From Euprymna scolopes (Eukaryota), in the NCBI GenBank assembly GCA_053919585.1, contig CM132786.1: a stretch of 64,000 nucleotides of DNA; one strand, given 5' to 3'. Every line of letters begins with the position of its first letter. The first letter of the stretch is position 1. The notes below the pieces were generated by a model, which ran no database searches, was not told where the DNA came from, and was given only the letters and a program-made list of their open reading frames with translations. Below, one piece after another: positions 1 to 64,000 of the stretch. Made by a program: the position numbers and the translations under genes.

Positions 1-690
1 CCTGTATGAATATAACTCTCCCGCTCACATGCAAATAATTATCATCTGTCTAAACGTTTTTGTTCACCTATCCTACCTGTTTCAACATCAAATCACTTTG
101 TGCATATGTTTCTGAAGTTTTCAGATGATGCTTGACTATTTTCATTATTTGTATTATCTCAGCTCGAGCGTTATTTTTATTTTTTAATTTTAATCGTGTA
201 CCTTGTCGAACTCGGACATCTTTTTGTAAAATTTGGCGAAGTAAAGAACCTCCAGAGAATTTCGAATGTATTGATTCGATGGATGTAATATTGAGGGTAA
301 CCATCACTCCTTACCTCCAGAAGAGTGGTACTTAAAACAGAATTTACCAAGTATTTTATATGTATCCTTGTGATACATATAATTGATATTAATGTGATTC
401 AAGTATTAACTTTACGTGCTCTAACCCTATTTTTGGTTTTAGGTGTACAACCTTACCATCACCATATATTAATATTTATTCATATTTCCGTTGTTATATT
501 AAATTTAAATTTCTGTTTTTTTATCGTTTTTTTTTAAATTATTTGTAATGTTTTCTCCACCATGCTGTATTGCTAAGATCTCCTAATAATTCTGGTTAGC
601 AATTTTAATTCACTATAACTCATTTCAAGCATTATTATTTTAATTGATTTTATATACATTTTAAGCATAATTATTTTACTTTAAGTTATA

Positions 691-729
<39 letters not shown>

Positions 730-890
730 TAGACATTAAGAGAAGATCATAGATAGATATATAAGTACCCGTTCACATACACTTTTCACGATAAAGCTAG
801 AACCCAGAATTAGATAGAATCGAGCAATTGTATAGACAACGGACAACGCCAGACCCAAAATGGATTTCGATGTACTGCATCTCATCAGTG
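730..890 (-). ncRNA. Type I hammerhead ribozyme plus 3' tail of HHR repeat family B (5' part lost in N-gap)
   Basis: Reverse strand reads ca-CUGAUGA-GAUG cagua CAUC-GAA-AUCCA uuu UGGGU-C-uggcgu: intact core, stems II and III, GUC site at 852-854. The tail matches 62610-62735 and ends in (TA)n. Confidence 0.85.
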
Positions 891-1179
891 NNNNNNNNNN
901 NNNNNNNNNNNNNNNNNNNNNNNNNNNNNNNNNNNNNNNNNNNNNNNNNNNNNNNNNNNNNNNNNNNNNNNNNNNNNNNNNNNNNNNNNNNNNNNNNNNN
1001 NNNNNNNNNNNNNNNNNNNNNNNNNNNNNNNNNNNNNNNNNNNNNNNGGGGTAATGTTTTTTCAATTATAGCATGATACACAAGATAGATAATATAAGAT
1101 AATATGAATAGTAAAATATAAAATATATTACATTTGCTCAATGATAGTCAGAGAATAAACTATGTCAATCACTTTATTG

Positions 1180-1960
1180 CAGATCGTGGAATTTTCACTC
1201 TCCATCACATTATTGCGGGTATCTTCAAATGTCTTATCAGTCGAACATCATTTTTTATCTGACATTTATTTATTGAAAGGAATCCAAGAAATTTGGCTTC
1301 ATTCGTGAACAACCCCAACACCAAATCTAGAAAGTATAAGGACACCACGATAAACCTTTCACATCGTGATATTCAGAAAATTCGTAGGGAAGTCAACCGA
1401 AACTCAAAGAGCACCAGTGCTTCCATTTTTGCAAGAGCTGGGATCGCTACAAGATTCAGACAGCCCCCAGGTAATGCGTATAATGAGACGGCAACGAAGA
1501 TCAAAACTATTCAATGGTCTTCATCGAGCAAACAACATAAAAAAACGAATGGCTTGGGCACAGAATGACATGAAAATGAATTTCCAATGTAACCTATTTA
1601 CAGATGAAGACCCGTCCTACGCTTAACGATCCGGAATGATCAGCCAAAGTTTGGAACTCGAACGAAACTCCAACCCCTTACAGAGTTCCTCGCCAACGAG
1701 GACGTGGAGTCATCATGTTTTGCGCGAAAATCATTAGGGATAAGTTCGTTGGACTATTTCCAGTTCTAGAGGGTGTAAAACTTGTCAGCAATGCGTACAC
1801 AGCCTATTTGGATATACATTTGTCACCATGGCTAGATGACCTACTATTGTCACGTCGCTTTCAGATGATTTTTCTGCATGGCAATGAACCATACCATTCT
1901 GTTAGGGCGATTGCCGCCTTCCTTGAATCTATAGGCTTCTTTGGAGAAACTCTCTTGACC
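1180..1960 (+). mobile_element. Tc1-like DDE transposase remnant (frameshifted, 3' truncated)
   Basis: ORF pieces: RMAWAQ..MNFQCNLFTDE (first catalytic D), VGLFPVLEGVKL..AY, and MIFLHGNEPYHS (degenerate QDNAPxH). Confidence 0.8.
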
Positions 1961-1976
1961 TTTATATATATATATA

Positions 1977-2004
1977 AACCCTAACCCTTACCCTAACCCT
2001 AACC
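1977..2004 (+). repeat. Short interstitial telomere-like (CCCTAA)n run
   Basis: aaccctaacccttaccctaaccctaacc, flanked on both sides by acctttatatatat. Confidence 0.75.
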
Positions 2005-2093
2005 TTTATATATATCTTTGTGTAAACAAATCGAGCGGAGGTATTTCGGACGATATCAAAACATCGTTAAAAAACTCACTACTCGTTCAAGCA

Positions 2094-2165
2094 GCCGCCA
2101 ATAGCGTAATGGTTAGAAGCCTTGAGTGCCGTATAAACGGTCGGGTTTCAATCCTGGCTTGAGGT
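2094..2165 (+). mobile_element. tRNA-derived SINE-like head (Pol III A/B boxes) of HHR family A
   Basis: A box TAGCGTAATGG at 2102-2112. T-arm tcggg-TTTCAAT-cctgg at 2141-2157. Partial acceptor pairing gccgccaa/ttgaggt. No clean anticodon arm. Confidence 0.7.
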
Positions 2166-2173
2166 AGTTGCCT

Positions 2174-2225
2174 GTCTAGCCGCACTGATGAGCTGTGAAA
2201 CAGCGAAACAGTACTGTATGTGGAT

Positions 2226-2228
<3 letters not shown>
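2174..2228 (+). ncRNA. Minimal type I hammerhead ribozyme (family A)
   Basis: Stem I ccgca(2180-84)/tgtgg(2219-23); CUGAUGA 2185-91; stem II gctgt-gaa-acagc; GAAA 2205-08; palindromic stem III acagtactgt; GUA cleavage triplet 2216-18. Confidence 0.9.
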
Positions 2229-2268
<40 letters not shown>

Positions 2269-2815
2269 AATTGAATTCACAATTTTTGAAATTATATGTT
2301 AATTTATTTTCTCATAAGAGTATATGTTACGGATCTGTTTTCTTAGCAATCTTCAACAAACAGAAAAATATGTTATCACTATATTTTTGACTGTCGTGAA
2401 CTTTAAGACAAGTCTATGGAGAAAAACATATTCAAACAAAAGTTTTACATGTAACAAACGATCACAATCATACGTCTGATATCGGTGGTGTAATTTTCAT
2501 TATTGGTCAGGTCTGGATCTTCTTTTTCTATTTATTTATTCCTTTAAGCCATACTTTCGTATTTATAATTATTTCTTTTATTCATTTTATTTAATATAAT
2601 TTACCTCCTTGAATTTATTCTGTCTATTTAATAATTATCATATTAATTTAATTTATATTATTCTGTTGTTTTAAATAAAAATATCATTAGAATATACACA
2701 TATTTTATGTTTTTACGTGTTCATAATTAAAACGTATAATTGACAGTATCACTTCCGATATTCACTCCATAACTGTTAACAAAATAATGATACATTATAT
2801 TACTATCTTCCAAGT

Positions 2816-3520
2816 ACATAGGACCGATAAAATTGTCACTCTAAAGAAAACAACAATATATTTGAAAACTTTTATTTACATCAATTCAGATAACTTGATT
2901 ATGTAGTAGAGCCGATATCTTTTCAATGTAGGCGCCTTCAGACTCAGTCAGTACTTCAGTACGGGTCCAGAACTGGAAGCATGCTTTTTGCACAAGCGCA
3001 GCACGTGCTCGGCAAATACTCAGGATATAGCGGCAATTAGGCTGGCTTTGGTGTTGTGGGAGGTGATGTTGGTGATGTTTTCGACGTATGACCAAATGAA
3101 GTAGTCCAGCGGATTCAGGTCAGTGAGAGAAGACTACAAAGTCTGACAGGGGCTATCTCATTGCACCAGGGGATCACCACACTCTTCAACATGTCCAGGT
3201 AAATTTATTGTTGACTTTCAAATCGACTTCGAAGATGTGAGAATACATGATGTGTCTCTCACTTAAACAAAAACCAAAAACCATAACCGTGGCCAGGGAC
3301 TTGTTTTCATCACAATGGGCACGTCTCTGTTATCTAGGTTTTCATTTAAAGGTTTCTAGCAATGGTCTTGTTCTCATAATTTATATCCGTAGAGACCATG
3401 AGTTTTACTGTGCGCATCTCAGTTTCTGACATGATAAAATGCCCCTATCGCTCTTGGGATTAGTACACAAATGGCCAACTAGTAGATGGTATGCAACAAA
3501 TATGAGTAAACCGGTTTTTC
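2816..3520 (-). mobile_element. maT/DD37D (Bmmar1-like) Tc1-mariner remnant, internally deleted
   Basis: Minus-strand pieces HIFEVDLKVN, YLDMLKSVVIPWCNEIA, DLNPLDYFIWSYVENITNITSHNTKASLIAAI, and C-terminal ESEGAYIEK. Confidence 0.8.
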
Positions 3521-3553
3521 TCGATATATTCTTAAAATATAATTGTTAATATG

Positions 3554-3591
<38 letters not shown>

Positions 3592-3811
3592 GTGTGAAAA
3601 CGTGAGGCTTAGAAAAATAAATAGAAGCTTAGTACAAAATGAAACATATATATATATATATATATTAATGAAAACAAAGGGATGTAGTGTTTACCTGATA
3701 TACGCAATGGTAAACTTCAAACTAATATAAATAACATTATTTATATATAGAAAATTTAGCCCCAACGGAATTAAAAAAGCTCAATAAGCAATAGAGAGTA
3801 GAGCTTATATA

Positions 3812-3978
3812 AGAAAAAGAAAACTAAAACTGTAAATTGAACTTTACAATCCAAATTTATTGCTCGACTGAATAATCCAAAACACAATTTACAAATAAAT
3901 GGCAAATTGTTTTTTTGAGTATTCAGTCGAACAATAAATTTTGATTGTAAAGTTCAACTTACAGTTTTAATTTTCTTT

Positions 3979-3982
<4 letters not shown>
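3812..3982. repeat. Long inverted repeat (about 79-bp arms, 13-nt loop)
   Basis: 3812-3890 is the reverse complement of 3904-3982 with about 8 mismatches; it abuts a (TA)n run. Confidence 0.9.
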
Positions 3983-4045
<63 letters not shown>

Positions 4046-4488
4046 TTCTATATAAACAATTATATGCTAACTATATATATATACAATTATATATATATAT
4101 ATATATAAATGCCTTAGCAAATAAATATATGTTAAATGCATTTATTAAAATTTATATTAAATGTTATCCGTTAGAACATCATTTGACAGCACAAAAACTC
4201 AATCCTATTGCCATTTTTTAAGAGGATAACAAATAATTGATTATTTATTGTTTTACTGTTGGAAACATATTTTTATGTTTAATTGCTGTGGAATGAAATA
4301 TTGCTACTGTGTAATTTTTAGTATNNNNNNNNNNNNNNNNNNNNNNNNNNNNNNNNNNNNNNNNNNNNNNNNNNNNNNNNNNNNNNNNNNNNNNNNNNNN
4401 NNNNNNNNNNNNNNNNNNNNNNNNNNNNNNNNNNNNNNNNNNNNNNNNNNNNNNNNNNNNNNNNNNNNNNNATATAGATTATTTTTAT

Positions 4489-7400
4489 TACGTCAAAAAA
4501 AAATACAACAAACACGTGAGTGATATCATTAAAGCGAAGCAACGTTTTGTGTTCCAGAATTTATTTTACTCCATAGTAAACTCCATAGTCAACTCCATTT
4601 GCAATTCACCTTTGCCAGGAATTCAAAGAGGCAACGCTGCTGGTTACCCACGTTCATAGCAGGGTTTGCTTTTAGAGACTCACGCCATCAACATCCGCAA
4701 CAATGAGATGTGAGTATCAGATGCGTAAGATGTGAGTTTCAGATGCATAAGATGTGAGTTTCAGACGCATATGATGTGAGTTTAAGATGCATAAGACGTA
4801 AGTTTCAGATGCGTAAGATGTGAGTTTCAGATGCGTATGATGCGACTTTTAAGATGCATAAGGTATGAGCTTCAGATGCGTAAGATGTGAGTGTCAGATG
4901 CGTAAGACGTGAGTTTCAGATGCATATGATGTGAGTTTCAGATGCATAAGATGTGAGTGTCAGATGCATAAGATGTGATTTTCCAGATGCATAAGATGTG
5001 ACGTTCAGATGCATAAGATGTGATTTTTCAGATGCATAAGATGTGAGTTTCAGATGGATATGATGTGAGTTTCATATACGTAAGATGTGGGTTTCAGATG
5101 CGTAAGATGTGAGTTTCAGATGCGTAAGATGTGAGTTTGATATGCATCAGACGTGAGTTACATACGTATAAAATATGAGTTGTAGATGCATACGATGTAA
5201 TTTTTCAGATGCATAAGATGTGAGTTTCAGATGCATATGATGTGAGTTATAGATGCATAAAATGTGAGTTTCAGATACGTCAGATGTGATTTTTCAGATG
5301 CATAAGACGTGAGTTTCAGATGCGTAAGATGTGAGTTTCAGATGCATAAGATGTGACTTTCCGATGCGTAAGATGTGTGTTTCAGATGCATATGATGTGG
5401 GTTTCAGATTCGTAAGATGTGAGATGCGTAAGATGTGAGTTTCAGATGCATATGATGTGGGTTTCAGATGCGTAAGATGTGAGTTTCAGATGCACATGAT
5501 GCGACTTTTCAGATGCATAAGGTATGAGCTTCAGATGCATAAGATGTGAATTTTCAGATGCATGCGATGTAAGTTCCAGATGCATAAGATGTGAATTTTC
5601 AGATGCATAAGATGTGAGTTTCAGATGCATAAGATGTGAATTTTCAGATGCATAAGATGTGAGTTTCAGATGCATAAGATGTGAATTTTCAGATGCATGC
5701 GATGTAAGTTCCAGATGCATAATGATGTGTGTTTCAGATGCATAAGACGTGAGTTTCAGATGCATATGATGTGAGTTTCAGATGGACAAGATATGAGTTT
5801 CAGACACATAAGATGTGACTTTTCAGATGTATAAGATGTGAGTTTCAGATGCATAAGATGTGAGTTTCAGATGCGAAAGACGTCAGTTTCAGATGCATAT
5901 GATGTGAGTTTCAGATGAATAAGATATAAGTTTCAGATGCATATGATGTGATTTCTCATATGCGTAAGATGTGAGTTTCAGATTCGTAAGATGTGAGTTT
6001 TAGATCCATAAGACGTGAGTTTCTTGCCCATAAAATGTGAGTTTAATATGCATAAGATGTGAGCTTCAGATGAATAAGATTTGACTTCCCAGATGCATAA
6101 TATGTAAATTTTAAATGTATAAGATTTGAGTTTCAGGTGCATATGATGTGAGTTTCAGAGGCGTAAGATGTGAGTTTTAGATGTGTAAAATGTGAGTTTC
6201 AGATGCATAAGATGTGAGTTTCAGATGTATAAATGTGAGCTTCAGATGCATAACATGTGAGTTTTAAATGCATAAGATGTGATTTTTCAGATTCATAAGA
6301 TGTGAGTTCCAGATGCATAAGATGTGAGTTTCAGATGCATAGTATGTGAGTTTCAGATCCATATAAAATGTGATTGTTCAAGAATAATAAGATGTCAGTT
6401 TCAGATGCATAATATGTGACTTTTCAGATGTATAAGATGTGAGTTTCAGATGCATAAGATATGAGTTTCAGATGAATAAAATGTGAGTTTCGGATGCATA
6501 TGATGTGAGTTTCAGATGCATAAGACGTGAGTTTCAGATGCATATGATGTGAGTTTCAGATTCGTAAGATATGAGATGCGTAAGATGTGAGTTTCAGATG
6601 CATATGATGTGTTTCACATGCATAAGATGTGAATTTCAGACGCATATGATGTGACTTTTCAGATGTATAAGACGTCAGTTTCAGATACATATGATGTGAG
6701 TTTCAGGTGCATAAGATATAAGTTTCAGATGCATATGATGTGATTTCTCAGATGCGTAAGATGTGAGTTTCAGATGCGTAAGATGTGAGTTTCAGATCCA
6801 TAAGACGTGAGTTCCTGGCGCATAAATTGTGAGTTTCATATGCATAAGATGTGAGCTTCAGATGAATATTATTTGACTTCCCAGATGCATAATATGTAAT
6901 TTTAAATGTATAAGATTTGAGTTTCAGGTGCATATGATGTGAGTTTCAGAGGCGTAAGATGTGAGTTTTAGATGTGTAAGATGTGAGTATCAGATGCATA
7001 AGATGTGAGTTTCAGATGTATAAAATGTGAGCTTCAGATGCATAACATGTGAGTTTTAAATGCATAAGATGTGATTTTTCAGATTCATAAGATGTGAGTT
7101 CCAGATGCATAAGATGTGAGTTTCAGATGCATAATATGTAAGTTTCAGATCCATAAAATATAAGTTTCAGATACGTAAGATGTGATTGTTCAGAATCATA
7201 AGATGTCAGTTTCAGATGCATAAGATGTGACTTTTCAGATGTATAAGACGTGAGTTTCAGATGCGTAAGACGTCAGTTTCAGATGCATATGATGTGAGTT
7301 TCAGATGCGTAAGACGTGAGTTTCAGATGCATATGATGTGAGTTTCAGATTTGTAAGATGTGAGTTTCAGATACATAAGATGTGAGTTTCAGACGCATAA

Positions 7401-7804
7401 AATGTAATTTTCAGATGCATAAGAGTCGATTTTTCAGATGCATAAGATGTGAGTTTCAGATGCATCAGATGTGAGTTTCAGATGCATAAGATGAGAGTTT
7501 CAGATGCATAATATGTTAGTTTCAGATCCATAAAATGTGAGTTTCAGATACGTAAGATGTGATTTTTCAGATGCATAAGATGTGAGTTTCAGATGCATAA
7601 TATGTGATTTTTAGATGCATAAGATGTGAGTTTCAGATACATAAGATGTGAGTTTCAGTTGTATAAGATGTGATTTTCAGTTGCATAAGATTTGAGCTCC
7701 AGATACGTAAGTAAAGTAATCGTAAGAAATCCATTTGCAACCGCCTCAGTTTTATCCGAGCAGAATAAAAACAGCAGACATTTCTTTTTAGAACACCCCT
7801 CGTA
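4489..7804 (-). mobile_element. Internally deleted mariner element (MITE) hosting the satellite array
   Basis: Mariner-type terminus TA-CGAGGGGTGTTCTAAAAAG at 7804 on the minus strand. ATG at 4657 gives MNVGNQQRCLFEFL (mariner N-terminus), fused to WQR*IANGVDY (mariner C-terminal WxKCIxxxGDY). The left TIR is degraded. Confidence 0.7.
4705..7710. repeat. 22-bp tandem satellite, about 135 copies, consensus GATGTGAGTTTCAGATGCATAA
   Basis: Direct periodicity. The ORFs at 5442-5765 and 6748-6933 simply reflect the repeat (HLKLTSYASE..). Confidence 0.97.
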
Positions 7805-7829
7805 TATATTTTTAATTTATTTGATGTAT

Positions 7830-8215
7830 ACCACCCAGAACGGGCTTCATTATTTCCTCGAACAAATATTTTTATTGACTTTCAGTCCACTTTAAATACA
7901 ACATTACTGACCGAAACCATATAGAATGCTTTCAATTCTAGAAATTGTGTATAGTGAAATGTGTCAGCTGAAGAAAACTTTGAAATAATACGTGTAGATC
8001 TATTTTAATATCAGAAATATTCGAATCTTTAAAGTGAAAGTTATGCTAATATCATGCCATTTACAATTTATTGCAAAATAAGAAAGGAATGAGAATTATT
8101 TATGAATATATGTCTAACACCTTTGTAAATCGTATATGAATATACTGTATATGTACATACTGATGAGTACAGATAAGACGGAGCATGCATGCCTGGAAAC
8201 ATGAAATGTTTATTA
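7830..8215 (+). mobile_element. Penelope-like element 3' relic (GIY-YIG C-terminus) with degenerate HHR
   Basis: EENFEII...NL*SE..CH resembles the PLE C-terminal EEK..I..LNxRSE..CRH. It is followed by ctgatgagtacagataagacggagc-atgcat-gcctggaa (HHR-like, GAAA mutated). Confidence 0.45.
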
Positions 8216-8749
8216 AAATAATGTTTATATATATTATTTCGCACATATATATTTAGTAAGAGAGAAAGAGAGAGAGAGAGAAAGGGAAGCGAGTAAGAGA
8301 AAGAGAGAACTAATATTATAATGTGATATTATATATATATGTATATATATATACATATATATATCTATATATATATATATATAAATGCTTAATACATAAG
8401 TAGAGCTTACTATTAGAATAATAATACAACTATGACAAGTTAAGAGAATAGCCGCGCCCATATTTGATATGCGTCGAGAAACCATTTGGTTAAATGAATT
8501 CTCTCCTATATATACAATATTTAGCCGGATAATATCCTACCGGAAAGAAATATTGACGCCGTTTCACTGCTTACCGTATATATTTTTACATCACTATACG
8601 TATATGTAATATCGTTGCCGTTGTTTAAGTGACTCTCCAAAACGATGGGAAACTAAGCAACACCATTAATATAATTATTGTTAAAACTGACCGAAAATAT
8701 TACGACGTAAATTGATAATCGTTAAAATTAGTCCATGATTTCGGGCACG

Positions 8750-8870
8750 ATTTGCTTGGTGTAATTTTTAAAATACCCTACGTTAGTTCCGGTGGTCGAG
8801 GGTCCAAATGCTTCTATTATTAGACATGCTGATGATTTGCAGTGAAAGCGAAGTATGTGTCCGTGGATTA
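8750..8870 (+). mobile_element. Degenerate tRNA-like head plus degenerate type I HHR (family C)
   Basis: A-box-like tggtgtaat and B-box-like gggtccaaat, then catg-CTGATGA-tttgcagtgaaagc-GAAg-tatgt-GTC-cgtg. Stem I catg/cgtg pairs. Confidence 0.45.
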
Positions 8871-8999
8871 CTATTTTATTTATAAATAAATTTATTCTGA
8901 TGAGAATGAACTATAAAAATTTAATGAATATCAGGACAAATGATGTGGGTGAATAAGATTAAAGAAGAAAAGAGAAAGGAAACTATAGAGAAAATAGAA

Positions 9000-9750
9000 G
9001 AATAGCAGGAGCTAAAATTTAAAGAATGAGGAAGAGAAGGCATTTGTAGAATACAGCCAACCGAATGCAAAACGGTTGGGTCAATTTTAATCTGCATAAT
9101 TTGTATATACTCATACAACATTTGTTTGTATAACCGTCAATAACCAACACATTGATCCAATAAAGATATGGATATTCGTCTTTAAAATAAACTTCTAGCT
9201 TTACTTTCGGCAGCTTTGTAACTTTCGCTTTCCTTTTCTGGTCTTGTAGTCCTCGCGTTCCATGAGCCATGTTTCTGACAAAAGGGTAAGAATAGCTGTT
9301 TTCTAGGTCGTAATATGTCAACACTTGTCGTTGACTCTTTTTTCCTTGGCTTCTTTGATCAAGTGGTTTTATACTTAAGAAAATACTGTTTATATCCCAT
9401 ACTTCTAACCGAATAGTTTATTTCTATCTATAAGGAAAGTGAATGGGCCCTGAAATGACGTCTTAAGACGAGCAGTTTATATCGAGGCAAGAGTTACATG
9501 CTCACCAATAGCAAGTTTCTCGACCTGGCTAATAACAAGTTCCAAGACTAGAGAAAGCAATATTGGATAAAGCCGGGATATGTGTAATACTTCGTAATTT
9601 TACTGTCCCTCAACGAATTGCTCTAATGAGTCCTTTGCGAGTAGTTAACTCTACTTCTTTATGCACAGATGATACTTGGTGTGATTTAGTCATTGCTTAA
9701 ATATGGTAAAGGAATGGTTTTGCAGTTATTTATTATTACGCACATAAAAA
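9000..9750 (-). mobile_element. Highly degenerate LINE reverse transcriptase fragment
   Basis: Traces of FRPISL-, RST- and YDLE..Y-like motifs occur in the expected order across frameshifts. Confidence 0.35.
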
Positions 9751-10659
9751 TATATTCGTGAATAGATGCTAATCTTCACTGATCCACCGAAAAGTAATAT
9801 TTTCACGTAATATAGCTATAACATAACTCTATTATTGTTGATTTCTTAATCAAATAGAAAAAAGAGACATTTAAACAGTGCATCCTCTATTTATAGCCTT
9901 TCAACATATGACTAAATATGATTAAAACCGTTCCAATAAGTCATAAACATTATTTTCCGAATATACTATCTAAAAAAAAAATCAACAATTGATTAAATGT
10001 TTTATGCAGCCATTGCTGGCGGATCGAAAACCGTCTAATTCTGTGTATTAAAACAAGAAACCAGGTCGAGATACTCTCCAGATTCCCGAGTTATACTTAA
10101 ATATTCCTGACTAATGAACCTGAATAAGATCAGAGGTCACAACGATCGGAAAATTGTGAAAACATCAATAAATAATCCAAATAATCTCAATAGATGATCA
10201 TGTCTCTACTTCATTATTCATGCTGATGTTCGTTATATGTAAAATATTCCAATACAATACACAAAGCAGAAAAGTCGACTAAAAAGCTGGATGTAAAAAA
10301 GACACATTAGTTTGTTATCCATGTAAAAAATCATAATTTAAAACTAAAAACCTTTCAGAGTTCGCAGGAGTGTTTAAACTCTGCGGTAATGAAAAACAAG
10401 CAAAACCTTTTCTTTTCCTTTTTTTAAGGTTGCCATCCATTTTTACGAGTTTTTTTCCCCCGAAGAGCAATTGACAAAATAATGAGAAACAATTTTCAAA
10501 CTATGAAGTTCGATCGATGTCCATAAGCGACCGATAGTTTCAACGAGAAAATCGATAAACACTTATTTACGTCTGTAAATGATTTGTCCACTAGTTGTTC
10601 AGTCACACGATTTCTGGTCGTGTGTCACATATATATGTATTTTCTTTGTTGTGCCATGT

Positions 10660-12120
10660 TAAACCCAAATTAAGAACTTTTTGGTCGTTAACTTTTGTTT
10701 GAAATAATATTTCCGTCTGTCTGTCAGGCTAAAGTTTAAGATAGAATTTTCTTATTTTGTATCGTTTTAACACCTTTATTTTATTATTATAGATCAAATG
10801 AATCTGCTATTAGTACTGGTATCCCCGATACTATTTTATTTAATGTTCTTTCTATAAAAAACACAACAGAATAACATTGGGTACTTAAAGTAGAGGCCAC
10901 GTGGAGGTTTCCAACGTTCTGGGTGAACAAACTGGACTGGAACTTGGTACACCTAGAAAACAAATCCGTGTTGTTAACCATTTAGACACCATCGCCTACA
11001 ATTTTATTTTTCTTGGTCTGTCAAGGCTTATGTTTTAAAAAGATAATTTATCTGAAATGTTAAATTAAATATATGTCGGCCATTCACGCTTAGATTTTAA
11101 ATGAACTTTTCGTTGTTCTGTCAAGTATATGCTTGAAGTAGACTATATTATCCGCCAGAGCAAAGTTCGAAATAGGATGCTAATCCGTCACCTTTATTTG
11201 AAATTTTATTTTTGTTTGATTTTACCGTCAATGATCAAAATAAAATTTTCATTAAACTGCAACGTTTATATTCTAAACTAGCTGGGGTGCCCGGGTTTGC
11301 CTGGTTTGAATAGGTTGTAAAATATGCTTAAATATGATATTTTATTTGTCCAGATTTCGTATATATTATTATAAAGTCGTGATTTAAAAAGTAAAAAAAA
11401 ATATTTGGGTGCCATCAGCAAGAATCGAAACTGAAAGCAAACTGTAGCATTCAAAACTAGTGCCGTTACCAAACGTTGTACGCATATGACCTAATTAAAA
11501 ATAAACCAAGATAAATGTACAAATGCATAATGTTTTTTTCTATTTTGACCCCGTAAAAACTATTTTAACCGGTTAAAGACCCATAAAAAACGGTCAATTA
11601 AAAATTGAAATATTTAACGCTCTAAGCGCCACACTTTGACTTCTAGTTTCGATAGAGATAGATTTTGGAAATACGGAGACAGACAGACAAACAGATAGAC
11701 ATAGTGAGTTTTATAAATTAGAAAATGTTTATTTTTAATATTTCACGCTTAAGTACAAACTAGTGTGTCAAACAGTCAATCACGTTTAAGTTAAAATTTA
11801 ACTTTTGTTCATCTGTCATGCTTTAGTTTAAAATTAAATGTTCCTCACGTATATCAGGGTTATATTCAAATAGAATTTTCTGTTAATCTGTCACGTCAAA
11901 GTTCGAATTTGTATGTAAGTCTGCCTGTCAAATTAATATGAAATTTGATTTTTGGTAGTTTGTTAAGCTTAAGTTTGCAATGAAATATCTATTGGTCTGT
12001 CAGAATCAACTTTGCAATAGTATTTTGATCGGTTGTTTCGAGATAAATTTAAAAAAGTATTTTTGTCTTTCATGTCACAGTTTTTCAATTAAGCTTCTGT
12101 TTGAAATTGCTTTTTAAGTT
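10660..12120. repeat. Old, decayed ~37-bp minisatellite interrupted by later insertions
   Basis: A tctgtca...agtttaaa..a..tttt motif recurs at ~37-bp spacing (about 11812, 11851, 11888, 11925, 11961, 11996, 12034, 12072) and also near 10720, 11017 and 11118. Confidence 0.6.
11278..11722 (-). mobile_element. Non-autonomous Helitron
   Basis: Minus strand has a 5' tctaatttataaaa start with a (tgtc)n tract, and a 3' hairpin ccaggcaaacccgg followed by ..agCTAG|t. Confidence 0.7.
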
Positions 12121-14122
12121 CGAATTCATGGAGAATAGACACATTCGAATAGTATCGATTTGGGATTCTTTCTGAACTAATACACAAGAGAATATTGGTT
12201 GATTTTAGTCAATGCGATGTTTATACTGTTAATGCACATGAGTTCTGTCGTGATTATGTCAAACACACTTTGGCGATTTGAACCGGATTTTCGCTTTTGT
12301 GAATACAATGTTCCGTCTACATTTTGTATTTTTGCGTATGAATAAGTCTAATAGAAAAATAGAATAAAGTTTCAATAGTATATCCACTAATGTTGTATCC
12401 ATTGTGTGATTCGCTGTAAATATTCCAGGTTTTGTCTCTGTGATGACTCATCTATTTACCTATAACGTCAGGGTTTCTCGCTGAGGAATTTATATTAAAA
12501 GCCTTCCCTTGCTATTTAAAATGTAATATAATCATTCATGGATAAGCGAGCGACTACATAAAGGTTAATTAATATGTATATTCTTTTGAAAAATGAGCAT
12601 AAATTAATTACTTATTCATTTATTATGTTTTTTTATTAGACGGTGTGTTTTATTCCACTTACGATAAATTATATTTACACATAGTTTCCACATTCTGCTT
12701 CATTGCGTAAAATTTGAGATGAAAAATTTCTATCACATGGCCTGCAAGTGAAATATTAGAAAGTTTTTATTTTACCTAAAAAAATGAAAGCAATTTAGTG
12801 CTTTCGCTTTGTCCATTCACTTTGGTATTTGACGTAAAACGCGTGTTTTTAAAACGTTACTTGTATTAAACTTAATTAACAATATATTTTTATTTGTTCA
12901 ACCGATTAAATTAGATTCCAGTTATATCGTTTTGTTTCGCTATGATTCAAAGAGTTGCGTGTATGTTTTAGAAGTTTCAATAATACAAGTGATCCTGCTT
13001 AAAACTCTTTCGTTTTACTCTCCATTTCCACCCTCTTTCTTAATAAGCAGACTGAGAGAAACACAAGAGATGATTTGGAGCAGTGTGTATATTATGATGT
13101 GTATATACATTTAAATCTGATATTTATTAAAAATACATAATAAAGCAACCCTTACAAATGTTTCACCATATCTTGGCGGTAATTCATTACTGCAGCCTTA
13201 TAAACAGTTTCTCTCAAAATGCAATATTAATCGACGTAAGTAGAGGAATCGGTAAAGTCGTTCGGAAGTAATAATGTTTTACTACTTAGTCGAAAAGAAA
13301 CGAACCCATTTTATAAAACAAAAACATACATCTGAATATCCAGTCTCTAAGAATGAAGTTATCGATAAGCATCATCAATAAACGGATTGAATTTACATTG
13401 TATAGAGATAACACTAAAGAGAGTAATATAATTTCTATATATAAAGCTCAATGTATTTGTATATTTGTGTGATATTTGGATGTTCCCTATAGAAAGTTTA
13501 AAGAATCTAAAAGTGTGAAATCTACTGAGAAGAAAATGTTATGGTTCACATAATTCCAAATCTAAACAAAAGGGGGTTATAAAGGCATAACCGAATTAAT
13601 ACTTCAAATATATGTGGTTTTTTTTTAAATTAAATCGTATGTATACCATTTTCCGTAGAAGATAATAGAAGTTTTCCTAAATCTATACATGCGCACTAAC
13701 ATTAAAAAGCTATGTATTTTGAAGCTACTAATACATGTTTAATGAAATTCAGATCATATGCATAAAAATGTCCTGGGAAGACAATTGAAGTGTTTCCTAA
13801 TCTCCATGTTACCCTCTATATACTAAATATATACCTGTCCTCAAGCAGAAAGATTCCCCTCAAAATTACTAAATACATTTATATAAGACGTATAATTCAG
13901 AGAGTTTCTATGCGTTTAGGGTTCTTCCGAGGATATTTGAGGACAAAGCGGAAGGAACTAATAACAAAGCAAATAATATGGTGTTACAAGAATAGTAAAA
14001 AAAAGTATACCGTTTTTATTAGCATTCTATCTCGAGTGAGTTAATATATGATTATTTTTCTTATTATTAAACAAAGACATGGTATCAGAATTGATCATTA
14101 ATTTTTTTAATTATTTAAATAC

Positions 14123-15426
14123 TAGCGGAAATACCAACTAACGCCGACTATCTCATTCTTTTTTCTGTGAAAACGGATATTTTTTAAACTTTAAATCACA
14201 GCTAATTAATTCGAACGCAAAACAAACAAGTATTTAATGCGGTTTATAGTGATAATCGATATCTACTAGGAATAAATAAGAAAGTTATGTCAACACTTGT
14301 TTTGTGTAAGATATCGATCCCTGAATGACGACATAAAATATTGGAACTTAAGGCGAATTTTCTAGTGACACAGTCGTCTATCAAACAAAATAGATCAGCT
14401 TATTATCAACTACTTTAATTGTTTAATCGTTTTGCGTACAGATATTATATCAGCATAAATCTGAAATGGATTGTTTAAAATAAAAAAAATGAAACAAAGA
14501 AAAGTTCTATTTTTAATAAAAAATGAAATAAGAAATGATCTGACTAAAACGATCTTGACGTACATTTATATTAATTTAAAATATTTTTATTGCTTTACAT
14601 GTATGGTGTTCGGTCGACTTAGAAAGAGAACGCTAAAATCTCTGGGCATTTGTTTCTAATATAATTTTAATATTTTTTTTGAATAGTGAGAATTAATTAA
14701 GGGTCGATAACTGTGCAGCAGACTTAATGTGTTTTAATACGCGGTTAGCTCATAAATCAATCTGTGATATCGTGATACACGTACTTTAAACAACTTCCCT
14801 TATTATGGAAAGATCTACGACTTGCAAAAACGCATTACTATGTTTTAAGGCAAATATTACTTGAATTTACAAGGGAATATGCCCCCAAGCATATTAAAAG
14901 ACTAGAGGGAGGCGCCTGACCGTGGCCGCTCATAAAACACGCTTAAATCTTCATTCATGCAGATTTTGTATATATTAATACAGAGACAATTCTCTATCGA
15001 ACATTATATATGTATCTTACCGATTTCAAAAGTGCAAAACATAGCTCGGGTGATATGAGCTAGAATAAGCACTAAAATATCTATCATTCCAGCCGCTTGC
15101 CTACTGTTTCAACTATGCATATATAGATGAGAATTTTTTTTAATTAAACCCCCTCAAGCTATAAATAAATTTACTCATGGGCAAAAGTAATAGAAATCTG
15201 TTGACAAAATAAAATGAACATTTTGCCTTTCAACTTACCGACATATTTCCGTACGCGCTATTCGTCCATCCAAACAAAGTATTCACTAGTCATAAACCAT
15301 TCTTGGCGTATGATCATTATTACCTGTTAATTTGAATGTTATGTGACTTGTAGTAGAAGATGTTTTCGACTAAATACTTACAGACATACACACATACATA
15401 AATGTACTGTTTTATTTATATAAAGA
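14123..15426 (-). mobile_element. Probable non-autonomous Helitron or Helitron ends
   Basis: CTAG end near 14123; 5'-type end acagacatacacacatac..ttttatttatataaaga near 15426. Pairing of the two ends is uncertain. Confidence 0.4.
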
Positions 15427-17614
15427 GAACGCTGTGACAATCGAAGTCAAGCATTGTCATTATAAAGACAAATTCATATGGAAAATATTAGTACAGTAAT
15501 AAAACCTATTTACTAACGCGGACGATGCAAATATATGCTTTGCTATAATGTACTGTTATCTCATGATGAGTATTATTTATCATATCTAATTCTGTTTCTA
15601 TTGTTACATGTAGTCTGTATTAATAATATGAAGTCCCCAAGAATCGTCACAGTCGTTGTCATGATGTAATATATATAACTGTCTTCTCTCAGGATTATCA
15701 TCATCATCGTTATATATGTATCTCCATTATATGTCCCTGTTATATGTGTCTCTTCCGATATGAACCCATCATCTATCTTTCAATATGAGCCCCCTGCTAC
15801 ACAACGCTATGAAATCGTGTGATTAAAATCGGATTTTTCGCCAGCAAAATTGCCAGTAAATTGTGAAAAAATCATCAATTCTTTTCTTCAATCCTACCAG
15901 ATTTCATACAAATATTCTTCTTTCTTTTTCATTAGATGGGGTTTCGTAGATATCGATAATCATTGCCGACGATTTCCTTCCGCACACGAACCTTTCGTCA
16001 TGATCTTCTTTGCAATATAGTACCTATTGTAGTTTGCAATTACTTGCTATAGAGGCAGTGCTCATTGGTGGAAGCCTAAGTGGGTACTCGACCTTAATTA
16101 TAGTCATTGTATTATCGCCATAGAATGGTGCGCGTGCATTTTGATGCTTCTCAGCAAGACATGTAATGCTGACTAAGATTAACACTTACCACAGATTAAC
16201 ACCTTAAATTCTATCTCTAAAAGTATGTGAAAGATAATGCTTATACACACCATCTGTATCAGAGCGCAAACTAGCAGCTGTATGCAAATGCTGAGTCGTT
16301 TGCGAAGTGACGGGGAGGAAGAAAATAAAAAGATATAAAAATCTTGTGCGCAGGCCGAGAAGAATGGTCATGTCTCAGTGGACAGAAGTCAGAGAGTAGG
16401 GAAAGATCACCTTTTATTTAGTGAAACTACCCCGAAATAATTTTTGTTTCAACGAAAAAATTGAGTCAAGGTATTACTTGTTTTTTGTACCTTGCAACGT
16501 ATTCTGCTACAACGTGTTGGGTACCGATTGTCTACATGTTAACGCGTGTGTAAACGTGTGTACTACGTTATACAATCCCCAAACAATCTCACAATTAAAA
16601 CTGATCATGACATTCACAATTAGAGTAGGGGAAAGAAAAATGTGTAAGAATAATCGAAAATATTTCGTATCGTGCCTAGCTGTGATTATCAATGAACGAG
16701 ATGGATAAAACACTGTTGGATGTTCGCGGCTTGAACTTAGTGAGCAAGTCAGACATAGACTAAAGTTTGTTTTAAGCAAATATGTTGGCAAAGTTGACTG
16801 TGACATTTACTTGCGATTCTGTTGGTCGTTTTTTTCAGAGAGGGTCATCCCGTATGTTGCATGTACTTACACCAACAACCAGTATGTATTTATTTGTCTA
16901 ATTGATACAAATAGAACTAATTCTGATTTGGACACGGGACAAAATGATTAAAGATGTTGAAAGAAAGAAGAAAGGAATATTTCTTTATTTCGACATGTCA
17001 AAGTCAAACGAGTAACAGCGGAAGCCACGCCTGTTTGGATTAAGATAAGCATTTATGCGAGACGGAAACCAACAAACGAGTGGAATTTTTCACTTGATAA
17101 CATTGCACTCGTATATTTAAGATTCTATCATTTCATTAGCGTCGCTGTAACTCCCATATAAAATCCAAATGAACGAATTAAGTTTGAAAAGACGCATTCA
17201 TACATTGTGTAATCTTTTTAGTGGTAACAGGTGTTGTAGTAGTAATTACAGGAGTAATAGATGTAGTAATAGTAGTGGGAGTTTATTTTAATCGACCAAC
17301 AAAGAGATACGCCGTAATACAACAAGAGAGATATGTCAGTCGTTCTGATTGATAAGTACAAATATGAGGAACGTTCGAATAGAAAATAAATCACCATAAT
17401 AAAAAATAATGCAAATTAATACTTTTACGAATACAATACAATAGATTACATATCTATTACCAGTTCATTAAGTAAAGATAATACCTGCCACCCACAGTTA
17501 AATAATCACTGTTATATTAAGTAACGACTAAAGTTTTCAGTTCACCGAGTAAATAAAATATTTAAAACTTATTGGTCAGCCTCCTAAGATAGAATTACTA
17601 GTAAGTTAAGCGAA

Positions 17615-17780
17615 AGGTGACGCTGGTTAAGTGATTAACGACGTGAGTTGTCAGCTTTGATGCGCATAATTGAATCCAGTTCCACAGAAACATTTTCACT
17701 TCGGATGCTGAAAACCTCCACATATTTCTTCCTGAAGGTAACCGATATATTTTTAGAAAGGATTTTAACTAGAAAAATAT
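17615..17780 (+). mobile_element. Degenerate tRNA-derived SINE (same family as 40930-41110)
   Basis: ctggttaagtg and ttgaatcc boxes; shares tttca..cggatg and atat.tttagaaa..att.taactagaaa with 41000-41090. Confidence 0.5.
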
Positions 17781-17971
17781 AAAAAAAAACAGTTCCAACA
17801 ATGTAGCTTATACGAGATTAATGGATTAAATGAAAAAGAATCAGACTAAAAATTAAGGAATTATTCGAGACGAGAAGAAATATCGTTTTTATGTACTGAG
17901 GGGTCGAACTAGCGAGGAAAAAAGCATGACATAGAAAAAAAATAAAAAAGAAACGATGAATTAATGACTAA

Positions 17972-18066
17972 ATTAATTACTTAGATTTTATTTAACTTAA
18001 TTTTTAACTAAATTTTATTTAACTTAATTTTAACTAAAATTTTATTTGACTTAATTTTTAACTAAT
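17972..18066. repeat. AT-rich ~27-bp tandem repeat, about 3 copies
   Basis: attttatttaacttaatttttaactaa repeated. Confidence 0.8.
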
Positions 18067-18320
18067 ATTCGACTATCACGTGTATGTTACCAGTTTACTC
18101 AACATTGCGCTCTTATGGTTGATTAAATAACAAATATTAGTTCTAGTTAACGATATATATAAACTATTTCAATCTTATAAGTCAGTTTTTTAAAGATGCA
18201 ATAATCAGCGAGTTCAATAATCATAGGCTTTAAATTAAGAAAGGAATGGAAACGAATATAAAAATATATCAGTGATTCTTACGTAGAAGCACGGATCGAT
18301 AAAAAAAGGAGACTGATTAA

Positions 18321-19508
18321 TCTCTTTTCTATAAATAAAATGAACTCATTTTTCCCGTCCCAGTTTGACCTTAATAGGATTGAAAATCTAGAGATTTTAT
18401 GCAGATATACTGTACACAAACTGCATCGCGCTATCTGAGGTGTGCTATAGGCATATTACCTATCAACTACCTCGGTGATCGGAGCTTCCTATATTTTATC
18501 TGGTGAGAGTTCACTGCCAAAACCGGTTCCGATCGATGGAAGTAGTAAATTCTTCTCTCTCTAATAAATTCATACTTCCACCGCCACCCATTTACACCAT
18601 CCGTGACCGTTCACAGGAGACAATTACAGACGAACACCGGGTTAGGTTTCTATAAAAACTGGACTGCAATTTAGGTGAAACGCACCATGCTTACTTTTAC
18701 GTTGGTTCAAAATAAAAACAAAGCAAAAACAAAACAAGAAACTTTACATTTTCTTTCCTTAAAATAAAAATTATATTACTTCAATTCCGTTTTATTTCGC
18801 GTTCTACGCCATTTATAACATCGTTTCTTTTGATTTTTTTTGCATTTTATTTACGTGTTTTGTTTCCTTTTCTCTGTTTTTCGTTCCATTTTTCAAATTT
18901 ATTTCTTCTTTCTTTTCGTTTTTGTCTCTTTTTCGCCGAGTTTACCATCGTTTCTTTTTCTTTTTATTTATTTTATTCATTTATTTATTTTATTTTCCTC
19001 TGTTTCTGTTTCCACGATCTTTCCATTTTCTTTTGTTTTTTCTTCTCTCTTTCCTTTTTTCCTCTTCCTTCAGCAACTTTTACATCGTTTCTTTCTTTGT
19101 AAAATAGCCGGATATTTTTGCATTACAAAAACATAAAAATTTACAACGACTCTTTCTTTTTTCTTCTGTTTCTTTGCTCTTTGTTCGCTGACTTTCCAAT
19201 CTCTTTTTGTTTAAATAAACATATCATAAATCATTTCCGTTCCTTTGTTCGATGCCTTTCCCTCTATTTTCATCGTTATTTCATTTTTCTTTCCTTTTTA
19301 AGTATTTTCCTTAGAGGCGGCAAAGCAACCCATTTTTTCCATTCTTCTTCCCTTTTCTTTTCTTCGTTTTGGATTGGAAACGTCCGTCTCACGTTTGTAT
19401 ATAACAAAATATTTATTTGGTAGATTTCGCGGTGCTAAAATTGCGGTGATGGGGATTCTTTCATTACACCAAATCGAGCCACAGCAAAGCGTGCCATGTT
19501 ACAGCTAG
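18321..19508 (+). mobile_element. Non-autonomous Helitron with internal T/C-rich tract
   Basis: A|TC start (tctcttttctataaataaaatg); 3' end gccacagcaaagcgtgcc..acagCTAG|T, the typical hairpin plus CTAG, inserted in an AT dinucleotide. Confidence 0.75.
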
Positions 19509-19879
19509 TTAATGGATATTTTTGTTTTAATGTAGTAAAGTCGAATAATTTTCATCTTGCCTTAATTTTCAGCGAATTATAGAATATTTGCAAATGATAT
19601 GAGATAAATCTAAAAATTTGCACATAATAAAACACATAAAAATAAAAAAAATGAATATAGTTTACATATATATTATTTGGATGGCTTAGATCAATGTTCT
19701 TATCTTGAGTTTTATTTTCATAATTTCTTTAGGTATATTTTGTCGAAATCTGGAATTTTCTTGCCAAATTCGAGAATCTTTCTGGCAAATGTGGTAATCT
19801 TTCAATTATACTCAGGAATCTTTCTCTTGATATCTGGAATGCAAGAAATTTCGAACGGAGCCCCTTTTCTAATCCACGG

Positions 19880-20870
19880 AAGTAGATACTCTCGTTCTGT
19901 CAACCGTGACTAAGTTGAAGTCCTAAATAATTAGCAATCATATTTTAAGTATCGTCCATACTAAAGATTGAACCTTCAACTTCTAGAAGAGTGTAACGGT
20001 ACAACTGAATTTTACCAAGTACTTAATCCACTACGCAATCAGTCCTTCCTGAAGTCTATGTCCGCATATCGTGAACCGAAGCGCTTTCACTATTTTAACA
20101 TACTCGCATTTTTATTTTATGAAAATTATCATGAATACAATACTTACAAGTGTTCGTGGCAAACCTGACACTTGTTGAGAAAGAAGAGTAAGAAAACGCA
20201 TCATCTTGGTTTATAATTCCTTCATTCCCAACATTTAAAAGTGAATTATGGCTAATAACATTTTTGTCATATGATTTTAAGGAACTGCCTTGAGCTACCA
20301 ACATCGCCTCTAGATGGGGAGGTAAACTTAAGCATGCGATATTCACGGTGTAATTCAGAAGACACTTGACTCGCAGTTTGATGCTAGCCATCAGCTTGTA
20401 CTTGATGTTGCAGTACGGTTTATGTCTTTATCAATTATGCCCTACAAGTAATAGACTATGCGGTTGTAATCAAGTGAGTTAGGGGGCCAGATCTAGAGTC
20501 GTAAATGTTCTAAAACAACTATTTCTAGTTCTGTTGCCAAATATATGACACCCTTGTAGTCAATCCTACCATGCAGCGCTCAATAACAGTGAAAGTCAAC
20601 TCGGTGTAGCCATTTTAATTGAGTCTTAGTCATTTTCGATAGATGTGCAGAGACATCATGTGACATCCGCTTTGAACATATTACAAACCATCAAAGTTTG
20701 AAAGAATGTGGTCGACATGACGTCGTCCGAATTTTCGGTTACCAACTTTTGTTCTATGCAATGTGTAATTGGTCTTGGAGAATTACTTATTGCGAAGTTT
20801 CTTGGCGTTTTAGGCGTTTCCGTAGAGCTTTATTAGTAAGTAATTGACTTCACATTCACCGACTTTATGA
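19880..20870 (-). mobile_element. Degenerate RTE-like LINE fragment
   Basis: Traces of the GVRQGC-like motif (VQSGCH) and RTE-like downstream motifs (SIKLRVKCLL..LLNV) in order. Confidence 0.4.
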
Positions 20871-21181
20871 AAAACATTATTTGTATTTACGTTTCTTTTA
20901 CGTTTTGTTCCTTATTTTCAAAAGCACCGAAATGTTTATCATGTATATGCGTGAGTATTTTAACTCGCTGTCTACTTTTATTTCCAGTATTGAATGACAC
21001 AGCCGTTTCTTTCCGTCTAGTTCCTACAGTTTCATTGATTCTTTATTTAGTAATCGCTGTATTCATTAGATCGCCGTCCATCGTTTCATTAGTTTAGCTA
21101 AACAACTAAACATCGTTTTAGTGCAGAAAAAATACAGAAATGCTGAGAATTTCTAAAGTTTTATTTCGGAATAGAACTGAT

Positions 21182-21185
<4 letters not shown>

Positions 21186-21256
<71 letters not shown>
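21186..21256. repeat. (GA)n microsatellite
   Basis: Direct reading. Confidence 0.98.
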
Positions 21257-21258
<2 letters not shown>

Positions 21259-22149
21259 AACGTGCTATAAGTTAATAAATTAGATACTTGTAAACATAGG
21301 TGTCATGTAAACACAGATATTAAAGGTAAGATTTCCCAAACTTTAATTTCTACAACTACCTCATACGACGTTTCGTAAAAAGTCGCATTATTCAATGCCT
21401 ACGGTTCTCCTCTTACCGAGAGACTTATATCAAACTATAGTTTCCTTTTCAATCTGACAAAACGTGACGTCATTCGTCATCTTGATTCATACCTCTGTTT
21501 TGTCTGACAGCTGACCTCGGTTTTATGCTTTAACATTACATGTAATCCATCTGAAATTTAATTTCTGGTAAATGTTTGTGCTTTGCAATGATGGCATATA
21601 CTTAGGCCGACCCGCGTCAAAATACACACAGCTCACATAATCGCTGTTATAATACTCTTTCTCCATAATGTAAAAATCGGTTAATTTTGGATAAGTGTAA
21701 AATTGTTTGTAACTGACCCCAAACAACAGTCCTTTAGCGAGCCGTACCCAAAAGTCAGAAAATGATACTTGATGACGCATTGTTTTAACATTTTGATTTA
21801 TAATGGAAAAATTTAAAATAAACGGTGCCCCTCTACACACTGTTGTAATAGCTAATGACAATTAAGCTTTCGAGTTGCCCTTTACCATAGTCAATCATTT
21901 TAGGTTTAATATAATGAAGGTAATGATTAGGCTTATTCGAAGAACGCAGGTCAATTTATTATGTATTTTTCTATTGCGAGATTCGAGTGACTTAACGTGG
22001 TGTCTGTCTAGTTTATTATGCGTGTTAGATAATTGCATAATTTTGTGTGTAAAACTTACAGTGTACAGATAGCATGCGTGTTAAAAGTAAAATGTTAGTG
22101 TTACCTAACTTTTGGAATATTTATAAAATTACGTCTTTTTTTTCAAAAG

Positions 22150-23980
22150 AGAATCACTAATTAACCAGGTTTGATGACTTCTAGAGGATACGGTTGTTTC
22201 TCAGGCAAGTCACTTTTGGAATGTTTAAAAAGAACTTATCCTCTATAGTATTAGATCTTACTGAATCGTCGGTATAGAGCGCTTTATATCCTTTAAGAAA
22301 TTTCCATATTTCCATTGCTTTTAGCGAAATATATTTTCTGAAACTAAAGCCGCTACTAAGATTGCTAACACCAATGCAAAATGATAATAAAGAACGCATG
22401 CGAATCACATGCTTAGTTACACGGGTCGGACGTAGATGAGCAATTGTTCCGTTTCTACAAGTTTTTGCGAATAGCAAAATGACTTTTGAACAACGTCGTG
22501 TCCCAACAATCATCAATGCGCCTGAGGTAATTTCGTCAGAACCTGAAAAAGCCGCACTCTTTGCTTAGAACTTTGCGGCAAATTCCACCCATTGCGATTA
22601 GGGAAACAAATTTCTCCTACTTCCTCTCATGACAAAAACAAGCAGTTCGGCATCCATATATATGTGCGTGATATTGCCAAACTTAACAAAATCTTGATCC
22701 ACTAAAACAACTGTACCTGACATTTCAATTATAATACTAAAACATATTGAACCGGAAATATTCCATACTTATTAAGATATTTAAACGTTGTCCAGAGAAA
22801 AACTTCTTCTCAACACTTTACAAACGACGCCAGTCATCTGCTTCTCAGTACAAATCAATAAGTCTCTTGTGCGTCATGAGTAAGTTCTGAAATCTGTTAG
22901 AAATAAAGAAGTAAACAAGTACCTCAGCAAAGTAATGTACTCAGTGACATGGTTTGCTGTCATGCTCGATTTATAGCTGATGTGATTACTATGATATTGC
23001 ACATGATTAGCGAAAGCAATTGATCTTGATGTATCAAAAGCATAAAGGTTTACCTCACAAGATTTCCAGCTACGGTATAGCTGGAAATGTCCTCTCGATT
23101 ATTAAATATTTGCTCTAAGAGTAGTAGACAATGGGCAAAAAACTAGAAACTTATATCGTTAATGCTAGCGTTTTTCAGTTTTTCGTTCTCTGTCCAACTC
23201 TATACCTTATCTTCATCAATGATCTCACATATCGCAACAAAACTGCAATGACCGAAATTGTTCTGATTCTCTTTTTTCTGACTTTGCAACTAATAAAATG
23301 CTGACCAGTTAATTTTAATACATCTAAAGCCAGGCTTCCCTATTTCCACAAACAACACTTATATCAACACCTTGCCAAAATTGAAATGAACGGCGATTCT
23401 CCTGGGAAAGTACCATGCTTTTGCAAGTTTCTGACCTTCGCTCCTGATTTGAAAGAATGCATACATAAATAGGCTGGCGAGATCGCCGTTTCATGATGTA
23501 CCTCAATCTTGATGCAATTCTCTACTTGCATAAGAGATACACACATTTTATACCGGATTATGTTTGACACATCAAAGGTGGAGATATTCACATCACTCTT
23601 TCCTGCCTCGACAGGGTAAAAAATCGACCTCGAAACTTAGTGGGCAATGTTTTTTGTCTCCTTTATTTTTTCTCTCTGCTGTATAATACATTTTCATGGC
23701 AGGTGCTCGATTGACTTTTACTCTAATTACCCTCCCGTAAGTAATTCGTCCCAAACACCTTCCTACAACAACTACCAGAAATTCTTATTCTTTATCAATG
23801 CATGGTGGGTGCTCCGAACAACTTCACGTATGTGCCAACAGTCTGTCATTTTAGGACGGATTTGACTCTTGTACAGGTACAGTATTCTGTCGAGGGTGAA
23901 ATATCTTCTGGGGCTGTGGAATGATACAACCACTTTTCCAGCAATATTGGCAACAAATTTAATGTAAATTTTCTCTTTCA
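22150..23980 (+). mobile_element. Highly decayed CR1/Jockey-group LINE ORF2
   Basis: Colinear remnants: KAALFA.NFAANST, ALD.SKA-like, LYLIFINDL, CLDRVKNR, FHGRCS, and LWN..P.TF at the 3' end. Homologous to 35140-36640. Confidence 0.75.
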
Positions 23981-24959
23981 GGTCAAGAAAATTATTTCAT
24001 TCTGGTAACGTTTCGTTTTGCTAATTTGACGTAGTTTCCGTTTACAGACAAACAACGTATTTCCATTATAATATGGCGTATTTATATTTACTGATTTCTT
24101 GAAAGCTTTAAATGATTATTTTATCTGTTGTGTCTTTCCCTGAATTCGATAAATGAAGAGAATTGCTAGCCAGATGTTATCAAGAATGATAATCGGACAG
24201 TTGGACGCTGAAAGATAATCACCGTAAAACCCACCGTTTCTGTAGACGAAAGAAAACTGATCGTAATCAGCGTCTTCGAATTCAATTCCAAACCGATAAT
24301 TCCAAACAATATGGAGGAGTCACAAGAACAATATGTCTCATTCTAGGTTAATGATTCGCTATTTGATGTCAATATTTCTATCCTTGACGAATATCATATG
24401 TATTCAATAAAAAATCCTTGTTAATTTATTACCAATGTATTGTAGTATATCGATCATTGAGCAGAAACATGATATGAATCGAAATAATATGTGCTAATAT
24501 TCCAATCAATTTATAATATGGACAGCACTTTTGTATGTTTGTTTGCATGTCTCCCGTTATTTTAAATTTTTTTCAAGGGAGATAATACCACCAGAACTCC
24601 CAGCATCAAATATGCGCTGATGTTTAGAGTCAGTTTCTACACATTACTCTTAGAAAACTGGTCACGGAGCCATAAAAATGTATTTTATTTGTCTGCGTTT
24701 AGACATATAATGGATGTGAAAGAAAAAAATCTATAAATATAGTGCGTCACCCGGCGTTTAATGGAGCTGATTTTGTTGAGAACAGATACTACACTTTCAC
24801 CTTATACAAAAATTACAAGTTCATAATATGTTCATATGTTCATAGTATGTTCATTTGCTCATTGTATGTTCATATGCTCATTAAAATAAATAATTCACCC
24901 ATAAACTACGTATCCGATCATTTTGAATTTCGAAATGTAGCCGATAGATGTAAGGACTC

Positions 24960-25900
24960 TAAATGTGGCTTATAGTTTGTTAAATTTTATTTTATGCTAA
25001 GCGGGCAAAGGAGGATAGAAGCCATTAATGAACCTTTAAATACTTCCAAGTTTTGTGGAAGTTTTAAAGATATTAGACATCATTTTATATTAATTCTCCA
25101 GATTCTATTTTATCTGTGGCATTGTAAAAAAGAAACTTGAGAGACATCATATAAACATACCCTCCCAAACAATTATATAAAACCTGCATTGAATTTAATC
25201 CATAGACGCTAATTATGCAATAATGCCTAAATGTCATCGGAACCAGGACAGGTTCTATTTGTTAACAATGAAAAAGAAGTTTTTAAAGATTTTTAATAGA
25301 TAAAGTCATCACTTATCAATGCCCTTAAGCCACTGAGTGATATGGGTCAATGGGTGTCAATTAAAATAACACCGTGATGATCAATGATTATAGTAATTAC
25401 AGGAGTTACTTTATTTTAGAAGACGGCATATCAAGAACTTATTTACATTGGACTTGAAAATGATCATGTTATATCGTATGTGTTGCTGTAACGTTATCAT
25501 CTTGGAAGTAACTCTGAAGTATTGTGTTCGATAGAAGCGCAGTTCTGGGAGAAAAATTGCTCATTGAATTTTCGTTGAAGTGTAGGCATAGATAAACGAT
25601 AAGGGAAATTGCTGGTGGTGACTGTAGCATATCAGGTATTTGGCGCGAATTACATACAGGATAGAGAGGATAGAGTGAAGCTCAGCTGATACAGAAGAGA
25701 CAATCTCTTTTTATGGATCTAGCCTGATTTTAAAACGTCTCATTGAATTCGCACCGGTATCTCACTTACCGTCAATATATTTCCCCAACGGCATTAGTGC
25801 GAGATTGAACCGATTAGAAAAATGTAAATTCCGTATTCCGCATCCGCATCCATTTGACGGTTCATCCGATAGAATAACACAGCCAGACAGCACGACGGCG
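24960..25900 (+). mobile_element. Penelope-like GIY-YIG relic
   Basis: IYIGL (about 25441), VLCSIEA..SLNFR and LKCRHR (about 25520-25590) match PLE GIY-YIG motifs. Confidence 0.55.
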
Positions 25901-27050
25901 TAATTTACTAAGAGAAAGTAAATGATGACGCTAATGAGAGCCTAATCGAAGAAGAAAAAGACATTTATGACGTTAATCCTTTTTAAATCGCCATTGTTGC
26001 TTTCACATCGATTCAAGGAAGGACAGTAGCGCTTGTTATTTCCGTTAAGTCAATAACGATCGTTTGTATCCACGCCGCTGTCCAATCCCCTGCTAACTGG
26101 TTTCCATGGCAACCGTTTTAGAACAAATTCATTACATAGAAAACTGCGATAAAAGAATACAATAAAAGTTTTACAATTAAATTGTAAATCTGTTAAAGTG
26201 TTGAAAAGTTTAACTTTATCTTTTTGTCTTGGATTCGTTTTAATTTGATATTGTTCTCGTTTCACAAGTTCTATTGTTTATGAACTAAAGAATTTCTTTC
26301 TAATGGACAATATAAAAGCAATCTTAGTTTTGTCTATATGCGTGCGTTTGTTTTATAAAACTCAGAAATTACACAATACACTGTAACGAAAGTCATCTCA
26401 TCGGATTCATATTTGACTTGGTTTGAGTAAAAATATATTTTATTCTTTTGAGGTAAACATAAATAAAAATTGTATTGCTATATTCGGGGACAGGGGAAGT
26501 TTATTAGTTTTTCACTTATGGTTAAACGTAAATAACATAGAAATTAAACAAAACGAGAGTCTTGCTTACAGTCCTACTTCGAAAGCAATTCTTATTTCCA
26601 CGTGACACCACCCAGTCTTGAAAAGGAACCAGTATTCAAACTTTTACAATGATGCAAAACACTTTAGATCACTTTATGTCAACAACATAAATAAATATTA
26701 GTCCAGTAAAATACGAAATAATGCAATAAAAATTGTAAATTTTTACGGCTTTATATCAGGTTGGGTCTACTATATATCGTAATAAAGTTGGACAAGATTC
26801 GAGCATTTTAAAGTTGTAAATTTTAAAGTAAAATATTTTCGATTTACGAGTCATTTTCCATTACGTTTTTAAGCATTAACCGCCAATTTTCATGATAAAC
26901 TAATAAATCTTTGATTTTTACCCATGTTTTCAGGGTCAATCTTTCACATATAATGGTTGCCAGTGATGTGGAGTCTTGCTTTATACGATATCTATGGTTG
27001 CACCTACTCCCACCTCCATTCACATCAGTCAGTATTTCTTCAAAGTTTTT

Positions 27051-30000
27051 TTACACTTCTTCCTCCTCAACCTCATCATCTATGACTAGAGCACTTTTCA
27101 TATTCCGACAGTGGTTATCTTGGCATTGTCCGCATGCACTGGTACATTCTAATTTATGCTTTCTGCGGGTGCACCTTAGGGTAATGCATCCTTCCAAACA
27201 ATTGCAATGCATCATCTGAATCATTTCATCTTGAGCAGCACTTTTGTCTGTCATCACAGGAACACTTTTGTCTTCATCTACCTTCCATCTCCATTCAGAT
27301 GGTGCCATTTCATCACTACACCCCGCCTACTCCATAATCTGGTAGTAGGGCCACAGAGAATAAAATCTACAGGCAGAGGCATTTGTAGGGAGTCGTTCTG
27401 GCTTAATAAAGATATTTGCCCTTGCAACTTTTTTGCAGAGCACATTTTATCTAACCAACGCTAACGAATCCTTCTGATCGCCATTGAACAGTGATATAAT
27501 TGCCTTAGAACCATTTGTTTCCACAACAGCCTGCGTTTGCTTTGGTTGAGAGAATACTTCTGAACAGTCTATCATTGTTTTTTCTCTTTTGATGATTCGT
27601 TATAACCCCGACTTCTTTCCAATCCCGCACACCCTGGGCACCGAATCAAATCCTGTAAAAGCATGCAGAAACAACAGGTTATTGCAAACTGCTTCACCAA
27701 GCACCCGTTTGAAAACCTTAATGTTTAGACTATGGCGTCCTTTATCAGAGAGGAAATAGAGTGCAGTACATTTGGAAACATTTGTATGAAACAGTAAGAG
27801 AACAAGAAGATTTGTGTCTTCTCCAATAATGCTTGTTTATCTGAAAACAGACATACTGGTGGCTGTCTTTGCAATTTCAACTGCTTCTGATTGAATAACA
27901 TCACATCATTTTGTTCCATGATCAGTTGGATAAGTGCATGCTTGTTTGCCCGATTTGACACGAAATCCCCCAGAAAATATTGTCGCCTCGGTAATTTTTA
28001 CCTTCTTTGCATTCAACTGTCGATTTCGCCTCTGATTTGCACATTCCTGTATACTTGGTCCAATATCATAACCATCAAACATCACAGATGCTCTTCCATA
28101 GTTTTCGATAGTGAATGAGGCATAATAGTTTGCAATGAAACTGTAGGTTCCACCCTCCTTCCATTTCAGACAATGAAGAAGAGATCCTCCGTCTAGTACG
28201 TTGTACTCTGTGACTGGAACAGTTTGCTACACACCACTGTCTGATTTTGTTTTGACATAGTTTCTGATTGCTTTGGCAAGTTGCGGTTTCTCCGCCTGAA
28301 GCAAGAGGCCTTTTTCCTCAAACAAAGACATCGGGTATTAACACAGTTCATAAGATATGACATCATCTAGTTGTAGATTTCCTGTCTGAGAAACTACAGG
28401 AAACCTCTGAAACAGGAGCTCTGGGCCAATGCTACAATCTTCAGACACTTTCACGTTCTTGCTGGATGCTAGAGCCTTTAGATTCAAACTTCGTTTGTGA
28501 GATAGGGAAACACCGATTGTCTCTTCCGACTTTGAAGAGGTTATGCACATTGACGTCTTTGTTGGCATTGATTCTTGTTATGATATTTCTGTTATGATTC
28601 ATCAGTCAAAAACGGTGTAACACTGTTTGTTTTTTCTGCAACCTTTCGGAGGTCTATCTCATCTCTTTTCAACCGAGAGGCAGACAACACCTTAGGTTTT
28701 TCATTTGTTATGTAAGTTCTTGTAGTAAGGTCTTGCATGGCAAGGTTGTAAAGAGATGACACAGTAGATGACATAGGCTAAATGTTTCTGTAGTGCTATG
28801 ACATTCCACTCCCTCGCATCAACCCGCCTTAGCTTTTGAGTGAGCGTATTAATGTCTGTTCGATCACAAGATCTGAGTCAAGACCAGCCTAGCATTGGTT
28901 GCTGCGTCGGATTACATGAAACCCAGATTGGAACTTCTGATGCACTATAGGATTGCCATCTTTCAATGCATACATCTTCTGAAGATACAAATATGCCGTC
29001 TTCAGATGGCCAGTGAATATTGGTAGGCAGGCTGAGAAAGCATTTAAATATATCTCCCAAGATCCCATCCTATCAGCTGAAACAGATGCACTCACTATAC
29101 TTAGCATGTGCTGATAATTAATCCATAGCTTGCTGGTTTTGGAGGCCCTTGACAGTTCATTCTCTTTCTCAGTTAAAGTGTTGTGAACTATGTTTATGCA
29201 ATCTGATTCCTTTAATGAATTTAAATCACACCGCCAGTCACCATCAAAATGTTCAATCCTCCACTTGGTCCTGGAAACCAGGATCATCTTCCATGATCTT
29301 GGCAGCAATCTGACGTGTGAGACACTGATCCACCAGCAAGTGGTCAGGAAATGCTCGTTGCACTGATTTTTCGCTCATCATGTGTACGACAGCATTGTCA
29401 CTATATACTATCTCCATAATCTCCTTGGGTCCCGTGCCATCCATCAACATCCCAATGGCACCCAAAATATTCGTTAAGGTATGGAATTGGACTAATCATT
29501 TGTAACAGCGTTCATGATATCAGACGCCTTCCAAAATAGCGGTTGATCAAAAGTTATGAAAGTCGGCATATTGTGTTTTGACGGTAGACTGCATAGGTAA
29601 TATAGGGTGGACAGGATACATGCTTTATCTCAGTGGTTCATGGCTATCATTGGAAGAAATTGTACCGAAGATTTTCCTGGATATTTGCAGTCCTTATGCA
29701 GCATGTGCATTATGCCTTGCCAACTGAGTGTACTCTTGTGGAAGCGAAAAGACATTTCCAAAAAATGTCCTCTTTGCGATCATAGATATCAGATGTGTAT
29801 AGGACCGACATAAATTCTAAGCAACGATTGAAATGCTTTGAAAAGCGATAATCTTTTATATTGATCTTCGTCATTTCGAGAAGTTTCAAGTCGGACATTT
29901 TTTGTTGTGGTATACTATGACTGACTTGCTTCCCGAGTGTAATGGATGCAATTATTCCCATCTCATGGAAGGTACCCATTCCATCCAATGTTATGTTATG

Positions 30001-31210
30001 ATCCACGTTGTCCCCTGCAAACAACAGGGACTGACCAAGAATGCCCATGTCACTGCCTAACACATCTGGTGCAAATGGACATGCCGGGTTCAATTCTATG
30101 CGTATTGGGCGCATAGAATCACCTTTGTACCTTTTGATATGATGAAGCCAATCCCATGGTTGAAAGTATCAATCAAGAATCGTGATCTATACCTGTGCAG
30201 CATTTGCACCGCAGCACCAAGCTGTAGAGGGACAATAACAGTTCTTGGGCGCACTACTTGAACAACAGCTTGTCCGATGCTAGCAACCTTTCTAGACGCG
30301 TCCTTCCCAACAAACAGATGTTGCAGCAAGAACTGCAAACTTGCTAGGATAAAATCTAATGCAGCTGCTAGTTTTACTTCTTCAGTTGTTGGATACATAT
30401 CCTCCCTTGATACAAATGTTGTCTTGATATCAGCTTTGATGAGTTTTGCTGCAGTTTGGAGAATTGCTCTTTTCTGTTCTTCCTCATCGTCCCCCCGAGG
30501 TGAATTGTAGTATTCACGAAGAATGCCACGATTTTTCCCCTAAAGGTTACAATTTTTCGACACCACTATGGCTGTCAGTCAAGAATATTGAGTTCCCATT
30601 TCTCTAGGAACTCACAAACACGTCCGAATACCTCATTTTGATCGCTATCCTTTGATCTTCCACTTTTTCGTCGTTTAGTTTATTCAGCTGACGTGAATTG
30701 TCTTGGGATATTCCGCATTGTACGTAAGTTGACGCTATATGACTTGTGGTAAACATAGTCTGCTGCGTGAAAATCCCCACCAAAATATTTTATCCAGCCT
30801 TGAACAGCAGTGTCACACTCATCCCTTCTGGTTTTGCAATGGACCAATGTAGTTTGAACAAATGCATCTGTTTTCACATAGAAAACCCTTTCGTCACTTT
30901 TTCATTTTGGGTCTTTTTTCATAGTAAAAGTTCCACAGAATAAACACTGGGTTTTACTGTCATATGGTCCCAGAGAAACACGAGCGCTCGTTTTCACTGG
31001 TCGCATAGAACCCCCCTTGCTGAAGGCAATAGCAATAATTCTCTTGTGTTGATGTGGTTTACCCGACACGTTTTGTGAACTCGAGTTCCTGCTTCAACCT
31101 GGACTTTCACGCCTCTTTCGATATTGCACGATTAATGTCTTCGGTGACTTTTTTCTCGAATCACCATGGCCGGTTCACCGTTAAAATCTTGTTCACACAA
31201 AGGACAGGTT
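27051..31210 (-). pseudogene. Academ transposase-XPG-like nuclease-Cys8 zinc finger polyprotein pseudogene
   Basis: Chain of minus-strand ORF fragments from 30877 down to 27051 in the ORF track, broken by frameshifts and stops. Confidence 0.8.
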
Positions 31211-31236
31211 TCTCCGATTCATGATTTACTCTGATA

Positions 31237-31405
31237 ATATATGCATATTAGTATATGCCTGTATGTGAAAATATATGCATATTAGTATATGCCTGTATGT
31301 GAAAATATATGCATATTAGTATATGCCTGTATGTGAAAATATATGCATATTAGTATATGCCTGTATGTGAAAATATATGCATATTAGTATATGCCTTTAT
31401 GTGAA
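31237..31405. repeat. 34-bp minisatellite, about 5 near-perfect copies, inside the Academ 5' region
   Basis: Unit gcctgtatgtgaaaatatatgcatattagtatat, period 34 (31257, 31291 and so on). Confidence 0.95.
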
Positions 31406-32206
31406 CCGCTTGAGTGCAACAATACAGAATAGGTAAAAAATCAACCATTTCATGTGAAAACATGGTAAAAATGCAAGATTTATTGATTTATCACGAAAAT
31501 TTGCGGAGTTAGTGCTTTAAAACGTAATTAAAAATGACTCACATGTCCAAAATATTGAACTTCCAAATTTACAACGTTCCCATGCTTGAATCTTGTCTAA
31601 CTTTTAGTATGATATATAGTAGACCAAACCTGACATAAAACTGCAAAAAAAAAAAAAAAAAAAAAATGAAGAAAATATTGCAATTTTTCGGGGGTGGGTG
31701 GAGTATTTTTAGCGTTTAATTGACAGAAATAAAATAAAATATAGAAATAAAATAATCGATATAGAAACCCACGTAATTATATGATAGATAGAAAATATTC
31801 TTTAAAGTAGGTAGATGACAGTGAGATAAAGTGGAAGAGAGGAGGAGAAGGCGAGAGAGAGAGCGAGAGAGAGAGAGAGCGAGAGAGGGAGAGCGAGCGA
31901 GAGAGATATCAAAAGTTGGAGAGAGAAACAAAAAGAGTCGCAGGGCGGGTTAAAATAAGAGAAAATCTATAAGAAATTTATATAGGTATAATTAGAGTTT
32001 AAAGTAATAAATGTATACTAGTATATATTTCTTGGCGCTTATCCAATTTACAACACAGTCATCGGCGACATATGCCTGCATGAGTCGGAAGATGCCGCAA
32101 ATCAGCTGTCAGAAGACGTCAAATTTCAATAAAAGCGTTAACTTTATTGAATCAAGAAATATTGTTAAATAGCAAATGACTTTCAACACAACATGTTAAC
32201 ATGAAA

Positions 32207-32276
32207 TCCCCCTTTCCCTTTATTAAGAATGGCTTTCTAAATAGAAAGCCATTCTTAACATAAGGAAAAAGGGGGA
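32207..32276. repeat. Hairpin with a perfect 17-bp core
   Basis: ttaagaatggctttcta-aa-tagaaagccattcttaa (32223-32258), extended by tccccc/ggggga. Confidence 0.9.
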
Positions 32277-33269
32277 CGTCACGTTTTGAATAAATCGTCT
32301 GAATTTTCACCTGCTTCTTTCATTATCTACCAACGACAGGAGGTTGGCGGAGATTGGATCATATACTAGCTAAGAACGAGGAAACATTTACTATTACACA
32401 TACTCGTGTTTCCCATTACACAATCCACGTGGATAAGTTCACTATTTCCACATGAATTAAACGTGAAAATTTCCACATGAATTAAGCATGAAAAAAATCA
32501 ATTCTAGTTGAAACTTAAAAGGAGCAGACCAGTACTATTTCAACCTAAAAAGTCTAGCCCAATAAAGGTGCTATTTCTATCTTAAATATAACAAATTAAG
32601 AACACGCTATTTATACTTTATAGTAAAGCAGGGAAACACTATAATCGAATTATACGTATGCCTATGTATAGTTTATGTATAACTCTTTTTTACAGAACTT
32701 TGTTTCAAAAGCAACACCCCTATTATTTTAACTCAAATAGTTCAAGAGCTACGGAGACAGGAGTAGCCTAATTATAGTGAGCGACTTTTCATGATCGGGA
32801 ATATATTTTTCTATATATTTAACACTATTATCAATGCACTTTTGTCAAAATAATCTATGAACACATCTGCATCTTACGCACGGACATGACAGAATTTATT
32901 TTTAGAGTCTTACACTGTAAATATGTGCTTTAGAGGGATAAAACTTTCAGGATATAAATGCATAAGTTTAGTCATCATAACAATGCATTTTGCAATATTC
33001 TCCGATCCATTCGAGCGCAGCAAAAAATAGGAGGCATTGCTTTGATGAATACCCTTCTATTATTATACATACAAATTCACATTCAAAACTTAATATAGAC
33101 GTTAAAGCACAACTTTCCCACTATGAGATTTAAAAAGATATACAAGTCCCTTTAACCTGAAACAAAAAAAAATAACGACTACGTTGTTCAAGAATCTCCG
33201 TGAACTGCAGTTACTGCGTACTATGGAAGCTGTTTATTTTACAGATTAATAAGAAAGTGAAAGTTAGGA

Positions 33270-33400
33270 TGCCACCGAAAGTAAACTTAATGCCCACTTT
33301 CTACTCTCCTCAAGCTTCCCAGCTTACTACAATATGAGCGTTTTCAAATCCAATGTAAACAAATTCTTGTAGCTCTGCCTTCTTTATCAAATTTTACCTA
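33270..33400 (+). mobile_element. CR1/Jockey-group LINE 3' fragment
   Basis: FPAYYNMSVFKSNVNKFL matches FPPDYNLDIFKSNINKFL of the ORF at 35263-35784. Confidence 0.65.
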
Positions 33401-34171
33401 ATAACACGATCATTACCAGTCATCACATTGTTGGCTCACCGTCGAACGGACACTGATGTAACCTTTATATTCGAGTTATCTATAGCTCTATATAAAGGTT
33501 GGCATCCTATTAAAGAATCCTTTGAATAAACGGGTTGAAGCAGCAGCATTTAGAAAAAAAATCATGTAAACAAACTCCTGCCTGAGGCCATTCACAGTCC
33601 TACATCGGGAGCAATTCTTCTTTCGATGTAACACACAGCCTTTCAAATATAGCAGAATCCAAGCTAGTGGAAAGACGAAAAAACACTTAAGATTAGTTTA
33701 AAAAAAAACATTAAGAATAAATACGAAATTAAATAAATTTACGTCAAACCAAAAATCACCTCTACCTATATATTAAAGGCACTTTCTCTGCGCCCATGTC
33801 TGTGTAACTTTGTTCCATATGGACTCCGAAACAGCTAGAGTGATTTTTATTAAATTTCACGCAATTTTACTTCATGCTTCATGTGTCCGGAGGTATTTTA
33901 AAATTAGTTTTATATCGGAATACCTCCAATAAGTGTCGAAAATCGGTAATAAAAAGTCCTATTAAAGAAAGAACAGGCCTATTTAGACAAATGTTATAGA
34001 ACTTGACATGACCAAAATACTTGGGTAGTTTTATCACCGCGCAAGCATAAGAGCTCCCGTATCAAACTAAGTGTAGGTCCATTGATAAGACAATCGTCAT
34101 TTTCTGCACTGATGATTGCAAAAAGATTGAAACACTAGTGGTTTCAAGTATAAAAATAATTAATGATAACT

Positions 34172-34214
<43 letters not shown>

Positions 34215-35139
34215 GTATACAAATATATAAATACCTATGTACAGTGTATATATATATGTGTGTGTGCGTGTGTGTATATATGTGTGTGTGTATGTGTGTG
34301 TGTAAGTATGTATATTTATTTCACATATATACATATATACTATAATATATCATGCCGATACTTTTTTAGTAATTAATCCAAAATTGTGTTTAATTTTCGT
34401 GGGGGGGGGGAATAATCATACTAATTCCATTGGTTCTATTTTTAAATTTGAAGATTGTTTTTAAATGTGAGTTTACATCTAGTCAATAAGATTCTGTTAA
34501 AATATTACCTTACTTATATGGAAATACTTACTAAACTCCTCTCCTTAAACAATTACAAGAATCTCGTCAACCACTTGTAGCCATGACAAATAAGGCTCTA
34601 TATGCGAGTTCATCGTTAAAAAACTCCTCGGCTTAATATTTCCCAAAAACATAAACTGAAACAAATACTTCCTCGACTTACACCGGCAAACTCGTCTAGC
34701 AACTAAATCCCACCCCAAAGTTGTAGAGAAATCTAATTAGTAATAGCTTCTTCCATCGAATTGCTAGCCGTTGAGATTCCCTTCTTTGTTCCCTACTTTC
34801 CTGATCGTACTAACATGCAGAAACTTAAATGTTATATAAACAGACATCTTGGTTATCTCTTTAGATAATCTCCTGTTAACATATTCCTTAATAGTAACTG
34901 ATTCCGTCCAAGTTGCAATGTGTTTTACTTTAAGTGTACAAGAGTAAAAAAAAAAAAGAATTATTTCCTTCAGCCAATGGGTATCACTATTTTTCATTTA
35001 AGTGAACTACATCAATTAGTTAAATGCATGTCCTCTGTATCAATATTTTATGGAAAAATGTGGAATAATATGAAATTTATTTCTAGTGAAATCTATATAG
35101 ATTTCGATAAGATTATGCAAATATGTTTCTTTTTTTTAT

Positions 35140-36640
35140 AAGGTAGTCACCAATTATCAAGGCCCCAAAGCCACTCGGGGGTAAGGGTTATTGCGAGTAC
35201 AGTAATCAATGGAATAGTATCGTAGTAATCGTTAGTATTTGAGATTTGATAAAGTATCTTACTTAAAAGGGGCGGTTCAACAGGAATTTGTTTATGTTGG
35301 ACTTGAAGATATCCAGGTTATAGTCAGGTGGGAAACAGGCAAACGGAACAGTATTACACAAGCGTGCGCTTCTAAGAAAGAAGCTTTGTTCATGGTGTCT
35401 ACGTTTTGGTTTTGGCACAGATAAAGAGTGGGGAAATTTTGTGACAGTGGTTTCAGCTAGTCGGGTGTTTATCGTGAAAGATTGGTGAGGGCGGATCAGA
35501 GATTGGAGCTCAGACGAACACCTGCCATGGAAGTAGCGATTAAATGAAGACAGGCTCGCAAAGTCTCTCCTGTGGGAAAGAGGTTGTAGGGAAAAGAAAA
35601 GGGCATGCCCTACTAAGCTACAAAGCCTATTTTGTACTCTGTCAAGGCAGGATAGGCTGTTTTTAGCAGCTCCTGCCCAGATGTGGCAGCAGTACTCCAT
35701 CCTTGGACGTACTTGGCGTTTATATAGATAAAGAATTGCATCAGCAGTGAGATATCTTCTTGAGCGATGGAAAGATTCTACCATTTTCCCAGCGACCTAG
35801 GCAACATACTTGATGTACATGTTCCATTTCAGGTCAGGAATAAAGGTCAAGCCCAGAAGCTTATCAAAACATGGAGCTTCCTCTAGACGAGAGCTATTCA
35901 TTTCAATTGATGCCAGATGGGGATCATAGCGTTGGTGATGTAAAGAAAGGAGCTTGGTTTTAGATACATTAAAAGTAACCAGTCACCTCTTCCCCCATTA
36001 TACCACGCGCTCAAGATCAGAGGAGAGAAAATCAGAGATAACTTTGTCATTTACGTCCTTTGAGGTGTTAGCATAGATGGTCGTGTCTTCAGCATAGATA
36101 TCAACGAACGATTTAAGTATGTGTTTTAGGAGATCATTGATGTAGATCAGGAAGAGAGTTGAGCCCAGGATGGACCCCTGAGGGACTCCAGCATTAATAC
36201 TGTGGGCCTCTAATTTCTACCCATCAACCACTACTCTTATGAGCCTATCAGAGAGAAGTGATTTAATAATTGAGAAAACATTTCCAGTTATACCATAGCT
36301 GGAAATCTTGTGAAGTAGGCCCTTATGCCATACCTTATCGGTGGCCTTTGATATGTCAAGAGCAATTGCCCTAGAAAGGACGCCTTTGTCAAGAGATTCA
36401 CTAATCCTATTAGATATAACAGTTAGCACGTCTGCTGAAAATCTGACAGAACGGAAACCATATTGCATGTCACTAAGAAGGTTATTTCTGCTGAGGTCGT
36501 TGATACTTCTCTATTTAATATGGATTCCAGCAACTTACTGATGGCACACAGGACACTTATCGCCTGAATTCTTAAATACAGGGCGTACTGATGAGATTTT
36601 CCAGTGTGTTGAGAAGCACTTCTCATTAAGGCAACGCTTA
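35140..36640 (-). mobile_element. CR1/Jockey-group (Zenon-like) LINE, RT and C-terminus, 5' truncated
   Basis: QYGFRS..SADVL, ALDISKATDKVWH, GVPQGSILG, YAEDTT, YLYKRQVRPRMEYCCHIWAG, LQPLSHRR. Confidence 0.92.
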
Positions 36641-37124
36641 ATTACTTTTTTATAGCAAATATTAATATAACACAAGCAAACAATATGCTGTTATTCGTAT
36701 TAAATATATGATTTTGAAAAACGTTCCATATAATTATTTTATGCAAGATAATTATTAAACTAATACAAGGATTTTGTGAGTATTGCAAGCTATTAAGCAA
36801 TTGTAAGTTTCAATCTTGTAAAATGACATGCTCATAATTGGATTGGGATTGGTTGTATGTTCCGATTTAAACAGCGATAATACATTGAATAATTTTCTTG
36901 TATGTAAACGGTGAACGCGTTGCAATCTGCTGGAGAAATTCAAATGCTTATGTGCCACGTCAACCTCGATTTCTCGTCAATCAGAATCCACAGAATGCTC
37001 GCTTTTCGATAAATGCAGTTTTGAATACATCGAAATAATTGTAGTTTTGAATACATCGAAATAAAAGTTTTGTAATCTCATATGAAAATTATTATTTTGA
37101 CGGAATGCAATTTTAAACAATGGT

Positions 37125-39260
37125 TATTTTTCATTACATTTTCACCTCAAACAAGACACAGTGTCACTTTGATGTAGAGGGCGTCATATCAAGAACATAA
37201 GTTGAAGGGGGTACTATGTAGGGATTTCAGCAGCAAGATGTCTGTTCACATTACACTTGAACTTCTGCATGTCAGTACAGTTTGGGAAGCAGGGGTCCGG
37301 AAGAGAGTTCTAAAATCTATCAGTTTTGCGGAAGAAACTATGAGTAGAAGGGTGTCTTACATATAGGGATCTCCACTGTGTAAGGCTGGGAATTTGTCGG
37401 GGGTATGTACTCCGAGACTGTACAAAGGCTTGTAGTTCGTCGGAACATCCACCATTAAAATACTTGTTAGGTTAACGACTCTTTTTTTTTAACCCTGTCT
37501 AGGAGTGAGGGACTAGTAGCCGATTTACCAGCCTAAATGTGACAGCAATACTCCATATATGGGGGAATGGTGGCCTTGCAAAGGTGCACTATACTTTCAC
37601 GCGTAAGTAACTTTCTAGCACAGAAGAGAGAACCCACTTTCTACACAGTACCTTGGCAATGCTCCCGATATATTTGGTTTAACTCAGTTTCCTGTGAATG
37701 TTAAGCTTAGAAGTTTGAACGAAGTATTCTCAGGTATCTGTAGCCATAGCTATTTGTGGTTGATAAGGTTTCTTGTAATTATTAAAGGGAATGAGGTTAG
37801 TAATGGCAGCATTGAACGTTACCATCCATTTTTGACTCCATTATACTACAGACTGGAAGTTTTCCTCTAGGGATTCCGCCATTGTCTTGGATATCGGTTT
37901 ATTTGTTTTCCTCTCGTGTCTGTTATAGAGCGTGATGTCGTCAGCAAATATACTCATCTCAGAGACTATTTTATCAGGGAGGTCATTTATAAATATCAGG
38001 AATAATGAAGGTCAAATGATCGACCTCTGGGGTACACCCACATTGATGTAATATTGTTTAGCCGTACGACCATCGTGGACAACCTGGATTCTTCTCTTAT
38101 TTAAGAAGATTTAATCATGTTAAGTATGCGTCCAGTAACACTATAGAATCTGATTTTCATAAGAAGGCTATCGTGTCATACCCTGTCACAGAGCCTTAGA
38201 CGTATCTAGGGTTGCTGCCCTCCCCTGTCCTGCCTTATCCAGTGCATGGTATATACGTTCAGAGATTACAGTTAGAATATCTGCAATAGAACAGTATTGT
38301 GTAAATCCATGTTGATGGTCGAACAGAAGTTTAGCAACTGTAAGGTGGATGACTAGAGCTTGCTTAATTATAGACTCGAATATTTTAGCGAAAAAAAAAG
38401 GAAGTAGGCTAAGGGGGCGATAATTTAATGGGTTAGATCTTTCGCCAGAATTCTTCTAAAAGAAGCAATTTTTCAGGAAAGCTTGAATCATTAAGACGTT
38501 TGTGAAGAGTTTGAAGAGAACTGTAGCAAGCTCAGCGGAGCATTTTTTTTATATTTATACAGCCGGTATTATATTAGGTACACATTTTGAGGTGTCTAAA
38601 TTTTTTATTATATCATGTACTTGAGAAAGGGGTGATTTTCAGATTATCTTGTGTGGTTTCTGTTCGCAAAGGAAAATCAGGAAGATTTGCTTGGTACCAA
38701 TTAAAGTTTGAGACACACTGATGGGCAAGCATATTAGCTTTCGCAGTTGCCGTGCAAACAACTTCATGATTGATGGATAGTGGGGAATTGTTGATTGTCC
38801 ACTATTTACTACACTGTTGTAGATTTTCCAGGAATCACGAGTTCATACTTTTTGCACTTCGATGCATTTTCTGGCGGCGTCGGTATATTCTCTATTAGCT
38901 TTAACTACTTCTTTACAATTACTACTAGCTTCTAGAAACTTTTGTCTATTTGTACTGGCCTTATGCTGGATAAATCTGCTGTATGCATATTGCCTCTGAG
39001 GAATGACTGCTGCGCAAGTAGAAGTAAACCATTGGGGAGATTGCCATGTGGGAAAATATGCTTTAATCGCTGCTTTGAATTATTCAGTGATCTCATTTAC
39101 GCACTGTTCTGCAGGAAAAGGAAATATATTTTCCCATGAGACATCTCTGATGTGATCTCTAATTACATCCCAGTCAGTCTTATGGTAGTATCTTGTCGTT
39201 TGGAGTAATGGGTCTTCAACGTGGGGTCGAGAGTTTAGAGTGATGTTTATGTTTATATAG
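37125..39260 (-). mobile_element. CR1/Jockey-group LINE, decayed; same subfamily as 48960-51340
   Basis: YYHKTDWDVIRDHIRDVSW, YRPLSLL, GVPQ and FADD motifs. The 3' UTR acatagtacccc..gaggtgaaaatgtaat is shared with 51245-51340. Confidence 0.88.
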
Positions 39261-39659
39261 TAAACAGCTGATCCGAGAGCCAAAAACGATTTGCAACAGT
39301 GTTCAAAAGAAACAAGCAATTATGAAGACTACAACAGTGTTCACAAATGGTCAAAAATGGTTCAAAATTCGAAAAATTAAACAAAAAGAACCTAATAGAA
39401 ATTCACTCAATAAGTGTTAGAAAGCGCCACAGTGATAATTATTCGGTTGTAAGTATGTTGGTCTTTCTTTTCTTTTTTTCGAATTTGAAACAATTTGAAG
39501 GCTCTGAAGATAACATGTTTTTGTCAGCAGTTATATTTCGAGAGAGAATTAGTTTTCAAGTGAATATAGCAAAGCTATTTCTACAGTTTTGTTTTAGTAA
39601 AATTTAAAATTTCATAACGATATTGAAAAACAAAAGTGTCGTTGGATATTTACATTATT

Positions 39660-39960
39660 TATCAAATTAACTGTTAAATGAGTTTTATTATTATTGGATC
39701 ACAAGGAGCTTTCACACAGGTCATCAAATAGCTCGACTTGAAACCGGCCTTTGGTGTTCCCTGAAAGCTGAGTGCAAACAAGTCTCCCCAGATTTCCAGT
39801 ACTCTCAATCTCTTTCGATAGTATTTGCAAATAAATTTGCATTATCGCAACAGCTGCTCGCCATTGATTTCTCGTTGTCAGCGGCTATTGGTCTTCACTG
39901 GAATTTGAGTGACAATAAGTCTCCCCCAGGGCCCCAGTTCTCTCTGCACTTATTATTATT
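39660..39960 (-). mobile_element. R4/Dong-like LINE (or related SINE) 3'-end fragments
   Basis: Two gagtg..aagtctcccc tail motifs next to (att)n; similar sequence at 55990-56330. Confidence 0.4.
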
Positions 39961-40179
39961 ATTAGAGTTTATTATCTATTATTTGTTTTCCTTAATTGTA
40001 TGTGTGTTAGGGTAAAAAAGCGGCACGAAACAGTCTAAAATATCTTTTAACCTCGCAAAAGGAATTACTATATCAGTAAGAAAAATTGGAAAAAGAAAAA
40101 ATCTAACTTTTAATTAAATTCTACAACAAATCTTTGAAATGTTTTAATGTGTAAATATTTATGCACTATTAACTTTGTT

Positions 40180-40420
40180 TACACTAACAATATTTGTTTT
40201 AATTTAAGTTGTTTTTATTTTTGTTAACCTATTGTTCGTTTTTCAGTTAAACTAACTTATCGTTCGTTTTTGTTTTAAAAATATTGTCGGTTTTGATTTT
40301 AAAATGATATCGTTCGTTCGGATTTAAACAAAATGCATTGTTGTTCGTTTTCGTTTGAAAACATTATTTATTGTTGTTCGTTGTAATTAAATAACGATTT
40401 ATCGTTTGATTTATTTCGGC
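40180..40420. repeat. Degenerate tcgtt/ttcgtttt motif cluster (MITE subterminal-repeat-like)
   Basis: Several gttcgttt/atcgtt motifs at roughly 25-30-bp spacing. Confidence 0.45.
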
Positions 40421-40929
40421 TGTTCAATAATTGTCTATTGCTTTAATTCACATTTCATATTTTGCAATATTTGTCTTCTGCCTTTATTAAAGTTAAGTTT
40501 TACTATGAATCGAATCGTATTCATTTTTTTCTTTTTAAATGTAAAAGTAAATAATGAACGTATTTTAGTCTTTAAAATCCATCCAATGTTTAACTACTCT
40601 GAACGCATAAACACAAAACATTTCCGTTTTGAATTCTTTTATTAAATGTAATAATAAATCAATTTCAGTACTAATCATCGTGTACTTTATTTTCTCTTTT
40701 TTAATACAATTTAAAATTTTTCTAATGCTCTTTGTAAAAATTTTGATTCATTATCGACAGTCTAACTCTTCGACAGACCCTACTTGCTAGGACCTTAAAG
40801 ATGACATTGTTGTTCAGTTAACGGACCCTAATGATATAAATATTACGAAGACCACGCAATTATAAGTTAAACGACTCTGGCGTCGCCTTTTTGCCGTGGG
40901 CGAGTCCGACTAAAACACTAACACAAGTC

Positions 40930-41110
40930 TTTAGCTTTTCCGCGCGTGTCCATCTGATAAGCTGAGTGTGGCTAGTTCGAATCCAATTCTTTTAAAAAAA
41001 CCTTTTCATCCGTGGATGTTAATAACGTGCACTTGGTCCCTTTCGGAAGTACCTGATATCTTTCTAGAAAAAATTCTAACTAGAAAGATATTGGAGAAAC
41101 GAATGCTAAC
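40930..41110 (+). mobile_element. tRNA-derived SINE remnant
   Basis: B box GTTCGAATCC at about 40975; body shared with 17615-17780; ends in an (atc/aat)-like tail. Confidence 0.55.
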
Positions 41111-41840
41111 AATAATCATCTAATTCATACTAAATGATTAAATAAATAATGGTGATGGTTATGATCATCATTATCATNNNNNNNNNNNNNNNNNNNNNNN
41201 NNNNNNNNNNNNNNNNNNNNNNNNNNNNNNNNNNNNNNNNNNNNNNNNNNNNNNNNNNNNNNNNNNNNNNNNNNNNNNNNNNNNNNNNNNNNNNNNNNNN
41301 NNNNNNNNNNNNNNNNNNNNNNNNNNNNNNNATCTCAATATATCTATTTGAGATGAATTCTTTAATAATTATTTCACAAAACATACAGGGAGAAGTCAAT
41401 CAGAGAATGTAATTCCGACAGCAAAATCAATTTTATCGATTACAAGTGATCACGTATCAACCCTAATGACACTGACTGATTAAGTTGTTCATAAAAATAA
41501 CCACTATTTCGGTCTATTTTTTAATCGTCCAAGAGGAATACAAAATGAAACAGAAATGTCAATTAAAATATTCTCTCGTAAACAGTCCTATCTGAAAACT
41601 TAAAAGATGGATGCAATCTACATTTGGTGATTATTAGTCATGACTTGTGATAAAAAAGTGAGGACATATTTAGTGGCCATCATTTTAAGAAATCAAGACA
41701 TTTTGCTACTCCGAGACTGCGAGATTGAATCTAAAACTGGCTGAATGACACTTCTATTTATAATGAAACTATAATAACCAAGAAACAGCTCGTAAATTAC
41801 ATTACATTTTTAGTTATACCAATAATTTCAAATAAGTACC

Positions 41841-41891
<51 letters not shown>
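41841..41891. repeat. (AAT)n microsatellite
   Basis: Direct reading. Confidence 0.98.
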
Positions 41892-41892
<1 letters not shown>

Positions 41893-42042
41893 TTGCAGAA
41901 CCTGTGAAAATTCCACAGTAGTTGAAAATGTTTAAAACACAAATAAAATGAATAAAAAATGAAATAAACAGCGAATTAAAAACAATTTTTAGCAAATTCT
42001 TTTTTCGCCTTTTAAAGCTAAAAAGAATTGATTCAAAAATTT

Positions 42043-42779
42043 AGGGCGGACGTTTCGGAAATGCATCCCCTCTAAATTCCACAATTTATGCCTTTATTTT
42101 CTTTTTCCACGTTAATCTCATTGATTACAAAATTAACTTTCATATTAAAAGAAAAAATTTGAAAAAAATAATTTTTATGCTCGTCGGAAATTGGGTTTCA
42201 ATTCTACTAAATTGAACACGTACTTCGTGACCATCGAAGAGAAAAATAATGCGACTCTCTCACCCAATCGGTGTTAAATCCCGTCTAAAATAAGGGGTTC
42301 GGGATTGTTCACAAAATAAAAAACACAACTTGTTGGTTGCAACAAGATGTTTTGCCTATGTATAGTGTAACACATTATTTTTCGTAAAAATGTGCAAAAG
42401 GTCTTTGGGTGGGCATTTTCCTATAGTCGGAATTCTTTCAAGTGAGACGATGCGGAGGAAATACATAAGATAGATGAGAAATAGAGAGGCGTGGAAAGGG
42501 GTTCAAGAAAGTTTCCTTTCTAAACCTTTTTTTTAGGCGCGATTTAACAACGGTCACATAAGAGAATCACATTATTTTTCTTTGCGATGATCACGAAGTA
42601 CGTGTTTAATTTAGTAGAACGTTACAATTGAAAACTGATTCCCTGTGGGCGGAAAAAGTCATAAAAAAATTATTTTTCAATTTTTTTTTAAATCTGAAAG
42701 TTTGTAATCGATGAAATTAACGTGAGAAAAGTGTAAATTGTGGAATTTAGAGGGGGTTCAATTTCCTACACGTCTGCCA
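42043..42779. mobile_element. Fold-back MITE with ~260-bp terminal inverted repeats
   Basis: cccctctaaattccacaattt and ttctactaaattgaacacgtacttcgtga (42043-42302) are inverted at 42518-42779. A related fragment lies at 43370-43575. Confidence 0.8.
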
Positions 42780-43277
42780 AATTTATATATATTTTTTTAC
42801 AATGAGAATTCAACACGTAACACACATTTTTATTCAGATTAAAGCAAAAAATTTGAACATAGTACTCTTAAGGCGTTGAATTCCATGGCGTCAAGCATAT
42901 TTATTTAATAGCTGCTTCCTACAAAAGCTAACGCGTGCGCAGATAACATTTTTAATGTATTTATTTACTGTGATAATTTCGGTGCTTATGCGCTTATGCT
43001 ACTCTGCTTTTTTAAAATACTATTTTGAAGTTAAATTCAAGTTTTACGATGTCTTTTTTATTTAATTGTTAGCTGAAAGTACAGAACAATTACAAAACAC
43101 CCTCCCCTCCCCATGTTATGGATGGCTTTCGAAATTACGTTATTATTTGAAAGCACAGTGACAAAGGAGCATAAGTATCCATTTTTGATTTACATGCGCG
43201 GATAAACAACCATTTTTTTTTAATTTAAAAAGTAGCAAAATACAACGAAATGAATAATAAATACTTTATCGTGTGTA

Positions 43278-43328
<51 letters not shown>

Positions 43329-43879
43329 TATATATATAATGCAGTAAGCATTATGTGTGTTATTGGTTTTGGGTTTAAGGGAGCGACTATTAAATAAATA
43401 TGCGTGTCGCCATGGAACAGCACCCCAGGAGTACCGAAACTTTTTTAAAAATAACTTTTATCGTTCGGGATCAGTTTTTCAATTATCACGTTCTACTAAA
43501 TGGAACACCTATTTTGTGGCCACTCTCTTGCGTGATCGGTGATTATTGTCGTCTAAAAAGGGGGTTAAACTAAATTTTTACTATCTTTCCAACTCGATGA
43601 TGACTGTTACAAGTGTTCGAGTATGCTGAAAATGAATATCACAGTAATGTCCTATATTAATGTCAGAAAAAAGTAAAAAATATTTAATTAAAAAAAATAA
43701 ACCCAAAGTTTAATTGTATAAAAAATGAAATACGTTATATGTTTTGTTCAACGGGTCTAACATAGCATTTGGTACAAATATTATTTTTCAGACGCTAAAA
43801 TAAAACATTACTAATATGCAATTTTGAAAGCTGAATATGTGAGTATAGTAATGGCATGTTCACAAGAATTTTGTTTGTG

Positions 43880-44545
43880 GATAATGTAACAAAATATTTA
43901 GTAGGAAAAAAGAATATAGCCATGGCATGAGTCGACTACAAGAAAGCGTATGACGGGGTCCTAAAATCATGGATAATAGACTGCCTGAGAATGTACAAAA
44001 TACCAGGTAAGATTATCAATTCGATAGAAAATGCAATTATACCATGGTGACTTCAACTGACAACTGATGAAAAATATATAACTAGGATTGAAATACAAAG
44101 AGACATCTTTACAGGTATTCCCCATCACAACTAGTTTACCATAGCAATGATCCTCCTTAACAATATACTAAAAAATTCCGAGCTAGTCACAAATTCACTA
44201 ATACAGATTAAAGAATGAACCGTCTAATGTATATGGATGGCCTGCAAGTATTTGCAAATATCAAGAAGGAACTAGAGACGCTAATAAACACAACTAGAAT
44301 CTTCAGATATCATATTCGATATGGAAAATTCGCACTGCTGATCGTGAGTAGGGGAAAATTTGGAAGCAACGAAATGCATGAAACAACCCAACAAAATGGG
44401 GATGAAAGCGCTAAACATAATAGCTACAAATATTTTGGAGTTTTAGAAATATAAACCATCAAAGTAGCAAAAATGAAGAAGAAAATTGGAAAGGAATACT
44501 CCAGAAGAACACGAAAATTCATTGAATCTAAACTAAACCCAATTA
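43880..44545 (+). mobile_element. R4/Dong-like LINE RT fragment
   Basis: AMA*VDYKKAYD, MNRLMYMDGLQVFA (HLLYMDDLKLFA-type), SYKYFGVLE, KIGKEYSRRTRK..SKLN. Confidence 0.85.
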
Positions 44546-46735
44546 AATTAGTGACACCCGACCGTGAAATGAAATATGCATTTCCTTCTACAACCCCACA
44601 TTTCCACGCTATTTTCCCATTTAAATCGAGACCGCAGACGTCCGTCTACACCGACTCCTTGCTTACTCAAAGACCAGAAACCGGCAATTTGAAGACTTCC
44701 AAATCATTTTCGGGACTAAATCCAGCGAAAGAAGAGCATGGATTCGTCACATTCAGAAATATCTCCAGCCACCCTATCGTTAAACATCCCGGTATTCAAC
44801 CCAGCTAACATCAAATCCTGGTTCATCTAAATCCAAGCATTATCTGACGCAAAGGACACGATACACTTACGAGAAATTACCTACGGACATCGTGGAGGAG
44901 GTAATAGATTTACTCAAAACTCTACCAGAAGAAAACCCTTCCGGCCGGCTGAAGGAAGCAATTCTAAAACGAACTGGCTTATCGAACGAGTCGATGCTAC
45001 TCAATCTATTTACGCAGGTCGAACTTAGAGACTTCACTCTATCGCAGTTGTTCCGTTACATACACACCCTTTTGGGAAATAACAAGATGTCGGAGAACAT
45101 CATAAGGAGTTTGTGGCTGAATAAACTACCTACATCAACAGTGCAAATCCTCGCACCAACGGCAGAAGGAAAAGAGCCAGACAAACTGGCGGAAATAGCG
45201 GACCGGATTCACGAGAACCTCCGGACACGCCGAGTAAACTCGCTACAGCAACAGCCTACGCAACAAAAAGCTGAGCTAAAATCCACGGTCAAGAAGCTGT
45301 CCAAACAATTACAGGATTTACTGAAGGCAGATCGCTAGCGCTCACATCACAATAGGTCGCCCTATAGACGAAGAAATACCAACCGAAGTCGAAACGTGGA
45401 ACGTAACAGAGCGGATGAATACTGTTTCTACAACAGTAAATTCGGCAGTAAAGCGCGACGCTGTACCCATCCTTGTTCCTTCGGTAACAAAACGAACCAG
45501 GGAAACGAGGATGCCAGCCAGTAAAGACAACGATTGTCGCTGGACCCTCTTTAAAAGCTCGTATTTTCTATATCCGTGACAGCATCCATAATTTTCTAAT
45601 AGACACTGGCGCCGAAATAAGCGTAATTTCACCGCTGACTAGTCAGAAGATTACAACCCAATCGTATCGCTTGCAAGCACCCAACGGTACCAAGATATCC
45701 ACATTCGGGGATAAATCACTGACAATCAGTATCGGCTTGAGGCGAACATTCACGTGGATTTTTACTATAGCCGGCGTAACGACGCCCACATTAGGAGTCT
45801 ATTTCCTGGCGAAATTCAAATTGTCTGTGGACATGACCAACCATACATTAACAGGCAACCAAACGAAATTGGTGGCCAGAGGAGTCGCCACTCGATACCG
45901 GTCAACAGGTATCAGCTCAGCCCTACCTGAGGATCCATCTATTCTCGATTACTCCAAAAATAGCCGCAGCTGTCTCAGCCATTCAGGGACACGGACACAG
46001 TCAATCATAGTGCTAAACGCTACATTAAAACTACCGGACAACCAGTACACGCCACCTCAGACGTTTAAAACCGGATAAATACTGAATAGCAAAGGAAAAA
46101 TTTCAGCACATGCTACAACAGAGAATTATCCGACCCTCAAAAAGTGCATGGTCTTCTTCCTTACACATGGTGCAAAAATCGGACAGTACATCCTGGCGCC
46201 CATGCAGTGATTTCAGAAGACTAAATGCCTAAACTGCACCGGACAGATACCCTATTTCTCAGATCCACGATTTTGCAATCGGATTACAGAACGCGACAAC
46301 GTTTTCGAAGTTGGATTTAATGAAGGCATACTCCCAAGTTCCCGTAGCAGAGGAGGATATTCACAAAACAGCCTTGACCACACTATTTGGACTTTACGAA
46401 TTCACTCGCATAACCTTCGGACTTCGAAACGCTAGTCAAACTTTCCAACGTTTAATAGACGAGGTTTTAAGAGGATTGCCATTCATATTTGCATACGTGG
46501 ATGACGTCCTAATTGCTAGTAAAAACTTTGACGAACATAAACAGCACCTGGATCAAACTTTCCAGATATTATCTCACTATGACATAAAAGTAAACGTTGA
46601 AAAATGCATCAAAAGTCAACTTCCTCGGACACACGATTTACAAGGGCGGAATATCACCACTAGCCGAAAAAGTGAGTGCCATCGCTAATTCTCCGCAACC
46701 CACATCTGTTCGACAAGTCCGTCGATTTATCTTTT
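44546..46735 (+). mobile_element. Gypsy/Ty3 LTR retrotransposon internal region (gag, protease, RT), truncated, no LTRs
   Basis: PBS-like tagtgacacccgaccgtga at about 44549. Gag: LKEAILKRTG..LWLNKLP and YCFYNSKFGSKARRCTHPC. Protease: FLIDTGAEISVI. RT: DLMKAYSQVPV..FGLRNASQTFQR..AYVDDVLIAS. Confidence 0.93.
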
Positions 46736-47682
46736 CTTTCAATCTGGGGGGAATATTTTTTGCAGTCACACACACACATACACGCGCGCGCACACACACA
46801 CACACACATACACACACGCGCGCGCATTTTGCACAAAAATAAGTTCTTCCAGCAACGGCACAATTTCAAATACGCCCACACACTTTTCTCACAATCTTAT
46901 TTTTGAAGCCGGCCCAAAATGTATAAAAACGCATCAAACAGTCTTTTAGAATTCAATTAATTCAGTTCAATTCGTTCATTCAGTCACTTCAGTCTTCTTT
47001 CTTTCTTCTCGTTTATACAACACACGAGAACATGCCTTTCGTCTTCACAACATCGTCGCTGCAAAAGCCGTCATTACCATCATTACACACGCCACGCTGA
47101 CACGCAAAAATCACTTATGCACACACGCATCCAGTTCGCACATTTTCTAATTAATAACAACGAATTACCTTCCACACGTATTACTTTCCTCATGGGACTT
47201 TTAAGTAAGGCGAACTTCGCCAGATAAAACACAAACTTTAAAATAATCTCATTATTTTCACACAAGACTGTAACCTTCTAAATTACTTGATTCCACGAAG
47301 GACTTTCATCTAACATTGTAATAATAATGACTTCGAAAGAACTTTCACCGGTCGGACCTTTTTTCATTCACCTTGTTTTTGTAAAAAAGAAAATAAATGC
47401 GGTGCACTTTAAATCAGAAAGACGTGTCATTTTGCTGCATTCTTTTTTTGTTATTTTGTTTGGGGAAAAGAGATTTAATTTTACTTAAACCTCTGAACTC
47501 CTACAAAACACATTCTCGATCGTCCGTTGTTGGCCGACCCCAAACTGCTATGCGCTCGTGTTGTTTGGAGTCTCACCTTTAACTGTATAAAAGAGAAAGA
47601 GAATGATTAGAAAAAAAAAGAACGAAAGCAATGTTTTTCAATTTTGAGGACTGCAGCCAAGTTTGACCTTTAACTGTGCATC

Positions 47683-48110
47683 TGTTTTATAGGGTATCCA
47701 AAACGTAACTAAAGGGGCTTGAACTTAAATAGAGTCTTTATTTTTGATGATATGTTTCTCTAATTCTGACACTATCTGACTAAAACCTTGAGAAATTAAA
47801 AAAGAAAATTCAAACAATCTTTATTCATGAAAAATAATGTCTTTTAAATGCTGCCCATTTTCAGCTTCGCATATTTGTGCTCTTTTGAAACATTATTCAT
47901 GACGGATTGCAGAATTTCTGGATAGCGATTTAATTCTCTTATTATAGTTCTGATGTGTTCCTTCAATTCTTGCAGATTTTAAGGTTTGTTTCGATCTATT
48001 TTGTGACTTGAGCTATCTCTTATATTAAAATGCCGTCGATAAGCTCATTGAATCAAAATAAATGACCTCTGATTTCGGTAAAACAATTTAACAACTTGGG
48101 TACGTTGTTC
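47683..48110 (-). mobile_element. rosa/DD41D-like Tc1-mariner 3' remnant
   Basis: Minus strand reads LKS..RNKP.NLQELKEHIR..ILQSVMNNVSKRAQICEAENGQHLKDIIF; ta-tagggtatcc terminus. Confidence 0.65.
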
Positions 48111-48229
48111 GATGCGATACTTATTCATAATTAATTTCCAAAATAATATCTGTAAAATATCTGAAATAGCGACCAAAATAATCGATTATTGAAAAATGAC
48201 AAAAAAGTTCAACCATTCATAACATTTAA

Positions 48230-48412
48230 GGTATAAAAGCTCTCAGGTCGCACATGTCATCTGTCAAACTGTTGATTTAGCAGGTTTGACATTTCGGATA
48301 TCTGCACTAGCCTTTCGCTGCGTCCCCCACAAGTACGTGATAACTCTGGCAGAAGGTTCATTGTTCAGGAAGCCCCAAGTTCCCAAAATAGAAGCCTCCT
48401 GATTGTGCCATA
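48230..48412. repeat. Dispersed repeat copy 1 (LTR-like)
   Basis: Shares ctgtcaaactgttga, atatctgc, acaagtac, tctggcagaag and ttgtgcca with 51988-52173. Confidence 0.7.
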
Positions 48413-48959
48413 TTCGTCCCACCATTATTTTGTCACATTTGCTCTCTCTTGCTCAAATAAAATCAGAAGAAGATTGCTAACAGAATAATTAGATTTGGAT
48501 AGTCTCTTTTACTCTTTATCTTTTGTTTATAGAACAATATTTAAATTCTTTTCTCTCTTTTTTGCTTTTTTGTTGTAAAAGACATTAATCGTTCCCTTTT
48601 TAACTAGTATATTAAATTTGTTATTTTTTGAAATACATTAATCGTCCCTTCTTTTTATAGTCATTAATTCTACTTTTATAAGAAGTAGTTCTTAATTGTT
48701 CGACAATTATTTTCGGTTTCTGCCATTTATGTACCAACTTATTCGCCGTTTGAAAACCTTTTTGCTTTTTCGTCGGCTATTAACGATTCTGTAATGTGAG
48801 AAAGAGGTATTTTCAAGAATTTTCGGAATTAGAGTTTCCCAAATATTCTCTTACGTTTTTGGACTGTGGCTTGATACTGACGGGGGTGGGTTATTTTTTG
48901 TTTGTTAGAAACTACTTACACAGACGCAACTGGTAGCACAACACATAGTTTCTCTATAT

Positions 48960-51340
48960 CTCATTCCCAATCACAAACGGTTATGTTTCTACCACGTTTC
49001 CCTGACCAGCAAGAACAACACGCATCACTTTTAGATCTGCTTCTGACAACACTCGCCGATGATTGCGTTACGAATGCCCACAGCCCACTTGTAAATGCTG
49101 ATCATGTAGTGATAATAGTTGAAATCACACTAAACTCTAGAGTCAAAACGAAAAAGCCATTACTGAAAACGAGATATTATAAAAAGGCTGAATGGGAAGC
49201 CATCAGGGATCTCATCAGAGACGCCCCATGGCGAAATATCTTCTCACTTCCTGGTGAACAGTGCGCACATGAGACCACTGAGTGGTCAAAACAACAACTG
49301 AAGCACATGTTCCCACGCGGAAGTTTTATAGCAAGCACAATTCTCCCCAATGGTTTACTTCTACGTGTGCGGCTGCCATCGCGCAAAGGCAGCATGCGTA
49401 CCGCAGATTTAACCGACATAATAAATCCATTTCAAACAGACAAAAGTATATAGAAGCCAGAAATAACTTTAAGAAAGAAATAGCGACAGCTAAGAGAGAA
49501 TTTACTGAAACCACCAAAAAAACGCATCGAAGCACAGAAATTAGGAACCTGTGACTTCTGAGAAATCTACAACAGTGTAGTAAATAATTCTCTCACTATC
49601 CAACAACCATGAGGTTGTTTGCTCAGCAACTGAGAAGGCTAACATGCTTGCCAATCATTTCGCCTCCAACTTCACACTGGACCCTGCAAACCACCCCTTC
49701 CCTGGCTTTCCTTTGCGGACAGACGCCACACTAGACGATCTGAAAATCATCCCTTCTCAGGTGCATGCCATCATAAAAAATCTTGACACTTCAAAAGCAT
49801 GTAGAGCTGATCTCATCCCGGCTATGCTATTAAAAAAGTGTTCCGCCAAAGTAGCTCCAATCCTCTCCAAACTTTACCACAAATGCCTTAATGAATCTTG
49901 CTTTCCTACCTGCTGGAAAACTGCTTCTGTTGTACCAGTTTTCAAGAATTCTGGTGAAAGAACTGACCCAGTAAATTCCCGCCTAATTAGCCCCCTCCCA
50001 AAATATTTGAGTCTATTATTAGCCAAGCTCTAGTCCATCACCGTACAGATGCTAAACGTCTGACCGACCAACAATACGGATTTAGGCAAGCCCGTTCCAC
50101 GGCAGATATCCTAACTTTAATCTCTGGGCGTATATACTATTCACTTGACAAAGCAGGGGAAGGTAGAGCGGTAGCTCTAGATATATCTAAGGCTTTTGAC
50201 ACGGTATGGCATGAAGGTCTTCTCAGGAAAATCAGATCATACGTATCACTGGAAGAATACTTAACATAATTAAATCCTTCTTAGATAAGAGAAATATCCA
50301 GGTTGTCATCGATGGTCATACATCTAAACAATATGATAATTGCGGGAGTGCCCCAGGCCTTTGACCTCTATTATTCCCAATATTCATAAATTACCTCCCT
50401 GACAAAATTGTCGGTGGGATGGGTATATATGCTGATGACACCACTCTCTATAACCGACACGACAGGAAAACAAATGAACATGTATCTAGAGAAATAGCAG
50501 AAACACTAGAGGATAACCTCCAATCTGTAGTGGAATGGGGACCAAAATGGATGGTCACATTCAATGCTGCTAAGACTAAACTTGTTTCCTTCAATAACTA
50601 CAAGAAACCTCTTGCACCAATAGCAATGCCCAAATAATCTTTATCTGGAAGTACATCTTTTAAACTCCTCCGCCAAACGTTCCCAGGAAACGTGAGTTGT
50701 ATAAATTACATTGAGTGCATTACCAGAAACGCTGCGAAGAAGGTAGCTCCTCTTTACCGTGCTAGAAAGCTACTAACGCCCGAAAGTATCCTGTACCTCT
50801 ATAAGGCCACCATTCGCCCATGTATGGAGTATTGTTATATTTGGGATGGTGCATCTGCTGCTAGTCTCTCACTCCTAGACAGGGTTCAAAAAAGAGTCGC
50901 CAACCTAATAGGTCCTGAACTATCATCTAAGCTTCAGCCTCTGTCCCATCGACGAAATGTAGCATCCTTCTGCCTGTTCTACAAGTATGTCACTGGGGAA
51001 TGCTCTGACGAACTTCAAGCACTTGTGCTTCCTCGACGTAAATACCCCCGAAAATCCCCACAAGCAGCAAAATCCTACCCCTTCACAGTTTAGATCCCTA
51101 GATGTAAGAGTGACTTCTACTTCAGTAGTTTCTTCCTGAGAACCGCTGAACTTTGGAATTCCCTTCCGAGTTCATGCTTCCCCAACTGTACTGATATGCA
51201 GAAGTTCATGTGTAACGTGAACCGACATCTTGCTGCCCAACTCCCCACATAGTACCCCTGTAGCTTATGTCCCTGATAGTAGCCCCCTACAGAAAATTGG
51301 CAATGTGCCTTATTTGGGGTGAAATTGCAATAAAAAAAAT
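48960..51340 (+). mobile_element. CR1/Jockey-group LINE ORF2 (end of APE, RT, C-terminus) with 3' UTR; most complete copy in the window
   Basis: RFPD..SLLDLLLT..DH (APE end), WKTASVVPVFKN.GERTDP, QYGFRQARST, ALDISKAFD.VWH, YADD, LYKATIRPCMEY, LQPLSHRR, then aataaaaaaa tail. Confidence 0.93.
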
Positions 51341-51639
51341 GATCTAACAGTATACGAGAATGCGGTGCATGGTGGTAACCTGACACTACCGTTGATATTG
51401 CTATTCAGTGGGATGTTCACTTCCTTTACATTTATTTAGTTGGGATAAGAGATTATTTGGGTTTGGTATATTTGTAATCTGTTTGAGCCAAATATCAACT
51501 CCCGATCCAAGTTTGAAGTGATAAATAACCTGGACGAAGTTTTTGTGTTTCTTCATTTTAAAGGCTAAATGTATCATACTATTTAGTGGCATCATTTGCC
51601 TGTCTGCGAGAGGAACTGTTAGGTTAAAATCTCTTAGTT

Positions 51640-51850
51640 CCACTTTATGTGTTTTATATTTCTCAAATACTGATGTTTTGAAAAGCGAGACTTCCAACTA
51701 AGTGTCGATCAGTGCTGCTATCGGTTTACCTCTGCTCTCACCACCTCCTTGACATCCATGACCTCTAGTGTTCATTTTGCCAGGTTTTCTTTCTTTAAAG
51801 ACTTGAAAGGTCTGCATATCCGTGTACTTGGCTCCTGATTAAACTAGTGG
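51640..51850 (-). mobile_element. RTE-like LINE C-terminal fragment
   Basis: SRGKPIAALIDT resembles the RTE RxRGRP..xIDT terminus. Confidence 0.4.
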
Positions 51851-51854
51851 TTAG

Positions 51855-52173
51855 TGTGACTTTTGTTTTATTATCGTGTATGCGTTAATCTCTTTCCATT
51901 TCTTTCGTTCTTGTATCTTTCGAATCACTCTCTTTCTCCCCCCGTTCTAGGGACATATGCCAGGTTGACTTTTCACCGTCCACCTAATTACATAAACAAT
52001 CTCGGTTGCAACCGTCGCCTGTCAAACTGTTGAGTTGGGAAGGCCGGTATCTTGAATATCTGCGCCAGCTCGTCGCTGTACACCCCCCGACAAGTACATG
52101 ATATGTCTGGCAGAAGATTTACTCTTCGGGAAGGCTAAGTTTCTCAAAAATAGAGCCCCCCCGTTGTGCCACA
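51855..52173. mobile_element. Candidate solo LTR (dispersed repeat copy 2)
   Basis: TGTGAC...GCCACA termini; AATAAA on the minus strand about 10 nt from the end; homology to 48230-48412. No TSD seen. Confidence 0.45.
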
Positions 52174-52174
52174 C

Positions 52175-52560
52175 ACGGCCTTCCATATGTAGTTTTCATA
52201 TTCCTTTTCGGATAGTTTGGGGCACTCACTTACTATGTAGTTTATTGTTTAGTCTCTTTACGCACAGGGTCTATTCTTACTGTTTTCTTGTTTTTTAGCT
52301 TTAATGCTGTAGTTTCTAATCTCATTGTTCTCTGCGCTTATAGATAAGGATTTTCTTTCTCTGTTCGTGCGTTTTTTGCCATATGATTCTCTTCTTTTGT
52401 TATTCTAATAAATCATCCATGTAATTCTTTCTCTCGTCACTTTTCATTTGTTGTCTTTTTGTTTCCGTTTTCATCGCAACCTGTATTGTTCTTCTGATAT
52501 ACTTTTTTGTGTCTTATATGCACTCTTCTATGTTAATTTCACATAGAATCAGTCAATATC
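52175..52560 (-). mobile_element. R4/Dong-like LINE C-terminal fragment
   Basis: HIVSECPKLSEKEY resembles the CCHC knuckle region preceding the restriction-like endonuclease. Confidence 0.55.
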
Positions 52561-52664
52561 GTTAATGCATTTTAAATTTTTATTCGTTTTCTCAGGTTCT
52601 AGTAAAAGGCACAAACTTAACTTTTTAGTTTTATGATCAAATTCACAAAATCCTTCTTTCGTCT

Positions 52665-53655
52665 ATCTACTTCACAAGATTGCCAGCTATGGAATATCTG
52701 CAAATGCTGTTACAATTATTAAATCCTTTCTCTCTGATAGGCTTATAAGAGTGCACGTAGATAAGCACAAAATCAGAAACTCATAGTATTAACGCTGGCG
52801 CCCCTTGAGGTTCCACCCTAGGCCAAACTCTCTCCCTGATCTTCATCAATGATCTCTCAAATCACATTCTTAGATCCTTCATAGTTATTTATGTAGACGA
52901 CACCAATATCTATGGAAACACTTTAAAGGCCAGCAATGAGGAATATTTTTATGATCCTTTCTCTTTCGATTTGAATAACTCTAAGCGTCAGTAGCTATCT
53001 CACTGCCGATGCAATCTTTTATCTATACCGATAGAAGATTGCATCGGCAGTGAGATAGCTACTGGAGCTTTTAGGAACGCCATAGAATGGAATATTGTTG
53101 TCACATCTTGGCAGAAGTCAATGTCAGTCCCAGAAACTTGGCGTGTCCTATCCTGCCTAGATAGAATTCAAAACCGGATTCGAAACCTAATAGGTGCTGC
53201 CCTTTTCTCTTCCCTGTGATCTTTTTTCTACAGAAGGGACTTTGCGGCCTTATCTCTGCTTTATCATTATTGTCATGGCAAGTGCTCGAGTGAACTTCTA
53301 TCTATAGTTCCACCTTGCGAAACTTTCACAAAAAAACACTAAACTAGCTAAAACTACTATATATGGTATCTCCCACTCTCAATCAGTCTCTAAATCTAAA
53401 CACGACTTCTATTAACAAAACTTATTTTTCAGAACTTCCCGCCTGTGGAACACTGTTCCGCTGGCTTGCTTCCCGGTTGAATGCAACATAGTAGTTTTCA
53501 AACTCAATGTATACAAGTTCTCGTTGAGCCATCACATAAATAATCAAATTCTACCCAATTTACACTATTAACGATCGCTACACCTTACGTTCATGAACCG
53601 TTATCCTTGAGTAGCCTTCAGGTATATATGAGTAGCGACTCTTAAGTAAAAATTC
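52665..53655 (+). mobile_element. CR1/Jockey-group LINE fragment (subfamily of 35140-36640) with internal deletion and fold-back
   Basis: LHKIASYGIS, FINDL, YVDDT, MEYCCHI, CLDRIQNR, LWNTVP. Confidence 0.88.
52989..53064. repeat. Near-perfect 35-bp-arm hairpin inside a LINE
   Basis: cagtagctatctcactgccgatgcaatcttttatc-tatacc-gatagaagattgcatcggcagtgagatagctactg; one G:U pair. Confidence 0.95.
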
Positions 53656-53659
53656 CTAT

Positions 53660-54570
53660 CATCTGCCTAAAGTATCTTATCAGCGCTGCTACACATGTGG
53701 TTATTCCTTCAATTAAATGCTTTCTCTATAATTTGTTTCTAATAGCTTTCTCGTTCTCTCGGGTACTACTTTTCAATCCTCTCTTTCCTTTTTGTAGATT
53801 TAATGGTATCTGCTTCCAGCACTACTAAATATTTTTAAGTGTCATTTTAACTGAGCGCTCTTATATTTGCTTGGTTGGGCTGTTCTATATCTTCTGCTGT
53901 CACTAGTTTTCCCTTTTCATCTCTAGTAATGCACACTTTTCCATTCCAAATCCCATTCCAATGACCTGATTCAATACCCTGGTTCTGTTTATAAGCTTTT
54001 TCAGTTTCTATTTGTTTAGCAAATAGCTTCAAGTAATTCATATACATGAGGTGGTTTATTCTTTGTTCTTTGTCTGTAAACTGTAATCCGGCATTAAAAT
54101 AATGATAAACAGGATAGGTGAAAGGGAACCGCATTGGAGGTGCCTTTCTGTATTCTTATGTTAGTCAAGTGCTGTCCTCTACCTGTCAGTTCTAGTCTTC
54201 ATGTTTCCATTGCATCTTAATAATATTAATAATCTAGACAGATATAGTGTTCATTCTTAATAATTGAATTATCTGTAATTGTTGGAATCGCCTTTGTTTC
54301 AGTGTCTTCTTTTGTCGTCCATTCTGGTACTTTTGTTTTGTAGATACACTTTTTCGGCTTTACACCAGTCTATCATGTAGTGTTGTGAACTGTAGGTTTT
54401 TCTTTATTGATTTATGTTTGTGCTCCTTCTTCAATTTCCTGGACTTCATTTTTCATATCTTTCAGCCACTTGACGTTTTTATTGTGGGTGCCAACTATAT
54501 TCAGCCCAAGAAGTGTTTGGTTTCCGTGGGGTTCGTTTGATCCGTTTTTATTATTTCTCCGTTCACACTT

Positions 54571-54620
<50 letters not shown>

Positions 54621-55420
54621 CGTTTCAAAGTTTTTTTTTATTTATTATCAAGATTTATGAGATCCTTTGTTTATGATTTTAGTTTCATTTTTAATGATTT
54701 TGCATATTAAATTTTTGAGATGTGTGATCGTCTCTGTTGAAATAAATGTTAGGAGTCTATTTACTGTTTCTATTTAAAATTTTACTTTTTCTTCTTCTTT
54801 TGTTTCCTAACATTGTAGTTTTGTTTATCCTCGTATATGTCGTTTAATGTTTCAAACTTCTTATGAATTTTCTTCAGTGTGCCCAGCGTTGGTGCTAATG
54901 TTCTGCCAGTCTTCTGTGTGTTATTATCACAGAAAGTTCCTTGATACATTGCACCATCTAGTTTTAGATTTCCAGTATTTCGCGTTCGGAGAACCAGCCT
55001 CTCTTAAAGATCTGTCTTATTTGGTTTACAATACTCTGTTAAGTTGCCGGAAATCATGAGACATGTCCCATGCATTTTACATTGATTTGCAGTTGCTTCT
55101 TTCTTCTGGATTGCTTCTGGAGTAGCATTTCAAGTCTTATTCAGTTTTCTTTTGTAGTCAACTTTTTCTATGATATTTACTCTTGCTTTGTTCTTTACTG
55201 CTTTCTTCTGTTTTGTGTATGTCAGTGTTTTTCGTCTGCAATCTTGTTCTTGAAATCAGAAAACAACGAACATTCTCAAGATGCCAATCGTATCCCCCAT
55301 GTTTCCCAACGAGATAGCACCTGCCGACCATGACGCTCAGATCTTTCTATTATAGTTCCACGGCCTGTATCACTGTTATTTATCATAATTCATATTTAGG
55401 TGTATGTGGCAACACCATGC
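53660..55420 (-). mobile_element. R4/Dong-like LINE with internal deletions
   Basis: QRINHLMYMNYLKLFAK (RT), and an N-terminal ..CYSRSNPEER..AWD region typical of R4/Dong ORFs. Confidence 0.7.
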
Positions 55421-55924
55421 CCTGACTTAGTTGACCTGTGATCCTGTCACAGGGCAAGTGTTTATCTGAATTTGATGAAATATGGTGCATTAACACACGC
55501 ACATAAAGGGATAATTACAGCAAATGAGAAAGACGAGAAAAAAGGGACTTATTAATATCTACTTAATATAAGTATTGGTCCTTTACTTCAGTCTTAAAAA
55601 AAGGAAATTAAACAAGTTCCCCTCCCATGTTTACATGGGAAAAAGTAAAATGGTGGAAGAAGAGATGCGAGGAAGATGGGGGTTGTGCAGGCTACCCCCC
55701 CCAGATCATCGTGTTTCATAATATTAAACATGTATAATTTATAAATATCTTTTAAAATGTCAATATAACTCGGGCTCCTCACATTTTTTGCTATACATGA
55801 AGGAATAAATTAAAGATATCAACATCGACAAAGTTCTAGATATTAGCTAAATGTATGCAAACTGTCGTAAAAATAATATTCACCTCTCAGAGCCTTATCA
55901 TCATCATCATCATCATCATCATTG

Positions 55925-55957
<33 letters not shown>

Positions 55958-57018
55958 ATTGTTGTTGTTATTATTATTTCTGCTAACGAAGAGTTCTCAC
56001 ATAAGCAATCATCAAAGATTATTCACGGCCAGCAACTGGTAATGTTCCCTGAAATCTGGGTGGCTAAAAGTCTTTCTTTATTTCCGGTACTCTTCACGAT
56101 TTCCCATAACTTTTGAAAATGAATTCGTGTTATCGCAACAGCTGCTTGCCCTTGATTTGCATTTATTGCAATAAACTTTTCCAAGATCCAATTCTAATTG
56201 CTGGAGTTCTGGCTAGGCTGTCTTCTCCCCGTCCTGTCATCCTCTTTGCATCTTATTGACTTTTTGGATTGGTACCTGTTGATACCGATACTACAATATT
56301 TTTAGCCATAAGTACTAATTTTTAATTTGAGTTTTGTTGGTGATATGTTGTAATAATTATTATCATTACTCTTANNNNNNNNNNNNNNNNNNNNNNNNNN
56401 NNNNNNNNNNNNNNNNNNNNNNNNNNNNNNNNNNNNNNNNNNNNNNNNNNNNNNNNNNNNNNNNNNNNNNNNNNNNNNNNNNNNNNNNNNNNNNNNNNNN
56501 NNNNNNNNNNNNNNNNNNNNNNNNNNNNNNNNNNNNNNNNNNNNNNNNNNNNNNNNNNNNNNNNNNNNNNNNNNNNNNNNNNNNNNNNNNNNNNNNNNNN
56601 NNNNNNNNNNNNNNNNNNNNNNNNNNNNNNNNNNNNNNNNNNNNNNNNNNNNNNNNNNNNNNNNNNNNNNNNNNNNNNNNNNNNNNNNNNNNNNNNNNNN
56701 NNNNCTGTTTTCCCAATATTATGCCGGTTAATTTTTCANNNNNNNNNNNNNNNNNNNNNNNNNNNNNNNNNNNNNNNNNNNNNNNNNNNNNNNNNNNNNN
56801 NNNNNNNNNNNNNNNNNNNNNNNNNNNNNNNNNNNNNNNNNNNNNNNNNNNNNNNNNNNNNNNNNNNNNNNNNNNNNNNNNNNNNNNNNNNNNNNNNNNN
56901 NNNGATAGTGTCTAGTACACACTTTTCTGCAAACGTGCACACTACCCGCGGAGTAGAAGAGAAAAGAAGATCTAAACCCAAAGGGAAAAAAGCAAGAAAG
57001 AGAGACATAGAGAGATAG

Positions 57019-57057
<39 letters not shown>

Positions 57058-57899
57058 TTAATGTATAGAAAAGAAGCTAGATAGAGAAGGCGAAAAGGAG
57101 AATGTGCGTGTGCGTGTGTGTACATGAGTGCCAATCACGTACTCTTAAAAACATTTGTTGCGATTACAAGTTGATCAATAAATTCTCTTGTTTTCCCACT
57201 TTTAGTTTGAATAAATTGAAATTCTGCTTTTATTTTACAATCATAATACTCTCCGTAAAAATTCAAATTAAAAAAGGCTGTTGCAGGCTAATAGCACGTG
57301 TCTCTCCTTCCATAATAAAAGCAAAATGATTTGGATCACAGTATTTGCATATTTTCCTTTCAACCCGGTTGCCCGCTTAATTACAAGCGATTCTCCCGAG
57401 GAAACACCAGCAAAACAGTTTACCTCCCCACGCCCAGTCATTAAAAAAACGCATATCAGTGAACATTATTTAATTACAACAAAAGAAGTTAATTTTCTGA
57501 TGGAGCGAATGATTTTGTTTTTGTTGATTTGTTTATTTCGTAGCCATGGGATTTACTTGTCACACAAATCCGAGTGACTCATTTTTAAAAGGCATAAAAT
57601 ACGAATAATACTTTTTAAATATTTGTTATCTCCTGTCAAAACTCGAATCAAATTAGGCATTAAATTGAAAGGAATGTTTCATTTCAACGTACGTCTTTTA
57701 TTTCACAACAAAACCATGAAAAATACAAATAATTTATCACAGAGTTTAATTTGGTTTGTCTGTTTTACAATACATCGACATTTTAGGTATTATTCTGATA
57801 CTAATGACGTCTATCTAGAGCGTTAGGAAGTGATTTATACAACAGAAAAAAGAAAAATAAAGACGGGATAATTATAGGACATGGTTCACAAAGACACAC

Positions 57900-58950
57900 A
57901 ATGTCAGTAACATGAATAAAAGTAAAAAGAGTATTCAGCTGGAATTGCCAAGTAAAATTAAACATCCGGACATTAGATATCCGATATGGAAGTCAGTATA
58001 TTTAGAATTAGATTTACCACAGTTTTCAGTTTGACTTCCTTTATCACACACACTCAGAACACTAATGAGTTATGCAAACAACTTGTTCTAGTATTGTGTT
58101 TATCTTAGTGCGATCACAAAGGCAATCATCGAGCTTCATTATTTCTGAAGCTTGACATATGAAATCGAGCTATCGCCCGCTAATTTCCATGCTTGAATGT
58201 TATGACACGCGTTTATTTGAACACAAGTGTTGTATACATAATGTATTTTTACCATCAGATTACATTATGTAAAGTGCTGGAAAATTCCATTAGATTACAT
58301 TATGTAAAATGTGGAAAATTCCATTAGATTACATTATGTAAAGTGTGGAAAATTCCATTAGATTACATTATGTAATGTGTGGAAAAGTCCATTAGATTAC
58401 ATTATGTAAAGTGTGGAAAATTCCATTAGATTACATTATGTAAAGTGTGGAAAATTCCATTAGATTACATTATGTAAAGTGCTGGAAAATTCCATTAGAT
58501 TACATTATGTAAAGCGTGGAAAATTCCATTAGATTACATTATGTAAAGTGCTGGAAAAGTCCATTAGAATTATAAACGAAAATTTGAACAACATGTAACG
58601 ATATGAGATCATGAAGAGATTGTCGAAAATGAGATTTTGCTAAGAAGATTATACTTTGTGACCGGTAACACAAATATATTTGGTCGTCTTGTTCTGAGCT
58701 ATATGTTCATTGCCCGCCGTGATGTGAGCTGCTGGCGATAAGAATATATATTTTTACAAAACATCGAGAGCACGTCGTGCTTGAGCAAGGATATTATTGA
58801 CATAATTCACAACTGAATTTTACTAAGTTCATTATTCACTACACCACGGGCCTTTGCAGACAATTCAAGGAAAAATCCTAAGATGCTTAAACTCATTCTG
58901 TTTCTAGATGTATAACTCTACGCGTATCATTAAATATCACTAGATATTAC
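57900..58950 (+). mobile_element. Possible hAT (Charlie-like) transposase relic
   Basis: Weak traces of the BED-finger region and an HCxxHRxxLxxK-like motif (FIARRD..LLAIRI) on either side of the minisatellite. Confidence 0.3.
58252..58568. repeat. 34/35-bp minisatellite, 9 copies plus a partial
   Basis: Unit ccattagattacattatgtaaagtg(c)tggaaaatt starting at 58252, 58287, 58321, 58355, 58389, 58423, 58457, 58492 and 58526. Confidence 0.97.
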
Positions 58951-58964
58951 TACGAAATATTACA

Positions 58965-58999
<35 letters not shown>

Positions 59000-59067
59000 T
59001 ATGCATATATATATTTTTATTCCTACAGTCTTATTGTTATCTCTGTCTTTCTATCTATCTCTCTCTC

Positions 59068-59106
<39 letters not shown>

Positions 59107-59641
59107 GCTATTTATAATTTATGTTTATGATATTATATAAAATTGCATACTTCGTGTGCCAAGTAGTTGAACGTCGCCCAGAGTCCACGCTGTTTCTTGA
59201 GTCCATCTTACTCGCCACCGTTTTTCTTTATCTATAAATTATTTACAGCCTTATATTAGGAGACGACATGTCTTACCTTTATATATGTACACAAAACCTC
59301 ATACACACATTTCTTAGTTATGATTTTTTTTCTGAAAATACACATGACCTTTCTAAATAGGCGTATAGCTCCTGAATAATTTCTTGATGTCATATGAAAT
59401 ACATATACTTGAACCTTTTTGACAAGACTTTGTGTATAGCATACAAACTGCAATCGGTTTTCGGTTAATGCCCATTCGCTGCTTGATCCAGATTTCTTAG
59501 AGCTCATGTCATGCTTTCAAGCATTTTGGGTGGAGTGTTTCTCTTAAACTGTCCATCACCTTTTGATATATATTACTGTTTACAACATATTGCTTTAGCA
59601 CAGTGTTGTAGGTAACGTACACTTACTTTCTTTCTTTCTTT

Positions 59642-59690
<49 letters not shown>

Positions 59691-59691
<1 letters not shown>

Positions 59692-59825
59692 TAGAAAAAG
59701 TACCCATCGTTGAGTGGGTCCAAAAATAGCTTACAGAAAATGGACTCTCATTTATGGAAGTATGAAAGGTTATGAAAAGGAGGGGTGTAAAGCGATAGCT
59801 TCACATTTTGTGGTATCAAAACAAT
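59691..59825 (-). mobile_element. Helitron 3'-end fragment
   Basis: ctag-aaaaagtacccatcgttgagtgggt hairpin end; matches 61391-61515. Confidence 0.75.
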
Positions 59826-59827
59826 AT

Positions 59828-59868
<41 letters not shown>

Positions 59869-61075
59869 CGTGTGCGTGTGCGTGTGTGTGTGTGTGGACA
59901 ACATTTTTTTTCTCTTAAGAATATTTCATTAAATAAAATAGACGTTTTTTGTCTAATGATTCTATTTTCGGTCCTTTCACACTTCCGAATACCAGTGTTA
60001 GCATCTGGCAAGAACTATCTGATGTAATCACCGTGTTTATCGTAAATTCTAGTATATTCTAATCCTTCAGAATTCATCGTCAGAGATTAATCCATCTAAC
60101 TTGTTTTGAACGATTTATATACGTTTTTCCCTTCTCGCATTGATTAATTATTTTATTTTATTCATTCATTTANNNNNNNNNNNNNNNNNNNNNNNNNNNN
60201 NNNNNNNNNNNNNNNNNNNNNNNNNNNNNNNNNNNNNNNNNNNNNNNNNNNNNNNNNNNNNNNNNNNNNNNNNNNNNNNNNNNNNNNNNNNNNNNNNNNN
60301 NNNNNNNNNNNNNNNNNNNNNNNNNNNNNNCACATAATAATACGATACGGAGAATGGTAAAAGAAAAAAAGTAAATGAAAAAGTTCAATTTGCAAGAATG
60401 AATGAGAATTTGCAAGAAGAGAAGAGAAAGAGAGAGAGAGATAGACACTAATAGAAATATAGAAAAGGGTCAAGAGTGAATTGCGAGGCATGCTGTGAAT
60501 AGAATACATGTTATCTTATAGTTAGATGTCGACGGTCATATGATTTTTATTCAATCTGAGTTCCGCAAAATGACGGGAAAAATGTCCGTTCGTGAATGAA
60601 CATTCCAACCACCGGAAATACTTTTGAAATGTTTTCACGCAAAACAGCGTGCCGTTACTATCCTGCGCCTATTTTACTTATATGACGTTACGAAAGTTCA
60701 ATTCTATGCATTAAAAGGTCATTTCAGTGCGTTTTTTAGGAATCGACGCTAATTCCATATTAGCCGGCACACACGTCACACGAAAAGCGGATAAAAAATA
60801 AAAGACGTTGCGTTCTTTTTCACAGTGGAAATCCTAGGGAAATAAAAAATCTGTGACAATTCACTAATGGATCCGCACAATGTACATTGGAAATCTGTTG
60901 CAATAGTTAGGCGAGTGTTTTCGAGCGCAAATCTTCCGTATCTAGTATGCGCATACACTAAATATGGATTCGTTTAATCTTTTCGATGGACAATCGAATT
61001 ATTACTCTGACCTCGAAACAAGCAAGAAGTCAATACTAGGAATAATGATGGAATAATAATAAAATACTACTACTA

Positions 61076-61134
<59 letters not shown>

Positions 61135-61338
61135 GTATGGTTGTGTAGTTGTATGAATAATGACGGAATAATGATAAAATACTACTACTACTCTTACTCA
61201 TACTACTGCTACTAATATATCAGAATCTATTTCATCTAACATTTATCCTGGAAATGTTTTTGACCTTGAAGGAGTATTTATGGGGGCTTATTATATCAAC
61301 TGGCTGTATGCCTTATATAGGGCGATCTCCATAACAAT

Positions 61339-61390
<52 letters not shown>

Positions 61391-61391
<1 letters not shown>

Positions 61392-62124
61392 TAGCAAAAG
61401 TACCCGTCGTTGACTGGGTCCAAAAACAGCCTACAGAAAATGGACTCTGATTTATGATAGGTTATGAAAAGGAAGGGTTGTAAAGAGATAGCTTCGAATT
61501 TGGGGGTATCGAAACCAAAGCAAAATATGATGAAAGTAAAAATAAAATAGATAAACCCCATAATTTATTATACCATAACTGTTTACATTGAAACACTTAT
61601 CGCAATATTCTGTGGATCTATATTTAACAACCTTGTTAAACTTTGTGACATATTTCCATTCTGAGGAACACCCCATCATTTTATTATACCATATTTCTTA
61701 AAACTGAAACATAATTATCAAAGTATACTTACGCAGATAGATATGAAAAGTCTTTATTAAAGTTTGTGTCTATTTCCATTCTATGGAGGCCAGGCGCGAA
61801 CGCAGATCCCACAACTTTATTATACCATCTCTATTTAAGTTAAAACATACTTATCAAAGTATTATTATGTAAATCTATATCAAAAACATTTGTAAACGTT
61901 TTTTTTTTTAATTTTTATATTTTTTATTTCCATACTTTGTGGACCAGGCGCGTACGAAGACCCCGCAATTATAATGGCTCATCATTATGCCAGATCAAAT
62001 ATACCCATTCCTGTGTCTCGATACATCTTCTATAATTATATGTGATCAGTTTTCTATAATAGTCAACCATATAGGAGCCTATTCGTGACCAGACACACAC
62101 AGAGACGTTCAGCTTTATATTATA
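61391..62124 (-). mobile_element. Non-autonomous Helitron with internal subrepeats
   Basis: CTAG plus hairpin acccgtcgttgactgggt; three tatttccat..-initiated subrepeats; 5' end cagacacacac..ctttatattata. Confidence 0.75.
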
Positions 62125-62126
62125 AA

Positions 62127-62403
62127 CTAGCATGGGTGCGCGGCGTTGCCCTGGTGTTTGGAGGTGTATGCTGAGCAAATAAACAAAAAACAAAAAAGAA
62201 ACGGTCAATTTTTTAAAACTTAACCCCTATTATGACCCCTTAAAATTTATTGTTTTGAGCTCACATCAAGTTATTAAGTAAGATCCATGTCCAATGAACA
62301 TATATCTTAAATTTCAAGTGTTTAGATTCAAAATTGTCGGAGGAGTTTGGTAGGGTTCTCAAAGATCAAATCGTTGAACTTTGACCCCTTAACGGCCAAA
62401 TTT
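62127..62403 (-). mobile_element. Second Helitron 3' portion, truncated by the HHR element
   Basis: ctagcatgggtgcgcggcgttgccctgg (CTAG plus GC-rich hairpin) directly adjacent to the previous Helitron. Confidence 0.55.
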
Positions 62404-62566
62404 CAGGTCGTCGCACTCATGAAGTGTGCAATACTGACGACCTAACCATATGGGCCACGGCGCAATCTATTGGCACTGCCTCGATTTTTAAATTCTTATA
62501 TATATATATATTTTTATCTAGTTCTACATTCTACGATGTGACAAGCAACGCGTCCTGTCTCAGAGC

Positions 62567-62615
62567 ACGTCACTGATGAGATGCAATACATCGAAACCCA
62601 CTTTAGGTCTGGCAC
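62567..62615 (+). ncRNA. Type I hammerhead ribozyme (family B)
   Basis: Stem I gtca/tggc; CUGAUGA 62573-79; stem II gatg/catc; GAAA; stem III accca/taggt (one mismatch); GUC 62607-09. Confidence 0.85.
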
Positions 62616-63058
62616 TGTCCGTTGTCGATGCAATTGCTCGATTCTATCTAATTCTAGGTTCTAGCTTTATCGTGAAAGGTGTATGTGAACGGGTATTTGT
62701 ATATCTATCTATAATCTCCTCTTAATGTCTAATATGTGTAGAAAAGGCGGTTCATCATTCGGAGGGACGTGCTGTCCCTCAACAAATAGGTTGTTCCGAA
62801 ATCGTGTCTGCGTAGTCGGCTAATTTCAGTTAATGTTTGTAGATGTGATATCTACCGCCTGCATACCAGCAGCAACTATCTTAGTTGTATAGGACGCGTT
62901 GCTTGTCACATCGTAGAATGTAGAACTAGATGAAAAAAAATCTATATAAGAATTTAAAAATCGAGGCATATCAATAGATTGCGCCGTAGCCCATATGGTT
63001 AGGTCGTCAGTATTGCACACTTCATGAGTGCAACGACCTGGGTTCACGCCTATGTCGC

Positions 63059-63107
63059 ACGTAACTGATGAGATGCAGTACATCGAAACCCACTTTGGGT
63101 CGGGCGT
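63059..63107 (+). ncRNA. Type I hammerhead ribozyme (family B), stem I weakened
   Basis: CUGAUGA 63065-71; stem II gatg/catc; perfect stem III accca-ctt-tgggt; GUC 63099-101. Stem I acgtaa/gggcgt has two core-proximal mismatches. Confidence 0.8.
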
Positions 63108-63167
63108 TGTCCGTTGTCGATTTAATTGCTCAATTCTATCTAATTCTGAAAGGTGTATGTGAAACGG

Positions 63168-63219
<52 letters not shown>

Positions 63220-63772
63220 CTTTTCTAGGTGATGGGATTCTGAAGCTAGATACTAGTCACTAGAAAAGGGGAAGGGCTAGTATAATACAGAAATACGACA
63301 TAGATAGAAGCTGCCTTAAGAACATTTGAGAATGAAAGGATTAAGAAGAACAAATATTAATATACAACTAGAAATAGGAAATTAAGTGTATGCGAATAGG
63401 AAGCAATAAACATTAAAATAAAAATAAATATAAATATAAACAGAAGTGAGAAGGAAAAAACCGGAAGTGTAGTATATAAGTAAATAGTCTTGAAAATGAA
63501 ATAAGGATAATTAAGAAATAATGGGGACGATTATAGAAGAATAGAAAAAAACGAAATTAGGAAGAGAAGTAGGGATTTTGGTATAATAAGCTAACGTGAG
63601 ATACGGAAATACACAAATATATATAATCAGGAAAAATATATTGAAAAACGACTTAATATTAAACACATGAAGGCGAATAAATGAAACTTTGAGAAATCCA
63701 CAGTATCATTGTTCTACTTAAAAGTGTGTAACTTTTGCGTAGTGTAAGATATATTCTTTGTCAAATTCAATT

Positions 63773-63851
<79 letters not shown>

Positions 63852-64000
63852 TGGACTTTTGGATTTTACCGTCATTGGATACTTTACCTTTCACCAGACT
63901 ATTCATTCACGTGAAATCACCTTTGTCTTTACCATATTCCCCCTGCTTCACTTTTTGTTATCAAGTAAGATCTTTGACTTACTTGCAGTTTCATCGAATA

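What the first reader, a model, noticed from the sequence alone, without database searches (positions are those of the whole stretch)
2015..2230. Second, unrelated tRNA-head plus minimal hammerhead element with a dimer-type palindromic stem III
Seen in sequence: a ~215-bp unit between TA runs contains a tRNA-like head (2094-2165) followed 15 nt later by a perfect HHR core with a GUA site. Stem III, ACAGUACUGU, is a 10-nt palindrome with only a 2-nt loop. Established: such minimal HHRs cleave poorly as monomers and work as dimers, as in Penelope pLTRs and satellite HHRs. It has no visible similarity to family B outside the core. Inference: either cleavage gives a SINE-like Pol III transcript a defined 3' end, or two transcripts dimerise to cleave.
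Basis: partly seen in the sequence, partly recalled or inferred. Interest (0 to 1): 0.82.

Follow-up and report, generated by a model that had tools for sequence, protein, structure and literature searches.

The report
Truncated hammerhead-ribozyme retroelement copy in (TA)n
This is one young, 5'-shortened copy of a very abundant non-coding jumping element of a mollusc that carries an intact self-cutting hammerhead RNA motif next to tRNA-gene-like promoter boxes; it is a real example of a kind of element already known from blood flukes, mussels and salamanders.

Summary
The hammerhead ribozyme (HHR) is real. Window 2174-2228 (+) holds a complete type I motif: CUGAUGA, a 4-bp helix II, GAA, the palindromic helix III ACAGUACUGU, a GUA site cut at 2218/2219, and helix I. 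A strict descriptor hits only here and in 0 of 300 shuffles.

The "tRNA head" is weaker. Box A-like and box B-like motifs sit at tRNA spacing. ARAGORN and the Rfam tRNA model find no tRNA, and no parent tRNA can be named.

The unit is not a lone oddity. About 19,500 contigs of a DNA run and 15,100 of an RNA-like run match it at 80% or more, and many span boxes plus HHR. Family copies continue at least 30 nt upstream of 2015. One contig repeats the unit with a 285-nt period. So this is about three quarters of a ~285-nt unit, inserted into a (TA)n microsatellite.

Best reading: a solo, 5'-truncated copy of a retrozyme / Schistosoma Sm-alpha-type non-autonomous retroelement, probably mobilised by a (TA)n-targeting Penelope-like element. 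Folding favours a double hammerhead over the monomer, but not beyond chance. Cleavage, RNA circles and Pol III use are untested.

The scan has already reported this kind of element many times on other pieces of this genome. It is a new member of a known kind.

The parts
2006..2015 (.). (TA)5, the 5' flank of the insertion (part of the target microsatellite)
   Evidence: Read directly; TA loci listed.
2016..2228 (+). Unit A: a 213-bp, 5'-truncated solo copy of a ~285-nt repeat unit. GC is 0.46 and there is no T4 run inside.
   Evidence: Family contigs continue upstream of 2015 with a shared non-TA consensus in four runs. The X19 contig shows a second unit start 285 nt after the first.
2102..2112 (+). 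Box A-like motif TAGCGTAATGG
   Evidence: One mismatch to TRGCNNAGTGG. The only A+B pair in the window; shuffles give a mean of 0.13.
2144..2154 (+). Box B-like motif GGTTTCAATCC inside a possible T-arm hairpin (2141-2145 / 2153-2157)
   Evidence: Two mismatches to GGTTCGANNCC. Diverged family variants carry GGTTCAATCCC (loose ends). No tRNA call by ARAGORN or Rfam.
2174..2184 (+). Helix I, 5' strand
   Evidence: Pairs listed: 2180-2184 with 2219-2223, and 2174-2176 with 2226-2228.
2185..2191 (+). Catalytic core C3-A9, CUGAUGA
   Evidence: This copy matches the family majority at every core position.
2192..2204 (+). Helix II, GCUG/CAGC, with loop UGAAA
   Evidence: The common variant C2193U keeps a G-U pair.
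2205..2207 (+). Core G12 A13 A14
2208..2217 (+). Helix III, the palindrome ACAGUACUGU (A15.1 to U16.1)
   Evidence: It forms a 10-bp intermolecular helix in the homodimer minimum-energy fold. No variant reaches 5% between 2206 and 2232 in any run.
2218..2219 (+). Predicted cleavage site, GUA | U
   Evidence: Position follows from the HHR numbering. Cleavage was not tested.
2219..2228 (+). Helix I 3' strand, which is also the 3' end of the element
   Evidence: Family contigs run into TA-rich sequence after about 2230.
2229..2266 (.). (TA)n, the 3' flank (target microsatellite)
8828..8876 (+). Decayed relative of the unit-A HHR tail (CTGATGA ... GTGGATTACTAT)
   Evidence: Local alignment score 30 against a shuffle mean of 13.5 and maximum of 26; 0 of 1000 shuffles reach it. 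Alignment shown.

Best explanation
Unit A is a young, 5'-truncated solo insertion, about 213 of ~285 nt. It belongs to a very abundant non-coding retroelement family of a mollusc genome, of the retrozyme / Schistosoma Sm-alpha type.

The family unit carries an internal module with tRNA-gene-like box A and box B. About 20 nt downstream it carries a canonical metazoan type I hammerhead, whose helix I closes 10 nt before the element's 3' end.

Inferred life cycle:
1. Tandem or read-through transcripts carry two or more units. These may be driven by Pol III from the A/B boxes or by outside promoters.
2. The HHRs of neighbouring units (or of two RNAs) pair through the palindromic helix III into a double hammerhead and cut after GUA.
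3. This releases unit-length RNA with a 5'-OH and a 2',3'-cyclic phosphate.
4. That RNA can be circularised by a tRNA ligase.
5. It is then copied into (TA)n microsatellites by the reverse transcriptase and GIY-YIG endonuclease of a Penelope-like element. Priming occurs at the element's 3' end next to (TA)n, and copying often stops early, which gives 5'-truncated copies such as this one.

This particular copy has an intact, consensus HHR but no partner HHR in cis. On its own it could make only one cut in any transcript that crosses it, and it is most likely just a neutral insertion.

Shown here: the motif, family membership, abundance, 5' truncation, the existence of tandem copies, the (TA)n context, and presence in RNA libraries. 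Inferred: cleavage, dimer dependence, RNA circles, Pol III use, and the Penelope-like partner.
For: - The motif is complete and not a chance match.
- Family size: 19,535 contigs in DNA run X3 and 15,114 in RNA-like run X1 match at 80% or more. Summed word depth is about 10^6 in a DNA run with less than 1x coverage.
- Contigs covering 2100-2232 link the boxes to the HHR in X1 and X3. X7 and X19 hold near-identical copies (1-2 differences).
- This copy differs from the family majority at only a few sites: a private G2126 where 99.7% of depth has C, plus 2055, 2117 and 2134. It is identical to the majority across the HHR.
- 5' truncation: loose ends before 2015 share one non-TA consensus in four runs.
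- Tandem form: the 349-nt X19 contig holds the whole unit plus a second, slightly different start 285 nt later.
- 3' end: contigs run into TA-rich sequence after about 2230.
- All four good HHR cores in the window lie 21-136 nt from a (TA)n locus.
- RNA: the unit's words are held at 0.47-0.71 in RNA runs. X1 holds 0.04 of a 1.2-kb flank, against 0.21 for the equally large DNA run X10.
- In X1 the HHR segment is 3-4 times enriched over the 5' part relative to DNA. Core-killing variants at G5, G8 and G12 are rarer there: 1.1, 1.2 and 3.6% against 6.2, 8.2 and 8.2% in DNA.
- The dimer minimum-energy fold is the double hammerhead; the monomer minimum-energy fold is not an HHR.
- Literature: retrozymes, including those of mussel (PMC7229834); dimeric canonical HHRs (PMC4209133); (TA)n targeting by Penelope-like elements (PMC8557442); Sm-alpha as promoter plus HHR, Pol III-transcribed, cutting multimers in cis or trans (PMC6765202); the Sm-alpha tRNA-Gln-like part (PMC2770079); retrozymes as derivatives of Penelope-like elements (10.64898/2026.07.22.740005).
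Against: - No cleavage ends or circular junctions could be seen, because the runs were laid as contigs, which cannot show them (table 6 empty).
- The dimer energy gain is no better than for shuffled sequences.
- The whole-unit fold is not unusually stable (z = -0.68).
- tRNA ancestry is not recognised by any model.
- No Penelope-like element was identified in the window. The partner is inferred only from the (TA)n target and the literature.
- The copy itself is solo, not tandem.
- Rfam does not reach its gathering score for the HHR.
- The kind of run X1 (RNA) is the tool's guess.
- Depth sums are not copy numbers.
Confidence: 0.75

Rival explanations
1. Plain tRNA-derived Pol III SINE. Transcription starts just upstream of box A. 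The HHR trims the read-through transcript to a defined 3' end, and this trimmed RNA is what gets retrotransposed.
For: Box A and box B sit at tRNA spacing. There is no T4 run between box A and the HHR, and the first T5 is at 2283. The HHR sits at the extreme 3' end of the element. Sm-alpha is reported to be Pol III-transcribed (PMC6765202).
Against: Seventy-eight nt of family sequence lie upstream of the putative start in this copy, and at least 30 nt more (about 70 by the 285-nt period) in other copies. A head-first transcript would not carry them. Genomic copies retain the 10 nt downstream of the cut site, so their templates were not 3'-trimmed at their own HHR. No tRNA is recognised. Pol III could still drive tandem arrays, which merges this reading into the main explanation.
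Confidence: 0.12
2. A fragment of an autonomous Penelope-like element (the 3' end of its pseudo-LTR), not a separate non-autonomous family.
For: Pseudo-LTRs of Penelope-like elements carry HHRs near the 3' end with a short palindromic helix III. Truncated single copies are common, and these elements prefer (TA)n (PMC4209133, PMC6765202, PMC8557442).
Against: The unit repeats with a 285-nt period in a contig, which is far shorter than a Penelope-like element. Helix II is 4 bp and helix III is present, which is the canonical architecture and not the min-HHR one (PMC4209133). No RT/EN ORF adjoins the unit. The only RT fragment in the window is 44 kb away. The contig count is enormous for a 213-bp stretch.
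Confidence: 0.06
3. A host-domesticated small RNA gene, for example a regulatory Pol III transcript matured by the ribozyme, rather than selfish DNA.
For: It is present in many RNA libraries of two organisms. The HHR is intact and the 3' segment is strongly conserved.
Against: There are tens of thousands of diverged copies showing transition decay. The copy is inserted in a microsatellite and is 5'-truncated. Nothing is locus-specific.
Confidence: 0.03

Closest known systems
Schistosoma Sm-alpha / Sj-alpha SINE-like retroposons (Ferbeyre et al. 1998; Laha et al. 2000; as summarised in PMC6765202 and PMC2770079)
   Same: A short non-coding repeat of about 300 nt that joins a tRNA-related Pol III promoter module to a type I hammerhead. 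It is very high in copy number and occurs both dispersed and in tandem. The HHR is thought to free units from multimeric transcripts, in cis or in trans.
   Different: The host phylum is different (a mollusc, by run labels and earlier scan notes), and no sequence similarity was tested or seen. The Sm-alpha tRNA part is recognised by tRNAscan-SE as tRNA-Gln-like (PMC2770079), whereas the module here is recognised by no tRNA tool. The cut site here is GUA. The strict (TA)n insertion context seen here is not part of the Sm-alpha description that I could read.
Metazoan non-LTR retrozymes (Cervera and de la Pena 2020, PMC7229834; Li et al. 2026 preprint, 10.64898/2026.07.22.740005)
   Same: Units of 170-400 nt with a canonical type I HHR, moderate to low GC and no ORF. 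They form tandem arrays, are abundant in RNA, are also found in molluscs (mussel, about 5000 HHRs), and are proposed to depend on Penelope-like elements.
   Different: This copy is solo and truncated. RNA circles are not shown here. The retrozyme papers I read do not describe a tRNA-like box A/B module. Abundance appears to be orders of magnitude above the mussel figure.
Amphibian satellite 2 / axolotl HHR repeats (Forster et al. 1988; PMC7229834)
   Same: A type I HHR with a weak, palindromic helix III that cleaves efficiently only as a double hammerhead in dimeric transcripts.
   Different: Helix III here is longer: 3-4 bp as a hairpin, against 1-2 bp. Monomer activity therefore cannot be excluded.
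Penelope-like element min-HHRs (Cervera and de la Pena 2014, PMC4209133; Lunse et al. 2017)
   Same: Association with retroelements, a predicted dimeric mode, and a position near the element's 3' end.
   Different: Min-HHRs lack helix III, have a helix II of 7-8 bp, and have a shorter helix I. Unit A has the canonical architecture.

Membership tests
Hammerhead ribozyme, type I | Conserved core CUGANGA ... GAAA with a UH cleavage site | tested here: met
   2185-2191 CUGAUGA, 2205-2208 GAAA, G2216 U2217 A2218. Descriptor hit in the window, 0 of 300 shuffles.
Hammerhead ribozyme, type I | Three helices around the core, with helix I open and helices II and III closed by loops | tested here: met
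   All pairs are listed and standard. The constrained HHR fold is -10.7 kcal/mol.
Hammerhead ribozyme, type I | Reaches the Rfam gathering score of a hammerhead model | tested here: not met
   No gathering hit. The best match is Hammerhead_3 at 22.4 bits against 48.5, aligned in a permuted register. Short palindromic-helix-III variants are poorly covered by these models, so this lowers database membership and not the motif call.
Hammerhead ribozyme, type I | Self-cleavage | not testable with these tools
   The runs were laid as contigs, which show no molecule ends (table 6).
Metazoan non-LTR retrozyme | Short tandem repeats (170-400 bp), each with a type I HHR | tested here: inconclusive
   This locus holds a single 0.75 unit. 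The family does occur in tandem: the X19 contig has a 285-nt period and the two units are not identical.
Metazoan non-LTR retrozyme | Non-coding, with GC below about 45% | tested here: met
   No ORF in the unit. GC is 0.46, which is borderline.
Metazoan non-LTR retrozyme | [quoted passage not shown] | tested here: inconclusive
   Present in labelled RNA runs at 0.47-0.59 of the words and in RNA-like runs at up to 0.71. The flank control is low. No circular junction was seen or could be seen.
Sm-alpha-type SINE-like retroposon | tRNA-derived internal Pol III promoter upstream of the HHR | tested here: inconclusive
   Box A and box B are 42 nt apart and no T4 run precedes the HHR. No tRNA is recognised. 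Transcription was not tested.
Sm-alpha-type SINE-like retroposon | High-copy dispersed repeat that links the promoter module and the HHR | tested here: met
   About 19,500 and 15,100 matching contigs, including pieces spanning 2100-2232.
Classical tRNA-derived SINE | tRNA-related head at the extreme 5' end of the element | tested here: not met
   Box A lies 87 nt inside this truncated copy, and the family continues at least 30 nt further upstream.
Penelope-like element min-HHR | No helix III; long helix II (7-8 bp) | tested here: not met
   Helix III is present (2208-2217) and helix II is 4 bp. Definition taken from PMC4209133.

The most novel reading that the evidence does not exclude
The box A/B module may be a working internal Pol III promoter that makes this retrozyme-type family self-transcribing. 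The superfamily sharing this HHR tail may reach 10^5-10^6 copies, several per cent of a ~5.9-Gb genome. That would make it the largest hammerhead population known in an animal, and its RNA pool would be selectively enriched for catalytically intact copies.
Probability: 0.2. Interest if true: 0.55.

Novelty: new member of a known kind. Interest (0 to 1): 0.3.

Why it matters
This finding adds a clean and very abundant example of the "promoter module plus hammerhead" design outside flatworms. I found no paper describing HHR-bearing SINE-like elements in this mollusc lineage.

If cleavage, RNA circles and Pol III use were confirmed, the family would be a good system for two questions: how ribozyme-processed RNAs are fed to reverse transcriptases of Penelope-like elements, and why these elements target (TA)n.

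For genome annotation it matters because such repeats are missed by Rfam thresholds and by tRNA finders.

As a single locus it is ordinary. The scan has already reported this kind of element many times in this genome.

Tried and rejected
- Rfam at gathering threshold over the whole window: nothing.
- ARAGORN at default and relaxed thresholds: no tRNA in unit A.
- Rfam tRNA model in a 93-nt search at E<=10: nothing. The parent tRNA therefore cannot be named.
- blastn (word size 7) and nhmmer --max with unit A against the window: no second copy, only core-level matches to family B.
- Exact and degenerate HHR patterns in metagenome contigs (2 scans) and viral contigs (1 scan): 0 hits. No independent set of copies could be fetched, so no covariation test on aligned copies was possible.
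- Variant tables show only one-sided transitions: C2193U and C2181U keep G-U pairs, while G2192A breaks a pair. There is no compensatory evidence.
- Whole-unit fold: z = -0.68, not special.
- Dimerisation energy against shuffles: not significant.
- I first read the X19 contig as a possible circular-RNA wrap-around. I rejected this because the two overlapping unit starts differ (2 mismatches in 32 nt) and a k-mer contig cannot repeat identical words. It is a tandem array.
- I first read the loose ends at 2138, 2145 and 2174 as different heads on one tail. On alignment by eye they are diverged versions of the same module.
- Look-ups of earlier findings by sequence and by several word sets were blank.
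- Ferbeyre 1998 and Lunse 2017 are not held in the library. They are cited only through reviews.
- The sigma-70 promoter/terminator scan is irrelevant for a eukaryote.

Full report
**1. The observation**

Reading window 1700-2600 shows a 213-bp block, 2016-2228. It lies between (TA)5 at 2006-2015 and a (TA)n run at 2229-2266.

On the + strand, 2174-2228 forms a complete type I hammerhead:
- Helix I 5' strand: 2174-2184.
- Core CUGAUGA: 2185-2191.
- Helix II: GCUG/CAGC with loop UGAAA, 2192-2204.
- Core GAA: 2205-2207.
- Helix III: ACAGUACUGU, 2208-2217.
- A17 at 2218, so the predicted cut is 2218/2219.
- Helix I 3' strand: 2219-2228.

All pairs are standard. Also, a 2-nt hairpin loop is sterically unrealistic, so as a monomer helix III is really 3 bp plus the palindromic tetraloop GUAC.

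A strict structural descriptor finds only this locus in the window and none in 300 shuffled windows. The descriptor requires 5 bp of helix I, 4 bp of helix II, at least 3 bp of helix III starting with A-U, and H17 not G. Rfam gives only a sub-threshold hit (Hammerhead_3, 22.4 bits, E = 0.017).

**2. The "tRNA head"**

TAGCGTAATGG (2102) and GGTTTCAATCC (2144) resemble box A and box B and lie 42 nt apart, as in a tRNA gene. A T-arm-like hairpin can be drawn. This is the only such pair in 64 kb, against 0.13 expected per shuffled window.

There is no D stem or acceptor stem. ARAGORN finds nothing even at 80% thresholds, although it calls the family B head tRNA-Ala(TGC)-like. The Rfam tRNA model gives no match at E<=10 in a 93-nt search.

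Diverged family variants seen as loose ends carry a better box B (GGTTCAATCCC). tRNA ancestry is therefore plausible, but it is not demonstrated and no parent tRNA can be named. There is no T4 run between box A and the first T5 at 2283, so a Pol III transcript could read through the ribozyme.

**3. It is a family, and this copy is truncated**

The window holds no second copy. It holds only a decayed relative of the HHR tail at 8828-8876 (score 30; 0 of 1000 shuffles reach it).

Public runs of the same organism tell the rest. At 80% likeness or more, 19,535 contigs of DNA run X3 and 15,114 of RNA-like run X1 lie on 2010-2232. Summed word depths are near 10^6, although X3 covers the genome less than once. 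The tool warns that this is not a copy number. I take it to mean at least 10^5 related segments.

Pieces spanning 2100-2232 join the box module to the HHR in both runs. X7 and X19 hold copies with 1-2 differences.

Against the family majority, this copy has a private G at 2126, where 99.7% of depth has C. It carries minority or half-frequency letters at 2055, 2117 and 2134. Its HHR equals the majority everywhere. It is therefore a young copy.

Loose ends before 2015 share one non-TA consensus of about 30 nt in four runs, so family members continue upstream where this copy stops. The 349-nt X19 contig (organism B, rRNA-depleted RNA library) contains the whole unit and, 285 nt later, a second unit start that differs at 2 of 32 positions. 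This is a tandem array with a 285-nt period, not a circle artefact.

At the 3' side, contigs run into TA-rich sequence after about 2230. The element thus ends 10 nt past the cut site, next to (TA)n.

**4. RNA**

Labelled RNA-seq runs hold 0.47-0.59 of the unit's sampled words, and RNA-like runs hold up to 0.71.

As a control, I searched a 1.2-kb flank. DNA run X10 (1116 M letters) holds 0.21 of it, while X1 (1074 M letters) holds only 0.04. X1 is therefore not plain genomic DNA.

Per letter sequenced, X1 carries as much of the 5' part of the unit as DNA does, and 3-4 times more of the HHR segment.

Variant shares are the same in X1 and X3 in the 5' part:

| Position | X3 (DNA) | X1 (RNA-like) |
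|---|---|---|
| 2055 | 50.2% | 50.0% |
| 2134 | 65.1% | 66.0% |

Core-inactivating G>A changes are rarer in X1:

| Core position | X3 (DNA) | X1 (RNA-like) |
|---|---|---|
| G5 | 6.2% | 1.1% |
| G8 | 8.2% | 1.2% |
| G12 | 8.2% | 3.6% |

This suggests that RNA is enriched for intact ribozymes. It rests on summed contig depths and on the tool's guess of library kind. Contigs cannot show cleavage ends or circles.

**5. Monomer or dimer**

With ViennaRNA, the 67-nt monomer prefers a non-hammerhead fold (-14.7 kcal/mol; the HHR fold is -10.7). Two copies fold into exactly the double hammerhead of Forster et al. (-38.6): a 10-bp intermolecular helix III and helix I formed in trans.

The gain of -9.2 kcal/mol is not unusual for shuffled sequences (mean -8.0; 67 of 200 reach it). 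The support is therefore qualitative.

No variant reaches 5% anywhere in 2206-2232, whereas 11 positions vary in 2163-2205. This fits constraint on helix III, the cut site and the 3' tail, although nearness to contig ends may contribute.

By the definitions in PMC4209133, this is the canonical metazoan HHR: helix II of 4 bp and a short palindromic helix III, thought to act as a dimer in tandem repeats. It is not the Penelope "min-HHR", which has no helix III and a helix II of 7-8 bp. PMC7229834 notes that invertebrate retrozyme HHRs with 2 bp plus a tetraloop cleave well alone. With 3 bp plus a tetraloop here, monomer activity cannot be excluded.

**6. What it is**

The features are: a ~285-nt unit with both tandem and solo copies, a canonical type I HHR, no ORF, high abundance, presence in RNA, frequent 5' truncation, a fixed 3' end, and insertion into (TA)n. 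All four good HHR cores in the window lie 21-136 nt from one of 19 TA loci.

These features match animal non-LTR retrozymes (PMC7229834) and Schistosoma Sm-alpha. Reviews describe Sm-alpha as a promoter followed by an HHR, apparently Pol III-transcribed, with the ribozyme freeing units from multimers in cis or trans (PMC6765202). Its tRNA-Gln-like part is noted in PMC2770079.

(TA)n is the preferred target of several clades of Penelope-like elements (PMC8557442). [quoted passage not shown] The Penelope-like partner is an inference here. The only RT fragment in the window (46311-46688, RVT_1) is 44 kb away and untyped.

**7. Against the simple SINE reading**

Box A lies 87 nt inside this truncated copy and about 160 nt inside the full unit. 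A head-first Pol III transcript could not carry the upstream part. Genomic copies also keep the 10 nt beyond the cut.

Pol III could still serve in tandem arrays. It would start in one unit and read to the next HHR, and cutting at both HHRs would give a full permuted unit.

**8. Verdict**

The design is known and has been reported many times by this scan on other pieces of this genome. I found no publication describing it in this lineage. It is a new member of a known kind, of modest interest.

Noticed in passing
window 1979-2004: About 4.5 units of the telomere-type repeat CCCTAA (one unit reads CCCTTA) sit inside the same (TA)n microsatellite, 11 nt upstream of unit A's truncated 5' end. On the minus strand this places TTAGGG repeats just 3' of the element's cDNA-sense strand. 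It is the only such repeat in 64 kb, against 0.08 expected. It could be a telomerase or RT-made filler at a broken or target-primed site, or an unrelated insertion. It is not part of the family consensus.
   Followed up: partly
window 62380-63170 and 730-890: Family B hammerhead elements (helix II GAUGCA.UACAUC, GUC site) occur three times. The copy pair at 62.4-63.2 kb includes an inverted duplication of the head region (62380-62480 against 62980-63040). ARAGORN at relaxed threshold calls the head tRNA-Ala(TGC)-like. All copies abut (TA)n at their 3' side.
   Followed up: partly
window 891-1047, 4325-4471, 41178-41331, 56375-56704, 56739-56903, 60173-60330: Six N runs of about 150-330 bases. 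The first one begins exactly where the head of the inverted family B copy would lie. They were left as they are.
   Followed up: no
window 44892-51093: A cluster of short ORFs on the + strand in a GC-richer stretch. One carries a reverse-transcriptase domain (46311-46688, RVT_1, E = 7.6e-20) and one gives a weak DUF7041 hit. This is probably a decayed retrotransposon. Its clade was not determined.
   Followed up: partly
window, 19 loci (e.g. 3984-4107, 43281-43337, 59068-59865, 61079-61390, 63775-63846): (TA)n microsatellites are very frequent, with 19 loci of 6 or more units in 64 kb. Every good hammerhead core lies within 136 nt of one. The other TA loci were not checked for decayed insertions.
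   Followed up: partly
window 2140-2225, in run X1: In the RNA-like run the hammerhead segment is 3-4 times more abundant than the 5' part of the unit, relative to DNA, and it carries fewer core-inactivating variants. This hints at a separate, abundant RNA species with an intact ribozyme.
   Followed up: partly
window 1700-1955: The sequence left of the microsatellite looks like a fragment of a mariner/Tc1-type transposase gene with stop codons (5 stops in one frame of 1650-1960).
   Followed up: no

What the first reader, a model, noticed from the sequence alone, without database searches (positions are those of the whole stretch)
62404..63170. Tandem hammerhead 'retrozyme' with an internal tRNA-like Pol III promoter: a candidate self-cleaving, circularising 492-nt RNA element
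Seen in sequence: two type I HHRs in direct orientation (GUC sites ending at 62609 and 63101) delimit a 492-nt monomer. Just upstream of the second HHR is a tRNA-like head: A box 62987-98, B-box-like 63040-50, and an extended hairpin aggtcg..ttgcac/gtgcaa..cgacct between them. A third family copy lies at 730-890 on the minus strand; the consensus of the three restores a 6-bp stem I (acgtca/tggcgt). Established: animal non-LTR retrozymes are tandem type I HHR repeats that self-process to monomers and circles; Penelope-like elements carry HHRs; Schistosoma SM-alpha combines HHRs with Pol III promoter elements. Inference: this is a non-autonomous retroelement carrying its own Pol III promoter, so cleaved or circular monomers could regenerate transcribable copies, probably using a Penelope RT in trans. 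Whether this family is already catalogued cannot be determined here.
Basis: partly seen in the sequence, partly recalled or inferred. Interest (0 to 1): 0.9.

Follow-up and report, generated by a model that had tools for sequence, protein, structure and literature searches.

The report
Decayed hammerhead-ribozyme retroelement, Penelope-style insertion
This is an old, mutated copy of a small non-coding jumping element that carries a self-cutting hammerhead RNA motif and was inserted into a (TA)n microsatellite in the manner of Penelope-like retrotransposons. The kind is known, but other copies in this genome record that the ribozyme really cut its RNA in vivo.

Summary
Two hammerhead (HHR) cores lie 492 nt apart, with cleavage after 62609 and 63101, and a third copy lies at 726-890 (-).

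The locus is one decayed insertion of a family with several thousand copies. It consists of a 153-nt inverted piece, a 1.26-unit arm and (TA)n. Across the genome the arms have a fixed 3' end in (TA)n and variable 5' ends. They reach up to 1.76 units, and in 26 of 40 loci sampled by position they form head-to-head inverted pairs. These are the published hallmarks of Penelope-like element (PLE) insertion.

The family's majority HHR folds at minimum free energy into the canonical three-way junction. Both window copies carry stem mutations.

New here: insertion 5' ends pile up exactly at the first base after the cleavage site (24, against 0 and 1 at control positions). RNA cut by the ribozyme was therefore reverse-transcribed in vivo.

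A second sharp 5' end sits at the edge of the tRNA-like head (10 at 62987-equivalent, 0 seven bases upstream). This is compatible with a Pol III start or a processing site but does not prove either. No tRNA caller accepts the head. Circles were not shown.

The scan has noted sister families in this genome before. Verdict: a new member of a known kind, close to Sm-alpha and PLE-dependent retrozymes.

The parts
62404..62556 (-). Inverted, truncated arm. It is the reverse complement of unit positions equivalent to 62891-63040 (tRNA-like head, hairpin and upstream spacer). It lacks its own HHR and 3' end.
   Evidence: Inverted repeats I1/I2, 97% and 93% complementary. BLAST to the unit.
62549..63168 (+). 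Main arm of 1.26 units. It joins the inverted piece through a CGCGYCCT microhomology at 62549-62556. Its last ~40 nt of family sequence are replaced by (TA)n.
   Evidence: The family 3' end is taken.
62560..62621 (+). HHR1. Core at 62573-62609, cleavage after C62609. Compared with the family majority, stem III is weakened (A62605) and stem I has two broken pairs (A62614, C62615).
   Evidence: (HH9, 23.6 bits). Majority letters.
62610..63101 (+). The 492-nt unit between the two cleavage sites. No ORF. It folds modestly better than shuffled sequence.
   Evidence: spacing 492. (z = -2.17).
62976..63056 (+). tRNA-like head: A-box-like motif 62987-62998, extended hairpin 63001-63039, B-box-like GGTTCACGCC 63041-63050. 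Family arms show a sharp 5'-end hot spot at the position equivalent to 62987/62988.
   Evidence: (ARAGORN only at 80% threshold).
63049..63113 (+). HHR2. Core at 63065-63101, cleavage after C63101. Stems II and III are intact. The first two stem I pairs are broken (A63063, G63102), and there is a 3-nt deletion in distal stem I.
   Evidence: (17.6 bits).
63169..63218 (.). (TA)n microsatellite at the 3' end of the arm. This is the family's usual insertion context.
726..890 (-). Third family copy. It has the HHR core (888-852) through to the family 3' end, followed by (TA)n. Its 5' side is cut by an N run.

Best explanation
Window 62404-63218 is one old insertion of a high-copy, non-coding retroelement family with a 492-nt unit. 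The unit carries a canonical type I hammerhead ribozyme next to a tRNA-like segment.

The family spreads through RNA. Copies are made by target-primed reverse transcription at (TA)n microsatellites, in the style of Penelope-like elements. This gives a fixed 3' end and 5' truncation. It also gives arms longer than one unit (a pseudo-LTR holding a second HHR) and an inverted, truncated copy joined head-to-head.

The reverse transcriptase is inferred to come in trans from the genome's abundant RT + GIY-YIG Penelope-like elements. In the family's active period the hammerhead cut the RNA in vivo, and cut RNAs were themselves copied into DNA. The window copy has since mutated and is probably inactive.

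Shown: the anatomy, the family-wide architecture, the canonical fold of the majority HHR, and the 5'-end footprints.

Inferred: a PLE enzyme as the mobiliser, the (UA)n flank as the priming aid, and the inactivity of this copy.
For: Abundance:
- 2678 first-look matches.
- Exact 28-mers: 1435, 1249, 1727.
- 818 copies of the 3' end plus TATATAT.

Architecture:
- In 40 loci chosen by position rather than score, 26 are abutting (gap of at most 30 nt) head-to-head pairs of 5'-truncated arms with their 3' ends outward. A few more carry an inverted piece in a looser arrangement.
- Arm lengths run from 35 to 867 nt.
- Of 113 3' ends, 64 are followed by (TA)n and 34 run on into the next unit.
- 5' flanks of solo arms are often (TA)n too.
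- These are the PLE hallmarks listed in PMC8557442. Opposite-strand HHR pairs 100-700 bp apart were noted for PLEs in PMC4209133.

The hammerhead:
- A 65-nt majority HHR is identical in 22 copies in my loci. Its MFE structure (-19.7 kcal/mol) is the three-way junction with an internally looped stem I.
- Stem II covaries across sister families: GATG/CATC, GCTG/CAGC, GTTG/CAAC, GCGG/CCGC.

In vivo cleavage:
- The test counts arms that start at a given base with all 5 upstream bases differing from the family sequence.
- Counts are 0 at 13 nt before the cleavage site, 24 at the first base after it, 13 at +3, 6 at +6 and 1 at +12.
- The control position has more continuous copies than the cleavage site (1727 against 1249).

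Possible partner:
- 15,395 GIY-YIG candidates, many with 804-808-aa open frames.
- One sampled ORF has RVT_1 plus GIY-YIG.
Against: - No sequence similarity was found between the family's 3' end and the 3' UTR of the one abundant PLE family sampled. The partner is therefore not identified.
- No canonical HHR was seen within 1.5 kb of those PLE endonuclease domains with my strict pattern.
- The left flank of the window copy is not (TA)n, and its inverted piece lacks a 3' end. This copy is atypical or was rearranged later.
- Rfam hammerhead models stay below their gathering score.
- A few of the 24 footprint hits could be internal-deletion variants rather than true 5' ends.
Confidence: 0.8

Rival explanations
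1. The tRNA-like head is an internal Pol III promoter, so each unit transcribes itself. The RNA starts at the head, and the hammerhead then trims it. This adds to the best explanation rather than excluding it.
For: - A-box-like and B-box-like motifs sit at tRNA-like spacing.
- Three unrelated HHR families found by chance in the flanks carry clearer tRNA-like heads (B box GGTTCGATCC) in the same place, upstream of the HHR.
- There is a sharp 5'-end hot spot at the head's edge: 0 at -7, 1 at -3, 10 at the first A-box base, 3 at +1, against 439 continuous copies.
- That hot spot lies 2 nt before the cloverleaf register ARAGORN gives at a relaxed threshold and 54 nt before the B-box-like motif.
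- There is no T4+ run on the sense strand.
Against: - ARAGORN at default thresholds and the Rfam tRNA model find nothing.
- Relaxed ARAGORN gives inconsistent registers amid hundreds of chance hits.
- The B-box-like motif lacks the A58-equivalent base.
- The lack of T4 runs is not significant once dinucleotide content is kept (P = 0.16-0.31).
It could equally be an RNase P-type processing site or a joining preference.
- Many arms extend upstream of the head.
- Poly(A) RNA-seq shows only low, two-stranded coverage that tracks copy number.
Confidence: 0.4
2. Retrozyme cycle through circles. Cleaved 492-nt monomers are ligated into circular RNA, and rolling-circle reverse transcription of the circles makes the arms that are longer than one unit.
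For: - Arms of up to 1.76 units, with seamless unit-to-unit junctions.
- The 3' priming site lies inside the unit, 126 nt after the cleavage site, which a circle would allow.
- Animal retrozyme RNAs are circularised by a tRNA ligase in vitro (PMC7229834).
- One 'goes back 491' joint was seen in a run of uncertain type.
Against: - No RNA evidence: poly(A) runs show no ends at the cleavage sites and no back-joints.
- No rRNA-depleted run was listed.
- Partial tandems are formed by autonomous PLEs as well, and these are not circular (PMC8557442).
- The unit folds only modestly better than shuffled sequence (z = -2.17), not like a viroid-type rod.
- The single back-joint can come from genomic tandem copies.
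Confidence: 0.3
3. The unit is only a solo pseudo-LTR or terminal fragment of a larger autonomous Penelope-like element, not an element of its own.
For: HHRs normally lie in PLE pseudo-LTRs (PMC4209133; PMC8557442). The genome is full of PLEs.
Against: - The unit closes on itself at 492 nt. 34 junctions run from the 3' end straight into the unit start.
- No arm in 70 loci holds an ORF or extra internal sequence.
- The sampled PLE 3' regions share nothing with the family.
Confidence: 0.07
4. A foldback or MITE-type DNA transposon with long terminal inverted repeats that targets TA, or a satellite that spread by recombination.
For: Head-to-head inverted arms with identical outer ends in TA-rich targets resemble terminal inverted repeats.
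Against: - Inner junctions differ from copy to copy and the two arms are unequal. Solo arms and arms longer than one unit are also present.
- 5' ends pile up at the ribozyme cleavage site, which makes sense only for an RNA intermediate.
- Copies are dispersed over all large contigs.
Confidence: 0.03

Closest known systems
Sm-alpha / Sj-alpha SINE-like elements of schistosomes (Ferbeyre et al. 1998; Laha et al. 2000)
   Same: A short non-coding retroelement with thousands of copies and a canonical type I hammerhead with an internally looped stem I. It is described as SINE-like (PMC8490949). From my own knowledge, not read here, Sm-alpha also carries tRNA-type A and B boxes upstream of the ribozyme.
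   Different: - The host phylum differs (mollusc by run labels) and there is no sequence relationship.
- The unit is 492 nt, against about 335 nt for Sm-alpha.
- Here the insertion style is documented as PLE-type, with (TA)n targets and head-to-head arms.
- The head of this family is much less tRNA-like.
Animal non-LTR retrozymes (Cervera & de la Pena 2020, PMC7229834; Li, Clavereau & Pollet 2026 preprint, 10.64898/2026.07.22.740005)
   Same: Non-autonomous, no ORF, type I HHR once per unit, units of a few hundred nt. They are proposed to depend on PLEs. Mussels are among the described hosts.
   Different: - Retrozymes are defined by tandem arrays and by abundant circular RNA.
- This family is mostly made of dispersed, 5'-truncated, inverted pairs, and no circle has been shown.
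- It has a fixed 3' end inside the unit and a tRNA-like segment, neither of which is reported for retrozymes (no 'tRNA' promoter or 'Pol III').
Penelope-like elements and their pseudo-LTR hammerheads (PMC4209133; PMC8557442)
   Same: 5' truncation, partial tandems, an adjacent inverted 5'-truncated copy, a microsatellite ((TA)n) insertion bias, and an HHR in the repeated part.
   Different: - There is no RT/GIY-YIG ORF.
- The HHR is a full canonical motif with a 4-5-bp stem III, not the minimal dimer-dependent variant typical of metazoan PLEs.
- No sequence is shared with the PLE family sampled here.

Membership tests
Hammerhead ribozyme, type I | Conserved core: C3-A9 (CUGAUGA), G12-A14 plus A15.1 (GAAA), U16.1, H17 | tested here: met
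   All core letters are present in both window copies, the third copy and the family majority.
Hammerhead ribozyme, type I | Three helices around the core, with helix I open | tested here: met
   The MFE of the majority 65-mer is the three-way junction. Stem II covaries across sister families. The window copies have weakened stems I and III.
Hammerhead ribozyme, type I | Rfam gathering score | tested here: not met
   HH9 scores 23.6 and 17.6 bits against a cut-off of 52. Sister-family HHRs also score low.
Hammerhead ribozyme, type I | Self-cleavage 3' of H17 | tested here: inconclusive
   There is no biochemistry. The indirect evidence is strong for the family: 24 arms start exactly at position 1.1, against 0 and 1 at control positions.
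Animal non-LTR retrozyme | Tandem arrays of HHR-bearing units | tested here: not met
   The window holds 1.26 units. The largest sampled arm is 1.76 units and most arms are below 1 unit.
Animal non-LTR retrozyme | Accumulates as small circular RNA | tested here: inconclusive
   Only poly(A) libraries could be laid, and they gave no circle signal. No rRNA-depleted run was listed.
PLE-mobilised non-autonomous element | 5' truncation, partial tandem (pseudo-LTR), adjacent inverted 5'-truncated copy | tested here: met
   set against the description in PMC8557442.
PLE-mobilised non-autonomous element | Microsatellite insertion bias | tested here: met
   (TA)n lies at 64 of 79 terminal 3' ends and at many 5' flanks.
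PLE-mobilised non-autonomous element | Shares its 3' end with an autonomous PLE of the same genome | tested here: inconclusive
   One abundant PLE family was sampled (12 loci) and showed no similarity. Other PLE families were not examined.
tRNA-derived SINE (Pol III type 2 promoter) | Recognisable tRNA-derived head | tested here: not met
   ARAGORN at default thresholds gives 0 calls. The Rfam tRNA model gives no hit at E<10 on 1 kb. There are only relaxed-threshold hits, with inconsistent registers.
tRNA-derived SINE (Pol III type 2 promoter) | A and B boxes | tested here: inconclusive
   The A-box-like TRGCNNA..GG motif is met. The B-box-like GGTTCGCGCC (GGTTCACGCC in the window) misses the A58-equivalent base.
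tRNA-derived SINE (Pol III type 2 promoter) | Copies begin at a defined transcription start at the head | tested here: inconclusive
There is a sharp 5'-end hot spot at the 62987/62988-equivalent position (10 + 3, against 0 and 1 upstream).

The most novel reading that the evidence does not exclude
This is a Penelope-dependent 'ribozyme SINE'. The tRNA-like head drives, or defines by processing, an RNA that starts at the 62987/62988-equivalent base. The hammerhead cuts that RNA 115 nt downstream. Both RNA ends are fossilised as 5' ends of thousands of (TA)n insertions. Together with sister families that have clearer tRNA heads, this would be a mollusc system uniting a Pol III-type head, an active HHR and PLE-type integration. 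In such a system, insertion junctions would give a genome-wide read-out of ribozyme activity in the germ line.
Probability: 0.35. Interest if true: 0.6.

Novelty: new member of a known kind. Interest (0 to 1): 0.42.

Why it matters
What hammerheads do for Penelope-like and retrozyme elements is still open. The papers read here call the mechanism unresolved and report low in vitro activity for PLE hammerheads.

This family gives a cheap, sequence-only read-out. Insertion 5' ends mark the exact ribozyme cleavage site, so cleaved RNA was a template in vivo. A second discrete end marks the edge of the tRNA-like head.

This makes the family, and its sister families in the same genome, a practical system for testing three things:
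- whether the head is a Pol III promoter or a processing signal;
- whether circles are intermediates;
- how PLE enzymes build inverted and tandem copies, possibly at hairpins.

The window copy itself is an ordinary fossil.

Tried and rejected
- Rfam at gathering score on the whole window found nothing. At relaxed E-values on 52 kb of loci it returned only (TA)n hairpin noise.
- Rfam does not call tRNA even on the clearer heads of the sister families. Its silence on this head therefore carries little weight.
- ARAGORN at 70-80% thresholds gave 354-615 mostly spurious calls.
- The absence of T4+ Pol III terminators on the sense strand looked significant with simple shuffles (P = 0.025). It was not significant with a first-order Markov model, so I dropped it as evidence.
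- BLAST of the family against 12 PLE loci gave only AT-rich chance hits.
- ORFs in the flanks were unrelated: Tc1/mariner transposases, LINE RT, and two with no Pfam hit.
- Poly(A) RNA-seq gave 63-75 reads on both strands, half of them running into unrelated sequence, with no pile-up of ends.
- A search for rRNA-depleted runs listed none.
The architecture sample therefore stayed at 40 unbiased loci.
- 5'-end counts at the +2 and +4 positions of the head were contaminated by internal-deletion variants.
- The apparent 5'-end cluster at 'q146' is an artefact of my reference being cut at the window's own junction.
Full report
**Coordinates.** I use window positions. For the family I also use q = window position minus 62403, so the first base after the HHR1 cleavage site (62610) is q207, and q+492 is the same unit position one repeat later.

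Yes. Reading the sequence and a motif scan give three complete hammerhead cores:
- 62573-62609 (+)
- 63065-63101 (+)
- 888-852 (-)

Each core has CTGATGA, a 4-bp stem II, GAAA, a short stem III and GTC. The repeat finder gives a 91-nt direct repeat, 90% identical, at a spacing of exactly 492.

Rfam does not reach its curated threshold anywhere in the window. In a 1-kb scan the two sites are the only ribozyme hits: Hammerhead_HH9 at 23.6 bits (E = 0.0033) and 17.6 bits, against a gathering score of 52.

The motif is not a chance match. A 28-nt pattern across the core occurs 1435 times in the 5.9-Gb genome, and its reversed control occurs 0 times.

The stretch given as the start of the finding is therefore an inverted partial copy of the 'tRNA-like head' and its upstream spacer.

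**2. What the family looks like.**

A search of the window's own genome gave 2678 first-look candidates, and I fetched 30 loci from it. Those loci were chosen by score. I therefore also fetched 20 loci listed by position from the HHR pattern and 20 from a pattern for the 3' end. I then mapped every arm onto a trimer of the unit. The picture is consistent.

- **Fixed 3' end.** Every arm ends at the same place, q about 310-337 (...CTCTTAATGTCTAATAT). Of 113 such ends, 64 are followed by (TA)n and 34 run straight on into the start of the next unit.
- **Variable 5' end.** Arm lengths run from 35 to 867 nt, which is up to 1.76 units.
- **Head-to-head pairs.** In 26 of the 40 position-sampled loci, two arms abut (gap of at most 30 nt) head-to-head on opposite strands, with both 3' ends pointing outward. 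A few more carry an inverted piece in a looser arrangement.
- **(TA)n on both sides.** The 5' flanks of solo arms are often (TA)n as well, so (TA)n is the target and not only a tail.
- **No coding capacity.** No arm contains an ORF or extra internal sequence. The unit closes on itself at 492 nt.
- **Age.** Copies of the 3' segment are on average 95.3% identical to the column majority and 92% identical to each other.

Exact 28-mers fall from 1727 in the 3' module, to 1249-1435 at the HHR, to 439 at the head. That is the gradient expected from 5' truncation. At about 5% divergence per site only about a quarter of copies keep a given 28-mer intact. By inference, several thousand arms exist.

High 5' truncation, partial tandems that form a pseudo-LTR, an inverted 5'-truncated copy adjacent at the 5' end, and a microsatellite ((TA)n) bias are the structural hallmarks of Penelope-like elements as described by Craig et al. 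(PMC8557442). Cervera and de la Pena had already noticed HHR pairs 100-700 bp apart on opposite strands (PMC4209133).

The genome has the enzymes. A GIY-YIG profile search gave 15,395 candidates, many inside open frames of 804-808 aa and often in inverted pairs. One sampled ORF carries RVT_1 plus a C-terminal GIY-YIG domain.

I could not link the family to a particular partner. The 3' UTR of the abundant PLE family I sampled shares nothing with it.

**3. The window copy.**

From left to right the locus reads:
- an unrelated flank;
- an inverted piece, 62404-62556 (unit q488-637 only, with no HHR and no 3' end);
- a junction with a CGCGYCCT microhomology;
- a plus-strand arm, 62549-63168, of 1.26 units with two HHRs;
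- (TA)n at 63169-63218, which has replaced the last ~40 nt of family sequence.

Both ribozymes differ from the family majority in their stems (majority letters). HHR1 has A62605 in stem III and A62614/C62615 in stem I. HHR2 has A63063 and G63102, which break the two pairs nearest the cleavage site, plus a 3-nt deletion further out. The two repeats of this one arm differ by about 10%. That fits two sequences that were identical at insertion and have since aged by about 5% each. This copy is a fossil.

**4. Is the hammerhead a working design?**

A 65-nt majority form is identical in 22 copies within my 70 loci. Its minimum-free-energy structure (-19.7 kcal/mol) is exactly the hammerhead three-way junction:
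- stem I of 6 bp, a 2x2 internal loop, then 4 more pairs;
- stem II of 4 bp;
- stem III of 4-5 bp.

An internally looped stem I opposite loop II is the layout of fast natural type I hammerheads (review PMC6155905).

Three other HHR families turned up by chance in the flanks. Their stem II covaries with this one: GATG/CATC, GCTG/CAGC, GTTG/CAAC, GCGG/CCGC.

**5. Evidence that it cut in vivo.**

If cleaved RNA is reverse-transcribed to its end, the DNA copy begins at the first base after GUC. I counted, genome-wide, arms whose family sequence begins at a chosen base. I required all five preceding bases to differ from the continuous family sequence, which excludes point-mutated continuous copies.

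| Start position | Relation to cleavage site | Arms |
|---|---|---|
| q194 | 13 nt before | 0 |
| q207 | first base after the cut | 24 |
| q210 | +3 | 13 |
| q213 | +6 | 6 |
| q219 | +12 | 1 |

Continuous copies number 1249 at the site and 1727 at the q219 control, so the control had more chances to score.

The 24 upstream pentamers are diverse, which indicates independent events. An independent list of arms that abut (TA)n shows 12 of 14 distinct 5' ends within q209-214. Arms of about 126-131 nt (L043, L062) and of about 1.2 units (L019, L039, L066) that begin there are visible directly.

A sharp onset exactly at the scissile bond, nothing upstream and a short downstream tail is what a discrete RNA 5' end predicts. 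A reverse-transcriptase stall at the base of a helix would lie 3' of stem I, not at position 1.1.

I conclude that the family's hammerhead cleaved in vivo and that cleaved RNA served as a template. After correcting for the stringency of the five-base filter (about 0.24), this class makes up a few percent of arms.

**6. The tRNA-like head.**

Evidence against it:
- ARAGORN finds no tRNA in the window or in any locus at default settings.
- Rfam's tRNA model gives no hit at E<10 on 1 kb.
- The B-box-like motif (majority GGTTCGCGCC) lacks the A58-equivalent base.
- The absence of T4 terminators is not significant once dinucleotide content is kept.

Evidence for it:
- The three sister families carry much clearer heads, with GGTTCGATCC-type B boxes, in the same position upstream of their HHRs. 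One of these heads shares the GCCATAT..G and GGGTT.CG..CCT blocks with this family. Rfam does not call those heads tRNA either, so its silence is weak evidence.
- The 5'-end test gives a second sharp hot spot.

| Start position | Arms | Note |
|---|---|---|
| q581 | 1 | |
| q584 | 10 | |
| q585 | 3 | |
| q586 | 7 | about 3 genuine; the rest are internal-deletion variants |
| q588 | 6 | about 3 look genuine; the rest are internal-deletion variants |
| q598 | 2 | |

These counts stand against 439 continuous copies.

Position q584/585 corresponds to window 62987/62988.

A discrete RNA 5' end at the edge of the tRNA-like fold fits a Pol III start. It equally fits RNase P-type processing, or a joining preference next to the ATAT of CCATATGG. 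I rate a working Pol III promoter at about 0.4.

**7. Circles.**

I could not test these properly. Two poly(A) RNA-seq runs of the species gave 63 and 75 family reads out of 10-12 million read. The reads lie on both strands, half run on into unrelated sequence, and coverage follows genomic copy number. No ends pile up at the cleavage sites. That pattern is background read-through.

Poly(A) selection removes circles and Pol III products, and no rRNA-depleted run was listed. Arms longer than one unit are compatible with rolling-circle copying. They are also what autonomous, linear PLEs produce. The unit folds only modestly better than shuffled sequence (z = -2.17).

**8. Mechanism proposed.**

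Shown:
- an RNA intermediate;
- PLE-type architecture;
- (TA)n targets;
- in vivo HHR cleavage;
- two discrete RNA 5' ends.

Inferred:
- Copies are transcribed together with their (TA)n flank.
- The (UA)n stretch pairs with a nicked (TA)n target and primes reverse transcription by a PLE RT/GIY-YIG enzyme supplied in trans.
- cDNA synthesis ends in one of three ways: it runs to an RNA 5' end (the HHR cut or the head edge), it stops early, or it switches template.
- Template switching would yield the upstream partial unit and the inverted arm.

Junctions in inverted pairs often fall at the two hairpins of the unit, q471-485 and q598-637. L057 is a perfect snap-back at the larger hairpin. This hints at hairpin-primed formation of the inverted arm, but the enrichment is weak in my sample.

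**9. Comparison with what is known, and novelty.**

The design of a short non-coding retroelement with a canonical type I HHR, described as SINE-like, is known from schistosome Sm-alpha (PMC8490949). From my own knowledge, Sm-alpha also has Pol III boxes; I did not read that here.

HHR units that depend on PLEs are the current reading of animal retrozymes (PMC7229834; preprint 10.64898/2026.07.22.740005). A full-text search found no description for cephalopods or this lineage beyond a count of Rfam hammerheads in a squid genome.

The scan itself has already flagged several sister families in other windows of this same genome. Its follow-up notes reached the same class. I formed the PLE reading before seeing those notes, and I confirmed the existence of sister families independently.

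The finding is therefore a new member of a known kind, seen here in a decayed copy. What I add is the junction-based evidence for in vivo cleavage and for a discrete RNA end at the head.

Noticed in passing
L046:1338-1475 (+), L066:787-925 (+), L036:2569-2735 (-): Three other hammerhead families lie in the flanks of fetched loci. Each has a clearer tRNA-like head (B box GGTTCGATCC or GGTTTCGATCC) about 35-40 nt upstream of a canonical HHR. In two of them the cleavage site lies only a few bases before (TA)n.
   Followed up: partly
G000 genome-wide; for example C12:14496712-14504984 and loci L072-L082: A very abundant, young-looking Penelope-like element: 15,395 GIY-YIG candidates, many open frames of 804-808 aa, near-identical scores, and frequent inverted pairs. 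Its 3' UTR holds A-runs and no canonical HHR by my strict pattern.
   Followed up: partly
window 891-1046: An N run directly abuts the third family copy, just 5' of its HHR. Craig et al. note that complex inverted and tandem PLE-type insertions cause assembly problems. I left the gap untouched.
   Followed up: no
family unit q471-485 and q598-637 (window 62874-62888 and 63001-63039): Junctions between head-to-head arms often fall at these two hairpins. L057 is an exact snap-back at the larger one. This hints that inverted arms arise by hairpin-primed synthesis. The enrichment is only about 2-fold in about 75 arms.
   Followed up: partly
window 44784-49450 (+): Open frames of 184-196 aa include a retropepsin-like LIDTGAEISVI motif, which suggests an LTR-retrotransposon remnant.
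   Followed up: no
L023:129-1187 (+), L058:490-1212 (+): Tc1/mariner-type transposase ORFs (HTH_SB, HTH_Tnp_Tc3_2, DDE_3) sit next to family copies.
   Followed up: yes
L060 and L061 (G000:C1:138778263 and 138785124): Two identical head-to-head insertions lie 6.9 kb apart. This looks like a local segmental duplication that carried the element, not two separate insertions.
   Followed up: no
L012:2518-3195 (+), L045:1286-1900 (-): Open frames of 226 and 205 aa contain an LYRDDGL-like and an FLDITL-like motif. These are reminiscent of reverse-transcriptase motifs, but there is no Pfam hit at E<0.01.
   Followed up: partly
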